A stretch of DNA of 63,596 nucleotides, filler included. It is 5 parts of 5 records of this genome, joined end to end, with 100 filler letters (N's around TTAATTAATTAA, not from the genome) between each part and the next. Parts side by side here need not be neighbours in the genome. Positions count along the whole stretch, not along the records: positions 58,075 to 63,596 come from DRR723986_5752; 4 more parts are not named here. One strand, written 5' to 3'. Positions 1 to 63,596 of the stretch are shown in pieces. The notes beneath the pieces are model-generated. The model searched no databases. It was not told the DNA's origin and saw nothing but the letters and a program-made list of their open reading frames with translations. A program made the translations under genes and the position numbers. The number at the start of each line of letters is the position of its first letter. Position 1 is the stretch's first letter.

Positions 1-15
1 TGGCCCCGCGACCCG

Positions 16-70
16 CCGGGGGAGGCCAGCCTCCCCCGGACCCCCACCGGAGTATTTCGAGCCAAAAAGG
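16..70. repeat. REP-like GC-rich palindrome (Rhodobacteraceae-type extragenic repeat)
   Basis: Perfect 10-bp stem CCGGGGGAGG-ccag-CCTCCCCCGG (16-39) followed by ACCCCC..GGAGTATTT..GCCAAAAAG, a layout I recall from roseobacter intergenic repeats. Confidence 0.45.
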
Positions 71-130
71 GGAGCGGCGGTTTTACCTCTCCGCCATGGT
101 GCTTAGATTGAGGCAAAGCAGGAGCATGTG

Positions 131-1111
131 ATGGAATATTCGGTTTTGGATTTAGCACCGGTGCCGGAAGGAACGGATGCCGTTCAGGCGATGAAGAACA
201 CGGGCGATTTGGCGCAAAGGGCCGAGGCATTGGGCTATCACCGTTATTGGATGGCGGAGCATCACAACATGCCCGGGATTGCCTCAGCCGCGACTGCGGT
301 TCTGATCGGTCATGTGGCGGGGCGAACCAAGCACATTAGGGTCGGGGCCGGTGGGATCATGTTGCCCAATCACGCGCCTTTGACGGTGGCGGAGCAATTT
401 GGCACCCTGGCCAGCCTTTACGGGGACCGGATTGATCTGGGACTGGGCCGGGCGCCGGGCGGCGATCCGGCGGTGTACCACGCATTGCGGCGGGCGGGAA
501 GCGACGATTTTGCCGGAGATGTGGCGGAGTTGATTGGCTATCTGGGTGATCCGCGCCCCGATGCGCCTGTGCGGGCCTTGCCCGGTGAAGGCACCCATGT
601 ACCGGTCTGGATCCTTGGGTCTTCGTTTTATGGGGCGCAATTGGCGGCGCAAATGGGGTTGCCTTATGCGTTTGCCTCACATTTTGCACCTGATGCGCTG
701 GATCAGGCGGCCGAGATGTACCGGCGTTATTTCAAGCCGTCTGGGCATTTGGATGCGCCGAAATTCATGTTGGCAATCAATGTGTTCGGGGCGGACAGTG
801 ATGCGGAAGGCGCTTATCTGCGCAGCACGATGCAGCAGGCTTTTGCGCGGCTGCGCACAGGGCAGCGCGGTAAATTGCCCAAGCCGGTCCGCGACATTGA
901 CGCGGTGATCGGGGTGGGTATGCGCCGCGCCGTGGATCAGGCCTTGCGGGTGTCGGCGGTTGGGTCTGCTGATACGATCAAGCGGCAATTGGCGGAGTGG
1001 ATCGAACGCTATGCGCCGGACGAAGTGATCCTGACCGGGCAGATCCATGATCATGCCGCGCGGGTGAAAAGCTTTGCCATGGCGGCGGAGGCGCTGGACA
1101 CTCTGGCCTAG
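131..1111 (+). CDS. LLM-class flavin-dependent oxidoreductase (luciferase-like, YhbW type)
   Basis: [32 protein letters not shown] and [11 protein letters not shown] motifs; AGGAG at 120-124 favours the ATG at 131. Confidence 0.92.
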
Positions 1112-1725
1112 ATGTCGCCGTCCACCAGACCGAGGCCGCGCAGGTAGATGCCGATCCCGGTTTCCAACAGATCATCGGGTGGGAACGGCGAGGCGCGGCC
1201 CGGTGAGTTTCGCGCGAACAATTCGACCACACCGTGGCTCATGGCCCAAATATGCGCCGAGAACATCGTGGCGGGCGGGCGTTTGTCTGCGGGGATGTGT
1301 TGGCTGAGGTCTTCGGCCGCTTTTTCCAGCACGCCGTTGGCGCGATTGGCCGCGGTTGCCAGTTCGGGCGTGCGGTTCACGGAAATGCCGCTTTCGAACA
1401 TGGCGATGTAATGGCCGGGGTGTTTGCGGGCAAAGGCCAGATAGGCACGGCCCGTCGCCTCAAACGCCTTGAGCGCTGAAGGTTGACCGGATTGATAGGC
1501 AAAATCCATCAAATCCGCAAATATTTCATAGCCTTGGCGGGCCGCCTCCGCGATCAGATCTTCGCGTCCGTCAAAGTGACGATAAACTGCGGCGGGCGTT
1601 ACGCCTGCCTGTTTGGCGGCCTCTGACAGGGTGAATCCCATAGGTCCGCGCAGCTCAATCAACTTGAGCGCAGCGTCGATCAGAGCCTGACGCAGATTGC
1701 CGTGGTGATAGCCGCGTTTAGGCAT
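1108..1725 (-). CDS. TetR/AcrR family transcriptional regulator
   Basis: [15 protein letters not shown]...[22 protein letters not shown] at 1725 overlaps the ppk2 3' end. Confidence 0.92.
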
Positions 1726-2587
1726 CCCAGAGGTCCGGTCCGCCGCAGATCGCATCGTCTATTTTGCCAATCGCTTTGCTGTCTTTGCGATCATACTCAA
1801 AGGCATGCAGCACGGTGCGGATGGCATTCAGACGCGCACGGCGTTTGTCGTCAGAGCGCACGATGCTCCAGGGGGCAATGTCGGTATGGCTGCGGGCGAG
1901 GGTGTCTTCGATGGCCTGTGTGTAGTCGTCCCATTTTGCCAGACCTTTGACGTCAATCATGCTGAGCTTCCATTGCTTGAGCGGATCGGACTCGCGTGAC
2001 AACATCCGGCGCAATTGCTCGCCGCGCCCCACGTTCAGCCAGAATTTGAACAGATGGATCCCGTCATCCACAAGTTGCGCTTCAAAGGGATTCACCTGCC
2101 GGAAGAAATGTGCGTTCTGGGCCGGGGTGCAAAAGCCAAACACCGGTTCCACCACGCCGCGATTGTACCAGGACCGGTCAAAGAACACCATTTCGCCTTT
2201 GGTCGGCAAGTGTTTGATATAGCGTTGAAAATACCATTCACCCTGTTCTGTTTCGGTGGGTTTTGACAGGGCAATCACATGGGCGGAACGCGGGTTCAGA
2301 TGCTGGCGGAAACGTCCGATTGTGCCGCCTTTGCCAGCCGCATCGCGCCCTTCAAAAAGACAGGCAATGCGGGTGCCGCTGGCCCGTGTCCAGGCTTGCA
2401 GCTTGACCAATTCGATCTGGAGACGTTCCATCTGCCGCTCATAGACCTTGCGGGCCATACGTTCGGGATGTGGATAGCTGGCGGTGATGATATCGTCCTT
2501 ATCGGCGCGGCGGATGGCGTTGCGAATGGCCTCGGGCGCGTCGTTTTCGAAATAGGCGCTGATCGCGCCGTCAAAGGGCAGGTCCAT
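1718..2587 (-). CDS. ppk2: Polyphosphate kinase 2
   Basis: [11 protein letters not shown] Walker A, FDRSWYNR and KQWKLS motifs. Confidence 0.95.
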
Positions 2588-2633
2588 GGGGCCTCCTGAT
2601 CACAGTTGATCTTAATATGGGATGTTAACAGGC

Positions 2634-3605
2634 TTAACGCAAACCCGCAGAGGCTGCCGCGCGGTCAATTGCGGCAATCACGGCCTCCGGCTGTGTGTGC
2701 TGGGGCATATGCCCTTCGCCCAGGAGGATGGTCAGATGTCCCTGCGGCACATCGCCAATCAGCACCTTGGCATGCACGACCGCCGGAACAATGGTGTCGG
2801 CATCGCCATGGATGATCTCAACCGGCATGGTCAGTTTGTGATATTCTTTTTGCATTTCAACCACATGGGGACGCAATGACATGACCTGTTGGGCATTGGC
2901 ACGCAGGGTGCTGCGGCGCAGACTGAGGTCCACCCCCAGATGGCTGGCATAGCCCGCAGGCGGCGATTGCGGGGCAAAAATGCTTTCGATGCTGCTGGCG
3001 ATATAGGGTTCGGGCACGAAGGCGGTGATCAGGGGCACAGCCAATCCGCCGCCAAGTGACGATCCGGTGATCTTGTAGGTCCAGCCCAGATCGCCGGGCC
3101 AGGGTTCGGACACGGCCGAGACCAGCACCAGCGCCGCCGTTTCGTCAGGGCGTGACAGCCCCCAGGCCAGGGTCACCGCACCGCCAAAGGAATGCCCCAG
3201 AACGATGGGATTGGAGACACCGATCTGATCTGCGGCACCTTGCAACAATGCGGCCTGTTCCTGCGGGCTTTCGGCGCGGGCGTTCCACGCACCTTTTGCC
3301 TCCGCCAAACGGCCCGTCCAGCCCAAGCCGGGGCGGTCAAAGAGGATCACGCGGTACCTGCCTGACAGGCGGTCTGCAAAACCGAGGGTGAAGTCGCGCA
3401 AGTTGCCGCTCGCCCCGTGGATCATCACCAGATCGGGGCCGGTTCCCATGATCTGGTAATGCACGGGTACGCCGTTCACCTCCACGATCTCGCCGGTGGG
3501 GGGATGCGCCGCAACCGCGCCGCGTTCCTGCACCGATGCGCGCCACTGGGTCAGCGCAACAATCCCGGCCAGCAGGATCAGGAGGAGGGCAAGTTTACCG
3601 GCCAA
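2634..3605 (-). CDS. Membrane-anchored alpha/beta hydrolase
   Basis: HGASG oxyanion motif, GHSFGG nucleophile elbow, HGDAD and GHMP; N-terminal TM helix; start uncertain (TTG 3605 chosen, ORF open to 3674). Confidence 0.85.
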
Positions 3606-4512
3606 TTTGGTCCATCTCAAATGGGGTAGACTGGTATATCTCGTTGATCCAATTGCCATAAAGCAGATGGGCATGGCTGCGCCAGCGGTTGGTGGGCATC
3701 ACGCTGGGATCATCTTGGGGGTAGTAATTGCACGGCACGTTGATCGGCGTTCCGGCGTCCACATCGCGGTCGTATTCCTGCTTGAGCGTGTCCCGGTCGT
3801 ATTCAAAATGGTTGAACACATAAAGCGCACGGTGATCGGGATCTTCGATCAGGCAGGGGCCAACCTCGTCACTGGCCAGCAGGGTGTTGAGCGCAGGCAC
3901 TGCATCAACCTCGTCTTGTTTGACCTCTGTCCAACGGGACACAGGCACCACACATTCATCGGAAAACCCGCGCAGATAGGGTGAGGCCGGCGCCATGTTC
4001 TTGTGCCGGAAACAGCCGAATGCCTTGTGATCCAGCATGTGTTTTTGCACGCCGTGGAAATGATTGATCATCGCCATGCCGCCCCAGCAGACTCCAAAGG
4101 TGGAATGCACATGGGTTTGGGTCCAGTTCATCACCCGCTCCAGTTCTTCCCAATAGGTGACCTCTTCGAACGGCATATGTTCGATGGGTGCACCGGTGAT
4201 GATCAGCCCGTCAAACTTTTCATCGCCGACCTCTTCGAAGGGGCGGTAAAAGCTTTCCATATGCTGTGCGGCGGTGTTGCGGGTGCGGTGTTCGGACATG
4301 CGCAGCAGGCTCAGCTCGATCTGGAGAGGGGTCGCGCCGATCAGACGGGCAAACTGGTTCTCTGTCTGGATCTTTTTCGGCATCAGGTTGAGCAGCGCGA
4401 TTTTGAGCGGGCGAATGTCCTGCCGCGCCGCGAGTTCCTCATCAACCACCATAACCCCTTCGCGCGTCAGCACGTCATAGGCGGGCAGGGTGGCAGGGAT
4501 CTTGATGGGCAT
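3595..4512 (-). CDS. metA: Homoserine O-acyltransferase MetA (probably acetyl-CoA specific)
   Basis: [18 protein letters not shown] nucleophile, NHFEY and WRSHA; TGAPIE has Glu at the specificity position that is Gly in succinyl-type enzymes. Confidence 0.95.
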
Positions 4513-4604
4513 GGCGAAACTTCCGTAACTCAGAGACGATTAGATAGACCGCCCAAGGCATGCTGCCAAGGGGGCGGTCGCGGGGCCGTGATCGCGGGGC
4601 ATCC

Positions 4605-5459
4605 TCAGGACGGCAGGCGGTTCGCGATCAGGTCAACAAAATCTTGCTGCATGCGCAATGCGCCGATGTCATCCGGCGTGATCGTGACGCCCCAGTTTGA
4701 CATCGCCTCATAGCGCGGTTGGCGATGCGACAGCGCCTGCGCATAGGTCCAGCGGATGAAGGCATCTGGATCAACGTCGCCTTCTACCATATTGTTTTCT
4801 TTCAGGTAACGCGCCCATGCCTCAGCCAGAAATTCCGGCTGGTAGGCCATGGGTTTGGGCGCCCGGTCAAAGCGGCGGATCAATTCCTGGGTATGGGCCT
4901 CATCGCCCTTGATCCAGACCAGCAGACATTCCTCCGACAGTTTGGTCAGCAGCGGATCGTTCGGATCTTCGGGATCGACCCATTCACAGATCGATCCGCC
5001 CGTGTCGCAGATAAAATGGTCATACCCGTAAAGTTCCTGCGCCCTGGCGGCGAAATGCGCGGTGTCTTCGAGGGCCGCAATCTCGGCCTGACGGAACGCT
5101 TCCTGGCGTTTGGCATAGTCGGCCATGGGCAGCCCGCCCTTGTCGGGATCACCGGGTTTGCCCAGCCATGTTGCAACCGGGCTGAGGTTTTCGAATGTGA
5201 TGTTGGAGCCGATAAAAATGCTGTCACTCAGCAGCAGATCGCGCAGAAAAGGCACTTTCATCGCTTCGGCTTTGGCGTTGTCGGCAATCAGCTCCCCCAG
5301 ATAGCGGGTGCCGATACGGTAATCGATGGAATAGTGGAACCAATCTCCAGAGCCGCGCAGCAAGCCGGACAGATGGGTTTTGCCCAGACCGGACATGCCA
5401 AAGATAAGCACCTTTCGGTGGGGGGCATCACGCCATGCTTGGGCGGTGGGGTACAGCAT
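4605..5459 (-). CDS. Uncharacterised P-loop NTPase/kinase-like protein
   Basis: GMSGLGKT Walker A and FICDTGGS; directly upstream of metA. Confidence 0.8.
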   Translation of the reverse strand: MLYPTAQAWRDAPHRKVLIFGMSGLGKTHLSGLLRGSGDWFHYSIDYRIGTRYLGELIADNAKAEAMKVPFLRDLLLSDSIFIGSNITFENLSPVATWLGKPGDPDKGGLPMADYAKRQEAFRQAEIAALEDTAHFAARAQELYGYDHFICDTGGSICEWVDPEDPNDPLLTKLSEECLLVWIKGDEAHTQELIRRFDRAPKPMAYQPEFLAEAWARYLKENNMVEGDVDPDAFIRWTYAQALSHRQPRYEAMSNWGVTITPDDIGALRMQQDFVDLIANRLPS

Positions 5460-5489
5460 AAATTCGGGTCCGTGGTTCAGTGTTTTTCT

Positions 5490-6413
5490 TTACCTAGCGG
5501 AGCCTTTTAAATAACGCCAGATGCGCCCGTCCAATACCAGCAAACCAATCGCCAAAAGGGCAAATCCGCCATAGGCCGCAGGGCGCAGGGATTCGCCCAG
5601 CAAAACCGCCCCAAGAACAATGGCGAAGGGCGGGATCAGCAGTGTCACCAGCATCAGATTGCCGCTGCCCGCCATGGCAAGAACCCGGTAATACAGCAGA
5701 TAGGCAAGGGCCGTCGCGATCAGGGCGTAATAGCCGATCGCCGCCATGGTGCGCGGCTCAAGCGCGAGGGTGATTGGCCCCTCAACGCACCACGCTACGG
5801 GCAGGATGATCAAGGTGCTGCCCGTGACCATCCCCGCCGCCGCCACCTGCGGCGGATGCCCTGCAAGGCGTTTGCGGGCCCAAACACTGGCCAGCGCATA
5901 GGAAATCGTGCCGCCAATCACCGCCAGCTGCCCCAATGAGCGCAGATCAAAACTGCGCAGATTGTCCAGACCGATGGCCGTGGCCACACCGGCAAAGCCA
6001 AGACCGACGCCGATCACCTTGCGCAGGCTGAGCCGTTCATCGGCAAAAAACATTGCCGCCGCCAGAACCCCAAAGATCGCTGTGGCTGCATTCAGGATCG
6101 AGGTCAGCCCGCTTTCGATGTGCAACTGCCCCCAGGCCATCAGGCCAAAGGGAATCACATTGTTCAAAAGCCCCATCACCAGAAACGCACCCCAGACCCG
6201 CGGATCACGGGGGATCTTCAGCCCCATCACAATGACGGCCCCCCAAAGGGCCAATGCGGCCCAGCCCACACGGTGCGCAACTGATGTCAGCGGCCCAACT
6301 TCATCCAGCGCAATACGAATAGAGACAAAGGACGCACCCCAGATGGCGGCCAGCAAAAGCATTTCCACCCATGCGCGGGAAGAGACTGTTTTTTGTTCAC
6401 TCATGACCGTCAT
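5490..6413 (-). CDS. DMT/EamA family transporter
   Basis: About 10 TM helices; IWGASF and SGLTSILNA EamA motifs. Confidence 0.9.
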   Translation of the reverse strand: MTVMSEQKTVSSRAWVEMLLLAAIWGASFVSIRIALDEVGPLTSVAHRVGWAALALWGAVIVMGLKIPRDPRVWGAFLVMGLLNNVIPFGLMAWGQLHIESGLTSILNAATAIFGVLAAAMFFADERLSLRKVIGVGLGFAGVATAIGLDNLRSFDLRSLGQLAVIGGTISYALASVWARKRLAGHPPQVAAAGMVTGSTLIILPVAWCVEGPITLALEPRTMAAIGYYALIATALAYLLYYRVLAMAGSGNLMLVTLLIPPFAIVLGAVLLGESLRPAAYGGFALLAIGLLVLDGRIWRYLKGSAR

Positions 6414-6458
6414 CTAGCCCGCGCTTTTTCCTGCCATCGACCCGAAACCTGCGCATTG

Positions 6459-7346
6459 TCAGGCGGTTTTGCGGGTCTCGTGCCAGATGTTGAAATAATT
6501 GCCGGCAAAAATGATCACAGCCCCGACAAACACCCAGATATCCAAGGCCTCGCCATAAAACAGCATCGCGACAATTGCGATGATCGGCAGGCGGGCAAAA
6601 TCAATCGGCACCACCACGGTTGCCGGCGCGATGGTCAGCGCCTTGGTGATGCAGAAATGCGCCACCAGACCGCAGACCCCGATTAGCACCAGGAGTGGCA
6701 TGTTGGACCAGCCGGGCAGGGCGATCTCGCCGTCGTACCCTGCGCAGATGATACCAAAAACCAGTTGCATAACAGTGAGATAGAACAGGATGCAGGTGAT
6801 GGACTGGCTGCGGGTCAGACGTTTGGTGAACATCGCCACAAGGGCAAAGAAAATCGCGCAGCTGGCGGCGGCGATCATGCCGCTGTTGAGCCCGCCCATA
6901 TCGGGGCGCGCCACGATCAGAATTCCGATAAATCCCATCACAGCGGCGGTCACACGCACCCGCGTCATCCGTTCGCCAAGGATAAAGGGCGCCAGAACAA
7001 TCACCCAAAGCGGGCTGGTAAATTCAAGCGCAAAAAGCTGCGCCATGGGGATCACCGTGACCGCGTAGAACCACAGGTTTTGCCCGGCAAAATGCGCAAT
7101 GTTGCGGATGAAATGCAGGCCAAGCGCGTCTGTCTTGATCTCGCGCCATGTGCCGCTGCCAAAGGCGAGCGCCACCACGATAATCACCCCGAAAAACGAG
7201 CGATACATCATGATTTCAAAGGTATCGAGGATCGGACCCAATTCGCGGCCCGCAACTGCCATTGCGGAGAACGATCCGATCGCGCCCAGCATCCACAAAG
7301 CCGCCCCCAAAACGCGGGTTGGATTGGCAGATGCAGCAGTGGTCAC
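6459..7346 (-). CDS. DMT/EamA family transporter
   Basis: FTSPLWVIVLAPFILGE and APATVVVPIDF motifs; GTG at 7346 lies just after the guaA stop. Confidence 0.88.
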   Translation of the reverse strand: MTTAASANPTRVLGAALWMLGAIGSFSAMAVAGRELGPILDTFEIMMYRSFFGVIIVVALAFGSGTWREIKTDALGLHFIRNIAHFAGQNLWFYAVTVIPMAQLFALEFTSPLWVIVLAPFILGERMTRVRVTAAVMGFIGILIVARPDMGGLNSGMIAAASCAIFFALVAMFTKRLTRSQSITCILFYLTVMQLVFGIICAGYDGEIALPGWSNMPLLVLIGVCGLVAHFCITKALTIAPATVVVPIDFARLPIIAIVAMLFYGEALDIWVFVGAVIIFAGNYFNIWHETRKTA

Positions 7347-7353
7347 GGGGCGG

Positions 7354-7450
7354 TTATTCCCATTCGATGGTGCCCGGAGGTTTGGACGTGATATCATAGG
7401 TGACGCGGTTGATGCCCGGCACTTCGTTGATGATCCGGGTTGCGGTTTCG
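7354..7450 (-). CDS. guaA: GMP synthase, 3' fragment at contig end
   Basis: Manual translation [31 protein letters not shown], the GuaA C-terminus; absent from the ORF track. Confidence 0.93.
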
Positions 7451-7550
7451 NNNNNNNNNNNNNNNNNNNNNNNNNNNNNNNNNNNNNNNNNNNNTTAATT
7501 AATTAANNNNNNNNNNNNNNNNNNNNNNNNNNNNNNNNNNNNNNNNNNNN
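7451..7550. other. Artificial contig linker
   Basis: N44-TTAATTAATTAA-N44. Confidence 0.99.
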
Positions 7551-7583
7551 CAGATTAATCTGAAGAGTAATTAAGAGATTTTT

Positions 7584-7610
7584 AAAAAAGGTAGCCTCGG
7601 CTGCCTTTTT
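7584..7610 (+). terminator. Intrinsic terminator (possibly bidirectional)
   Basis: AAAAAAGGTAGC-ctcg-GCTGCCTTTTT. Confidence 0.75.
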
Positions 7611-7727
7611 GTTTATGTGCCACTCATATCAGTCGAACCACACCATAAAATATCGTAACCACTGGCCGGCAGCAGGCAAGCTACACTCTTCTGAATCATG
7701 GATCTGATATGAGGCATAGCTGCGGTT

Positions 7728-8888
7728 ATGAGTCACAACGAGGAAAGCCCGGGTGTCGGGTCGGGTTCTGGCGAACAGGACTCAACCACGGCCCTGATTG
7801 AAGCCATCAATATCCGCAGCATGTCGTTGATTGTGCTGACCAGCATCGCCTCCCTGTATTTTATCGACTGGGCCCAGCCTGTTCTGCTGCCACTTGTGGT
7901 CGCAGTTTTGATCAGTTACGCCCTGGATCCGTTGGTGGCGACACTGGATCGGATTCACATACCCCGTCCATTGGGTGCAGCTCTGGTTCTTTGCGCACTG
8001 ATAGCGATTCTGGCGGCGGCAAGTGTGCCACTCAAGCAGGAAGCCATGGCCATGCTGGACAAGATTCCCCAGGCCATCAAGGAGCTTCAGCGTGAAGATG
8101 CGTCTGCGTCCGAGGACGAAGAAAGCATCATGGAAAAAGCCCAGATTGCCGCCAAGCAGATTGAGGAAACCGCCGAGAAAAGCCAGGAGGAACCGGCTGT
8201 TCAGGCCGGCGTGACACCCGTGCGGCTGGTGGACGAGCCGATGGACGTTCGTGATTACGTGATCCGCAACTCGCCGGCCACATTAGTGCTGATTTCCCAG
8301 ATGTTTTCTGTGCTTTTACTGGTGTTTTTCCTGCTTTCCGTCGGCAAGCTATACCGGCGCAAGATCGTTAGAATATCCGGTCCGTCGTTCCGGCGGATGC
8401 GCAAGGCGGCACGAATTATGAACGAGCTGCATCACCAGGTACGCCGGTTCCTTTTTGTCATGGTCATCAGTGCGCTTTTTGTCGGCATTCTCACCTGGCT
8501 GGCATTCCTGCTATTAGGAGTTGAGCAAGCGGCGCTGTGGGGCGTGGTGGCTGGTATTGCCAGTGGTGTGCCGTATCTGGGGCCTTTCCTGGTTCTGGTC
8601 GGCTCTGGGGTGGCCGCATTTCTGCAGTTCGGCGAGCTCAATACTGCCGTGATTGTTGCGCTTACATCGCTGGTCATCACCAGTATTCAGGGGAATCTGC
8701 TGATGCCGTGGCTGACGAGTTACGTCTCCAGTTTGAATGCCGTCGCCATTTTTATCGGATTGTTGTTCTGGGGCTGGTTGTGGGGGCCAGTGGGCTTGAT
8801 TGTGGCTACGCCCATTCTCATGATCGCAAAATCCGTCTGCGATCATGTGGTGAACTTTCGTCCGGTAGGGGAGCTGTTGGGTAAATGA
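7728..8888 (+). CDS. AI-2E family transporter
   Basis: ISYALDP, VPYLGP and FWGWLWGPVGLIVATP motifs; multi-TM. Confidence 0.92.
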   Translation: MSHNEESPGVGSGSGEQDSTTALIEAINIRSMSLIVLTSIASLYFIDWAQPVLLPLVVAVLISYALDPLVATLDRIHIPRPLGAALVLCALIAILAAASVPLKQEAMAMLDKIPQAIKELQREDASASEDEESIMEKAQIAAKQIEETAEKSQEEPAVQAGVTPVRLVDEPMDVRDYVIRNSPATLVLISQMFSVLLLVFFLLSVGKLYRRKIVRISGPSFRRMRKAARIMNELHHQVRRFLFVMVISALFVGILTWLAFLLLGVEQAALWGVVAGIASGVPYLGPFLVLVGSGVAAFLQFGELNTAVIVALTSLVITSIQGNLLMPWLTSYVSSLNAVAIFIGLLFWGWLWGPVGLIVATPILMIAKSVCDHVVNFRPVGELLGK

Positions 8889-8907
8889 TTCGGGTGTGAC
8901 CACAGCT

Positions 8908-9360
8908 TCAATCCTTGATGACTTCTCGCTCGAATCGGCCAAGCACGACCACGATAATCAGTGAAAGCACCGTCACCATGCTGGCAAGGGCCAGGGTGCC
9001 AAGGCCGCAGGCTACGCCAATGGCGCCGGATACCCAGATGGAGGCTCCCGTGGTAATGCCCTGAACATTGCCGCGGCTCTGGATGATGCTGCCGGCGCCC
9101 AGAAAGCCAATGCCGCCAATCACGCCTTCGACAATGCGTGTGGGGTCAATTCGGGCGGAAGGGTCGCCTTCCGCCGTGGCGAGCAAGATGTGCATGCCCA
9201 TCATGATGAATGCGGATGCCCCCACGGAGACGAGCATGTGCGATCGCAGTCCCGCTGGCTTCCCTCGTAGTTCACGTTCAAGCCCAAGCACCAGTGCCAG
9301 GCCAGCCGCCATAAGCAGTCGAATGACCATGTCCATTAAGGGGATTTCGCTTTCCAGCAC
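8908..9360 (-). CDS. MgtC/SapB family protein
   Basis: GLERE..KPAGLRSH, DPTRI, GIGFLGAG and GITTGASIW. Confidence 0.93.
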   Translation of the reverse strand: MLESEIPLMDMVIRLLMAAGLALVLGLERELRGKPAGLRSHMLVSVGASAFIMMGMHILLATAEGDPSARIDPTRIVEGVIGGIGFLGAGSIIQSRGNVQGITTGASIWVSGAIGVACGLGTLALASMVTVLSLIIVVVLGRFEREVIKD

Positions 9361-9437
9361 AGCTCGTCTCCTGGTCTTTCAATTTTGTTTGTATCTGCTC
9401 ACGCAGATTAGCAGGTGAGGCCGGGATCGTCCTTCTA

Positions 9438-10034
9438 TCAGGTTATTGCCGGCACGGTTCCGTGCCATATTGGCAATCCCATATCCTCGGGATCTTCATT
9501 GGGGCCGCCAGTCCGGCTCTTGAATGAGCCTTCTTCAATCGGTATCCGGAACAGCGCGGTTGCCCGGCGCTCCTTCTGGTTCGGTGCCCGTACCTGCTCC
9601 CAACGCCCTGGCTCAATCTGGTTGATGATGGCCCGGAATGCGGCGTCGAATTCTGCAGTGTCTTCCACGAGTTGGGCGCGGCCGAACAACACCAGAGATT
9701 CGTAGTTGGCGCTGTGGTGGTACGCAGACTTGGTCAAAACCCATTCATTGGTGACGGCAAACGAGATGCAAAGGAGTTGGCCCGAACCGAGGCGTTTTGA
9801 CAACCGGCCCCCATTGAGGGTGTGAACGTACAGGTGGTCATCCAGTCGCCAGGCGGTAATCGGGATGATGCGGGGCTCGCCGTCCTCCACAAAGCCCAGG
9901 TGCGCGGTTTTGAGTCGGTCAATCAGCGTATAGGCAACCTGGCGGTCCACCGACGCTCTTTTGGTGGCCCGCCTCACTGTGCTCCTTGGGCAGGACGTCA
10001 GAGGTGAGGGTTGTTGAGTATTTGACTGATTCAT
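9438..10034 (-). CDS. Pyridoxamine 5'-phosphate oxidase-like FMN-binding protein
   Basis: SAYHHSANYESLVLFG and SFKSRTGGP; divergent from a MocR regulator, a common pairing. Confidence 0.88.
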   Translation of the reverse strand: MNQSNTQQPSPLTSCPRSTVRRATKRASVDRQVAYTLIDRLKTAHLGFVEDGEPRIIPITAWRLDDHLYVHTLNGGRLSKRLGSGQLLCISFAVTNEWVLTKSAYHHSANYESLVLFGRAQLVEDTAEFDAAFRAIINQIEPGRWEQVRAPNQKERRATALFRIPIEEGSFKSRTGGPNEDPEDMGLPIWHGTVPAIT

Positions 10035-10103
10035 TCGGTGGTCCTCAAGGCTGTGGGTTGGACAGTTGCGTTCTATTTCACGTCACTTCTGATACCCTCA
10101 AAA

Positions 10104-10133
10104 GACCCAGACTGTGTTTTTTTATAGGACCAG
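10104..10133. promoter_or_regulatory. Candidate MocR operator repeats
   Basis: GACCCAG and GGACCAG direct repeats about two helical turns apart in the divergent intergenic region; resemble MocR/GabR boxes (inference). Confidence 0.35.
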
Positions 10134-11566
10134 TGATTGTGATTGATGATATTCGGTTTGATGCTGGCCAACCTCTGCAGCTTCAGCTCTATCGACAGTT
10201 GGCTGATCGAATTCTGGCTCAACGTTACCCTCCGGGACACCGGTTGCCGTCCAGTCGTCAGATGGCGGCGGATCTTGGCGTCAGTCGGAACACAGTGAAT
10301 GCGGTCTACGATCAGTTGAAAGCAGAAGGCTTCCTTCAAAGCCGGGCGGGTAGGGGAATGTTCGTTCACGAGGATATCGCGTCGGCTATCGAACCGGCTG
10401 GGAAAAAGTTGAAAATGCCCACCGGCGGGAGTTTCCGACTGCCTCCACTACCAGACAGGGTGCGCGGGACTCCCCGCAGAGCGGAAGATGCCTGCTTGCC
10501 ATTTCAGCCCGGCCTGCCGGATCTGGACGCCTTTCCCGTCAACGCCTGGAACCGCGTGCTGCACCATCAGGAAAGCCGGCGGGGGCTTCGCGGTTATGAC
10601 AGTACTCAGGGCTACCTGCCGCTGCGGACGGCCATTGCGGACTACCTCCGAACGTCGCGTGGCGTGCGTTGCCATGCGGATCAGATTGTGATCACCAATG
10701 GTGCACAGCAGGCCTTGTCGTTGCTGGCGGATGTGTTTCTGAGTCCCGGCGATCGTGTCCTTTGCGAGAATCCGGGCTATCGAGGTGCCCGCAATGCGCT
10801 GGGGCGCCTTGGCAATCCGTTGGTGCCCATTCCCCTGAAAAATCAGGTTCTTGATGTGACCGCGTTGCCACATCTGGGCTCCGCCAGGTTGCTGTTCTGC
10901 ACCCCCACCCATCAATATCCCATGGGGGGAATTCTGGACCTCTCCCAACGGATGGCCCTGGTGCAGTGGGCTCGGCAGAACGATTGCTGGATAGTGGAAG
11001 ACGACTATGACAGCGAGTTTCACTTCTTCAATAAGCCGTTTGCGGCGGTGCAGGGTATGTTCGACAATGCGCCGGTACTGTACGTGGGAAGTTTCAGCAA
11101 AACGCTGCTGCCGGCATTAAGAGTGGGATATGTCGTTCTTCCGGAGGAAGTAGTGGAGCCGGTGCTCTGGGCCAAACAGGTCAGTGGTGGCCAAACGCCC
11201 TTGCTGATTCAGGCCACTATTGCCAAGTTTATGGAGAGCGGCCAGTTTGTTCGACACGTTCGCCGGATGCGTCAGTTGTATCGGGACAAGTGGCAACACT
11301 TTCAGGACACGGTGCAGAGGAAACTCGGGGATCTGGTGCAACCGGTGGCCGAGAGTGCGGGTATGCATCTGGTGCTTGAAGGCCGGTTTGATGACTCAGC
11401 CTTGAGTGGATGGCTGAGGAAACAAGGCTTTGGCAGCACGCCATTGAGTGCGCACTACATCGGAGATACCGCATCATCCGGTCTGGTCATGGGTTTTGCC
11501 TGTGCCAGTGAGCGGGAAATGGAGGATTGCGTCAGCATCCTCAGAAGCGCGTTAACCCGGATGTAA
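10133..11566 (+). CDS. MocR/GabR family regulator (GntR HTH plus PLP aminotransferase domain)
   Basis: RLPSSRQMAADLGVSRNTV HTH; TPTHQYP, EDDYDSEF and GSFSKTL; GTG start at 10133 avoids overlap with the divergent gene. Confidence 0.93.
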   Translation: MIVIDDIRFDAGQPLQLQLYRQLADRILAQRYPPGHRLPSSRQMAADLGVSRNTVNAVYDQLKAEGFLQSRAGRGMFVHEDIASAIEPAGKKLKMPTGGSFRLPPLPDRVRGTPRRAEDACLPFQPGLPDLDAFPVNAWNRVLHHQESRRGLRGYDSTQGYLPLRTAIADYLRTSRGVRCHADQIVITNGAQQALSLLADVFLSPGDRVLCENPGYRGARNALGRLGNPLVPIPLKNQVLDVTALPHLGSARLLFCTPTHQYPMGGILDLSQRMALVQWARQNDCWIVEDDYDSEFHFFNKPFAAVQGMFDNAPVLYVGSFSKTLLPALRVGYVVLPEEVVEPVLWAKQVSGGQTPLLIQATIAKFMESGQFVRHVRRMRQLYRDKWQHFQDTVQRKLGDLVQPVAESAGMHLVLEGRFDDSALSGWLRKQGFGSTPLSAHYIGDTASSGLVMGFACASEREMEDCVSILRSALTRM

Positions 11567-11617
11567 CCGCAGCTTGTAATTGACTCAAAATCCGTTGGAA
11601 TAGCAAAGGGAAGCAGC

Positions 11618-12073
11618 ATGACAACACCATCCGAGGCGAGACAGCGCGCCATTCTGGATCGTCTTGACCGGTTCAGTCGTCTGATGGACAGCAGCATCGG
11701 CCTTCCATTTACCAGGTTCCGGATTGGCATAGAGGCCATCATCGGGCTGTTACCGGTGGTTGGTGACATGGCTGGCCTGATCCTCTCGGGCTATGTGCTG
11801 GTAGAAGCGCAACGTGCTGGCGCCAGCAAGGCTGTGAAGTTAAGAATGCTCAGAAATATGGTCATTGATTTCCTGGGTGGCCTGTTGCCGGTGGTGGGAG
11901 ATGCCTTTGATGCCGTGTATAAGGCGAATACTCGCAATACCAGACTGCTGAGAAACTATCTTGAGAAGGAATTGGCGATTGAACCACCGCCACCGCCGTT
12001 CCCCTGGGGAACGCTGATTGGGTTGTCGATTCTGTTTGCAGTGATAACCGGTGGTTTGTCGCTCATTCTTTGA
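11618..12073 (+). CDS. DUF4112 domain membrane protein
   Basis: LMDSSIGLP..RIGIEAIIGLLPVVGD and a second GLLPVVGDAFD..KANTRN. Confidence 0.85.
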   Translation: MTTPSEARQRAILDRLDRFSRLMDSSIGLPFTRFRIGIEAIIGLLPVVGDMAGLILSGYVLVEAQRAGASKAVKLRMLRNMVIDFLGGLLPVVGDAFDAVYKANTRNTRLLRNYLEKELAIEPPPPPFPWGTLIGLSILFAVITGGLSLIL

Positions 12074-12099
12074 TCACCCAAACTGACTATGGATAGAGC

Positions 12100-12837
12100 A
12101 TGATGCTGGACGCACTTCAGGCCAATGGCCTTATGCAGATACTACTACTGACATTGATGGCCGGTCTTGCAATGCCTGTGGGCGCAGCACTGGCATCGGT
12201 GGAGCGTATTCACCCGCGCTGGCTGGAAACCGAGGTGCGGCACAGTGTGATCGCGTTTGGCGGTGGCGCGCTGCTGGCGGCTGTTGCGCTGGTACTGGTG
12301 CCAGAAGGGACGGCTAACTTGTCCATGGTGGGCATCGTTGTCTGTTTTGCCGGAGGCGGTATCAGTTTTATGCTTCTGGATCGATGGCTGGCTGCCAACG
12401 GCACACCGGCGAGCCAGTTGGTGGCCATGCTTTCGGATTTTGTACCGGAAGCCATGGCCCTCGGCGCCACTTTCTCGGTGTCCAGTGAGGGCGGAATTCT
12501 GCTGGCCGGCATCATTGCGTTGCAGAATATTCCCGAGGGCTTTAACTCCTATCGGGAACTGGTGGATGCGACCCATTATCGAGGATTGAAGATTGTGGTT
12601 GCCCTGGCGCTGATGGCGTTGCTTGGGCCGGTGGCCGGTGCCCTTGGCTACTTTCTGCTGTCGGATGCCCCGAGTGTAGTATCCGGCATCATGCTGTTTG
12701 CGGCAGGCGGTATTCTCTACATCATTTTCCAGGACATAGCGCCTCAGGTACGCCTGAAAAAACACTGGGCGCCACCATTGGGTGCGCTTGCAGGCTTTCT
12801 GCTTGGGGTGATGGGAGAGGTTGCGTTATCCGGATAG
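12100..12837 (+). CDS. ZIP-family divalent cation transporter-like protein
   Basis: AFGGGALLAAV, DFVPEA, LQNIPEG and FAAGGILY. Confidence 0.82.
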   Translation: MMLDALQANGLMQILLLTLMAGLAMPVGAALASVERIHPRWLETEVRHSVIAFGGGALLAAVALVLVPEGTANLSMVGIVVCFAGGGISFMLLDRWLAANGTPASQLVAMLSDFVPEAMALGATFSVSSEGGILLAGIIALQNIPEGFNSYRELVDATHYRGLKIVVALALMALLGPVAGALGYFLLSDAPSVVSGIMLFAAGGILYIIFQDIAPQVRLKKHWAPPLGALAGFLLGVMGEVALSG

Positions 12838-12920
12838 GGGACGTTCCGTCGTAGTTTGGCTATCATTCTGCCCTTCATGCGTTGTTTACTTTTTTATTAT
12901 CCCAGAACAGGAGACTAACC

Positions 12921-13376
12921 GTGGCGGATACATCACTTAAGGAAAAACTTTCCAGCGCAGTCAAGGACGCAATGCGGAGCAAGGACAAAGACCGCCTGGT
13001 GACGCTACGTATGGCTCAGGCTGCGGTGAAGCAGATTGAGGTCGACGAGCGCCGGGAACTCACTGATGACGATGTTCTGAAGGTGCTGGACAAAATGTTG
13101 AAACAGCGCCGGGACGCTGCTGCACAATATGATGACGCAGGCCGGGGCGAACTGGCAGACAAAGAGCGCTCGGAGATGGTGATCATCGAGGAGTTTATGC
13201 CTGCCGCGCTGTCTGAGGACGATCTGGATGCGCTTATCCGCGAAACCATTAACGCGACGGGAGCCTCCGGTATGCAGGACATGGGAAACGTGATGAATGA
13301 ACTCAAGCCTCAGGTGCTCGGCCGGGTGGATATGGGGCACCTGAGCAAGAAAGTTCGGGCTGCGCTGGCGGGTTAA
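12921..13376 (+). CDS. GatB/YqeY domain protein
   Basis: KDAMRSKDK.RL.TLR, KQRRD and DMGNVM..LKP; AGGAG precedes the GTG at 12921. Confidence 0.92.
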   Translation: MADTSLKEKLSSAVKDAMRSKDKDRLVTLRMAQAAVKQIEVDERRELTDDDVLKVLDKMLKQRRDAAAQYDDAGRGELADKERSEMVIIEEFMPAALSEDDLDALIRETINATGASGMQDMGNVMNELKPQVLGRVDMGHLSKKVRAALAG

Positions 13377-13400
13377 GCCAGCGCTGGGACCACGGCCTGG

Positions 13401-14069
13401 TCAGGCGAAGTCGTAGTCTCCACCTTTCTCCAGTGCTCTCTGGTACGCGGGGCGCGCATGCACCCGCGCTACCCAGGCCTTGATGTTTGGCCTGTCGTTA
13501 CCAACGATGCCCCTGGCGACGGACGCCTCCAGAGGAAAGCTCATCTGAATATCCGCCGCACTCAGCTGTTCCCCAAGAAACCAGGTGTTTTTGGCCAGTT
13601 GTGACTCCACGAAGTCCAGGTGGGTCTTGATCATCGGGCCGATAAAAATCTGGTTGGTTTTGTCCGAAATTCCTTTGGCGATCGGCTTGATAAAGAACGG
13701 CATTGGGCTGGTCTTCACCTTTTCAAACACCAGGCGCATGACCAGCGGTGGCATCAGTGAGCCCTCGGCATAGTGCATCCAGTAGGTGTAATCCAGCCAC
13801 TGTTGGCCCCCGGCTTCGGGCAGCATGGTGTCTTTACCATAAGTGTGCGCCAGATATTCGATGATGGCACCGGATTCGGCAACCACCAGATCTCCGTCGG
13901 TGATGACCGGGGACTTTCCGAGGGGGTGCACTTTCTTGAGACTGGCTGGAGCCAGCATGGTTTCAGGGTCGCGCTCATAGCGCTGGATCTCGTAGGGTAC
14001 GCCCAGTTCTTCCAGCATCCAGAGAATGCGTTGTGAACGTGAATTATTGAGGTGGTGAACTGTGATCAT
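13401..14069 (-). CDS. Glutathione S-transferase
   Basis: HHLNNSRSQR, HPLGKSP, AESGAIIEYL and SAADI. Confidence 0.95.
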   Translation of the reverse strand: MITVHHLNNSRSQRILWMLEELGVPYEIQRYERDPETMLAPASLKKVHPLGKSPVITDGDLVVAESGAIIEYLAHTYGKDTMLPEAGGQQWLDYTYWMHYAEGSLMPPLVMRLVFEKVKTSPMPFFIKPIAKGISDKTNQIFIGPMIKTHLDFVESQLAKNTWFLGEQLSAADIQMSFPLEASVARGIVGNDRPNIKAWVARVHARPAYQRALEKGGDYDFA

Positions 14070-14228
14070 TCGGAAGCTCCGTTCCCGTTTTATAAGTGGT
14101 CAGGGTAGTACAGTAGGCTGAAAAAGGCTGATTGGTTCACTCGAAATGTAGTATTCCGCTGTTACCTATCCCTGTTGAAAGTGGCGCATGATGGATATGC
14201 ATTGTTGATCAAACAGGGAGGAATGAAC

Positions 14229-14810
14229 ATGTCGAATAAAAAACTGTTGCTGCTGGCCGGCGATTTCACCGAAGACTACGAGACCATGGTGCCGTTCCAG
14301 GCACTGACCATGCTGGGCTACGAAGTACACGCGGTTTGCCCGGAAAAGAAATCCGGCGACAGCGTGAAAACCGCCATCCATGATTTTGAAGGTGACCAGA
14401 CTTACACCGAAAAGCCGGGTCATAACTTCGCGCTCAATTACGATTTCGATAAGGTTCAGGTTGATGACTATGCTGGGCTGGTGATTCCCGGTGGTCGGGG
14501 CCCGGAGTACCTGCGCCTGAATGAGCGGGTGATTGAGATCGTGCAGGCGTTCAACAACGCGGGCAAACCCATTGCGTCGGTTTGTCATGGCGCCCAGATC
14601 CTGGCCGCCGCCGGAGTGCTGGAGGGGCGCGAGTGCAGTGCCTATCCGGCCTGTGGGCCCGATGTGAAAATGGCGGGTGGTCGTTACATGGACATTCCGG
14701 TCGATCAGGCTCACGTTCAGGGCAACCTGGTGACGGCTCCGGCCTGGCCTGCCCATCCGGCATGGCTGTCAGCGTTTGCTAAACTGCTTGGTGCTGAGAT
14801 CTCGATCTAG
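14229..14810 (+). CDS. DJ-1/PfpI family protein
   Basis: [16 protein letters not shown] and SVCHGAQ nucleophile; GGGAGG SD at 14216-14221. Confidence 0.93.
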
Positions 14811-14818
14811 TCTTAACC

Positions 14819-14843
14819 CGGCAGCCTCCGCTGGAGGCTGCCG
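14819..14843. other. Intercistronic hairpin
   Basis: Perfect 11-bp stem CGGCAGCCTCC-gct-GGAGGCTGCCG with no U-tract. Confidence 0.55.
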
Positions 14844-14864
14844 TTATCACAGGAGACCGACTCC

Positions 14865-15197
14865 ATGTGTGAACTCTATGTGAAAGCCGACCCGATCCTG
14901 TTTGAAAGTCGGTCCCGTTCTCTCCGTATCCGGGGGGTGGTCACAACGCTTCGGCTTGAGAACCAGTTCTGGGATATTCTCCGGGAGATTGCCGAAGTGG
15001 ACGGCATGACCACCAATCAGCTCATCACCAAACTCCACGAAGAGGTGATGGAACTGAGAGGTGAAGTAGAGAACTTCGCCTCCTTTCTCCGTGTAAGCTG
15101 CACACGCTATCTGGCGCAGCGCGAAGCCCGTCCCGTTCCCCTGATAACGGCTCATTCATCGGGTAAGGCCCAGTCCCGGGTCGCGTCGGTCCCTTGA
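14865..15197 (+). CDS. Ribbon-helix-helix domain protein
   Basis: SRSLRIRGVVTTLRLENQFWDILREIA...NFASFLRVSC. Confidence 0.85.
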   Translation: MCELYVKADPILFESRSRSLRIRGVVTTLRLENQFWDILREIAEVDGMTTNQLITKLHEEVMELRGEVENFASFLRVSCTRYLAQREARPVPLITAHSSGKAQSRVASVP

Positions 15198-15265
15198 ATT
15201 ATCCGCCGTCCGGGCGCAGCTAGTAGGGTAGGTTCATTTCACACAACTGACAGGGGAGGCACCCC

Positions 15266-15904
15266 ATGCATGTATTCATTGCCGGAGCCAACGGGCAGAT
15301 CGGGCGTTTTCTATTACAGGAAATCGCGGATAGCAGGCATGAGGCACGAGCACTGGTTCGCCACGCAGACCAGGGGCCGGAGTTGCAGCAGCTTGGTGCC
15401 ACGGAAACGGTGATTGGCGACCTGGAGCAGGATTGCAGCGAAGCGATGCGGGGCTGTGACGCCGTTATCTTTACGGCCGGGTCCGGCCCCCATACTGGTC
15501 CGGACAAGACGGTAGATGTGGATCAGGATGGCGCGATTCGACTCGTGGATACCGCCAAGGCCATGGGCATCAAACGTTTCATCATGGTCAGCAGTATGCG
15601 AGCTGAAGAGCCCGAAAAAGGCCCTGAAAAGCTTCAGCATTACCTGCGTGCCAAGCGTAATGCCGATGAACACCTGAAAAACAGTGGTCTGAATTACACC
15701 ATTGTGCGCCCTGGCCGACTTACTAATGACGATGGCAACGGTAAGGTGTCTGTCAGCGAGCGACTGGACGCGTTCGGAGAGATTCCTCGCCAAGACGTTG
15801 CCCGGGTTCTGTTGACTGTGCTGGATTCTGACAATACCGGCAATTGCGTTTTTGATGTAGTGTCTGGAGATGTGCCGGTGCGTGATGCGCTGGCGAACCT
15901 GTAA
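15266..15904 (+). CDS. NAD(P)-binding atypical SDR oxidoreductase
   Basis: GANGQIG Rossmann motif, FTAGSG, YxxxK (YLRAK) and YTIVRPG. Confidence 0.9.
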   Translation: MHVFIAGANGQIGRFLLQEIADSRHEARALVRHADQGPELQQLGATETVIGDLEQDCSEAMRGCDAVIFTAGSGPHTGPDKTVDVDQDGAIRLVDTAKAMGIKRFIMVSSMRAEEPEKGPEKLQHYLRAKRNADEHLKNSGLNYTIVRPGRLTNDDGNGKVSVSERLDAFGEIPRQDVARVLLTVLDSDNTGNCVFDVVSGDVPVRDALANL

Positions 15905-15940
15905 GCCGCATCCGCCGGCATGATCAACAAGAGAGCCGCA

Positions 15941-16327
15941 ATGAGCGATAACCCGTTAGCCTCGATTCTGGAAATGGATGGCGAAGAACGCTATGACTAT
16001 TTTCTGGATGCTGTGGTGGAAGAGCGTGAGCTCTGGATACTGGTCAATGGAGATAACCAGTTTCTCAAAATTGTCTCGGAGGAAGATGGCGTCGGATATC
16101 TCCCGGTGTGGCCCGCTGAGGACTTTGCAGCAGATTATGCAGGGCCTTCGGGTGACCTGAGCCCCAAAGCGATTTCATTGCCGGACTTCTTCAAAAAGTG
16201 GGTGCCCGGGTTAAGCCGTGACGGGCTTGAGGTGGGTGTTTTTCCGGGCGCCGACAGTGAGCTATGGATAACGCAGCCGGAAGAGCTGAAGCAGGATCTT
16301 CAGGAAGTGTTGTCGGGATCTTTCTGA
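15941..16327 (+). CDS. DUF2750 family protein
   Basis: ERYDYF, ELWIL, LPVWP and GVFP pattern; acidic. Confidence 0.75.
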   Translation: MSDNPLASILEMDGEERYDYFLDAVVEERELWILVNGDNQFLKIVSEEDGVGYLPVWPAEDFAADYAGPSGDLSPKAISLPDFFKKWVPGLSRDGLEVGVFPGADSELWITQPEELKQDLQEVLSGSF

Positions 16328-16333
16328 TCCCGG

Positions 16334-16695
16334 CTACACCAGAAAATTCCCCCTCTCTGATACGGTCAGTTCCACTTCTTCGCTTCGATCCTTCAGGGCG
16401 ACCCCTGAGGTGCCCAGTCGCCTAGCTTCCTTAAGAAGGTAGATCACTTTCTCGCTCGCCTGTTCCACCCCCAGTCCGGCAGGGCGGATATTGGATACGC
16501 AGTTGCGGCGGGCATCTGGCAGCCCCGGCTCGGGATGATGAGTAAGGTAGACGCCGAGGCTGTCGGGTGAGCTGAGCCCCGGTCGCTCGCCGATCAGTAC
16601 CACCACTTGTTGTGTCTGGAGCACCTGGCCTATGTGGTCGCCAATCGCTACGCGCCCCTGTTCTACCAGCAGGGGCGCTGCAACCCGCCACTCAG
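16334..16695 (-). CDS. eutC: Ethanolamine ammonia-lyase small subunit, 3' part
   Basis: [38 protein letters not shown]; frame open to contig end. Confidence 0.93.
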
Positions 16696-16795
16696 NNNNN
16701 NNNNNNNNNNNNNNNNNNNNNNNNNNNNNNNNNNNNNNNTTAATTAATTAANNNNNNNNNNNNNNNNNNNNNNNNNNNNNNNNNNNNNNNNNNNN
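16696..16795. other. Artificial contig linker
   Basis: N44-TTAATTAATTAA-N44. Confidence 0.99.
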
Positions 16796-17094
16796 GGAGC
16801 GAAACGGTGTTTTATATGCAGTAGACATGGGTTAACATTTTTGCTGGAAGGCCGGACTGCGACTTGTCGTAGCGCGTGAAACTGGGTAATTAAATGGCTG
16901 GGCGCAGGCTGAACGGATTGAGACTTAACTGTATACTTGCGGTTTAGCTGCCTGGAGAATTCACACAGACTCAAAGACCTCAGACTTCCAACCCAACAAC
17001 TAACAAGACCGCCTTTAAACCGGCGCACAAAGTAGCCGGAATCAGACCAATCCAAACCTAAAAAACGCAATGCCTGACATTTCTGATCCCGTTT

Positions 17095-17137
17095 AAAAGC
17101 AACAGGGCCTCGACATCGAAATGCCGAGACCCCGTTG
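17095..17137 (-). terminator. gdhA terminator
   Basis: Minus strand: CAACGGGGTCTCGGCAT-ttcg-ATGTCGAGGCCCTGTTG-CTTTT, a 17-bp stem with G-U pairs and a UUCG loop. Confidence 0.8.
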
Positions 17138-17166
17138 ACGGTACTCGAGATATTCACGCTGGAAAC

Positions 17167-18510
17167 TTAAACAACGCCGTAGGCGACCATGGCGTCGGCA
17201 ACTTTAACAAATCCAGCAATATTTGCGCCGGCCACGTAGTTAACATGTCCGTCCTCTGTGCCATACTCTACACAAGCTTCGTGAATGTCGTGCATGATGG
17301 TTTTGAGGCGGGTGTCAACTTCCGCGCGGTCCCAGGAAAGGCGCAGTGAGTTTTGCGACATCTCCAGGCCGGAAACGGCTACACCACCAGCGTTGGCAGC
17401 TTTGCCGGGCGCGAACATAATTTTTGCATTCTCAAAAACTTCGACGGCTTCCGGAGTTGAAGGCATATTGGCACCTTCGCTAACGAGTTTGCAGTTGTTT
17501 TCGATAAGCGTGCGCGCGTCGTTTCCGTCCAACTCGTTTTGTGTGGCACATGGGAATGCCATGTCACAGTCGATGGACCAGGGGTTCTGGCCTTCGCGGA
17601 ATTCGGCGTCATTATTTTTTGTGAACTCGCTGAGCGGCAAACGGTCAACAGTTTTGATTTTAATGACTTCGGCAAGCTGCTCACTTGTTAAGCCGTTGGG
17701 AATGTAGAGTGTTCCCTTACGATCGGAGAGCGAGACAACTTTAGCGCCAAGCTCAATCAGCTTTTCGGCAGCGTACTGTGCGACATTGCCGGAACCGCTG
17801 ATGACGGCTTTTTTGCCCTCGAAACCATCTTTAACACGCGTCAGCATTTCCTGCGCAAAGTAGACCGCACCATAACCCGTCGCTTCCGGACGAATTTTAC
17901 TGCCGCCGTACTCTGTGCCTTTTCCGGTCAGCACACCCTCAAAGCTGTTAGCGAGGCGTTTGTACTGTCCAAAGAGATAACCGATCTCACGGCCACCGAC
18001 GCCGATATCACCAGCGGGGACGTCAACATTACCGCCGATGTGACGGAAGAGTTCGGTCATAAAGGACTGGCAAAAACGCATAACTTCGAGGTCAGACTTG
18101 CCCTTGGGGTCGAAGTCGGAACCACCTTTACCGCCACCCATCGGCAGCGTGGTAAGGCTGTTTTTAAAGATTTGCTCAAAGGCCAGGAACTTTAGGATGC
18201 TGAGGCTTACGCTGGGATCAAAACGCAATCCACCCTTGTATGGGCCGATTGAATTATTGAACTGCACGCGATATCCCCGGTTAACCTGCACCACATTATT
18301 GTCATCGAGCCATGCGACGCGGAACATGACAACGCGGTCCGGCTCTACGATACGCTCAAGGATTGACATTTTCTGATATTTGGGGTTGCGACGCGCAAAG
18401 GGCGCCACGTGCTGGACCACCTCGGTCACTGCCTGGTGAAACTCAGTTTCGCCCGGGTTTTTGGCTTTGACCCGGTCGAGTAGCAAATCCACATCCATAC
18501 CGATTTCCAT
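17167..18510 (-). CDS. gdhA: NADP-specific glutamate dehydrogenase
   Basis: GPYKGGLRF, GGGKGG, DVPAGDIGVG, RPEATGYG, GSGNVA and EGANMP. Confidence 0.97.
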   Translation of the reverse strand: MEIGMDVDLLLDRVKAKNPGETEFHQAVTEVVQHVAPFARRNPKYQKMSILERIVEPDRVVMFRVAWLDDNNVVQVNRGYRVQFNNSIGPYKGGLRFDPSVSLSILKFLAFEQIFKNSLTTLPMGGGKGGSDFDPKGKSDLEVMRFCQSFMTELFRHIGGNVDVPAGDIGVGGREIGYLFGQYKRLANSFEGVLTGKGTEYGGSKIRPEATGYGAVYFAQEMLTRVKDGFEGKKAVISGSGNVAQYAAEKLIELGAKVVSLSDRKGTLYIPNGLTSEQLAEVIKIKTVDRLPLSEFTKNNDAEFREGQNPWSIDCDMAFPCATQNELDGNDARTLIENNCKLVSEGANMPSTPEAVEVFENAKIMFAPGKAANAGGVAVSGLEMSQNSLRLSWDRAEVDTRLKTIMHDIHEACVEYGTEDGHVNYVAGANIAGFVKVADAMVAYGVV

Positions 18511-18898
18511 TAAAGTAGAAGAGTGAAATTCAGGGACGATTGTTCCGCTGAAGCTTGCCGTAGCACGAGGCCGACGCTCCCACGGAGGCGGTTAAAGGTC
18601 CGCATCACTCCTGACGCCGACTCACCGCAGGTACAATTTGGCGATATGGATATTGAAAGTCCAAATATTTATCAAAAAATGGCACTACGTTGGACGTTTA
18701 TTGGGCACCTGCGTGTCCGTCTGCCCTTGCCAAACCACGAACACAGCAAACAATCAAGGCGGTCACCAGCGAATCCACCGAAGACGGCACACGCAAAATT
18801 ATCAGCGGCATGCGGCTGTATGCGTGTATGCAAAAGCCCACTAATTCGCGCAAGATTGGCAAGCAGCTCATCCAAAATCCAGTTAGAAGTCAGATGAA

Positions 18899-18942
18899 AT
18901 ACATATTAATATTTGGTCATATGATAATTCTTACATATATTG
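18899..18942 (+). promoter_or_regulatory. AT-rich promoter/operator region of the ArsR-sulfur operon
   Basis: Three CATAT elements (ACATATT, TCATATGA, ACATATATT) just upstream of the arsR-type gene; operator role inferred. Confidence 0.4.
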
Positions 18943-18972
18943 GCGTCGTTCAGTAAAGCAAAGGAGGCCAAA

Positions 18973-19332
18973 ATGCCCAGTGACAGGACAGACAAACAGA
19001 CAAAAGTGGAGACGGGCGATGCACATGTGGCGCGCACGGCGCTGGATCCGGCCAAGCTGGAGAAGGCGGCATTTATCCTCAAATGCGTCGCACATCCCTT
19101 GCGCCTGGCCATTATTGAGCTGCTCGGACGCGTAGAACAACTGAGCGTCAATGAGATATGCGCTGAGCTGCAAAGCGAGCAGTCGCTGGTTTCACATCAT
19201 TTGAGTACGATGAAACTCAAGGGCCTGCTCGGCGCTGAGCGCCAGGGCAAACAGATGATGTACTTCCTGAAGGAACGCGACATCCTCAAGATTTTTGACT
19301 GCCTTGAGAATTGTAAATGCAACATGCTTTGA
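18973..19332 (+). CDS. ArsR/SmtB family regulator (candidate persulfide sensor)
   Basis: LKCVAHPLRLAII, EQSLVSHHL and RQGKQMMY; AAGGAGG SD before the ATG at 18973; C-terminal CxxxCxC. Confidence 0.9.
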   Translation: MPSDRTDKQTKVETGDAHVARTALDPAKLEKAAFILKCVAHPLRLAIIELLGRVEQLSVNEICAELQSEQSLVSHHLSTMKLKGLLGAERQGKQMMYFLKERDILKIFDCLENCKCNML

Positions 19333-19409
19333 GCGTCCGCCTGAGCAGATTCTGAACTATCGAACAGGCGTGCACGCAGCCGCCAAACCAGGGACATTGC
19401 AGCAGGGAT

Positions 19410-20225
19410 ATGGAAGAAATCATCGGTTATGCAGCGGCGGTCATCATTGGATTCACGCTTGGCCTGATAGGCGGAGGCGGGTCGATCCTGACGCTGCCGG
19501 TTTTCAGTTATCTCTTTGGTCTGGACGGCCTGACGGCTACCTCCTACTCACTTTTTGTGGTGGGCATGACAGCGCTGGTAGGCGCCGGCCAGTATGTGCG
19601 CCGCGGCCAGGTGGACTTCCGCACGGGCATAATTTTTGCGATTCCGGCGCTGCTCTCGGTATACCTGACGCGCCTGTATCTGATGCCTGCGATTCCGGAT
19701 TCGCTCTTTACAATCAGTGGATTTGAGCTGACGCGTGACGTGGCGATCATGATCTGGTTTGCGGTCATTATGCTCTTCGCTGCTATCTCAATGATTCGCG
19801 GACGCAAAACGCCCAAGGGCGCGGATGCCGCCGCAACAACTGAGAAAAAACAACTGCCGGTGCACCTGATAATCCTGGAAGGTTTGCTGGTGGGCGTGCT
19901 GACGGGCGTAGTCGGCGCGGGCGGCGGCTTCCTGATTATTCCGGCGCTGGTACTGATGGCCAAGATGCCAATGAAAACCGCCGTGGGCACATCGCTGATG
20001 ATCATTGCGGCGAAATCGCTGATAGGCTTCAGCGGCGACTTAATGGCCGGCCTGGCGGTTGACTGGACTTTCCTGGCGGTGTTCAGTGCCCTGGCGGCCG
20101 TCGGCATATTCATCGGCACCTGGGCGACGCGTTACATCCCCGGCGCCAAGCTCAAAACCGGATTCGGTTGGTTTGTGCTGGTGATGGCCGCTTACATCTT
20201 CGTGCGCGAGATTCTGCTGAAGTGA
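19410..20225 (+). CDS. TauE/SafE sulfite exporter
   Basis: GLIGGGGSIL, GAGGGFLIIPAL and AVGTSL. Confidence 0.93.
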   Translation: MEEIIGYAAAVIIGFTLGLIGGGGSILTLPVFSYLFGLDGLTATSYSLFVVGMTALVGAGQYVRRGQVDFRTGIIFAIPALLSVYLTRLYLMPAIPDSLFTISGFELTRDVAIMIWFAVIMLFAAISMIRGRKTPKGADAAATTEKKQLPVHLIILEGLLVGVLTGVVGAGGGFLIIPALVLMAKMPMKTAVGTSLMIIAAKSLIGFSGDLMAGLAVDWTFLAVFSALAAVGIFIGTWATRYIPGAKLKTGFGWFVLVMAAYIFVREILLK

Positions 20226-20330
20226 TTTCGGTTTTAACAGGCCGCTGGCAGCCTTAAGATTCGCGCACACAACACAGAAAATTTCCGATTAACATTTTAA
20301 AGTAGATTCAACTTCACAAGGAAGACCAAC

Positions 20331-21680
20331 ATGATTATCGAGCAGTTTTTCGACAAAGGCCTGGCACACAGTTCTTATGCCGTCATCAGCCAGGGTAACA
20401 TGGCCGTCGTTGATCCGGCACGCGACCCACGCCAGTACTACGACTTCGCCGAACGGCATGGCGCTACGATTACAACTGTTATTGAAACACATCCACATGC
20501 CGACTTTATCAGTTCACATGCGCAGATAAAAGCCGAGACGGGTGCAACAATTTACGCGAGCGCACTGATTGGCGCAGACTACGAACACGCGCACCTGCAG
20601 GAAGGCGATTCTATCCAGCTGGGCGATATCAACTTAAACATCCTGCACACGCCGGGGCATTCGCCGGACAGCATTAGCATTGTACTGCTCGACGCTGCGG
20701 GCAAACAACATGCCGTGTTTACGGGCGACACCTTATTTGTTGGTGACGTCGGCCGGCCGGACCTGCGCGAAGGCGTCGGTAATTTACAGGCTAAACGCGA
20801 GGAGCTGGCGCGCCAGATGTACCATTCAACGCGCGAAAAGTTAATGACGCTGGACAAGGAAACGATTGTCTATCCGGCGCATGGTGCGGGTTCACTCTGT
20901 GGCAAAAATCTGAGCCCCGATCTGCACAGTACCATTGGTCGCGAGTTGCTCGAAAACTACGCGCTGCAGCCGATGAGCGAGGAGAAGTTCGTAGAAGTGT
21001 TAACCGCCGACCAGCCCTTTATTCCCAAATATTTTGGGCACGACGTGGAAGTTAACAGGCGCGGTGCACGCAATTATGCTGAAAGCATTCAGGCCGTACC
21101 GCGCTTTGAGGCCGGAAGCAGGCTCAAAAACAATGCGATTGTGGTGGACACCCGCCCAGCCGCCGCATTCCGCAGCGGGCACAGCGCAGGCGCGTTTAAC
21201 ATTCAGAATGGCGGTAAGTTCGAAACCTGGCTGGGCTCAATTATCGGCCCCGACGAGCAATTTTATCTGATCGCCGACGACAGGGCCACACTTGACAGCC
21301 TGATTGAAAAAAGCGCTAAAATTGGCTACGAGACAAACATCAAAGCCGCCGTAGTGTTTGACGATCTACACGACGACGACAAAAACAATACCTCACCAGA
21401 CCTTAATCTGGAAACATTTAAACAGTCGCCGGAGAGCTTCACGATTGTGGATGTGCGCAATCACGGTGAAATCAAGGACGGCAAGTTTTTCAGCGCGGCA
21501 CATGCGGCTCCCCTGCCGGAATTACGCGAATTGGCACGCGACCTGCCACTTAACAAAAACATTCTGGTGCACTGCGCGGCGGGTTATCGTTCGGCTGCAG
21601 GCGCAAGTATTATCCAGGCTGCGGTTGGTGATGCGGCGCGGGTTTATGACCTGGGCGAGGCGATTAACGGGTTCAAGTAA
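20331..21680 (+). CDS. Persulfide dioxygenase-rhodanese fusion (CstB-like MBL fold)
   Basis: THPHADF, HTPGHS, GDVGRPDL, PAHGAGSLCG and two rhodanese-like domains, the last with HCAAGYRS. Confidence 0.9.
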   Translation: MIIEQFFDKGLAHSSYAVISQGNMAVVDPARDPRQYYDFAERHGATITTVIETHPHADFISSHAQIKAETGATIYASALIGADYEHAHLQEGDSIQLGDINLNILHTPGHSPDSISIVLLDAAGKQHAVFTGDTLFVGDVGRPDLREGVGNLQAKREELARQMYHSTREKLMTLDKETIVYPAHGAGSLCGKNLSPDLHSTIGRELLENYALQPMSEEKFVEVLTADQPFIPKYFGHDVEVNRRGARNYAESIQAVPRFEAGSRLKNNAIVVDTRPAAAFRSGHSAGAFNIQNGGKFETWLGSIIGPDEQFYLIADDRATLDSLIEKSAKIGYETNIKAAVVFDDLHDDDKNNTSPDLNLETFKQSPESFTIVDVRNHGEIKDGKFFSAAHAAPLPELRELARDLPLNKNILVHCAAGYRSAAGASIIQAAVGDAARVYDLGEAINGFK

Positions 21681-21773
21681 AGTTTTTATAAAAGGGCAAG
21701 GGCCCATCTAAACTCAGCAAACAATACAACAATATAATCTGCGATATTTATCGCGGAGGCAAAGGCTAGTATC

Positions 21774-22352
21774 ATGTCTGAAGTAGTAACATTTATCTCT
21801 CAGCCCTGGGCCTGGTATGTTGCCGGGCCGCTCCTGGCGCTGATTATGTTTGCGCTGCTCTACCTGGGCCGCACCTTTGGTGTCTCATCGACGCTGCGCA
21901 CGGCCTGCACAATCGTGGGTGCGGGGCGCACGAACAAGTTTTTTGATTTTAATTGGCGCGATCAGCGCTGGAATATCGTGTTTATTGCGGGCGCAATTGT
22001 TGGCGGATTTCTGGCTTCTGCGTGGTTAACAAATCCGCAAGCCATTGATGTGGCGGCGGCAACGCAGGCGGACCTCGTCGCTCTGGGGGTAATCGAAAAC
22101 CACAATTCTGAATTAAACATTTTACCCACAAGCCTGTTCTCCTGGGAGGCGCTGTTAACTCTGCCGGGCATCCTGAGCATGGTACTTGGCGGCTTTCTGG
22201 TGGGCTTTGGCGCGCGTTACGCCGGCGGATGCACCTCGGGCCACGGCATTATGGGGCTGAGCAATTTGCAGTGGCCTTCGCTCCTGGCGGTTGTTGGCTT
22301 CTTTATTGGCGGCCTGCTGATAACCCATGTAGTTTTTCCAGTAATTCTATAA
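21774..22352 (+). CDS. YeeE/YedE sulfur transporter subunit
   Basis: GVSS and GFGARYAGGCTSGHG motifs. Confidence 0.92.
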   Translation: MSEVVTFISQPWAWYVAGPLLALIMFALLYLGRTFGVSSTLRTACTIVGAGRTNKFFDFNWRDQRWNIVFIAGAIVGGFLASAWLTNPQAIDVAAATQADLVALGVIENHNSELNILPTSLFSWEALLTLPGILSMVLGGFLVGFGARYAGGCTSGHGIMGLSNLQWPSLLAVVGFFIGGLLITHVVFPVIL

Positions 22353-22367
22353 ACAGAAAGAATTAAC

Positions 22368-22787
22368 ATGTTAATACGATGTTTAAAATTTGGATTAACC
22401 GGCGTGCTGTTCGGCATTGTGCTGACCAAAGCCGAGATTATCTCGTGGTTTCGCATTCAGGAAATGTTCCGTTTTGACTCGTTCCACATGTACGGCATCC
22501 TTGGCTCGGCGGTGGTACTCGGCGCAATTATTGTGGCATTGATTAAACACAAAAAACTACAATCTATTGACGGCGCGGACATTACAATCAGCGAAAAGGC
22601 GCGCAGCATTCCACGTTATCTGCTTGGCGGAATTCTGTTTGGCGGCGGCTGGGCTTTGAGTGGTGCCTGCCCCGGCCCGATGTACACGATGCTGGGCAAC
22701 GGTGTGGGCGTGGCGAGTGTTATGATCATTTCGGCGATGGCGGGCACATGGGTTTACGGCATGTTGCGGCACCGTCTACCACATTAA
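22368..22787 (+). CDS. YeeE/YedE sulfur transporter partner subunit
   Basis: SWFRIQEMFRF and LFGGGWALSGACPGP. Confidence 0.92.
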   Translation: MLIRCLKFGLTGVLFGIVLTKAEIISWFRIQEMFRFDSFHMYGILGSAVVLGAIIVALIKHKKLQSIDGADITISEKARSIPRYLLGGILFGGGWALSGACPGPMYTMLGNGVGVASVMIISAMAGTWVYGMLRHRLPH

Positions 22788-23113
22788 ACAGGCAGAGCGC
22801 TGCGCCCCTTCATCGACATTTCGGTGGCTTACTTTTTCTTTTTGTTATCCACTGTTGCAGCAGCGGCGGGTTGTTAATCTGGGAGGCTTTTGGCTGTTGA
22901 GACCAAAGAATTTGAGATTGAAGGCAGACTCAAGAACTTGAGAATTGGGGCTGCGGGACCAGCAAAAACACAAACCAGCCACCCAAATGCAATGCCGGGA
23001 GGCGCAGTGCTCTTACAAGGCAAGCCGGAAGAGTTAACGACGGCGAAGACGCTCAGGAATCAGATGGAAGTTAATGTACCCACACATGCGCGCATCGGTG
23101 AAGAAAATGCCAT

Positions 23114-23410
23114 TTAACGAACTATCTCAAAATGACTGAATTCGGCCGTGGCAGCATCCCAGTCAACATCCAGCTTAGTGACGGATGACGTGGGCGGCCC
23201 CTGACGCACTTTTTCGATAAAACTTAACAAATGTGTGTGGCGGCCTTCTGCAAGAATTTCGACCGTGGCATCGGCGAGGTTGCGCGTCCAACCAGTGAGA
23301 TCGAGTGAGAGAGCCTGCTGTAAGACGAAGTAGCGGAAGCCAACACCCTGCACACGACCGTGCACACGAATATTAACTCGAGAGTTTTCTGTTGGGGCGG
23401 AATTGTGCAA
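23114..23410 (-). CDS. acyP: Acylphosphatase
   Basis: GRVQGVGFR, GWTRN and GPP. Confidence 0.93.
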   Translation of the reverse strand: MHNSAPTENSRVNIRVHGRVQGVGFRYFVLQQALSLDLTGWTRNLADATVEILAEGRHTHLLSFIEKVRQGPPTSSVTKLDVDWDAATAEFSHFEIVR

Positions 23411-23488
23411 ACTGTTAACTTTGGGCGGTTAATAAACTTTTTGTGGATGGGTTATTGCGACTGAGATTGAGTGTATTACTTGAGCAAT

Positions 23489-24355
23489 TTAGTTCAGCAC
23501 GACAAACGAGCGTGCCAGGACTGTTTCGCCAGTATTTGGATCGGTAATCAGGACCTGGTAAACACCGGCAGAAAAATCAGCGACTTCAATGCGGACTTCA
23601 CTGGAGTCGGAAGGTGAAAGGCGTTGTTCGGATTTAAGAGTGCCACGCATATCGCGAACTTCCAGATCCTGCGCAGATGTGCGTGCAGGCGTCTCAACGA
23701 CGATATAATCGATAGCAGGCTGTGGGTACAAGCGCAGAACCGGCGCTGTATCTGCTTCGGAATCGACACTGGTGTTAACACCTTCAAACTTGAATTCTTC
23801 GGGTTCGGCAAAGGCGGCTTCCTCTTCCACAAAACGAATTGTGAATGGCGGAATGGCATCGTATTCGGAAATGGCAGACTTAAACAGATCACCGTTAAGC
23901 CAGCACAAGCCACTTTCTCCCTGGGAAATGCTGATACTGGTCAACGAGACGGAACAGACAACTTCGCGGGACATCGCCGGGATGTAAATTGCACGTTCGT
24001 TAAGGTCAGCTTTGCTGGCCACTTCCGGCGAAATGAGACTGATGAACAGAATACTGTCCTGCTGAATGCTGGTGTCGTATTCATACCAGTCCAGCACGTT
24101 ATCGTCGGGATTCGTGGCTACAACGCGGGGGTTGGCAAAGAATGCATTGTGGTTAAAACACAGGACAAAGTCACTTTCGCTCAGGTAAATATCGGCCTCA
24201 CTAATGTTAAAGAGGCTAATTTCAAATTTGAGCGAGTTGCCTTCGGTACGTTGATTTTCAACCGACAGAATAAAGCGCTGCATTGAAGTGGCTTCGGCAA
24301 AGCTGAGCACACCCAGGAGCAGCACCATGCAAATATTAAACAAGATTCTTGGCAT
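23489..24355 (-). CDS. Secreted protein with T9SS type A C-terminal sorting domain
   Basis: Signal peptide from the ATG at 24355; LYPQPA...DMRG...AGVYQV...SFVVLN tail. Confidence 0.8.
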   Translation of the reverse strand: MPRILFNICMVLLLGVLSFAEATSMQRFILSVENQRTEGNSLKFEISLFNISEADIYLSESDFVLCFNHNAFFANPRVVATNPDDNVLDWYEYDTSIQQDSILFISLISPEVASKADLNERAIYIPAMSREVVCSVSLTSISISQGESGLCWLNGDLFKSAISEYDAIPPFTIRFVEEEAAFAEPEEFKFEGVNTSVDSEADTAPVLRLYPQPAIDYIVVETPARTSAQDLEVRDMRGTLKSEQRLSPSDSSEVRIEVADFSAGVYQVLITDPNTGETVLARSFVVLN

Positions 24356-24509
24356 TGTTCTTACCTGCTGCATGGGCCTTGTTAACACACCTAGTACACG
24401 TGTCTGCAAGGCAGAGTTAGGACACCAAAACTCGTATATGCGCGTTGGGGGGACGGACGGCGTGGCGTTGGAGAACGCCACGCTTTCTACTGCATCAATC
24501 GCTGAGCGC

Positions 24510-25370
24510 TTATTTAGTTACCATAAAACTGGTGCTGCCGACCTGGATGTCGCGCGAATCAGTTACGGTTACCAGGTAGGCACCGGCGGGAACTTCGCTG
24601 GGCATTTCAATCTCAGTGATTTCGGCCAGGCCATTAGTCAGGCGGCGGAACGACTGCACCACACGGCCGGAAACATCAATGATTTCGATTGACAATTCTT
24701 CAAATTCGCGGCCTTTGATCGTCAGGTTGTAGACATCGCGGACCGGATTTGGATACACTGTAATGATCGATTCAACGACGCGGTCGCCTGGGCCGCCGGT
24801 ATCGCCGTCACATATTGAAGAGCCTTCGTCAATATTAAATTCGCGGCGGCTGAAGGGCGGAACGTTGGGATATGAAAAGACGGTGGTGCGGAAATTGCGC
24901 GCACTGCCAAAACGAACATCACTATCGACGCTGCGGTCACAGATTGTGGACAGGACGACCTGAAAGAGGCGACGTTCCTGATCCTGCGGAATCTGCAGGA
25001 CGCGGTCTGAAATAGTCGTGACGTCGTCTTCAACCAGTGGGGCTTCGAATGCAAAGCCGAAGGCGTTCTTCGTCATCTGGCTGAAATCGGTTATCGAAAA
25101 GTCATAACCCAGCAGGCGCAATTCGTTGTCGAGTTTGATATCGGGCAGAGCGGCGTCACAGAAATGGCTGAGGTTGTACTGGAAGATGAAGTCGGACGTA
25201 GCCAGGTTAAGTGGCTCGGTTCCGGTGTTTTTCATGTACACGTCAAAAACGACAGTATTGCCAACGGTCGTTTCACCGCGGATGCACAGTTGATAACGTG
25301 GCTGGGCGAGTACACTTCCAGTGGCACAGACCAGTGCGAGCAGAAACCAGATCATTTTTTGCTTTAGCAT
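24510..25370 (-). CDS. Secreted protein with T9SS type A C-terminal sorting domain (paralogue of the adjacent gene)
   Basis: Signal peptide from the ATG at 25370 (VLA|QP); VYPNPV..IIDVSGR..AGAYLV..FMVTK. Confidence 0.85.
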   Translation of the reverse strand: MLKQKMIWFLLALVCATGSVLAQPRYQLCIRGETTVGNTVVFDVYMKNTGTEPLNLATSDFIFQYNLSHFCDAALPDIKLDNELRLLGYDFSITDFSQMTKNAFGFAFEAPLVEDDVTTISDRVLQIPQDQERRLFQVVLSTICDRSVDSDVRFGSARNFRTTVFSYPNVPPFSRREFNIDEGSSICDGDTGGPGDRVVESIITVYPNPVRDVYNLTIKGREFEELSIEIIDVSGRVVQSFRRLTNGLAEITEIEMPSEVPAGAYLVTVTDSRDIQVGSTSFMVTK

Positions 25371-25726
25371 ATGTAGTTCTCTTCCAGAATGTAGCAATCC
25401 CCGGGCGGCAATCGCGGTAACGAATGGGCTGGAGCGTCGAGGCTGCAACGACGCTCTCCGCAGCGGATGACGGCAAAAGTTCACGAACCGGGAGGCGTGA
25501 AAATTTGACCGGGGGACGGAATTACCAATATTTATGAATTTACGCGATTAATCGCAGAATCGGAAAGCATTTAAAGGGCAGAAAGCCAGTTCAGTGCGCG
25601 ATACCCAATAGTTACCCAACAAATACAGGCCAATTGTGGCATGCGCCAAGGTTGGCCTTTGTTTTCTCCAACAATTTGGCGGTAGATTTTACCGGCATTT
25701 TTGCTGCCGTTGGGCGGCCAGCCGAC

Positions 25727-27163
25727 TCACTGACGCATGAGGGCTTCGATTGCATCAGCGGCACGCGGCAGTCCTTCAGATAGATTGACGTACCCGTCTG
25801 CGGTAATAACGACGTCGTCTTCAATACGCACACCAATATTCCACCAGCGCTCATCACATGGACTGCCTGCGGGAATATAGACTCCGGGCTCGACCGTCAA
25901 CACAAAACCTTCTTGCAGGGATACTGACGAACGTACATCGTGAACATCCAGGCCCAGACGGTGTGAGACGCCATGCGGAAAATACCAGCGAACCTGATCG
26001 TATTCCGTAGTTATACCCAGTTTTAACAGTCCATTCGCAATCACGCGCCCCGACGTTTGGTAGAGTTCACTCCACGGTGTTCCGGGGCGGCAGATGGCAA
26101 ATACGCTGTCCTGTGCCTCAAGCACGAGCTTATAGATTTGGCGCTGCGCTTCAGTAAAAGTGCCGTTGACGGGAAAGGTGCGTGTGATGTCGGCAGTGTA
26201 GCCAAAGGCTTCCGCACCGCAGTCCATCAGAACCAGATCACCATCCTGCGTCTGACGGCGATTATCGATGTAATGCAGGATACATGTGTTCGGGCCGCTG
26301 CCAACAATCGATGGATATCCGGTGGCGTGCGCACCTGCCATTTTGAATCCGCCTTCCATCAGGCCTTCCAGCTGGTACTCCCACATGCCGGCTTCGGCAC
26401 CACGCAGGGTCTCTTCAAACCCAAAAATGGTTTGTTTGACGGCGGTGGCGAGGAGTTCAATTTCGTGTTCATCCTTGATTTCGCGCAACGCATTTAACTC
26501 GTCGCGCAGGCTGCGCAGGCGCACCTGCGGATATTTGGCGTCCAGATAGTCACGCACCAGATTTTCGCTGTAGGTGCGGCTCTGGAAAAGAGGGTTTTCG
26601 ATGTGTTTGCTGGGCCACTGAGAGATGAAGATCGTTGCACTTTGCTCCAACATACGCTTGACAAAATCCTGAAAACCTTCAAGCGGCGCAGTCTCAATTC
26701 CCAGGGCACTCGACAGGCTCTTGAGTGTCGGCTTGGGGCCATGCCAGAGGGCGTCGGAGTCATCGGGCGCCGGCGCAAATAAGAGCTGCGTGGCGCCGGC
26801 TTCGTCTTCAGTGCCGGGCGCGGGTTTGATCAGCACCAGGATGTGTTTGGGTGCGGCGGCGCCGGTCAGGTATAGCAGGTCGCTACTCTGGCGATACTCA
26901 AAATCGACATCGTTCTGGCGATTGCGCGTGTCGGCGCTAAAGAAGAAGGCGACGGAGCTATCGGGCATCTGGCTCAGGAGTTGCTCGCGCCGCAGTTGGT
27001 ACTGTGCGGCCGGCACGCCGCCGGCTTCGATGATGGCTTGGTACTTGGCGCCGGGCGGCTGCGCCTGTAGTGTTGCTGATTGCAGCAGCATTAGCAGTGC
27101 GAATCCGAGCATGCAGGCGCAGGCCGGCAGAATCTGTGAATGCGGACCGGCAGCGCGACACAT
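25727..27163 (-). CDS. pepP: Xaa-Pro aminopeptidase (M24B), probably exported
   Basis: YRQSSDLLYLTG, LHY, DCG...DITRT, HRLGLDVHD, TVEPG and GVRIEDD; signal-like LLMLLQSATLQA|Q; start uncertain (27112-27376). Confidence 0.88.
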   Translation of the reverse strand: MCRAAGPHSQILPACACMLGFALLMLLQSATLQAQPPGAKYQAIIEAGGVPAAQYQLRREQLLSQMPDSSVAFFFSADTRNRQNDVDFEYRQSSDLLYLTGAAAPKHILVLIKPAPGTEDEAGATQLLFAPAPDDSDALWHGPKPTLKSLSSALGIETAPLEGFQDFVKRMLEQSATIFISQWPSKHIENPLFQSRTYSENLVRDYLDAKYPQVRLRSLRDELNALREIKDEHEIELLATAVKQTIFGFEETLRGAEAGMWEYQLEGLMEGGFKMAGAHATGYPSIVGSGPNTCILHYIDNRRQTQDGDLVLMDCGAEAFGYTADITRTFPVNGTFTEAQRQIYKLVLEAQDSVFAICRPGTPWSELYQTSGRVIANGLLKLGITTEYDQVRWYFPHGVSHRLGLDVHDVRSSVSLQEGFVLTVEPGVYIPAGSPCDERWWNIGVRIEDDVVITADGYVNLSEGLPRAADAIEALMRQ

Positions 27164-27441
27164 TGATTTGAGATTTTTGACTGGATGGCTCGCCGCTGTA
27201 GCGGGGCTTTTGGCGGGGGTATGTAACATTTGTCTCATCAATTGTAAAGTATAATTCTGCTGAGGGACGCGCCTGCGGCTTGCGGCAGATGTTGCCTTGT
27301 TTTCCACCTGAGTAAATTTCTGTAATTTTCGCGCTGCGTTGCGCATGTTGCGCGCGCAGCTGGATGTAGGATTCACACTAAAATACTTGCCTACTCCACG
27401 ACCTGGGCCTACTCAACGATCTGGCACATCTACGCGGAACC

Positions 27442-28407
27442 ATGAAACCAAAACGGATTGCAATCTTAACCAGCGGTGGCGACGCACCGGGCATGAATGC
27501 ATTTATTCGGGCGGCCTGCCGCAGTGCCTTGCGCGAAGGCTGGGAAGTTTTTGGCGTCAAACGTGGATATGAAGGCCTGATTGAAGGCGACTTCGTCCAG
27601 CTGGACCGCGGCGCCACGGCCAACCGGATTGCGCGCGGCGGCACGTTTTTGGGCACGGCACGCTCTCAGGAGTTCTACACGAGCGAAGGACGCACACGCG
27701 CAGCCGATAATTTACGCAAACACGGCATTGATGCACTGATTGCCTGTGGTGGCGACGGCACTTTTAAAGGTGCGCTGCTCCTCTCCCAGGAGCACAAAGT
27801 ACAGGTAGTGGCGGCCCCCGGAACAATTGACAACGACCTGATTGGCTGTGATTATACGATTGGGTACGACACGGCAGTCAATACCGCCGCCGAGGCGATT
27901 GACCGCATCCGCGAAACCGCGGAGTCACACGGCCGCACCTTCTTTATAGAAGTGATGGGCCGGCATGCCGGTGCAATAGCCATGGACGTCGGCGTCGCCT
28001 GCGGTGCTGAGTTTATTGCCGTACCAGAAACACATACAGATCTGGCACATGTCTGCGCCGGCATTAGAGCTGAAGGCCCCAAGAAACGCTTCATTGGTGT
28101 GATTGGCGAAGGTGACGAAGCCGGTAATGCAACAACAATTGCGCAGACCATGCGTGAAAAGTACGGCATCGACGTCAAGGTCACCATTCTGGGACACATC
28201 CAGCGTGGTGGCTCACCAACGGTGCGGGACCGCATCCTGGCTTCGCGCCTGGGTGTTGCATCTGTGGACGCTGTCCGCGACGGCCAAAGCGAAGTCATGG
28301 TCGGTGAAATCGGCAGTGAGATCGTGTTTACGCCGCTGCCGGCAATTACCGACCGGCACAAGCCAATTCGGCCCGGCATTCAGATGCTGTCCGAGGTTTT
28401 GGTCTAA
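27442..28407 (+). CDS. pfkA: ATP-dependent 6-phosphofructokinase
   Basis: TSGGDAPGMN, GGDG, PGTIDND, EVMGR and LGHIQRGG. Confidence 0.96.
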   Translation: MKPKRIAILTSGGDAPGMNAFIRAACRSALREGWEVFGVKRGYEGLIEGDFVQLDRGATANRIARGGTFLGTARSQEFYTSEGRTRAADNLRKHGIDALIACGGDGTFKGALLLSQEHKVQVVAAPGTIDNDLIGCDYTIGYDTAVNTAAEAIDRIRETAESHGRTFFIEVMGRHAGAIAMDVGVACGAEFIAVPETHTDLAHVCAGIRAEGPKKRFIGVIGEGDEAGNATTIAQTMREKYGIDVKVTILGHIQRGGSPTVRDRILASRLGVASVDAVRDGQSEVMVGEIGSEIVFTPLPAITDRHKPIRPGIQMLSEVLV

Positions 28408-28427
28408 ACAAATTTCCGCGCTATCTC

Positions 28428-29372
28428 TTGACAGATAGCGCACTTCCAACACAAAGAACAAAGCTCTGCATGATCAGTTCTACAGGCACATGTTTTGGCT
28501 TATTTACAAATACGAGCAAACCCGAGGCAATTCGCTCGGCCGAGTTTGCCGTGCAGCTATTGCAGGCTGCGAATGCGCCATGCTGTGTAGAGCCTTCGGT
28601 TGCCAAACACTTTGCGGCCAAAACGCGTGACTACGTACGCGAAATTGAGTTGGACCAGTTCGGCAAGTTTGCAGACGTCATCATCAGTTTTGGTGGTGAT
28701 GGTACGATGCTGGCGGCCGCGCGCTGTTTTCTGGATGCTGAGCTGCCGATCATGGGTATCAACCTGGGCCGCCTGGGGTTCCTGGCTGAGTTTGCGGTAG
28801 ACGAACTTGAGAGTGCCATTTCGGCTGTGCTCAAGGGCGACTATTTACTGGAAGACCGCTTTGCGCTGCATGCATCCTATGGTGATCAGGAAGCATTTGC
28901 ACTGAACGACTTTGTTGTGCATCAGTCTGAGATTGGCCGGATGATAACGCTGCATGCCAGCGTCGACGATGAAACAGTCGCTGAGTATCGCGCCGACGCA
29001 CTGATTATCTCGACGCCGACGGGCTCCAGTGCTTACAATCTTTCAGCTGGTGGCCCACTGATTGCGCCTTCGTGCAGCGTAGTTTGCCTGACGCCGGTTT
29101 CGCCACATGCCCTGACATTCAGGCCGCTTGTGGTGCCCGACACTTCAGAAATTTGCCTGGAAGAATCCTCGGGCCGCGTTGATTGCAGCCTTATAGCCGA
29201 TGGTGTCAACATTGGCACCATCAACAGTGGTGGCAGCGTGCGCATTCGGCGTTCCGACCAGAAAATCAAATTGCTCAAGCGCGCGCAGCGCTCCTATTAT
29301 GACATCCTGCGCAACAAGCTGCTCTGGGCAGCTGACGCAACCGGCAGCGACGCAGGCCAAGAAGACGCCTGA
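28428..29372 (+). CDS. nadK: NAD kinase
   Basis: GGDGT, GRLGFL, LND and STPTGSSAYNLSAGGP; start uncertain. Confidence 0.95.
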   Translation: MTDSALPTQRTKLCMISSTGTCFGLFTNTSKPEAIRSAEFAVQLLQAANAPCCVEPSVAKHFAAKTRDYVREIELDQFGKFADVIISFGGDGTMLAAARCFLDAELPIMGINLGRLGFLAEFAVDELESAISAVLKGDYLLEDRFALHASYGDQEAFALNDFVVHQSEIGRMITLHASVDDETVAEYRADALIISTPTGSSAYNLSAGGPLIAPSCSVVCLTPVSPHALTFRPLVVPDTSEICLEESSGRVDCSLIADGVNIGTINSGGSVRIRRSDQKIKLLKRAQRSYYDILRNKLLWAADATGSDAGQEDA

Positions 29373-29437
29373 CATAATCGCTGACTTCTGAACCCTGGGC
29401 ATATATTTCACATGCCCGGCTGACCCTGGAATACGAC

Positions 29438-30892
29438 ATGGCTCTCGAAAACTATAAGTCCAAAATTCTCTGCACCGTAGGACCGGCTATCAAGTCTGCC
29501 GGCAAGCTTGAAGAAGTCATTCGCGCGGGTGGCAATTCGTTCCGCCTCAATTTTTCGCATGGTTCACATGCCGTCCACAAAGAAAGTATTGACCGCATCC
29601 GTAGCGTCGAGAAAAAACTCGGAATCGCTATTCCGATTATTGCCGATGTCCAGGGCCCCAAGATTCGCGTCGGTGATCTCAAAAATGACGTGATCAGCTT
29701 GATTAATGGCCGCGAGGTTTTGCTCGCGCACGAAGAACATTGGAAACGCATGGGCAGTCCGGAAGACGTGATTCCCGTGCGCTATGAGAGCCTGGCCAAG
29801 GACGTCAAGAAAGGCGACGAGCTGCTGTTTGACGATGGCCTGCTCAAAGTCAAGGTGCTCGAGTCGCAGGACAAAGTGGTTCGCGGACTTGTGGCTGTTG
29901 GCGGCCTGCTCAAATCCCGCAAAGGCATCAACCTGCCGAATGTAGGCATCAGCCAGCCATCGCTGACGGATAAAGATATTGCCGACATCGAGTTCGCTGT
30001 AGAACACGGCTGCGACTACATCGCCGTTTCCTTCGTGCGCACCGCCAATGACGTCATCGCCGCCAAGACGCTGATCCGCAAGCTCAAAGGCAGCCAGAGT
30101 GTGATTGCCAAGATCGAAAAGCCGGAAGCCCTCGTTAATATCGAGGCAATTATTGATGTCAGCGACGCGATCATGATTGCGCGTGGTGACCTGGGTGTTG
30201 AGATTCCTGCCTCACAGGTTCCAACCGTGCAGAAGCGCATCATTCAGTTGTGCAACGAACGCGCCATGCCCGTCATCACCGCCACACAGATGCTGGAGTC
30301 GATGGTGCAGAATCACCGGCCAACGCGCGCCGAAGCCAGTGATGTAGCCAATGCCGTGCTCGACGGCACCGATGCCGTTATGCTCAGTGCCGAGACGTCC
30401 GTTGGCGCCTTCCCGATTGAAGCCGTGGCCTACATGCGCCGAATCTGCACTGAAGCCGAAAAACTGTTTGATGCCTCAGAGGACCGTCATCCACATACGA
30501 TCCTGGCCGAGAACCTGCGCGATCAGGACGCCCTCACAAATTCCGTAGCCCGCGCCGTTGTTGCGATTTCCGAGGAAGTTGCGATCAAAGGCATCGCGGT
30601 CCTGACTTACACCAGTCGTACCGTGCGTTTCGTGGCTCACCGCCGTCCCGGAATTCCGATCGTAGCGATCACTTTGCAGGCGGCAATCGCCCGCAAAGTC
30701 AATCTTCTGCGCGGGGTTTATGCCATTCAGATGCAGCAATTCTCGTCTACCGATGATGCCGTCGAATCGATTAAAACCACTCTGGTGCGTGACAGGCTGT
30801 TTCCTTCCGGCGCTCAGGTGGTTATTACAGTTGGACGCCCGCTGCAACAATTGGCGCGTACCAACATGATTTCGATCGAAAAACTACCCTGA
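29438..30892 (+). CDS. pyk: Pyruvate kinase
   Basis: CTVGPA, RLNFSHG, QGPKIR, AKIEK, ARGDLG, ATQMLESM and PTRAE. Confidence 0.97.
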   Translation: MALENYKSKILCTVGPAIKSAGKLEEVIRAGGNSFRLNFSHGSHAVHKESIDRIRSVEKKLGIAIPIIADVQGPKIRVGDLKNDVISLINGREVLLAHEEHWKRMGSPEDVIPVRYESLAKDVKKGDELLFDDGLLKVKVLESQDKVVRGLVAVGGLLKSRKGINLPNVGISQPSLTDKDIADIEFAVEHGCDYIAVSFVRTANDVIAAKTLIRKLKGSQSVIAKIEKPEALVNIEAIIDVSDAIMIARGDLGVEIPASQVPTVQKRIIQLCNERAMPVITATQMLESMVQNHRPTRAEASDVANAVLDGTDAVMLSAETSVGAFPIEAVAYMRRICTEAEKLFDASEDRHPHTILAENLRDQDALTNSVARAVVAISEEVAIKGIAVLTYTSRTVRFVAHRRPGIPIVAITLQAAIARKVNLLRGVYAIQMQQFSSTDDAVESIKTTLVRDRLFPSGAQVVITVGRPLQQLARTNMISIEKLP

Positions 30893-31124
30893 CGGGCTTA
30901 ATATCACCCGGTTGGCTTGAACGGCACAATTCAAGTCAAATGTTAAAGCATAATTGCCTGCCGGCGGATAGATGACAGTATTTCATTTAGATAATAGAAT
31001 CGCGGCATCCTCGTCAAAATATTGACGGTGTTTTGACGCAAAGTTGACGATAGTGACACATCGGCAATACATTCGGACAATGTGGAATCTTTGTGGAAAC
31101 AAATAGCTTTCCAGGACAGCCCGC

Positions 31125-31169
31125 CTACGATATATTTGTCTCCCGTTAACGACTTACTACATGTCGATT
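31125..31169 (+). promoter_or_regulatory. nrdJ promoter with two candidate NrdR boxes
   Basis: ctaCgAtATaTttgtc (31125-31140) and ttaCtAcATgTcGatt (31154-31169) resemble acaCwAtATaTwGtg; the first overlaps a Bacteroidota-type TAnnTTTG element (TATATTTG 31131-31138); spacing of 29 bp is slightly atypical. Confidence 0.55.
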
Positions 31170-31569
31170 CACGGGATTTTCGAACAGTCTCGCATTGGTA
31201 ACACACTCACAATACCAATGCGCACGGGTCGGGAAAGGCGCAGCACAGACGCGCCAGCAGATTAGAGCAGCATAGAGTTGTAGCAAGAGTGGATCGAGCC
31301 TAAGAGATCCACACGGTAAAGAGAAGAGAACAGCATACATTCAGAAAGGTCAATGGCGACGGCTAGATAAGGTCGGCGAGGGCATCCCCTCCCCCTAAAT
31401 TTCACTGTCGCTATTTCTGTCTTCAGACCTTTCGATCAGCAGGCACAGTTGAAGACAGCACTTTAAGACAGACGCCCTGAAGGGCACCCGGCAAATGCTT
31501 ATTATTTAGTGCCGGGACGCAATAGCATGATGCTTCTATAAGTATATCCATAGATTTCGGAGTGACTTG

Positions 31570-34500
31570 ATGCAGATTTCTCGCCGGTTCACAAAGGACG
31601 GAGCCAGTCCTTACGACCAATTTGAGTACACAACGCGTTCGTCGGTTCTACGCAATACCGATGGTTCGCTTGTGTTTGAAATGAACGATATCGAAGTGCC
31701 CAAACAGTGGTCGCAAATGGCGACGGACATTTTGGCCCAGAAGTACTTCCGCAAAGCAGGTGTGCCGCTCAAGGACAAAGACGGCAAAAACCTGCTCAAT
31801 GAAGACGGCACTCCGCAAACCGGCGCAGAGAACTCACTTCGTCAGGTCGTAGACCGCCTTGCAGGCTGCTGGCGCTATTGGGGCGAAGAGCATGGCTACT
31901 TTGACAGTGCCGACGACGCACAGCGCTTTTACGACGAAATCGCTTACATGCTCATGAACCAGATGTCGGCGCCAAACTCGCCACAATGGTTCAACACCGG
32001 CCTCAACCACACTTATGGCATCACGGGCAAAGCCCAGGGCCACTACTATGTGGAAGCCACAACCGGCAAACTGAAGCGCTCCACGGATGCCTACACACAT
32101 CCGCAGCCACATGCCTGTTTCATCCAGTCAGTCAATGACGACCTCGTTAATGAAGGCGGCATCTTTGACCTGGCAACGCGTGAGGCGCGCATCTTTAAGT
32201 ATGGCTCCGGTACAGGCTCCAACTTCTCGCAGCTGCGCGGCGAAGGCGAACCGCTCTCAGGCGGCGGCATCTCCTCCGGCCTGATGAGTTTCCTGAAAAT
32301 TTATGACCGCGCCGCCGGTGCCGTCAAGTCGGGTGGCACAACCCGCCGCGCCGCCAAAATGGTGATTGTCGATATCGATCACCCCGATATCGAAAAATTC
32401 ATCGAGTGGAAATCGCGCGAAGAGGAAAAAGTAGCGTCACTGGTTGCCGGCTCACGCATCAACCGCACGATGCTCCAGGCAATTATTGACGAAGCCACAG
32501 CCAATGGCGCCGACATGCGCCAGAACCTCAAGCTCGCCGGCCTGGTCAAACGCGCTATCGATAGCAGCGTGCCGACTTCCTACGTGCTGCGGACACTCTC
32601 CCTCGTAGAGCAAGGTTTTACCGACCTGGATCTGAATGAATTCGACACACACTATGAGTCGGAAGCATATGTTACCGTCAGTGGTCAGAACTCGAACAAC
32701 TCAGTTCGCGTGACCAATGACTTCATGAAAGCCGTCCTCAACGACGAGCCGTGGAAACTGCGCTGGCGCACAGACCGCGAGAAATCAACAACCGTCAGTG
32801 CACGTGACCTGTGGCGTAAAATCACGGTCAGCGCATGGAAAAGTGCCGATCCGGGCCTCCAGTTCGATACGACCATCAACGAATGGCACACATGTCCAAG
32901 TGATGGCCGCATCAACGGCAGCAACCCATGCTCCGAGTACATGTTCCTGGATGACACAGCCTGCAACCTGGCCAGCCTCAACCTGGTCAAGTTTATCGAT
33001 CGCGATACAGGTGAATTCCAGATCGAAGACTTCCGCCACGCCGTCCGCCTCTGGACCATCGTGCTCGAAGTCTCCGTACTCATGGCGCAATTCCCATCCA
33101 AAAGAGTTGCCGAACTCAGCTATCAGTTCCGCACACTCGGCCTCGGGTTTGCCAACCTCGGCACAATCTTGATGACCAACGGAATCCCCTACGATTCCAA
33201 AGAAGGCCTCGCAATTGCCGGCGCTATCAGCGCCATCATGACCGGTGAGTCATATGCCACTTCTGCCGAAATGGCCGCCGAACTCGGCGCCTTCCCCAAA
33301 TACAAGAAAAACAGCACGGAAATGCTGCGCGTGATGCGCAACCACCGTCGCGCAGCCTACAACGGCCTCTCACACGAGTACGAACAACTCACGATTCCAC
33401 CGGAAGGCATCAGCCCCGCGTACTGCCCCGAATCCCTCGTACAGGCGGCACGCACAGCATGGGATCGCGCACTGGAACTCGGTGAAAAACATGGCTATCG
33501 CAATGCGCAGGTAAGTGTTATTGCACCAACGGGTACAATCGGCCTCGTCATGGACTGCGATACAACCGGCATCGAACCCGACTTTGCGATCGTCAAGTTC
33601 AAAAAACTGGCCGGTGGCGGATACTTCAAAATCGTCAACCAGTCTGTGCGCCAGGCACTCGTTAACCTGGACTACAGCAACGATCAAATCGAAGACATTG
33701 AGAAGTACTGCAAAGGCCACGGTACACTTATCGGCTGTCCCAACATCAATCAGGTTTCGCTGACGGACAAAGGGTTTACGCCGGAGAAAATCGACCTCAT
33801 CGAAAAACAACTCGACAACGTCTTCGACGTGCGTTTTGCTTTCAACAAATGGTCGCTGGGTGAAGAGTTCTGTCACGAGCTGGGCTTCACGGACGACGTG
33901 ATGAACGATCCCTCTTTTGACATGCTCGAAGCACTCGGATATTCAACGGCTGATATCGACAAGGCCAACGACTTCATCTGCGGTACAATGACGCTGGAAG
34001 GCGCGCCGCATCTGAAGGACGGCCACCTGCCGATCTTTGACTGCGCCAACAAATGCGGACGCAACGGTCAGCGCTTCATTCAGCCGATCGCACACGTAAA
34101 CATGATGGCCGCAGTGCAGCCGTTCATCTCCGGTGCGATCTCCAAAACGGTCAACATGCCGAATGAATCGACCGTCTCCGAAGTGGCCGACATCTACAAA
34201 CAAGCCTGGGAGAAAATGACCAAAGCGATCGCTCTGTATCGCGACGGCTCCAAACTCTCACAGCCGCTCAACTCTTCCACAAGCAGCGAGCTGGACGAAC
34301 TCCTGCTCCTGGGTGTTGATGAGGAAACCAACGAAGATGTCCATCCGCAGGAACTGCAGAAGAAAATCATCGAGCGCGTCTACCATCGCACCGAACGCCG
34401 GCGCCTGCCCAAAAAGCGGCATGGTTACGCACGTGAGGCCGTCATCGGCGGGCACAAGGTTTACTTCCGTACTGGTGAATACGAAGATGGCTCCGTAGGT

Positions 34501-35082
34501 GAAATCTTCATCGATATGTACAAGGAAGGCGCATCCTTCAAAGGTTTGATGAACTGTTTTGCGGTTTTGGCCTCCAAAGCCCTGCAGTACGGCATGCCGC
34601 TTGAAGAACTCGTCGACTCCTTCACCTTTACGCGTTTTGAGCCGGCAGGCCACGTGGAAGGCCACGAAGCCATTAAGAATTGTACATCCGTCCTGGATTA
34701 CATCTTCCGCTCCGTGGGTTACGACTACCTCAAACGCACCGACTTCGTGCACGTTAACGCCGTGGACGAAATCCACGAAAAAGATAAAAACGGCGACCAG
34801 GAAGACGGTGGCTCCAATGCTCCAAGCGGTAGTGGCGGCGAAGAAAGCGACGACCCACAATCGATTGGCACACTCATGGGAACGCTCGGCCTCGGCAATG
34901 GCGTCTCATCCAATGGCAGCAGCACCGAAACTGCACGTGTTTCAGCAGACGTTAAAGTCATGGAAGCACGCAGCCAGGGTTACACCGGCGAACAATGCCT
35001 CAATTGTGGCTCGATGCGCGTTAAACGCAACGGTTCCTGCACAGTCTGCGAAGATTGCGGCAGCACCAGCGGTTGCTCCTAA
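31570..35082 (+). CDS. nrdJ: Adenosylcobalamin-dependent ribonucleotide reductase class II
   Basis: PNSPQWFN, HACFI, SGGTTRRAAKM, SNPCSEY, IAPTGTI, GAISKTVN, C-terminal Zn-ribbon and TSGCS. Confidence 0.96.
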   Translation: MQISRRFTKDGASPYDQFEYTTRSSVLRNTDGSLVFEMNDIEVPKQWSQMATDILAQKYFRKAGVPLKDKDGKNLLNEDGTPQTGAENSLRQVVDRLAGCWRYWGEEHGYFDSADDAQRFYDEIAYMLMNQMSAPNSPQWFNTGLNHTYGITGKAQGHYYVEATTGKLKRSTDAYTHPQPHACFIQSVNDDLVNEGGIFDLATREARIFKYGSGTGSNFSQLRGEGEPLSGGGISSGLMSFLKIYDRAAGAVKSGGTTRRAAKMVIVDIDHPDIEKFIEWKSREEEKVASLVAGSRINRTMLQAIIDEATANGADMRQNLKLAGLVKRAIDSSVPTSYVLRTLSLVEQGFTDLDLNEFDTHYESEAYVTVSGQNSNNSVRVTNDFMKAVLNDEPWKLRWRTDREKSTTVSARDLWRKITVSAWKSADPGLQFDTTINEWHTCPSDGRINGSNPCSEYMFLDDTACNLASLNLVKFIDRDTGEFQIEDFRHAVRLWTIVLEVSVLMAQFPSKRVAELSYQFRTLGLGFANLGTILMTNGIPYDSKEGLAIAGAISAIMTGESYATSAEMAAELGAFPKYKKNSTEMLRVMRNHRRAAYNGLSHEYEQLTIPPEGISPAYCPESLVQAARTAWDRALELGEKHGYRNAQVSVIAPTGTIGLVMDCDTTGIEPDFAIVKFKKLAGGGYFKIVNQSVRQALVNLDYSNDQIEDIEKYCKGHGTLIGCPNINQVSLTDKGFTPEKIDLIEKQLDNVFDVRFAFNKWSLGEEFCHELGFTDDVMNDPSFDMLEALGYSTADIDKANDFICGTMTLEGAPHLKDGHLPIFDCANKCGRNGQRFIQPIAHVNMMAAVQPFISGAISKTVNMPNESTVSEVADIYKQAWEKMTKAIALYRDGSKLSQPLNSSTSSELDELLLLGVDEETNEDVHPQELQKKIIERVYHRTERRRLPKKRHGYAREAVIGGHKVYFRTGEYEDGSVGEIFIDMYKEGASFKGLMNCFAVLASKALQYGMPLEELVDSFTFTRFEPAGHVEGHEAIKNCTSVLDYIFRSVGYDYLKRTDFVHVNAVDEIHEKDKNGDQEDGGSNAPSGSGGEESDDPQSIGTLMGTLGLGNGVSSNGSSTETARVSADVKVMEARSQGYTGEQCLNCGSMRVKRNGSCTVCEDCGSTSGCS

Positions 35083-35123
35083 ACGTCCAAAACGTTAAGG
35101 GCCAGATTCAAACTTCAGGTTTT

Positions 35124-35154
35124 AGAGGCCGTCCATTTTTGGGCGGCCTTTTTT
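35124..35154 (+). terminator. nrdJ terminator
   Basis: AGGCCGTCCA-tttt-TGGGCGGCCT followed by a T-run. Confidence 0.85.
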
Positions 35155-35373
35155 GTTGGCATCAAATTCTACCATTCACCCGTTCAGCACACTTTCTGCC
35201 CCCACGACAACTCCGGCAACATTTGAATTTTCAGGTGCAGTTACTGAGTGTCACTCTGCTAATTGGGTGGCATTCAACACCTACAGTAATAGTGCGTCGC
35301 AATAAATTTTCAAATAATTCACATTTTTTTGCCTGGCCCTGAGACATTCCGCAAATGCCTGTGTCAATGTATC

Positions 35374-35463
35374 CGAAGCGATAACTCCGTAGTATAGTGG
35401 TTTGTACAGAACAGCGCAGGGGGGCTCTTGAAACACCCGTTTCAACCCTGCGTTGTTTTTTTT
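35374..35463 (+). ncRNA. Candidate sRNA, sibling 1
   Basis: GTGGTTTGTACAGAA seed, long terminator hairpin and T8 with no upstream ORF; 5' end inferred from a putative ECF promoter. Confidence 0.5.
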
Positions 35464-35566
35464 GTTTTAAACATTTTGGAAGCACGGATACACATCCAAT
35501 TCTGCGGCCGGTACATTTTTCTTCACCCAAATTGTAACTACATGCTGTTCTCAGTGTCTTAACTTC

Positions 35567-35800
35567 GGAACAAACAAATTGCACTCGTAACAATTGCACA
35601 GCGCAGCCTCAGCAGACCCAACTTTTCACGTCGCTCACCGGGTTTGCAGGTAAGATTCCAAAAAAATCCAGCATTCAATTCGTGACGCGTTACAGCAGCA
35701 CGGAACATGGTTAGAATATACTGACCAGAAAATGTGGTTTGTACAGAAACGGCACAGGGTGAACACTGGCAACAGCGTACACCTTGTGTTGTTTTTTTTT
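35567..35800 (+). ncRNA. Candidate sRNA, sibling 2
   Basis: Same 15-nt seed, covarying terminator with GCAA tetraloop and T9; 5' end inferred. Confidence 0.5.
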
Positions 35801-36235
35801 GTATTATTGAGCACTTAACACTTTAACATCAAACTATTTGACTGACATTGACTTTGTTGCGATGACATTAAACTCTACACCCAAGATCGCCGCGCCCCTT
35901 CATAACTTCAGTGGCTAGCTTTTTTTCTCTTTGTTAATCACTGAGTCTCCAGCCCCAAACCCCTGAGACCAAAGTATTTTTGGCGCAAACAAATGATTTG
36001 CACACCACAAGTCTGCGGCATTTGCGCCGCGAGGCTAAGAGCCTGACGCGACGCTGCGACATTGGCACTCAGGGAAAAACAAAAAGCGCATTAGAACCTG
36101 AGACCGCCGCAGCACTCCAGAACGAAGCGGGCTCAAAGTGATCAAGCTGTACCACAAGATTGCAGTGGTAAATTCCACTGGACAATTATTACGCAAACCG
36201 GCAAACTGCGCCACTGCCGGCTGTGCCGACTGAAC

Positions 36236-36291
36236 AACAGCCCAAGAATAACAGCACAAGAATAACAGCACAAGAATAGCAGCACAAAAAA
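36236..36291. repeat. 14-bp tandem repeat, about 4 units
   Basis: AACAGCCCAAGAAT AACAGCACAAGAAT AACAGCACAAGAAT AGCAGCACAAAAAA. Confidence 0.85.
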
Positions 36292-36324
36292 AAAGCACAT
36301 CCACCAAAACTGGCAGATGTGCTT
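36286..36324 (-). terminator. fumC terminator
   Basis: Minus strand: AAGCACATCTGCCA-gttt-TGGTGGATGTGCTT plus T-run. Confidence 0.8.
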
Positions 36325-36357
36325 GTAGTTTGACTGAAAACCAACAACCGAACTGGA

Positions 36358-37749
36358 TTAGGCGCGCGGCCCAATCATATCCTCGGGACGAACAAACTCG
36401 TCAAACTGCTCGGCAGTTAACAATTCGAGCTTAACAGCAGCATCTTTAAGGCTCAGGTCATGCTCATAGGCGTACTTGGCAATTTTGGCTGCGTTATCAT
36501 AACCAATATGCGGATTAAGTGCCGTCACAAGCATCAGAGAGTTGTTGCGGTAGAATTCCAGGCGGTCGTGATTGGCTTCGATTCCGTTAATACAGTATTC
36601 CGTGAACATCGTGCAGGTGTCTGAGAGCAGGCGCACACTTTGCAGGAAGTTGTAAATCATTACGGGCTTAAACACGTTAAGCTCAAAGTTTCCGGAGGAG
36701 CCGGCCACGTTAATGGCAGCGTCATTGCCCATCACCTGCGCAGCTACCATCGTCATGGCTTCCGACTGCGTTGGGTTAACTTTTCCGGGCATGATCGAGG
36801 AACCGGGCTCATTGGCTGGAATTGTAAGTTCAGCAAAACCATTACGCGGGCCACTTGCCATCCAGCGGACGTCATTGGCGATCTTCATGAGCGACCCCGC
36901 CAGAGTTTTAAGCGCGCCATGTGCAAACACAATTGCGTCATGTGCGGCGAGTGCCTCAAATTTATTGGGTGCCGTCACAAATGGCAGATTTGTTAACTCG
37001 GCAATTTTTTTGGCTGAGCGTACAGCGAACTCGGGATGTGTATTAAGACCGGTACCGACGGCTGTGCCGCCCAGAGCCAATTCATAGAGGCCCGGCAAAA
37101 CGGTGTTAATCCGGTTAACAGCATTTTCCAGCTGTTGCACATAACCGGAGAATTCCTGCCCCAGCGTCAACGGCGTGGCATCCATCAGGTGCGTACGTCC
37201 ACTTTTAACCAGGTCTTTAAACTGCGAGGCTTTGTACGAAAGTGCGTCACGCATATGTGAAACCGCCGGAATCAGGCGATGCACAATTGACTCAGCTGCC
37301 GCGATATGCATTGCCGTCGGGAATGTATCGTTTGAGCTCTGTGCTTTGTTAACATCATCATTGGGATGCACAGGCGTTTTGGAACCGAGCTGACCACCGG
37401 CAATTTCAATCGCACGGTTGGCAATCACTTCGTTAACATTCATGTTGGACTGCGTACCGGAACCAGTCTGCCATACGCGCAGAGGAAAGTGATCTTTGAG
37501 GCGGCCTTCAATCACATCATCGGCAGCTTTGGTGATCAGGTCACGTGTTTCCGTTGGAAGGCTTCCCAGGTCGGCATTAACAATTGCAGCACTCTTTTTT
37601 AGGATTCCAAAAGCGCGAATGAGTTCGCTGGGCATGCGCTCTTCGCCAATTGCAAAGTGAATCAATGAGCGCGCAGTTTGTGCGCCGTAGTAGGTGTTTG
37701 CCGGGACTGGGATTTCACCCATGGAATCGCGTTCAATACGTTCTTGCAT
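36358..37749 (-). CDS. fumC: Fumarate hydratase class II
   Basis: [23 protein letters not shown] and [11 protein letters not shown]. Confidence 0.97.
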
Positions 37750-38101
37750 CGTGGCCGTTCCGAAGAATGTTAAGAAGGAAGCGGAAATTTAGGCGGAGCC
37801 GGCAGACGCAGCAATTGCCGCAGGCCTGCAGGGTGAGCCCCTGCTGAAAGACATAGAGCAGGCCCACACAATGCCACAGTAACGAACATGTCGGCTTGAA
37901 ATTATGCATGCCACCTGATTGAAAGGTTTGGAGCTGAGGCAGCGTTTGGAGGCAGGCAGTACGCTTTGGTAACAGATCGGCGATTCCGATTAGCAGGTAA
38001 TACGATATTACATCCAGCCAATATGGACCTCACTACATTTGTATTACCACTGCCAAACTATTTGATCAATCATAAACCTATTAGACCGATTGGAGTTTTT
38101 G

Positions 38102-38677
38102 ATGTTTAGACTAACATGCACTTTTGTGCTGATTTGCCTTGGAGTTGCGTTCGGATCACAGGAAATGGAAGCCCGCAAATTCAAGATTCACAGCAGCGAT
38201 GCCGGCGGATATAGTTGGGAATGTAAAGATGGCAGCGATATGGGATGGGCCGGCAGCAGATCCGGCGCACGCCAGGATGCACGCGATGCCTGTGGCAGCA
38301 TTGCCAATGCCAACTTCACAGACCCACTTTCGCCAACGACGTCTTACGGACTTCAGTACAATACCGACGGTGATTATACCGGTTGGCTGGTGCAGTCACT
38401 TGAAAACAAGGACATTCTGTATTCGCCGAATGAAGTGCCTGAGAATGCAGGTGGATATGTTTCGAGCGGCAGTTCGGATGATCCGGCGCTGAGTGACGAA
38501 GCTAAGGTGATAGCGCAGCTGCGCGCCTGGGGCATTTACCTTGGCGGCGAATCACGTGCCGAAATCGAAACCGAGCACAACCTCTCAGCTGATCAGTTTG
38601 ATCGCATTCGCGACCTGGACGCTAACGATGGTTACGTGACAATAGAGGACGGCCTGCCCTATGAATGGGAATTGTAA
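38102..38677 (+). CDS. Hypothetical secreted protein
   Basis: Signal-peptide-like N-terminus, upstream TACATTTG (38034-38041) and downstream hairpins; no family recognised. Confidence 0.7.
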   Translation: MFRLTCTFVLICLGVAFGSQEMEARKFKIHSSDAGGYSWECKDGSDMGWAGSRSGARQDARDACGSIANANFTDPLSPTTSYGLQYNTDGDYTGWLVQSLENKDILYSPNEVPENAGGYVSSGSSDDPALSDEAKVIAQLRAWGIYLGGESRAEIETEHNLSADQFDRIRDLDANDGYVTIEDGLPYEWEL

Positions 38678-38732
38678 GCCGTTTACCACAGGCAGGTTGG
38701 TTTCCACTTATAATTGACCTGCCGCTTTAAAC

Positions 38733-38767
38733 AAAAACAGGCTGCCTTCTGAATGAAGGCAGCCTGT
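38733..38767 (-). terminator. Terminator between convergent genes
   Basis: 13-bp perfect stem ACAGGCTGCCTTC-tgaat-GAAGGCAGCCTGT with a T-tract on the minus strand. Confidence 0.8.
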
Positions 38768-38804
38768 GTGTCTTTAGCAATCTCGCTACTGAATGGCTTG
38801 AGGC

Positions 38805-39446
38805 TTAGAGCTCAAGTTCACCCTGCATACGCGCAACGATGTCACCCTTAACTTCGATAAGTTGGAAGCGTGAAGGTGGATTTGCGCCAGGCGCTGTGGC
38901 CTCTGAGAAGGTTGTACGGATGAAATAACGATCGTAGGTCAGGAGCAGCGCCGCCAGACGCTGAGCCAGGATGTCGTCAATTTCATAGACTTGTGGCGTG
39001 AGCAGGAAGTCTCCGACGCGGGCATTCTGAAAACTTGCCAGCTCAAAGTCTTGATTTGGGTCTGGTTCGTCGAGGTCGTCCGGATCGGGGAAGATGATAT
39101 CGAAGGTTACCGACTCAAAGACGATTTCATTGACATCAACATCGTTGTTTGGGTCACTGTCTACATTGACAGTTGGAACGATACGTTCGACCCACCAGCC
39201 GAACTGATATGGTCTTGCGTCTGTGAGTTTCTCTTTGTTTTCAACGTAACTCTGGTAGTCGTTGAGGTTGATCAGTTCAATTTCTGAATCTGGAACCACT
39301 TCGTTTGTAAAGGTGGCTTCATAATTGGCGGCCAGCTGGAAGATAAATTTGTCCAACTCGTCAATCGAACCAAAACAGCCCGACATGAACGGGACCATTG
39401 CGGTCACCATGGCGGCTGCCAGGATTTTAGTAGTTTTTGTGCGCAT
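38805..39446 (-). CDS. Hypothetical lipoprotein
   Basis: MRTKTTK, a hydrophobic stretch and MSG|C lipobox followed by acidic residues. Confidence 0.75.
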   Translation of the reverse strand: MRTKTTKILAAAMVTAMVPFMSGCFGSIDELDKFIFQLAANYEATFTNEVVPDSEIELINLNDYQSYVENKEKLTDARPYQFGWWVERIVPTVNVDSDPNNDVDVNEIVFESVTFDIIFPDPDDLDEPDPNQDFELASFQNARVGDFLLTPQVYEIDDILAQRLAALLLTYDRYFIRTTFSEATAPGANPPSRFQLIEVKGDIVARMQGELEL

Positions 39447-39510
39447 AAGCTACTCTGTATTTGTAATTATTAATTTGCGTAATTCAGGTCTGAAAGATAT
39501 CCATAATTTA

Positions 39511-40614
39511 TCAGAACCACAGACCAAGACCAAACGTTACACCGGGCTGTGAGGCCAGGATGAAGCTTGAGTGCAGTTCCAGAACACCAAAGCGGAATGC
39601 ACCACCAGCCGTAAGGCGGACAGCCGAATGGCTTTCGATGTCAAACTTCACGGGATCACTGTTGCGGATTTCCTCATACGGACTGTTGACGATGTCTTCG
39701 GCATTGTCCAGATTGACTTCACGGACGGCAACAAATTCGCCGCTCATGCCTTCCACCTGAAAACCTGCAAATGCAGTGACTTCAGTACGGATGCCGTCAT
39801 CTTCCTTGTCACGTGTGTCGGCGCCGGAGTGGAAACTCCAGGTTTTGCTGCCGTGTACACCAACTGCGAAGGTCGTGAAATCGTACATTCCAGTGACTTC
39901 CATGGATGAGTAAGCGAGGTTGAGCGCCAGGCCGATGGAGCTGGGCGTTGTGTCATTCGGCTGGAAGAGATCAAAGAAGTGATCAAAACGCTGGTCGGCC
40001 GAGATGGAGAAGTACGTGAGCGAACGCTCAACATCCTGCACGTCAAAGGATGCACCGGCAAAACGGAAGCGCAATTGTGTTCCTGAAGGAATCCCCAGCG
40101 CAATCTGAGCAACCGGGACACCGGGCATGCCGCTGATGTCATTGCCTTCAAGAAATGTCACTGTGCGAGCAAAGTTTTCCTCGATAGTAGGCTGTGGGGC
40201 GCTGAATGCCGGTGTGGAAACGCCGCCGTAAATTGTCGGCTGGGACACGGTGTTTGGCAGATCGCGACGTTCGCGATTGCCACGCAACTCTGCATTTTCT
40301 GAGAGCGTCGTATCCTGGAAAGAAGCCGGCAGCTGGGCATCATAGGTCAATTGACCATCGGGAATCATAAATGCCTGAACGGCAAAATTGATTCCAACCG
40401 TCCAGCTATCGTCGCTGTGCAGAGCGGTTGTGTACAAATTGGAGTTAATACTCTGCTCCACTGTTGTAAACAGTGGCTTCAGGTAACCTTCCAGGTTTTC
40501 CGAAGTGACCAGGGTAAACTCTTTGCTGATGGTAAACGGCTCGTTATCATCAGCCTGGAGTGAACCACCAGACAAAAGCAGCACTGCTGAAACACTTAGA
40601 AGAAGTTTTTGCAT
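39511..40614 (-). CDS. Outer-membrane protein, DUF6588-like
   Basis: Signal peptide; GYLKPL..NSNLYTTA, PTIYG and PVAQIALG; ends in the beta-signal FGLGLWF. Confidence 0.65.
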   Translation of the reverse strand: MQKLLLSVSAVLLLSGGSLQADDNEPFTISKEFTLVTSENLEGYLKPLFTTVEQSINSNLYTTALHSDDSWTVGINFAVQAFMIPDGQLTYDAQLPASFQDTTLSENAELRGNRERRDLPNTVSQPTIYGGVSTPAFSAPQPTIEENFARTVTFLEGNDISGMPGVPVAQIALGIPSGTQLRFRFAGASFDVQDVERSLTYFSISADQRFDHFFDLFQPNDTTPSSIGLALNLAYSSMEVTGMYDFTTFAVGVHGSKTWSFHSGADTRDKEDDGIRTEVTAFAGFQVEGMSGEFVAVREVNLDNAEDIVNSPYEEIRNSDPVKFDIESHSAVRLTAGGAFRFGVLELHSSFILASQPGVTFGLGLWF

Positions 40615-40987
40615 CTACTGTACCTTCATGAACTAGTTCAGTGATTGAACGATGGAATATTAAGGAGTGGCGTCACTAATACGACCTACAGAATCTCCGT
40701 TGGCTACTAATTTACGCGCAGTACTTTAGAGTTGCAAACTGTGTCCGCCTGCGAACAGTTTAAGTACGAATCATGGTACTAAATGCACCACAATGCTTAC
40801 CAGTTGAACGACTTCCGGCGGCGGAACGGCGATAGAACCCATAGATTTGCAACGCGTAACACAATGCCTAACAAAAAAATTCAAATAGGGCTACGACAGT
40901 AAAGCCCGCTTTTGTTTGCCGGGTGAGAGAGAGAGTGGTTCGGCAAAAAACGAGTAAAGCGTTAAAAAACGCCAGGACAATACGCTG

Positions 40988-41061
<74 letters not shown>

Positions 41062-41111
41062 GCGTTCGGCAAAACCTGTTTACCGATCGCAATTTGTTTT
41101 GACGTGTGGCC

Positions 41112-41906
41112 TTAGTTAAACAGACCGATAAAAACACCTGCCTGCAAAGTAAGCCCGGACGTATCCAGGTCGGGCGCGTCGGCAACAGGGCTGGTAATTC
41201 TGTCTACTTCCCAGTCACCGGTTGTGATGCTGAGCATGTATCCACCGTTAACGCGCAGCATTGCAAAACGGCTGACGGCGTATTCGATGTCGACACTGAG
41301 GCCTGCGCTCCAGTGTGAAGCTTCGAGCACGCGATGCCGGTTGAGTGATTCATTGCCGAAGTCAAACTCATCGTCGAAACTACGCTCACCAGTAGTCTGT
41401 GAGGCGTTGATTTCCATGCTGCCCCAGTAGATACCGGCGCCTGGCAGAATCACAAATTCGTTGGTTACTTGCAAGGCGTAATCAACCATGATGCCCTGGA
41501 AGTCCTGCGAATACTGGAAGCGACGATCGACGCTTGTTGGGTCGGGTGTGTTAAGCGTCAGGCTACCTTCGCTGACGTCGGTACCGCTCATGGCGGAGAA
41601 ACCAACGCGCATGTTTTCGATGAATCCGAGGCCGAGGAAAGCTTCCCAGCCGGTCATAATCATCGGCGAGGAGATTTCATCTCCTACACCTAAATTGTTC
41701 AAATTGACTTTCAGATCGTCAAAGTTGCCGAAGTGAGTTGTGATCGTAAAACCGGCCGCAACTGCGAAGTAGGGCTGGGAGTTGTCAAAATCTTCTTCGA
41801 CGTCATCAAAATCGAAGCTGTCGAGTTCATCATCCTGCGCATGAACACTCGCCGCACACAGCACAAATGCCAGCATTGTAAAAGCAAAGCGTTTCATCAA
41901 GTTCAT
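41112..41906 (-). CDS. Hypothetical outer-membrane beta-barrel protein
   Basis: Signal peptide (VHA|QD), amphipathic strands and C-terminal QAGVFIGLFN. Confidence 0.72.
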   Translation of the reverse strand: MNLMKRFAFTMLAFVLCAASVHAQDDELDSFDFDDVEEDFDNSQPYFAVAAGFTITTHFGNFDDLKVNLNNLGVGDEISSPMIMTGWEAFLGLGFIENMRVGFSAMSGTDVSEGSLTLNTPDPTSVDRRFQYSQDFQGIMVDYALQVTNEFVILPGAGIYWGSMEINASQTTGERSFDDEFDFGNESLNRHRVLEASHWSAGLSVDIEYAVSRFAMLRVNGGYMLSITTGDWEVDRITSPVADAPDLDTSGLTLQAGVFIGLFN

Positions 41907-42111
41907 GGCCTCACCCAAGTAGTTTAAACAGAATCGCAAAATTACGAAGCCCGGTTCACATATCCTATCGGTGTGAAGCTGTGGGCCCGAGTATCGGTGC
42001 CAGGAAGTGTAGAGATAGTCGGTAATATGCGCGGCACAACGGCCGGCACGTATGAAGCTTTTGGGTCCCAGACCTGAAAGATTTCAGGAAAACAACGCCG
42101 CCTGGGCAGGT

Positions 42112-43443
42112 TTAACGCTCACCAAAGGGACGGAACCAGGTGTCGCCCATGCTAAGGGAAAATGACATCCGGAAGAAGCGCTCCTGGATCAGATTGTCGG
42201 CAGTTGTGCCGCGCTGACCGACCGTCAGAGCTGCGTCGAGTGTTGCACGCTCACTGATTGGCAGCTGCACACCAACGGAGGCTGCGATTTCGTCCAGCCC
42301 ATTATTGCGGACCATGTAATAGTCCTGCAGATAACTGAATCCAAAGTTCCAGGTCCACTGGTCGCGGAAGCGGCGGAACGAGTCGTTCGTCCGCAGCCAC
42401 TGCACACCGGCGCTGAATTTGTTGGAGCGGCGGAATTCGGCCTGGCCTTCACCACCGCGAATGTTGAAGCTGCTGAAGTCTTTGGTGACAATGTCGGCGG
42501 CCCAGACGAATTCACCGGTCGTATACGATCCGCCAACCCCGAGTACGGTTGGCATGGGGCTAATAGCGCTCGAAGAGATCGTGGAGTCGTTATACAGCGT
42601 CACGTTGTTGGTGAAATATTCATTCTCGCGCTCGATGTCCAGGTCGGAATTGAGCGTAGCGGTCAGGCCCAGGCGCAATTTGCTGTTGACGTCATAGGTA
42701 AACCCAAGGCGCACACCGGCACCGGAGAAACCGAAGCGCTGCTCGACGTTGTTATTCGAAAACAGGCTGTTGTCAAAGCGCGTATCGGCAGCTGAGTTGA
42801 TACTTCCAAAGTAGAAAACACCGTTGATTCCGAAGGCCAGGTTATCCAGGGGACGAATTGCGCCACCCAGGAAGAACTCAGAAAGGCCGCCGCTACCGCG
42901 ATATTCAACGGTAGTATTGAGTGTCTCACCATCGGGGAAGACGTCCTGCTCAACGGTCGCAAAACGATAGTTGACGGAGCTGTAGGGACGCAGGCCGAAC
43001 ATGAGGCCGGCACCCAGAGCCGTATCGATCGCCATGCCGGCGGTCAGGCCCATGATTTTGCCGTTGTTCTGCTCTACCGTGCGCAGGTCTGTATTCGCCT
43101 GTATCTGGCGGAAGAGATACGAAGCCTGAATGCGGGTAGTCTCCAGGTCGGCTATTGAGGCCGGATTGACCGGGTTGATAGCGTAGGGCGAAGAGACTGC
43201 GATGGCTGTGCCGCCGAGGCCTTCGTATACCGCGCTGGCATGATCGTATAAATCACCGACGCCAAATACGGAGTAGTTGGAGCCACCCTGTGCCTGCAGA
43301 ACGCTGGAGCTACAGAACAATGCCATCACGCCTACGCCAAACAGCGTTAACAGTCGTGATGTGGCCCCAGCCGATGGATTAGCTAAGAATGTTGGAAGCA
43401 TATGTGCAATCAAGCCAATATCTGTGTAAGGCACGCAGGTCAA
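42112..43443 (-). CDS. FadL/OmpP1-like outer-membrane barrel (Bacteroidota type)
   Basis: LQA|QGGSNYSVFGVGD, GLGG, INPVNPAS, GLRPYSSVNY, GSGGLS, GQRGTT..NLIQE and D-x-W-F tail; start is either TTG 43443 or ATG 43401. Confidence 0.75.
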   Translation of the reverse strand: MTCVPYTDIGLIAHMLPTFLANPSAGATSRLLTLFGVGVMALFCSSSVLQAQGGSNYSVFGVGDLYDHASAVYEGLGGTAIAVSSPYAINPVNPASIADLETTRIQASYLFRQIQANTDLRTVEQNNGKIMGLTAGMAIDTALGAGLMFGLRPYSSVNYRFATVEQDVFPDGETLNTTVEYRGSGGLSEFFLGGAIRPLDNLAFGINGVFYFGSINSAADTRFDNSLFSNNNVEQRFGFSGAGVRLGFTYDVNSKLRLGLTATLNSDLDIERENEYFTNNVTLYNDSTISSSAISPMPTVLGVGGSYTTGEFVWAADIVTKDFSSFNIRGGEGQAEFRRSNKFSAGVQWLRTNDSFRRFRDQWTWNFGFSYLQDYYMVRNNGLDEIAASVGVQLPISERATLDAALTVGQRGTTADNLIQERFFRMSFSLSMGDTWFRPFGER

Positions 43444-44783
43444 CGTGGACGCGTGCGATAGTAAATTTTGAGGAGCGGACGATTCTCAACTTCATCAGCA
43501 TCCGGACCGTAAAACACCAGTCGGTCCATTTCAAACTGTTCTTCAGCGGAAAGAGTTTGAATCAGGAATGATTGATTCAAATCATTGCGCAGCCAATCCT
43601 CAAGTATCTGCTCCAGGCCGGTCACGAGGTAACGTCCGCTGCCGTCTGCCTGAATCCCGGTAGAACGCGAGAGTGTCGTGTTCGCCACCAGCGAACCATC
43701 TTCCGATGCGCGCGCCGTAATGTTGTTGGAGCGCTCGTTGCCGCCACGGCCTTCGAGCGTCAATTCTTTGTCGATCGTCAAATCCAGCTGGGCGTAGGCG
43801 ACGCGTGAGAGGTCTGGAATCTGTGAGACATCCAGATCAATGGCGTAACGCCAGGCGCTACCGCCCTGCAGTACAAACCGTTTTTCAGGTGCCGGCGGAG
43901 TATCGATGTAGGTTCCGTCGTTACCGGCAGAAATGATGACGGTATCAACGCCCGTACTATCGACGTGTTGATAGACCAGCTCCAGGAAGCTGAAAGGCAC
44001 ATCGTCGAGCGTGCTGATTTGCGGCGTAGCAAAGCTGCGGATCAGATTGTTGCTCTCACTGGGCAGCAGCGCCAGACCGTAATTGTCATCGCGCAGCGTA
44101 TCACCATTCAGCAGGGCTGCATCACGGCGGACTACGAAGTCGGCACGGCGCTCCATCCATTCAAAGAACAGGGCCTGGTCAACATCACCCAATCTCACGG
44201 GCACGACGCTGTCGGCATACGGAATACTGCCGCTGAATTCAACTACCGGCGCAACGGCAAACAGCGGGGCTCCACTTTCGCGGCGTTCTTCTATCGTTGA
44301 GCGTGTCGTGAAGGCACCAAAGGTCTCCTCTTCGGTCCATTCCAGGTTGTGCACACTGAAATTGAGAACGTTCGAAGCGGTGTCACCAATTGCGTAATTG
44401 GCGGCAAACATGTTCAAAGAAAGGGACTGGATGGTGTAACGCGACTGATCAAAGAGGTCGAGTTCGTCAACATTTGAGATTGTCGAGAAGCGCAGGATGC
44501 TCAATGCCTCGCTGCCGTCGTCAAGCCTGCCAACGTAAAGCGGGCCGGCATTAAACAGCGGACGCCCGGCAATGAAGGTGTCGATGCGGCCATTCTCGAA
44601 ACTGAGCAGCAGCGGTACTTCGGACGAAAGCAGCCGATAGGTATCGGCTGTGTCGATCACGTACTCACTACCCAGGTCGGTAGGCAAGTCATTACACGCA
44701 TTGGTACTGAGCATAACGAGCCCACTCAGCAAGGCAAAGCAGGTCAACAGCCAGGGGGAAGTAGCTGTGCGGGATTCTCTCAT
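43440..44783 (-). CDS. DUF4270-like surface lipoprotein
   Basis: TNA|CNDLPTDLG lipobox, IDT, LYVG..D and C-terminal RPLLKIYY; follows glgA as DUF4270 genes do in Bacteroidota. Confidence 0.6.
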   Translation of the reverse strand: MRESRTATSPWLLTCFALLSGLVMLSTNACNDLPTDLGSEYVIDTADTYRLLSSEVPLLLSFENGRIDTFIAGRPLFNAGPLYVGRLDDGSEALSILRFSTISNVDELDLFDQSRYTIQSLSLNMFAANYAIGDTASNVLNFSVHNLEWTEEETFGAFTTRSTIEERRESGAPLFAVAPVVEFSGSIPYADSVVPVRLGDVDQALFFEWMERRADFVVRRDAALLNGDTLRDDNYGLALLPSESNNLIRSFATPQISTLDDVPFSFLELVYQHVDSTGVDTVIISAGNDGTYIDTPPAPEKRFVLQGGSAWRYAIDLDVSQIPDLSRVAYAQLDLTIDKELTLEGRGGNERSNNITARASEDGSLVANTTLSRSTGIQADGSGRYLVTGLEQILEDWLRNDLNQSFLIQTLSAEEQFEMDRLVFYGPDADEVENRPLLKIYYRTRPR

Positions 44784-44909
44784 AAACTAGAACTTGGCGT
44801 TTGGGTATCGACGTTAAATATGGCCGGAGCCGAATATACGGATGGTCCAAGCAGTTATTTGGTCACAGTCCGGGCACAAATTTCTGCCTGTGCCAGGCAG
44901 TCAGCCCAC

Positions 44910-44945
44910 AAAAACGGGCAGGAACCACTAGCTGCCCCCTGCCCT
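44910..44945 (-). terminator. glgA terminator
   Basis: Minus strand GGGCAGGGGGC..GTTCCTGCCC-GTTTTT. Confidence 0.6.
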
Positions 44946-44974
44946 TATTCGGCTGAATTATGGAATTGGCCGGC

Positions 44975-46450
44975 TTAATCGAAGAGCGTGCGGTAAATAC
45001 TTTCGTACTCACCGGCAGCTTTGTTCCAGGAATGGTCTTCACTCATTCCCTGTTCTACCAGCTTCGTCCAGCGCGTTTTATCGCCAAACGCATCCATTGC
45101 GCGTTGCACGGCTGCCAGCATGTCTTCTGTTGTATAGTTTTCAAACACAAAACCGTTACCGGGGCCGGCTTCGCCGTCCGCCTCACGTACTGTGTCCTTC
45201 AAACCACCTGTAGCACGCACGATTGGCACGGTGCCATAGGCAAAAGAGTACATTTGATTCAGGCCGCAGGGCTCAAATTTTGACGGCATCAGATACATAT
45301 CTGCGCCGGCTTCTATCAGGTGCGCCAGATTATCGTCAAACCCGATTTTCACGCCAACCTTGTCTGGATACTTGTCACGCAGGGCTTCCAGATCTGCCTG
45401 GATTTGCGCTTCACCTTCACCCAGAATCACTAGCTGGAGGTCGTGTTCGAGGAGCTTATCGGCAGCTTCCTGAAGTAGACTGAGACCTTTGTGCGCAACA
45501 AGTCGCGAAATCATGGCAACAACCGGACGGCCGGCGGTGAAATTGAGGCCAAACTCTTCGAGCAGTTTTTCCTTATTGCCTTCCTTTTTGTCGATGCTGT
45601 CGGCGGTGTACTTTTTGGCGATCAGCTTATCTTTCTCAGGATTCCAGACGGTGGTGTCAATTCCGTTCAGGACCGGCGTAAACACGTCTTTACGCGCTTC
45701 AATTGCCGTATTGAGGCCGCCGGTCATGTCTGCATTCTCAAGGATTTCCTGCGCGTAGGACGGGCTTACCGTCGTCACGTGGTCAGCATAACTGATGCCG
45801 GCTTTCAGGAAATTAAATTTGCCATCGTGGCTGACGCGCTCGCGCACTGATTCTGCAAAGCCGGCCTTGGGGAAGGTCTTGTCCAGGTCAAAAGCGCCCT
45901 GGTTGGCAATGTTGTGAATCGTGAACACAATTTTTGTATCGGCAAACTGCTCGGGGAACATCTCACGCATGTAAACGGGAATCAGCCCCGTGTGCCAGTC
46001 ATTGCAGTGCACGACGTCGGGAAACCAACCGAGCAACATGCAGGTTTCAATCACGGTGCGACTGAAGAACATGAAACGCTCGTCGTTATCCTCGTAGTCC
46101 AGTCCGGTTTCCGGATCCGAATACACGCCCCACTTGGAGTCAAAGTAGCGGTGATTCGTTGTCATATACGCCTGCACCTTGGTGCGTGGATTGACGATGG
46201 ATGAGGATTTGACTGTTGCCGGCTCCGTCAGCTCACCAACTGGAATCGGCAAATCTTTGAGTCGATTAATCTCGTGAATGCGATTGCGCCGCTCACTGAT
46301 CGGACCATACTTCGGTAACATCACACGGATGTCATGCCCGATGTCACGCAAGGCCAACGGCAGGCCATACGCCACGTCCGCTAATCCGCCGGTTTTTGCA
46401 AACGGAAAAATTTCACTCGCGCAGAACAAAATGCTTAGCGGTTTCGCCAT
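44975..46450 (-). CDS. glgA: Glycogen synthase
   Basis: KTGGLADV, HCNDWHT, TIHN..QG, SRL..HKG, PSKFEPCGL and RATGGL. Confidence 0.96.
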   Translation of the reverse strand: MAKPLSILFCASEIFPFAKTGGLADVAYGLPLALRDIGHDIRVMLPKYGPISERRNRIHEINRLKDLPIPVGELTEPATVKSSSIVNPRTKVQAYMTTNHRYFDSKWGVYSDPETGLDYEDNDERFMFFSRTVIETCMLLGWFPDVVHCNDWHTGLIPVYMREMFPEQFADTKIVFTIHNIANQGAFDLDKTFPKAGFAESVRERVSHDGKFNFLKAGISYADHVTTVSPSYAQEILENADMTGGLNTAIEARKDVFTPVLNGIDTTVWNPEKDKLIAKKYTADSIDKKEGNKEKLLEEFGLNFTAGRPVVAMISRLVAHKGLSLLQEAADKLLEHDLQLVILGEGEAQIQADLEALRDKYPDKVGVKIGFDDNLAHLIEAGADMYLMPSKFEPCGLNQMYSFAYGTVPIVRATGGLKDTVREADGEAGPGNGFVFENYTTEDMLAAVQRAMDAFGDKTRWTKLVEQGMSEDHSWNKAAGEYESIYRTLFD

Positions 46451-47005
46451 ATTGTTATTATGTTCGGGTTGAAGTTGGACATACTATCGTGATGACGGCG
46501 CACTTCACAGCTTACTGTGAGGCAGCACTCACTCGATCTCCGGCGCCGGCACGGACTTATTACAGCGCAACGGAACTGGCCTACATCAAGGCTCGAAATC
46601 TCCGTTCGTTGAGCCGGACACTTGGCTTATGCTCAGTTGGCCCAGGGTGATCCAGGGTGGCAACTGCGAGCGCGCATTCGCGTCGTGACGGCAAAGCCGT
46701 AATACTCAGCTTCTCCACCTACAGCCTTGCAGACGAAAAAAGCCGATTGTACTTCGGCGGCATTCACAAAAATAGGCAACTGAGCGAGTTTTTCCAATCG
46801 GGACGCCGATTTACATTCCCATTTCGAAACATAATCACAACTTCCAGCACACTCAGAACACAAAATGGCAAAGCTGGTACAGCTATCGTGCCAGCCATAT
46901 TCCAGTTTTGTAATCGGGGTACCTTGAGTGCTGCCTGCGCCCTAAAACCAGCAGTTGCAGAGCTCATGGTGTTGAGCTCCAAACGCCACAAACCTTGATA
47001 CAGGC

Positions 47006-47788
47006 TTAAATCCGGAACGTAAATGTGATGAATCCGGCCATGTCTTTCTTCTCAGCAATCGGGCCAAAACGCCATTGTTTCATCGCCTGAATTGCACGCG
47101 TGGCCAGCGCAGGCTCACCCTGGCGAATTGGCATAACACTCGTAACACGACCTTCGGGCGAGACTGTAAATTTTAATCGTACTTCTACAGAACGATTGAC
47201 GCCGCGCGCATAACTCGGCAACTTTTTCTGCAGGACAATCCGGTTGCCGCCGCCGCCCCATTCAACGTCACCAAATCCTTCACCGCTACCGACACCGCCG
47301 CCAAAGTCGCCCAAGCCACGCGCACCTGCATCGGGGTCTGAGATTGAGCGCCCCACGTCGCGGCTGCCTTCACGGGCCGCGTCGTCTTCACGGGTTGCGG
47401 TTTGAGCACGCCGTTCGCGCACAATATTTGGTATGGCGTTGGGATGTTCACTGGTATTGGCGTTATCGCTTATCTCCGGACTGGTCGGTGCACGTTCGGC
47501 GTCTTCCAGTGGTGTTGGCCGCTCCTGGCCGGCACGCTGAGCGCCTTCTTTCTGTACATTGCCTTTTGAAATTCCAGTCCCGTCCCCCAGGCCAAGCACG
47601 ATTATGCTGGGAATGCGGTCGGGCGGCTGAATTTCACGCTGACTGATGTCCAGGTCTGCATAGGTCATAAAAAGCCAGAGCATAATTGCATTTAGCACCA
47701 ATGCCAGGCCAAAACTACGCGCCGTATTCCCGTTCCAGGGAATATCTATCTGTAGCCCACCGCTTTCTTCTATTCTTGATTGTTCCAT
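47006..47788 (-). CDS. Energy transducer TonB-family protein
   Basis: N-terminal TM, low-complexity/Gly-rich linker and C-terminal LKFTVSPEGRV...AMKQWRF. Confidence 0.82.
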   Translation of the reverse strand: MEQSRIEESGGLQIDIPWNGNTARSFGLALVLNAIMLWLFMTYADLDISQREIQPPDRIPSIIVLGLGDGTGISKGNVQKEGAQRAGQERPTPLEDAERAPTSPEISDNANTSEHPNAIPNIVRERRAQTATREDDAAREGSRDVGRSISDPDAGARGLGDFGGGVGSGEGFGDVEWGGGGNRIVLQKKLPSYARGVNRSVEVRLKFTVSPEGRVTSVMPIRQGEPALATRAIQAMKQWRFGPIAEKKDMAGFITFTFRI

Positions 47789-47936
47789 AGTCGATTCTCC
47801 GCGCCCTAAGCGCAATCGCCGGGTATTTTTTCATCACTCCATCTCTTACTGACAGGTCTGCCGGCGACCTCAGTATGAAGCGTTGCCCCTACAAGAAGGT
47901 GTCAGATTACATCTGGTCACATCTTACGGCGCCAAC

Positions 47937-48528
47937 TTAGCGCACACGCACTACCCAGGCACGCGCATAACCCAGCTCCCGAGCATTACGTTCGGCTTCC
48001 TCACGCGTTTCAAAAATTCCAAAACGCACTCTGTACCAGATACGCTCGCGGATATATTGCGTCGTAATAAACGCACTCGCAATATTATCAGCCTGCAACT
48101 TCCGCAACCACTCCTCAGCATCCTCCAGGGACGGCGAAGAATAAATCTGTACGACGTACTCACCCTTTGGACTCGGTTTGGGCTTGCTTGCAGTTCGCTG
48201 CGCCACCATTTCTTGTGTTTGGGACGCCGGGGTTTGTGTTGTACCCGCCTGCTGACCTGAACTTTGACCAGAGCTATTTGAGGTACTTTTGTTAGGGTCG
48301 GCTTGAGTCCTTGCGGCAGCAGCGCCTGCGTCCTGCGTCACGCCGGCTGTCGCCTGCTGGGGTGGCGCCTGTGTGTCCGGCAGTGCCTCACGGCCCTGCG
48401 GCGTCGCTTCTGCGTGGCTTTCGCGCTGACCATGTTCACCGGAAGCGCCGGATGCATTTGCATCAGCAGTCAGGTCTCCAGCAGTATGATCATCGGAATG
48501 ATCATCGGAGTGATCATCGGAGTGATCA
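47937..48528 (-). CDS. SPOR domain protein, 3' part
   Basis: YVVQIYS...WYRVRFG.F.T..EA SPOR motif; frame open to contig end through (DHSD)n repeats. Confidence 0.85.
48486..48528. repeat. 12-bp coding tandem repeat
   Basis: RTGATCATCGGA x3.5, encoding DHSD on the minus strand; truncated by the contig end. Confidence 0.85.
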
Positions 48529-48628
48529 NNNNNNNNNNNNNNNNNNNNNNNNNNNNNNNNNNNNNNNNNNNNTTAATTAATTAANNNNNNNNNNNNNNNN
48601 NNNNNNNNNNNNNNNNNNNNNNNNNNNN
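48529..48628. other. Artificial contig linker
   Basis: N44-TTAATTAATTAA-N44. Confidence 0.99.
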
Positions 48629-48866
48629 GGCCCGCGCGTTCAGGTGGAAGCGGATGCTTGGGTCGGGTGAGTTCGCCACCATTTCCGAACTAGCTGAGTG
48701 CGAGGGGATTGCCCCCTCCTACATGACCCGTGTCATGCGACTGACGCTGCTCGCGCCCGACATCGTCGAGGCGATCCTAGACGGGCGGCAGAGGCCGGAG
48801 GTTACACTGGCGCAGGCGTTGGAGCCATTCCCGGTTGAATGGATGGCCCAAAACTTTCATAGATAA
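48629..48866 (+). CDS. Serine-recombinase-associated small HTH protein, 3' part
   Basis: ARAFRWKRML.SGEF.TISELA..EG....YMTRVMRLTLLAPDIVEAILDG, typical of genes just downstream of large serine recombinases in alphaproteobacterial elements. Confidence 0.7.
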
Positions 48867-48912
48867 TTGAGGCGGTTGTTCAGTCTAAACTATCACATTG
48901 TGGGAGCGGTAT

Positions 48913-51348
48913 ATGGCTATCAAAAAGAGTGACATTTACCGTTCCCTTTGGGAAAGCTGCGACCAGCTTCGGGGTGGCATGGATGCCTCGCTTTACAAGG
49001 ATTACATCCTCACCCTCCTGTTCGTGAAATACGTCTCCGACCGTGCCGGTCAGGCAGATGCGCTGATCGAGGTTCCCCCCGGGGCTTCGTTCGACGACAT
49101 GAAGGCCCTGCGTGGGTCCAAGGGTATCGGCGAGGGGATGGATACGATCATCGCCCGCATCGCCGAGGAAAATGACCTCAGTGGCGTGATCGACCGGGCC
49201 TTCTTCAACGACCCCGAGAAGTTCGGTAAAGACAAGAAGATGGTCGGCACCCTGACGGCCTTGATCAACATTTTCAGCCGGGAAGAACTCAACTTCTCCA
49301 AAAACCGTGCCGATGGCGATGACATTCTGGGCGATGCCTATGAATACCTGATGCGCAACTTTGCGACTGAATCGGGCAAGTCCAAGGGCCAGTTCTATAC
49401 CCCGGCCGAGGTGTCCCGCATCGTGGCAACTGTGGCCGGGGTCAGTCGGGCCACCAGCCCCAAGCAATCCGTCTATGACCCGACATGCGGATCGGGGTCG
49501 CTGCTTCTGAAGGCCGCTGAAAACGCTGCCGTTCCCATCTCGATCTTCGGGCAGGAGATGGACATCGCCACCCGCGGCCTTGCCCGCATGAATATGATCA
49601 TGCACAACCGGGCCACCGCCGAAATCGCCCAGGGCGACGTGATCGCCGAACCGCATTTTCTGGCCAATGCCACCACGCTCCAGACCTTTGATTTCGTCGT
49701 GGCCAACCCGCCTTTCTCGGCCAAGGCATGGGCCGCTGGCCTGACCGAAGACACCAAGTTCGGCCGCTTCACAGATGGCGAACCCCCTGCCAAAAACGGG
49801 GATTTCGCGTTCCTCCTGCATATCCTTGCATCCATGAAGGCCACCGGATCGGGCGCGGTCATCCTGCCGCACGGCGTGTTGTTTCGCGGCAATGCCGAAT
49901 CTCGCCTGCGTGAGAAAATCCTGAAACGGGGCTATATCAAGGGCATCATCGGCCTGCCGGCCAACCTGTTCTATGGCACGGGCATCCCTGCCTCCATCAT
50001 CGTGCTGGACAAATCGCAGGCGCAGGAAAACCGCCCCGTGTTCATGATCGACGCCTCCAAGGGCTTCATCAAGGACGGCAACAAGAACCGCCTGCGCGAA
50101 CGGGATATCCATAAAATCACCGATGCCTTCACAAAGGCGCAGGAAATCCCCGGCTATTCCCGGCTTGTCCCCTTTGCCGAGATCACCCGCAACGATTTCA
50201 ACCTGAACATCCCCCGCTATATCGACGGGTCCGACCCCGAAGACCTGCAAGACATCACTGCCCATCTGCATGGCGGCGTGCCCGAGCGCGACATCGATGC
50301 CCTCGCCGAGTTCTGGGATGTCATGCCCACCTTGCGGGCCACGATCTTCGGCCCGAACCCCCGGGCGGGCTATGCCGATCCGCTGGTTGCCCCCGATCAG
50401 GTGCGCAGCACCATCCGCAACCATCCCGATTTCTCGGCCTTCCGCAGCCAGATCACCGATATCCTGAACGTCTGGATCACCCAGAACACGCCCCACCTGG
50501 CCGGCATCAATCAGGGCGATCATCCAAAGGCCCTGATCGACACCATCGCCGAGGATATGCTGACCCGCTTCGCCACCGCCCCGCTGGTCGATAAATACGA
50601 GGCCTATCAGCGACTGATGTCCTATTGGGCCACCACCATGCAGGATGATGTGTTCATCATCGCGGGCGGGGGCTGGCTGGTGGCGCGTGATTTGCGAGAG
50701 GCCCGCAAGGAAGTGGCCGATGGCAAAACCAAATGGCTGGAAGAGGGCGATCTGACGGTGAACAAGTTCCGCCTTGTCGCCGATGTCATCCCGCCCGCCC
50801 TGATCACGGCGCGGTTTTTCCCTGAATTGAAGGATGCCCTTGATACCGCCACCGCACGGGCCGAGGATCTGGGCCGCGAGATTGACGAACTGGCCGAGGA
50901 ACACGGGGCCGAGGGCGGGCTGTTGGCGGATGCCCTGACAGATACCGGCAAACTGACCGCCGCATCTGTGAAAGCCCGCGAGAAATCGGGCGAGGCGGAT
51001 GCCAAGGAACGCCCCCTGCTGAAACAGGCCGCGAAACTGATCGCGGCAGAGGCGGCGGCGAAAAAGGCCGCGAAAGAGGCCGAGGCAGCGCTGACCGCCG
51101 CCGTGTTCAAGGCATACCCCGAACTGACCGAGGGCGACATCCGCACCCTTGTTGTGCAGGATAAATGGATCACCGATATCACGGCGGCGATCGGGGCAGA
51201 GGTGGAGGCCCGGACAGAAAGCCTGACCGCCCGCGTGCGGGTGCTGACCGAACGCTATGGCCAGACCCTGCCGCAGATTTTGGACGATCTGGGGGTGCTG
51301 GAGGCACGGGTGGCCGGGCATCTGGCGGCGATGGGGGTGGCGGGATGA
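48913..51348 (+). CDS. hsdM: Type I R-M methyltransferase subunit
   Basis: LRGGMD, GQFYTP, YDPTCGSGSLL, ANPPF and LPHGVLFRG; long helical C-terminal extension. Confidence 0.96.
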   Translation: MAIKKSDIYRSLWESCDQLRGGMDASLYKDYILTLLFVKYVSDRAGQADALIEVPPGASFDDMKALRGSKGIGEGMDTIIARIAEENDLSGVIDRAFFNDPEKFGKDKKMVGTLTALINIFSREELNFSKNRADGDDILGDAYEYLMRNFATESGKSKGQFYTPAEVSRIVATVAGVSRATSPKQSVYDPTCGSGSLLLKAAENAAVPISIFGQEMDIATRGLARMNMIMHNRATAEIAQGDVIAEPHFLANATTLQTFDFVVANPPFSAKAWAAGLTEDTKFGRFTDGEPPAKNGDFAFLLHILASMKATGSGAVILPHGVLFRGNAESRLREKILKRGYIKGIIGLPANLFYGTGIPASIIVLDKSQAQENRPVFMIDASKGFIKDGNKNRLRERDIHKITDAFTKAQEIPGYSRLVPFAEITRNDFNLNIPRYIDGSDPEDLQDITAHLHGGVPERDIDALAEFWDVMPTLRATIFGPNPRAGYADPLVAPDQVRSTIRNHPDFSAFRSQITDILNVWITQNTPHLAGINQGDHPKALIDTIAEDMLTRFATAPLVDKYEAYQRLMSYWATTMQDDVFIIAGGGWLVARDLREARKEVADGKTKWLEEGDLTVNKFRLVADVIPPALITARFFPELKDALDTATARAEDLGREIDELAEEHGAEGGLLADALTDTGKLTAASVKAREKSGEADAKERPLLKQAAKLIAAEAAAKKAAKEAEAALTAAVFKAYPELTEGDIRTLVVQDKWITDITAAIGAEVEARTESLTARVRVLTERYGQTLPQILDDLGVLEARVAGHLAAMGVAG

Positions 51349-52583
51349 GTGAGGCGGATACCGTTCTTCTGCCCGACAAATTTCCTACTGACTGGCCCAT
51401 TTCCACAGTTGGGGAACAATTCCACATAATTCTGGGCAAGATGCTGGATGCAGAGAAGAATGTAGGGACATACAAGCCGTATCTTGGAAATCGCTCGGTG
51501 CAATGGGGGCATATTGACGTATCCGATTTGGATATGATCAAGCTCACAGATGGAGACATTCGAAAGTATCGCCTTCAAAATGGGGATCTTCTGGTTTGTG
51601 AAGGTGGTGACATCGGTCGTGCGGCGATCTGGGAAAACCAACTTGATGAATGCTATTTTCAGAAAGCCCTTCACAGATTGAGGCCACGGTCTGGATATTC
51701 ATCTGTACTGATGCGTTACCTGCTCGAATATTACGCAAAGTCAGGTTTTCTGGTAAACTTTGCCACGCAAACCAGCATCGCCCATCTTCCTAAAGACAAG
51801 TTCGTCACCGTTCCACTACCCAATGCCCCCCTCCACGAACAACAGGCCATTGCCGCCGCTTTGTCGGATGCGGATGGGGTGGTGGCGGGGTTGGAGCGGG
51901 TGATCGCGAAGAAGCGCCTGATCAAACAGGGGACGATGCAAGACCTCCTCACCGCCCGCCGCCGCCTCCCGGGGTTCTCGGGGGAGTGGGAGTTGAAGCG
52001 GTTAAGCAGCGTCTCCACTTTCATCACAAAGGGTGCAACCCCAACAACATATGGATTCAACTGGGAAGCGCACGGCATCCTATTTTTAAGGAGCGAATGC
52101 GTTTCTGCAAGAGGTCTGGACCTTTCGCAATCAATGTTCATCTCCGAAGAAGCACATCGTGCAACCAAACGTAGTGAGGTAACAGGGGGCGACATTCTCA
52201 TTACCATTACGGGCAACGTTGGCCGCATTGTTCGCTTGCCCAGCGACTTCGGGCAAGCAAACATCAACCAGCATATTGCGCGAATAAGGATTACCCAAAT
52301 TGGAGCAGACCCTGACTTCGTGTTCCATCAGCTTTCACGTCCAGAGTATTTGAAGCATTTCAATGCCATCGTCACGGGACAAGCATATCCACAAATCAGC
52401 CTCCAGCAGGTGCGAGAGGCTGAGGTCCAGTTCCCGGAGATGCGAGAGCAACAAGCCATCGCCACCGTCCTCTCTGACATGGACGCCGAAATCCAGACCC
52501 TCGAGTCTCGCCTGACCAAGGCAAGGGCGATCAAAGAGGGGATGATGCAAAACCTTTTGACAGGGCGGGTGCGCCTCGTTTGA
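51345..52583 (+). CDS. hsdS: Type I R-M specificity subunit
   Basis: Two TRDs each followed by P..EQQAIA..LSD.D...K.G.MQ.LLT; ATGA overlap with the hsdM stop. Confidence 0.94.
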   Translation: MSEADTVLLPDKFPTDWPISTVGEQFHIILGKMLDAEKNVGTYKPYLGNRSVQWGHIDVSDLDMIKLTDGDIRKYRLQNGDLLVCEGGDIGRAAIWENQLDECYFQKALHRLRPRSGYSSVLMRYLLEYYAKSGFLVNFATQTSIAHLPKDKFVTVPLPNAPLHEQQAIAAALSDADGVVAGLERVIAKKRLIKQGTMQDLLTARRRLPGFSGEWELKRLSSVSTFITKGATPTTYGFNWEAHGILFLRSECVSARGLDLSQSMFISEEAHRATKRSEVTGGDILITITGNVGRIVRLPSDFGQANINQHIARIRITQIGADPDFVFHQLSRPEYLKHFNAIVTGQAYPQISLQQVREAEVQFPEMREQQAIATVLSDMDAEIQTLESRLTKARAIKEGMMQNLLTGRVRLV

Positions 52584-52615
52584 TTTGGAACACCATTTTT
52601 AAGGGGTATTCACGC

Positions 52616-55600
52616 ATGACCATAGGCCAGCCGGAACGCGCCACGCAAAACCGCATGATCGCCCAGATGTGCGGCGATACCTCTGGCACCGTCGGCGGCC
52701 TTGGGTGGCGCTACCTTGGCGATTGGCAGAAACGCGGCAGCAACGCCAATATCGAACCCGATTATCTGCGGCCGTGGCTGATCTCTCGCGGCTATGACAC
52801 CGACGTGGTGACCAAGGCCATCGCCGAATTGCAACGCGCCGCCCGCATGGACGGGCTGAAACTGTATGAGGCCAACCGCGCCACCTATGACATGCTGCGC
52901 TATGGCGTCCAAGTCACCCCAGGCCCCGGAGAGGCCCCTGTGACCGTGCGTTTTGTCGATTGGGATAACCCGGCGGCCAATGACATGGGCGTGGCCGAAG
53001 AGGTGGCGATTTCCGCCCGCAACCCCAAGGCCTATAACAAGCGCCCCGATCTGGTGCTGTATGTGAACGGGATCGCCTTGGGCGTTGTGGAGTTGAAGAA
53101 ATCCACCGTGGACCTGGGCGAAGGCATCCGCCAGACGCTGGACAACCAGCGCCCCGAATTCATCCCGCATTTCTTTACGACGGTGCAGTTGACCCTTGCC
53201 GGGAACGAGGTGCAGGGCCTGCGCTATGCCGCCATTCAGACCCCGCAGAACTATTGGCTGGCGTGGAAGGAAGACAGCGATATCACCGCCCCGCTGGAGC
53301 GGGATGTGTCGCAGATGCTTACCCCTGCCCGGTTTCTGGAGGTGATCAACGATTTCATCCTGTATGATGCGGGGATCAAGAAAATCACCCGCCCCAACCA
53401 GTATTTCGCCGTCAAAGCCGCGCAAGATGCCGTGCGGGCAAGGCAAGGCGGGATCATCTGGCAAACCCAAGGATCGGGGAAAAGCCTGATCATGGTGATG
53501 CTGGCCCGCTGGATCCGCGAGGCGCTGCCCGATGCGCGGATTCTGGTGGTGACCGACCGGAAAGAGCTGGATGACCAGATCGAGGCGGTGTTCAGCAACA
53601 CAGGCGACAAGGTGCGCCGCGCGAAATCCGGGGCGGACCTGCTCGCGGCCTTGGCCGACCCGAAGGAACGGGTGGTGTCGTCCCTGGTGCATAAATTCGG
53701 CCGCCGCGAAGAGGACGAGATGGGCGCCATGATCGCCGAGATCCAACGCGGCCAGATCGGTGCGCCGGTGGGCGCGTTCTTCGTGTTCATCGACGAGGCG
53801 CACAGGACGCAATCGGGCAAGCTGGCGCGCGCGATGCGGATGATCCTGCCGAATGCGGTATTCTTCGGGTTTACGGGAACGCCCTTGCTGAAGACGGATA
53901 AACAGACCTCGCTTGAGACATTCGGGCCCTATATCGGCAAGCCCTACCGGTTCAACGAGGCGGTCGAGGATGAGGTGGTGCTGGACCTGCGCTATGAGGC
54001 GCGAGATATCGACCAGCGTGTTGGATCGCATGAACGGATCGACGACTGGTTCGAGGTGAATACCGCCGGACTTACCCCAGTAGCAAAGGCCACCCTGAAA
54101 CAACGCTGGGGCACCCTGCAAAAGGTCTTGTCGTCCAAGGAAAGGCTCGGGCAGATCGCACTCGATATCATGATGGACATGAAGAAGAAGCCGCGTCTGG
54201 CCTCGGGCCGTGGCAACGCGATGCTGGTGGCCGGGTCCATCCCTGAAGCATGCCGGTTCTTCGAGATATTCCGGGATTCAGGGTCTGATCTGGCGGGGAA
54301 ATGCGCGATTGTCACGTCCTATAAACGCAATGCGTCCGAGTTGACTGGCGAAGAGGCCGGGATGGGCGAGACCGAAAAGCAATATGTCTACCGCGTCTAT
54401 GACCGGCTGATGACCGATCTTGGCACGGATGAAGAGGCTTACGAGGCCGAGGCCCTGCGCAAATTCCGCAAGGAACCGGCGCAGATGAAGCTGTTGATCG
54501 TGGTCAGCCGCTTGTTGACCGGCTTTGACGCCCCCACGGCCACATACATCTACATCGACAAACAGATGCGGGATCATGGGCTGTTCCAGGCGATCTGTCG
54601 GGTGAACCGCTTGGACGGGGAGGACAAGGATTACGGCTATGTCGTGGATTACAAAGACCTCTTCAAGAATATCGAGGCGGCAGTGGATGATTACACATCC
54701 GAAGCGTTCGATGCTTTTGATGCCGAGGATGTCGAGGGGCTGATCTCGAACCGTGCCGAAAAGGCCGGGGTTGACCTGTATACCGCACGGGATGCCTGGT
54801 TCGGGCTGCTGGACCCGGTGGAGCAGCCGAAAGGGGACGAGCAGATATTTGCCTATTTCTCCAGTCCCCACGGGTGGGAGAAAGACCCCGACGCCGAGGA
54901 AAAAGCCCGGAGGCGTCAGGCGCTTTATAAGTTGGCGGGCGCATATGCGCGGGCCTTCGCATCCGTTGCGGAAGACCCTGCTGCAAGCGGCGTGAATGAC
55001 CTTCAGCTTTCCCAATATCGGGGTGAGGTCGAGAAGGCCCTTTCCATCCGGGATGCCGTGCGGTTGCACAGTGGTGATGCGGTCGACATGAAGCAGTTCG
55101 AACCTGCCATGCGCCATCTGATCGACAGCTATATCAAAGCGGACGGGTCCGAGGTGATTTCGCATCTCGATGACATCAGTCTGATTGACCTTGTGGCCAG
55201 TAAGGGCGCCTCGGTCGAGGATGGGCTGCCCAGTGGTTTGAAGGGCAATCGGGAGAATGTGGCCGAGGCAATCGAGAACAATGTCCGCAGGTTGATCATC
55301 GATGAAACCCCGGTGAACCCGAAATTCTATGAGCGGATGTCCGAGCTGTTAACGGACTTGGTGCAAAAACGCCGCGATGATGCCATCGCTTATGCAGAGT
55401 ACCTGGAAAAGATTGCCGAGCTTGTCCGGTCTGTGAAGGCAGGTCATGGCGGGGAATATCCAGCATCCATAAGCAGCCCCGGACGCAAAGCCCTGTTCGA
55501 TAATTTGGGTCAGGATGAGGCACACACCTTAACGGTTGATCAGTTGATCCGTGATAACGCTCAATCCGGATGGCGGGGTAATCGCATGAAGGAAAGGATG

Positions 55601-55687
55601 CTCCGGAAAAAGCTGGCAGATGTTTTCGACGGTGAAGACGCGATCGATCTGATTATCGAGATTATCCGGTCACATGATGAATACTGA
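52616..55687 (+). CDS. hsdR: Type I R-M restriction subunit
   Basis: RPDLVLYVNG..VELK nuclease, QGSGKS, DEAHR, FTGTP, LTGFD and QAICRVNR. Confidence 0.96.
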   Translation: MTIGQPERATQNRMIAQMCGDTSGTVGGLGWRYLGDWQKRGSNANIEPDYLRPWLISRGYDTDVVTKAIAELQRAARMDGLKLYEANRATYDMLRYGVQVTPGPGEAPVTVRFVDWDNPAANDMGVAEEVAISARNPKAYNKRPDLVLYVNGIALGVVELKKSTVDLGEGIRQTLDNQRPEFIPHFFTTVQLTLAGNEVQGLRYAAIQTPQNYWLAWKEDSDITAPLERDVSQMLTPARFLEVINDFILYDAGIKKITRPNQYFAVKAAQDAVRARQGGIIWQTQGSGKSLIMVMLARWIREALPDARILVVTDRKELDDQIEAVFSNTGDKVRRAKSGADLLAALADPKERVVSSLVHKFGRREEDEMGAMIAEIQRGQIGAPVGAFFVFIDEAHRTQSGKLARAMRMILPNAVFFGFTGTPLLKTDKQTSLETFGPYIGKPYRFNEAVEDEVVLDLRYEARDIDQRVGSHERIDDWFEVNTAGLTPVAKATLKQRWGTLQKVLSSKERLGQIALDIMMDMKKKPRLASGRGNAMLVAGSIPEACRFFEIFRDSGSDLAGKCAIVTSYKRNASELTGEEAGMGETEKQYVYRVYDRLMTDLGTDEEAYEAEALRKFRKEPAQMKLLIVVSRLLTGFDAPTATYIYIDKQMRDHGLFQAICRVNRLDGEDKDYGYVVDYKDLFKNIEAAVDDYTSEAFDAFDAEDVEGLISNRAEKAGVDLYTARDAWFGLLDPVEQPKGDEQIFAYFSSPHGWEKDPDAEEKARRRQALYKLAGAYARAFASVAEDPAASGVNDLQLSQYRGEVEKALSIRDAVRLHSGDAVDMKQFEPAMRHLIDSYIKADGSEVISHLDDISLIDLVASKGASVEDGLPSGLKGNRENVAEAIENNVRRLIIDETPVNPKFYERMSELLTDLVQKRRDDAIAYAEYLEKIAELVRSVKAGHGGEYPASISSPGRKALFDNLGQDEAHTLTVDQLIRDNAQSGWRGNRMKERMLRKKLADVFDGEDAIDLIIEIIRSHDEY

Positions 55688-56387
55688 CTTGATCGCAGTG
55701 GCGGGCTTGTCGGTCGAGCTTGTCCGAAAGCCCATCAAGAACCTGCATATCGGAGTCTATCCGCCAGAGGGACGTGTCCGCGTGGCTGCCCCACCGTCAA
55801 TCAGTGAGGATGCAATCCGTGTTGCGATTGTTACAAGGCTGGGGTGGATCAAGAAAAAGCAACGGGAATTTGCCGGACAAGCCCGTGAACCGGAACGGCA
55901 ATATGTGTCGGGAGAAACCCATTATGTTTGGGGGAAGCCCCTGCGGCTGCTTGTCCAATCGATCAACACGAACCGCTGCATGATCCAAGCAGACGCTTCG
56001 GATCGGCTAACCATGATCGTGCCATCATGCTCGCTGACTGAACACAAAGCGCACTGTATGATGAAGTGGTACCGGTCGCAGCTTCGGGAAAAAGCCACTC
56101 CTCGCATTTCAAAGTGGGCCGAAAGGCTAGGCGTGCAGATGCCACAGTGGGGCATCAGGTTGATGAAAACGAAATGGGGCAGCTGCAATCCTGCAAAAGG
56201 GACTGTGTGGCTAAACCTCAACCTTGCGAAGAAGCCACTGCCTGCGCTGGACTATGTAATCCTGCACGAAATGGCCCACTTTGTCTCGCCGCGCCATGAC
56301 GACGTGTTTTTGAGCGTCTTGAACCGGCACATGCCGGGATGGCGTCAGATCCGAGCGGACCTCAATGCTCTACCGCTTTCGGAATGA
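55677..56387 (+). CDS. M48/DUF45 (YgjP-like) metalloprotein
   Basis: MKTKWGSC and YVILHEMAH..H (HExxH); overlaps the hsdR end. Confidence 0.9.
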   Translation: MNTDLIAVAGLSVELVRKPIKNLHIGVYPPEGRVRVAAPPSISEDAIRVAIVTRLGWIKKKQREFAGQAREPERQYVSGETHYVWGKPLRLLVQSINTNRCMIQADASDRLTMIVPSCSLTEHKAHCMMKWYRSQLREKATPRISKWAERLGVQMPQWGIRLMKTKWGSCNPAKGTVWLNLNLAKKPLPALDYVILHEMAHFVSPRHDDVFLSVLNRHMPGWRQIRADLNALPLSE

Positions 56388-56665
56388 TGCGGGCCAAACG
56401 AGAGTGCGATTTCCTTTCCTCCTCGAGAAAGCCACTGATATCGAAGTGTTTAGCTGGCGTCACCACGAAACGCATATTTTTCAGAGGGTTGCGAGCAATT
56501 CACCAAATCCGCGCAGTCATGAGGTCCAGAGAATATCGGCCTTGAGAGACTGCTTCGGGACATCTCAGCGCCTAGGGCGGTGCTCAGCCCCTCCCGCATA
56601 ACCCTCGAGAACAACGGAAAAATCCGGCCGCAGCCGGATCGGGAGAAACGTTTCTCGGTGGCAAG

Positions 56666-56681
56666 TGGCGGAGGGGGTGGG
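56666..56681 (-). other. tRNA 3'-end duplicate (candidate att site)
   Basis: Minus strand CCCACCCCCTCCGCCA resembles a tRNA-Ser-type 3' end with CCA; the rest of the tRNA is absent. Confidence 0.55.
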
Positions 56682-56782
56682 CCTGGGATCGGACCCTCTC
56701 TACCATCTAAGTTATTGTAATCATTGATACGGGGCCGAGTTCGAAAGTCATCCGGTTCGAACGGGTCTGACAGCCAACCGTT

Positions 56783-57172
56783 TTACGTCGCCGGCAAGGG
56801 ATACAACCTCATCGTAATCCCACCCTGCGCATCTTCTTCAACTTCCAAGACATGGTTCACCATGACATCATTTGGATCGCCACGCTCAGCAAGATAATCG
56901 ATCGCCGACAACAGGTAGGCTTTCGACTGCTCACGGGAGGTGCAGGGAATAATGATAATCCCCGGATGTATTTCTTCTCGAGCGACCAAAGCTCGAAAAT
57001 CCTTTGCATTCTCAGTCACGATGACGAGGTTTTCGCGCGTTGCCCTCGCCAAGACAGCATGATCCGGTTCGCCCATACCACCTTGATTTCGCGGGTGAAC
57101 CGCATAGTGCCCGATTTCAATCAGTTCGAGGGCCATCTTCGGCGATAAGCACTCGTCTATAAATAATTGCAA
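56783..57172 (-). CDS. DUF5615 PIN-like toxin
   Basis: LFIDECLS, D.AVLA.A, IVTENAKDF and HPGII. Confidence 0.85.
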   Translation of the reverse strand: MQLFIDECLSPKMALELIEIGHYAVHPRNQGGMGEPDHAVLARATRENLVIVTENAKDFRALVAREEIHPGIIIIPCTSREQSKAYLLSAIDYLAERGDPNDVMVNHVLEVEEDAQGGITMRLYPLPAT

Positions 57173-57196
57173 GTTCGCGCGCTTTCCTGTGCCACT

Positions 57197-57799
57197 TCAG
57201 CGCCACGGCTTTCCAGCTCCAGGCCTTCCGCGAGCGGGATGGCTATTTGCGTAAGTCAGCGCGACCTCGAAGACTTCTTTCGGGATTTCACCATCGTAAT
57301 CTTCAACGAGATCGTCAAGTGTGTCACCGGCATCAACACGGCCCTTCACAGAGCGACATGTAATCCGAGTCCCTTTGATGATGGGCTCGCCACCAAGAAT
57401 TTCTGGATCGCTCGTCAGATATTTATTCTTTGCAGCCAAGTAGGAACGAGCGTGGGACCATTCTGTACCGGCGATGGCATCAAGATTAAGCAGCAGGCCT
57501 TCACCCAAGTCCGCCACCCCGAAAGAGCCCCCAAGGCCACGAGACGTCCGAAGGAACCGCCAAAGACGCTTTTTGAAGGTCTTGTTCGGGGAAATGTTTG
57601 CACAGTTTTTAAGGGCGGCTGTATAGACCACGGTTTCCGCGGGCACGTGAAATACCTCACGCTTGACCAGATACCCAGTGTATTTTTTCTTGTGAACGAT
57701 GCCTTCTTCGCACGACTTCTCAACCTTGCGGACAGAAACACCTGCAAGATGGGCGGCCTCGTTCACAGTAAGATCGTCGATGTGTGCTGTCGCTGCCAT
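57197..57799 (-). CDS. DUF433 domain antitoxin with N-terminal HTH
   Basis: LTVNEAAHLAGV and SDPEILGGEPIIKGTRI; directly upstream of the PIN gene. Confidence 0.87.
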   Translation of the reverse strand: MAATAHIDDLTVNEAAHLAGVSVRKVEKSCEEGIVHKKKYTGYLVKREVFHVPAETVVYTAALKNCANISPNKTFKKRLWRFLRTSRGLGGSFGVADLGEGLLLNLDAIAGTEWSHARSYLAAKNKYLTSDPEILGGEPIIKGTRITCRSVKGRVDAGDTLDDLVEDYDGEIPKEVFEVALTYANSHPARGRPGAGKPWR

Positions 57800-57859
57800 A
57801 ATCTTTCCCTTCCAGGGGAAGATATAAGGCCTGGGACGGTCATGTCAACGCTGGGCCGC

Positions 57860-57974
57860 TCACACCGCCCGCAGCTGATCCGCCCCAACCGCCACGCGCG
57901 TCTGCGTACCCATAAGTTCCATCAGAACCCAGACCCGCCGGTCGGGCGCGATCTTTTCCACCTCTGCCACAAAA
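57860..57974 (-). CDS. RfaH/NusG-like antiterminator, 3' fragment
   Basis: Manual translation FVAEVEKIAPDRRVWVLMELMGTQTRVAVGADQLRAV*, resembling an RfaH-type C-terminal domain. Confidence 0.7.
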
Positions 57975-58074
57975 NNNNNNNNNNNNNNNNNNNNNNNNNN
58001 NNNNNNNNNNNNNNNNNNTTAATTAATTAANNNNNNNNNNNNNNNNNNNNNNNNNNNNNNNNNNNNNNNNNNNN
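57975..58074. other. Artificial contig linker
   Basis: N44-TTAATTAATTAA-N44. Confidence 0.99.
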
Positions 58075-59511
58075 TTCGATGCCGTGGTGGCTGCCTTCGC
58101 GGCCCAGACCAGACTGTTTGATGCCACCGAATGGGGCGACCTCGGTTGAAATGATGCCAGTGTTGACGCCAACGATGCCATATTCCAGCGCTTCGGCAAC
58201 CTTGTACACGCGGCTCAGGTCTTTGGCATAGAAATAGGACGCCAGACCAAAGATGGTGTCGTTGGCCATCGCGATGACTTCGTCTTCGTCTTCGAATTTG
58301 AACAGCGGCGCGAGGGGGCCGAATGTCTCTTCCTGTGCGACCTTCATGTCCTGCGTCACGCCGGTGACAACAGTCGGTTGGAAAAAGGTACCGCCCAGAT
58401 CGTGTGCTGCGCCGCCGGTCAGAACCGCGCCACCGTTGCTCAGCACATCGTCGATGTGTTCCTGCACTTTTTCGATGGCCTCAGCATTGATCAGCGGGCC
58501 CGTTGTGGTGCCAGCCGTCAGGCCGTCGCCGATGTTCAGTGCCTCAACCGCGACCTTTAGTTTGGCCGAGAATTCATCGTAAACGCCAGCCTGTACATAG
58601 ATCCGGTTGGCACAAACACAGGTCTGGCCGTTGTTGCGGAATTTGCACATCATTGCGCCTTCGACGGCGGCGTCCAGATCGGCGTCATCAAACACGATGA
58701 ACGGTGCGTTGCCGCCCAGCTCCATCGAACATTTCATGACCTGATCTGCGGCCTGCTTCATCAGGATGCGACCCACTTCGGTCGAGCCGGTAAAGGTCAG
58801 CTTGCGGATGCCGGGGTTTTCGCAGAATTCCTTGCCGATCTGCGATGCGCTGGACGACGGCACAACGTTGAACACACCAGCAGGGATGCCAGCGCGTTCG
58901 GCCAGAACCCCCATCACAATCGCGGACAGCGGCGTTTCTTTGGCGGGACGTGCCACAAAGGCACAGCCAGCAGCCAGCGCGGGCGCGGCTTTGCGGGTGA
59001 TCATCGCGTTGGGAAAATTCCACGGCGTGATCGACGCGGCCACACCGATGGGCTGCTTCAGCACGGTGATGCGCTTGTCGCGCTGGTGGCCCGGAATAGT
59101 CTCGCCATAGATGCGCTTGGCTTCTTCGCCAAAGAATTCGATGAATGACGCACCATAGCCGATTTCGCCAATCGCTTCGGCCAGGGGTTTGCCCTGCTCG
59201 GCGGTCAGGATTGCGCCCAGATCAGCGGCGTTTTCAACCATCAGGTCGAACCAGCGGCGCATGATGATCGCGCGCTCTTTGCCGGTCATGGCTGCCCATT
59301 CTTTTTGCGCGGCTTCGGCCTGTGCAATAGCACCGGCAACCTGTGCCCGGCTCAGGTCGGCGACCTGCGCGATCACATCGCCACGGGCCGGGTTAATGAC
59401 ATCAAAGGTGCCATTGTCGCCGTCGACCCACTGGCCGCCGATATAGGCTTTGGTCGCCAGCAGCTCTGGGTCTTTCAAGAGCGATTTGAGATCGGTGGTA
59501 GCATCGAGCAT
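58075..59511 (-). CDS. gabD: NAD(P)-dependent succinate-semialdehyde dehydrogenase, 3' end truncated
   Basis: ITPWNFP, TFTGST, MELGGNAP, FRNNGQTCVC and EETFGP; ATG at 59511. Confidence 0.92.
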
Positions 59512-59656
59512 GTAGGTGTCTCCGGCAGAAAAAATTGTTCGCGTACCGACAAAACAGGTGGCGCGGTGTTTGTCTAGGTCCACCTAGTACTGCTCATTTA
59601 AGTCCACGTAAAGGTGAGCGTTCACTAAGTTTAGGTGAAGCGTAGAAATGAAGGGC

Positions 59657-59685
59657 TTGCGCGACTCGCCCAACACAGGCAAATT
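59657..59685 (+). promoter_or_regulatory. Candidate sigma70-type promoter for creatinase
   Basis: TTGCGC-N17-CAAATT, placing the start site near 59692. Confidence 0.45.
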
Positions 59686-59691
59686 GCGCGC

Positions 59692-59785
59692 GGGCTCAGG
59701 CGATGGCGTCGCCGCATGCCGCAGGGGATGCGCCCAAGTTCTGTCCTGAACGCCAGGACCTTTCTGAAGAGGAGGGTCACCCATG
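59692..59785 (+). ncRNA. Candidate riboswitch-like structured leader
   Basis: Three-way junction, pseudoknot complementarity and an SD-sequestering helix (see findings). Confidence 0.5.
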
Positions 59786-61000
59786 ACCACCACCACACCA
59801 CGTCCCGATTTTTACCGTTATCACAATGGTGTAAAGGCTCCGCTGCCATTTGCAGAGGCCGAATACGAAGCGCGCCTGACCGAGCTGCGCGAACGTATGG
59901 ACGCCGCTGGCGCGACCGCTGCCGTGTTCACCTCGATGCACAACATCGCCTATTACTCGGGCTTTTTGTACTGCTCGTTTGGCCGCCCCTACGGTCTGGT
60001 TGTGACCGAAACCGAATGTGTCACCATCAGCGCCGGGATCGATGCTGGCCAGCCATGGCGCCGCAGCTTTGCCGACAACATCACCTATACCGATTGGCAG
60101 CGTGACAACTACTGGCGTGCGATTCTGTCAGTGACGGGTCCAGGCAAAGTCATCGGCTATGAGGGCGACCACCTGACTCTGATGCAGCGCGACAAGATGG
60201 AGGACTTCCTCAAGCCCGCCACCATGGTTGACCTTTTTGAGACCACCATGCGCCAGCGGATGCACAAATCCGAGGCCGAGATCGCCCTGATCCGTCACGG
60301 CGCCAATGTGGCTGACGTGGGTGGCTACGCGATCCGCGACGCGGTCAAAGCTGGCGTGCGCGAAATCGACGTGGCGATGGCCGGTCGGGACGCAATGGAA
60401 CTTGAAATCGCCAAGCGGTTCCCCGATGCAGAATACCGGGATTCGTGGGTTTGGTTCCAGTCGGGCATCAACACCGATGGCGCGCACAACCCAGTCACTG
60501 GCCGTGTGCTAGAACGGGGCGATATCCTGTCCTTGAACACGTTCCCCATGATTTCCGCCTATTACACGGCGCTGGAACGCACCATGTTTGTGCAAGAGGT
60601 CGATCCCGCGTCGCTGAAAATCTGGGAGGCCAACGTGGCCGCGCATGAATACGGCATGTCGCTGCTCAAGCCGGGCGTCAGCTGTTCCGAAGTGACCCAC
60701 AAGATCAACGAATTCTTCGAAGAGCGTGATCTGCTGCAGTACCGCACCTTTGGCTATGGCCACTCGTTTGGGGTTCTGTCGCATTTCTACGGTCGCGAAG
60801 CGGGTCTGGAACTGCGCGAAGACATCGACACGGTTCTTGAGCCGGGCATGGTGATTTCGATGGAGCCAATGCTGACCATCGCCAACGGCGAGCCGGGTGC
60901 TGGTGGCTACCGTGAACATGACATTCTGGTCATCAATGATGACGGCAATGAAAACATCACTGGCTACCCCTACGGGCCGGAATTCAACGTCGTCGGCTAA
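59783..61000 (+). CDS. Creatinase (creatine amidinohydrolase, M24 fold)
   Basis: HNG.K...PF, CSFGRPY, DAGQPWRR, QSGINTDGAHNP, YYTALERT, YRTFGYGHSFG and GAGGYREHDIL. Confidence 0.92.
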   Translation: MTTTTPRPDFYRYHNGVKAPLPFAEAEYEARLTELRERMDAAGATAAVFTSMHNIAYYSGFLYCSFGRPYGLVVTETECVTISAGIDAGQPWRRSFADNITYTDWQRDNYWRAILSVTGPGKVIGYEGDHLTLMQRDKMEDFLKPATMVDLFETTMRQRMHKSEAEIALIRHGANVADVGGYAIRDAVKAGVREIDVAMAGRDAMELEIAKRFPDAEYRDSWVWFQSGINTDGAHNPVTGRVLERGDILSLNTFPMISAYYTALERTMFVQEVDPASLKIWEANVAAHEYGMSLLKPGVSCSEVTHKINEFFEERDLLQYRTFGYGHSFGVLSHFYGREAGLELREDIDTVLEPGMVISMEPMLTIANGEPGAGGYREHDILVINDDGNENITGYPYGPEFNVVG

Positions 61001-61041
61001 GGCCGCGCGCTGCGTTAACGGGGTCTGACGATCCCACAAGC

Positions 61042-61067
61042 CGGGGGGCGCCAAGCCGCGCCCCCCG
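61042..61067. repeat. REP-like GC hairpin
   Basis: CGGGGGGCGC-caagcc-GCGCCCCCCG. Confidence 0.45.
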
Positions 61068-61219
61068 TGCACCTCCTGCACACCGGCGTGGCACAGCACA
61101 CGCAGCGGGGCGGGGTTTAACGTCTCTAAACATATGATGAATTGATGGGCGGCTGGGGTGTGAAACACCAGCGGCCGTTCTGTGTTGGCGTCCTGATCCA
61201 AGACCCGGCAACCAGACAC

Positions 61220-61255
61220 AAAAAAACGCCGAGCAGGGGACCCCGCTCGGCGTTT
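61220..61255 (-). terminator. BCCT gene terminator
   Basis: Minus strand AAACGCCGAGCGGG-gtc-CCTGCTCGGCGTTTTTTT. Confidence 0.82.
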
Positions 61256-61276
61256 GTCGTTTTCTTGATACTCAGC

Positions 61277-63112
61277 TTACTCGGCAGGTGCGCCAGCAGC
61301 AGACCCCGAGGGCTCCCGCTTGCTGTCGCGATACAGTGCCTTGGTCAGGGCGATACACATCAGACCCATCACCATGGTAAAGGGCAGTGCACCGATGATC
61401 ATCGCGCTCTTCAACGCTTCCATCGGGTCGCCAGCGCTGCTGGATTTACCTGCAACAAGCAAGGTGCCGATCACAGCGGTCAGGATCAGACCCCAGACGA
61501 TGCGGTGCTTGATGCCGGTGTCCTGCTCGCCGCCAGACATGATGGTGTTCATAACCAGAATGCCCGAGTCTGCCGATGTGACCAAGAAGGTCATGATCAG
61601 CACAACACACATGATGGTGATGCCGGTCAGGAACCCGCCTGAAATCATCTGCTGCAGGGTAACAAACAGCTTTGCCGTGTTCGAGGCACCAACGATGGCC
61701 CCTTCGGCTGCGCCGCTCAGTTCCAGGTCAATCGCCGTGCCGCCCAGAATGGTCATCCATGCAAAGCAGACCATCGCCGGTGCAAACACGCAGCCGATGA
61801 TGAATTCACGCACAGACCGACCACGCGAGATGCGCGCCAGGAACAAGCCAACGAAAGGCGAGAATGCGATCCACCAAGCCCAGTAGAACGTGGTCCAGCC
61901 AGCCTGCCAGCCGAATTGACGCGCAGGTTCACCCGCCGCGTAAGCCGCTTGCAGAACGTCATCAGACAATGCAGCCGCTTCGCCTTCGAGACCGGATTTG
62001 AAACCGTCAAACGAACCCCAGACGTTGGTCGCACCACCGCGCAGAGCGTCGGCAAGGCCAGCCGCCTCGGCAGGCAGCGCCGCGTCAAACGAGCTGGTGT
62101 CCTGTGGGCTGAACGGGCCAAAGCTGAGCGAGGTAAAGTGCAGGATGTAGTCAACAAACGCGCTGGCGTATGTGGTCATGGCAAAGAAGAAAGAGCCAAA
62201 GACAACAAACGTGGTCAGCAGGATCAGCGACAGAACCAGGTTCAGGTTGGACAGGTATTTCACACCCCGACCAACGCCGGATACCGCAGACAGGATCGAC
62301 AGACCCATGATCATGCACAGACCCGAGATCAGGCCAACGGTGCCGGGTGCAGGCGCGTCGCCTGACATATCCATCATCCATTCCGCGCCGGTGATGGCAT
62401 ACATGCCGTCCACGAACTGCGATACACCAAAGCCGATGGTCACGGACACACCCAGAATGGTTGCAACCACGCCAAGCACGTCAACGATGTGACCCAATAT
62501 GCCGTTCATCATCGAGCCAAACAGCGGCGTCAAAGCGGTACGGATGGTCAGCGGCATGTTGCGTGTATAGGCATAGTACGCCAGCGACAGGCCAGTCACC
62601 ACGTAGATGGCCCAAGCATGGAACCCATAGTGCAGGAATGTGTAGCGGAAACCGGCTTGAATGGCTTCTTCGGTGCGGGGCGCGACCTCTTGTGCGATCA
62701 CAACGGGGTTTGATCCCCACAGGCCCAGCGGCTCAGCGGTGGCGAATACCATCAGACCGACACCCAGACCGGCGCCGAACATCATCGAGAACCAAGAGAA
62801 GTTGGAAAACTCGGGCGCTTCGCCCGGGGTGCCCATTACGCGCTTGCCGGTTTGGGGCAGGGCGGCAACGACCAGCAGAAAGAAGGCAAAGAAGCCCACG
62901 ATGACGATATAGAAACCGTTGAAATCCTGCAGCAGGCGGCCGTTCAGGCTGCCGAGCGTGCCCTGCGCGTTGGCAGGGAACATCAGGGCCCATAGGACCA
63001 GTGCGACCATAATGCCCTTGCTCAGCAGGGCGATAGGAACACTGTTCCCCTCGTAAAACCCGGTTGCAGCTTTTTTGATCTGCAACTCGGTGAATGGTTG
63101 TTTGACGGACAT
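61277..63112 (-). CDS. BCCT family (betaine/carnitine/choline) transporter
   Basis: PEFSNFSWFSMMFGAGLG, HYGFHAW and WTTFYWAWWIAFSPFVGLFLARISRGR; GAGGAGG SD before the ATG at 63112. Confidence 0.95.
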   Translation of the reverse strand: MSVKQPFTELQIKKAATGFYEGNSVPIALLSKGIMVALVLWALMFPANAQGTLGSLNGRLLQDFNGFYIVIVGFFAFFLLVVAALPQTGKRVMGTPGEAPEFSNFSWFSMMFGAGLGVGLMVFATAEPLGLWGSNPVVIAQEVAPRTEEAIQAGFRYTFLHYGFHAWAIYVVTGLSLAYYAYTRNMPLTIRTALTPLFGSMMNGILGHIVDVLGVVATILGVSVTIGFGVSQFVDGMYAITGAEWMMDMSGDAPAPGTVGLISGLCMIMGLSILSAVSGVGRGVKYLSNLNLVLSLILLTTFVVFGSFFFAMTTYASAFVDYILHFTSLSFGPFSPQDTSSFDAALPAEAAGLADALRGGATNVWGSFDGFKSGLEGEAAALSDDVLQAAYAAGEPARQFGWQAGWTTFYWAWWIAFSPFVGLFLARISRGRSVREFIIGCVFAPAMVCFAWMTILGGTAIDLELSGAAEGAIVGASNTAKLFVTLQQMISGGFLTGITIMCVVLIMTFLVTSADSGILVMNTIMSGGEQDTGIKHRIVWGLILTAVIGTLLVAGKSSSAGDPMEALKSAMIIGALPFTMVMGLMCIALTKALYRDSKREPSGSAAGAPAE

Positions 63113-63332
63113 ACGCGCGACCTCCTCTGTCGTGATTTTCCCAATTGGCGGCATAGGATGGGCTTGAGAAGGTATGTATACGGTCTAAATCTGCCTTTAT
63201 GCGACCTTTTGCGCTAACAATGTGAACGAATTACGACAGAAGTCGGGATACCATTGTATACTTTGCACCAATCCAAATAGGATGGATCCGACAGTTTGGT
63301 CGCGAAATGCGAAAAAATTAACACCAAAATGC

Positions 63333-63366
63333 GAAACGCGGCCCGCTCAAAGAGAGGCCGCGTTTC
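63333..63366 (-). terminator. Cold-shock gene terminator
   Basis: GAAACGCGGCC..CTC/GAG..GGCCGCGTTTC stem; weak U-tract. Confidence 0.65.
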
Positions 63367-63389
63367 AGAATTTCTAACTCGAAAAAGGC

Positions 63390-63596
63390 TTACGCCAGTG
63401 CGAGGTTTACCGCTGCTTCGCGGCCGTCACGGCCGGGCTCGATGTCGAAAGTAACTTTCTGGTTGTCGGCCAGACCTGTCAGGCCGGAACGCTCAACAGC
63501 AGAAATGTGTACAAACACGTCTTTGCTGCCGCCATCGGGTGCGATAAAGCCGAAGCCTTTAGTAGAGTTGAACCATTTTACGGTGCCAGTGGCCAT
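63390..63596 (-). CDS. cspA: Cold-shock protein
   Basis: GTVKWFN, KGFGFI and DVFVHIS (RNP1/RNP2). Confidence 0.95.

Follow-up and report, generated by a model that had tools for sequence, protein, structure and literature searches.

Fluoride riboswitches, found with crcB, eriC-F and other genes, begin with a 5′ hairpin and form a pseudoknot with a downstream segment. Guanidine-II (mini-ykkC) riboswitches have two hairpins, each with an ACGR tetraloop, and the two loops pair mutually. The SAM-II and SAM/SAH classes are small alphaproteobacterial pseudoknot aptamers that act on translation by occluding the Shine–Dalgarno sequence (SD). Creatinase converts creatine to sarcosine and urea. Protein regulators of its expression have been described: CahR is presented as its regulator in Pseudomonas putida (PMC12623156), and both CahR and AmtR of Corynebacterium glutamicum are described in the cited sources as responding to creatine or nitrogen status (PMC12623156, 10.1101/2021.11.02.466972, PMC8864220).

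The leader of a creatinase gene in the window (the whole stretch of DNA that we analysed, 63,596 nucleotides) resembles each of these systems in part. With the fluoride class it shares a 5′ hairpin and a potential pseudoknot with a downstream segment, a likeness that serves as a lead only, whereas its gene associations are unrelated to fluoride export. Likeness to guanidine-II, again a lead only, extends to potential loop-loop pairing, an ACG-containing loop, putative translational action and guanidino chemistry, but the leader has loops UGGCG and NACGC(C) in place of two ACGR tetraloops, possesses a P1-closed junction with an optional P3, and precedes creatinase, AGAT and EamA genes, in contrast to the guanidine exporters or carboxylases behind guanidine-II. 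The SAM-II and SAM/SAH classes resemble it as small aptamers of the same bacterial group that occlude the SD, yet differ in sequence, fold and genes, and in the leader the SD is buried by a separate helix overlapping P4 and not by the aptamer. CahR and AmtR likewise concern the control of creatinase expression, but as DNA-binding transcription factors, whereas the control proposed here would lie in the mRNA leader.

A cmscan search of positions 59300-60000 with all 4227 Rfam 15 families, crcB included, gave no match at E up to 10, and the same families gave eight weak matches (E 0.78-3.4) in six other representatives, none at aptamer positions. Accordingly there was no covariance-model match to guanidine-I, -III or -IV or to SAM/SAH (models which we take to be within Rfam 15), and neither model nor loop sequence places the leader in guanidine-II, which agrees with the preliminary description of this leader, in which guanidine-II ACGR loops and guanidine-III and SAM/SAH cores were judged to be absent. 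The partial echo of the fluoride (crcB) riboswitch proposed there finds no support in the Rfam models, and the downstream genes are creatinase, AGAT-like, EamA and Rieske genes. In the literature searched on creatinase, creatine, guanidinoacetate and amidinotransferase riboswitches, with supplementary tables of surveys outside its scope, the element is undescribed, and no natural RNA sensor for creatine or guanidinoacetate was found.

The creatinase locus and its leader

The creatinase (creatine amidinohydrolase) gene occupies 59783..61000 on the plus strand, starts with ATG at 59783 and encodes 405 aa with Creatinase_N and Peptidase_M24 domains (Pfam). Its product matches the creatine amidinohydrolases 7yto, 1chm and 1kp0 in PDB at E 1.5e-156 to 5e-149, and on the strength of these matches and domains we regard it as a true creatinase. 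The gene is preceded by a divergent succinate-semialdehyde-dehydrogenase-like gene (58027-59583, minus strand), whose GTG-start reading frame of 518 aa is probably overlong, as family models start at residue 36-52; an alternative ATG at about 59513 would make the intergenic region ~59514-59782. In the divergent region, immediately upstream of the aldehyde dehydrogenase gene, a 12-nt element occurs twice at a spacing of 24 nt, as the palindrome TAGGTCCACCTA (59575-59586) and as TAAGTCCACGTA (59599-59610); the pair may be an operator of the dehydrogenase gene and lies outside the RNA element. Downstream and convergent with creatinase is a BCCT transporter gene (61277-63154, minus strand, 625 aa), which could be an importer of creatine or betaine. 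Its Pfam match falls in two separate stretches, which suggests an insertion, and the motif search of the window found no aptamer upstream of it. Between the convergent genes a GC-rich hairpin followed by a T run (61224..61255, listed on the minus strand) resembles a terminator. Further away, a type I restriction-modification system lies within 48898-56387 (specificity subunit 51165-52583, R subunit 52580-55687), accompanied by a YgjP-like metallopeptidase gene and followed by a DUF433 / PIN-like (DUF5615) gene pair at 56783-57799 that resembles a toxin-antitoxin module.

All pairings that had been proposed for the leader were recovered by direct reading of the sequence, each on the plus strand. 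P1 (GGGC 59692-95 with GCCC 59732-35, span 59692..59735) closes a three-way junction with P2 and P3. The P2 hairpin pairs GGCGA (59699-703) with UCGCC (59709-13) around the invariant loop UGGCG (59704-08), and the variable, optional P3 hairpin pairs GCAU (59714-17) with AUGC (59728-31), with an inner CC/GG. P4 follows as a hairpin of GUCCUG (59743-48) and CAGGAC (59754-59) with the loop AACGC; UCCUGNACGCC is invariant. The helix that buries the SD, P5, joins GACCTTTCT (59757-65) to AGGAGGGTC (59770-78) in nine pairs (RNA strands GACCUUUCU and AGGAGGGUC); it contains the SD AGGAGG (59770-75), and GAC at 59757-59 is common to it and the P4 3′ arm. Directly 3′ of the SD, GGUC is complementary to GACC in the opening codons (AUGACC; region 59776-59790). 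The minimum-energy fold of the window contains this small start-codon hairpin GGUC/GACC, and AUGAC is frequent in orthologues.

Upstream of these elements, the letters and spacing of the promoter TTGCGC-N17-CAAATT claimed in the preliminary description are present, as a predicted -35-like hexamer TTGCGC (59657..59662) and, after a 17-nt spacer, a predicted weak -10-like hexamer CAAATT (59680..59685; 3/6 bases match TATAAT), both on the plus strand; the promoter itself was absent from the output of a simple consensus promoter scan. Among 184 distinct upstream sequences, 117 have a TTG at a distance of 44-47 nt on the 5′ side of the P2-loop anchor. Together with the 17-nt spacer, the position of this -35-like TTG would put the start of the transcript close to the P1 5′ strand, at about 59692, from which we infer that the aptamer would form the very 5′ end of the transcript. 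In a single RNA run, one metatranscriptome contig of 151 nt equals 59926-60076, inside the creatinase coding region, with the leader outside it.

Folded as a single sequence, the leader is unremarkable. For 59686-59800 the minimum free energy of -41.7 kcal/mol practically equals the average of 200 dinucleotide shuffles (-41.72, sd 3.67, z 0.01), 92 of which were at least as stable. The single sequence alone therefore proves nothing.

Conservation and covariation

In a scan of species-representative genomes, 597 of 600 pattern matches were creatinase-encoding stretches, and the best 80 (L001-L080) were retained. They have 80-93% protein identity and come from Tropicibacter, Sulfitobacter, Roseobacter, Roseovarius, Shimia, Phaeobacter, Leisingera, Tateyamaria, Thalassovita, Donghicola, Defluviimonas and other genera. 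In these best 80 of 597 and the window, all 81 leaders carry the element in sense orientation, immediately before the start codon. The hairpin loop GAUGGCGUC is invariant in 81/81, and the anchor G[AG]UGGCG[UC]C is likewise present in every one, followed 19-80 nt on by UCCUGNACGCC. Sequence between and around the two anchors varies freely. P3 varies in length and sequence and is missing from about 30 of the 81 leaders, so the third stem of the proposed junction, although it can pair in the window, is an optional part of the structure.

Within the P4 hairpin, 128 of 142 distinct aptamers have G at residue 13, with A and C in 7 each. The inner U-R pair of P4 is thus not always kept, which may give the P4 loop an effective size of 9 nt. 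Creatinase leaders mostly carry G at this position, whereas C (ACGCCCGGA) is found in all of the aptamers that precede EamA or Rieske genes (L147, L152, L177, L180, L186, L201, L162), which may form a subtype with altered specificity.

Unguided folding recovered much of this structure. RNAalifold on a MAFFT alignment of 29 of the 30 P3-less leaders (L060 was omitted for its long platform insertion) returned an 8-pair P2, with 5 pairs changed on both sides, and a 6-pair P4 with a 6-pair helix CUUUCU/AGGAGG right after it. A covariance model built from these 29 leaders (R1), with the window absent from its seed, scored the window at 59.8 bits (E 6.6e-15); a further window match at 34385-34419 (9.9 bits, E 0.47) was set aside as false or doubtful. 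MAFFT placed P1 and P3 out of register, and an aptamer-only model (R2) was therefore built from 10 in-register sequences with the structure of P1, P2 and P4 written by hand; R2 deletes P1 in P3-less leaders with a long P2. Aligning 71 matches from 100 sources to R2 gave alignment A4, with 67 distinct rows.

In those 67 rows, 92.7% of cells hold standard pairs against 84.1 ± 0.5 in shuffles, and 12 of the 20 pairs change on both sides. Doubly changed cells number 123 against 42.2 ± 5.5 (0/500 shuffles reach 123), and no more than 40 remain when the partners are shifted by 1-3 columns. P2 is paired in 98.5% of cells, with 4/5 pairs changed on both sides. The outer pair of P4 is G-C in 33 rows, A-U in 13, G-U in 7 and unpaired in 14, and its second pair is U-A in 64, U-G in 2 and C-G in one. 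Taken alone, P1 is paired in 78.7% of cells (53.4 ± 2.0 in shuffles) and has 91 doubly changed cells (33.9 ± 4.9; 0/500 shuffles), counts that are biased towards P1, as A4 was fitted to a structure supplied by hand. RNAalifold recovered P2 and P4 and left out P1, both on A4 and on its 49 rows with full P1 columns. When the 5′ flank of each of 142 distinct aptamers was joined to the 3′ segment of another sequence, the native flanks were more stable (-9.55 vs -8.42 ± 0.19 kcal/mol; 0/300 permutations). The preliminary description had named conservation and covariation in orthologous leaders as the check to be made, and both are borne out, with the anchors in 81/81 leaders and covariation in P1, P2 and P4. 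Judged by comparison of sequences, the creatinase leader is a real, strongly conserved and covarying folded RNA, with a conserved structured aptamer of the kind expected in a riboswitch.

The complementarity of the two loops is of a different nature. TGGCGT (59704-09) is complementary to ACGCCA (59750-55), and the core of the putative contact, GGCG (59705-08) with CGCC (59751-54; span 59705..59754, plus strand), has all four pairs identical in 67/67 distinct rows of A4. As the pairing is invariant, the contact is beyond covariation testing; natural loop variants were sought, and the sole variant leader (L143) alters stem pairs, not loops. A kissing contact between the loops is plausible. The preliminary description had proposed an H-type pseudoknot replacing P2 and P4: the loop complementarity on which it drew is present and invariant, but the pairing is more likely a kissing contact formed in addition to P2 and P4 than a substitute for either. 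A second arm of that pseudoknot, in which TCAGG (59696-700) is complementary to CCTGA (59745-49), does not hold up as a conserved feature, with CAGG in 22/142 and TCAGG in 6/142 distinct aptamers; this complementarity is peculiar to the window's clade.

Distribution and associated genes

R1 was run at E up to 0.01 on 151 genomes of the family to which G001, the source genome of L001, belongs, and gave 85 matches in 80 of them. The window creatinase matches 100 of the same 151 genomes, and in this one family sample the motif occurs in 77/100 genomes with creatinase against 3/51 without (Fisher p 4e-18). In two of these three (G121, G136) the aptamer stands before an EamA gene. In the third (G114) it stands before a creatinase remnant: an intact aptamer (L132, G114:C36) has behind it only the end of a creatinase reading frame; the leader has outlived the decayed gene. 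Most of the 23 creatinase genomes that R1 does not match do match a looser sequence pattern, which is found in 311/401 family genomes, far above the reversed-pattern control. G051, from a close relative of the source of the window and with a creatinase 99% identical to the window's, has a single pattern match. In a class sample of 151 genomes R2 gave four matches. Two are true creatinase leaders (G001, G198); the others (L159, L160) lacked the P4 anchor and were rejected. By these searches the element class is concentrated in one family among those searched, and it is found mainly in Roseobacter-group Rhodobacterales.

The genes behind the aptamer were counted at the 65 lower-scoring of the 85 R1 matches and two loci from G004, a census that omits the 20 best matches (at least 59.6 bits), which fit the creatinase-type platform and start codon. 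Both anchors are present at 65 of these 67 loci, and the genes that follow are creatinase at 58, AGAT-like at four, EamA at two and a creatinase 3′ remnant at one. Another 40 loci, chosen by hand from the pattern matches with preference for multi-match genomes, comprised 30 creatinase, four AGAT-like and four EamA loci, one Rieske + VanA_C locus and one false hit inside a coding sequence. Also discarded were L088, L153 and L166, where P2-like hairpins or pattern matches fall within coding regions. The amidinotransferase matches human L-arginine:glycine amidinotransferase (1jdw) over its whole length at E 2.6e-85, the transporter matches Pfam EamA, and the single oxygenase gene (L162, G134:C1) encodes 348 aa with Rieske [2Fe-2S] and VanA_C domains (Pfam), making it a candidate N-demethylase of the pathway.

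Genomes carry one to a few copies of the aptamer. In Tropicibacter (L001) and at L174 creatinase and the AGAT-like gene converge, each with an aptamer of its own, so that a putative switch stands on either side of the gene pair; the copy before the AGAT-like gene lies at 5520-5594 of L001 on the minus strand, and such second copies are also seen at L086 and L174. The three copies of Phaeobacter italicus (G004) stand before two creatinase paralogues and an AGAT-like gene. The element is thus a sense-strand 5′ leader of genes with one theme (creatinase, AGAT-like, EamA, Rieske), as is usual for riboswitches.

Expression platform and proposed switching

In the window, P4 with the remaining 6-pair helix has a computed energy of -13.7 kcal/mol, the long P5 alone -12.8 and P4 alone -8.7. 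The first two folds thus lie close together in energy, as would suit a switch. The SD helix undergoes compensatory change (GACCUC/GAGGUC; pair 80/94 is U-A in 19 and C-G in 6 of 29 leaders), persists across inserted hairpins (L052, L060, L066, L074, L078) and in several clades reaches further into the P4 3′ arm (GGGUCUG, GGAUCC). Kept in these ways and sharing bases with P4, it upholds the earlier reading of the leader as a translational switch with a buried SD. In the AGAT-type platform, GGGG(U) from the P4 3′ arm takes part in a 13-pair helix, and a small hairpin with the SD comes next; the EamA-type and long creatinase-type platforms are unlike it and unlike one another. In every platform type the P4 3′ arm competes with a downstream helix. 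Overlap of platform and aptamer, with several platforms for one aptamer, is a further property of riboswitches.

The aptamer comprises P1 to P4, about 56-119 nt with a median of 69. In the mechanism that we propose, the P1-closed junction houses P2, with its UGGCG loop, and the optional P3, and a short variable linker leads to P4, whose invariant loop bears ACGCC; the P2 and P4 loops (GGCG/CGCC) probably kiss and form the binding core, which a small molecule would hold together. The P4 3′ arm also forms the beginning of the helix in which CCUUUCU is paired with the SD. With ligand bound, GAC/GGGAC would stay locked in P4, the helix burying the SD would shrink from 9-11 pairs to a weak 6 pairs, and creatinase translation would rise.

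Computed accessibility points in this direction. With P4 forced to form, the mean predicted probability of an unpaired SD in 129 creatinase leaders was 0.22, compared with 0.10 when the 5′ arm of P4 was blocked, and forcing P4 raised the probability by more than 0.1 in 52 leaders and lowered it in 5. With P4 formed the 6-pair helix still covers the SD, so that the computed ON effect is modest, and in minimum-energy folds of the AGAT type the SD hairpin is retained in both states. From these models an ON switch seems the better supported direction, and it fits substrate induction of a catabolic enzyme.

Ligand and alternative explanations

AGAT interconverts arginine and glycine with ornithine and guanidinoacetate, VanA-like Rieske oxygenases are of a demethylase type, and EamA proteins move small polar metabolites. 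Creatine or guanidinoacetate is proposed as ligand because it is the common denominator of the downstream genes, and the AGAT-like, EamA and Rieske associations add support to the earlier guess of a guanidino ligand. No AGAT enzyme is known to use creatine as donor, which speaks for guanidinoacetate or leaves the ligand open. Of the individual possibilities creatine has the strongest claim, at somewhat less than even odds in our judgement; guanidinoacetate or a close relative is appreciably less probable, another signal is unlikely, and a leader that binds no small molecule at all is the least expected. By its conservation, its covariation and the lack of an Rfam 15 match, the candidate new riboswitch class of the preliminary description is supported, and the leader is probably a new metabolite-sensing gene switch. 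Taken as a whole, we favour with reasonable confidence the reading that 59692-59778 belongs to an uncatalogued riboswitch-like class that would most likely sense creatine or guanidinoacetate and work as an ON switch.

A bolder version, which we advance tentatively, is that this would be the first natural riboswitch class for creatine/guanidinoacetate, with a small marine Roseobacter regulon that points to a second, hitherto unrecognised utilisation route. The regulon would include creatinase, the AGAT-like amidinotransferase, the EamA transporter and the Rieske demethylase-like oxygenase. On the second route creatine would be demethylated to guanidinoacetate, and the amidino group would then pass to ornithine to give arginine. 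Use of creatine as sole carbon and nitrogen source is described for Ruegeria of the Roseobacter group (bioRxiv 10.1101/2020.12.31.424895).

Among other explanations, the leader might be a riboswitch for a different signal, either a nitrogen-status or product metabolite (urea, sarcosine, glycine, arginine or glutamine) or free guanidine, perhaps with opposite logic, in which binding would favour a P4-P5 stack and switch translation OFF. P4 and the short P5 can coexist and stack (-13.7 kcal/mol), and a bound aptamer need not free the SD; all the regulated genes serve nitrogen scavenging, and creatine use is described as nitrogen-controlled by AmtR in Corynebacterium (PMC8864220). The aptamer, however, occurs only before guanidino-linked enzymes and transporters, at one to few copies per genome, and not before general nitrogen genes; the Rfam guanidine riboswitch models are without a match, and competition between the P4 3′ arm and a downstream helix in every platform is what ligand-induced opening would predict, so that we think this alternative rather improbable. 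Recognition of the conserved leader by a protein or small RNA, such as an RNA-binding regulator or at an RNase site, would account equally well for invariant single-stranded loops as contacts. We hold it to be less probable again, since a constant neighbouring regulator gene was not found (the window neighbours are the aldehyde dehydrogenase, the BCCT transporter, the restriction system and the toxin-antitoxin-like pair) and one aptamer with at least three unlike platforms before four gene families is the typical pattern of a riboswitch.

Membership of a diverged form in the fluoride/crcB, guanidine-II or -III, or SAM/SAH class would make sense of the similar hairpin with which the fluoride class begins and of the ACGC in the P4 loop, given that the ACG loops of guanidine-II kiss; with no match in Rfam 15, either in 59300-60000 or at the aptamers of six other representatives, and different gene associations, we consider it very improbable. 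Scarcely any weight falls on the idea that there is no functional RNA and that the signal reflects a DNA operator palindrome or GC-rich chance pairing. The single-sequence z of 0.01 and the palindromic GGCGA...TCGCC would suit it, but in P2 the arms compensate while the centre is invariant, as also in P1 and P4, G-U pairs would be mismatches on the other strand, and in 81/81 leaders (the window and the best 80) the element is invariably sense-oriented and immediately precedes the start codon. Stems that vary with compensation, invariant loops and G-U pairs on the sense strand only are the signature of an RNA and not of a DNA operator, and the operator reading is rejected on this pattern of variation and disfavoured by the covariation counts.

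Conclusion

A new riboswitch class with a new ligand would, if true, be a notable find, and a compact natural creatine aptamer would then serve biosensors. The element is widespread, its pattern being present in 311 of the 401 family genomes sampled. The Roseobacter group is described as marine and abundant, with creatine as a source of carbon and nitrogen (bioRxiv 10.1101/2020.12.31.424895). By tying creatinase to an AGAT-like enzyme, a transporter and an oxygenase, the proposed regulon would make the roles of these genes in the Roseobacter group directly testable.
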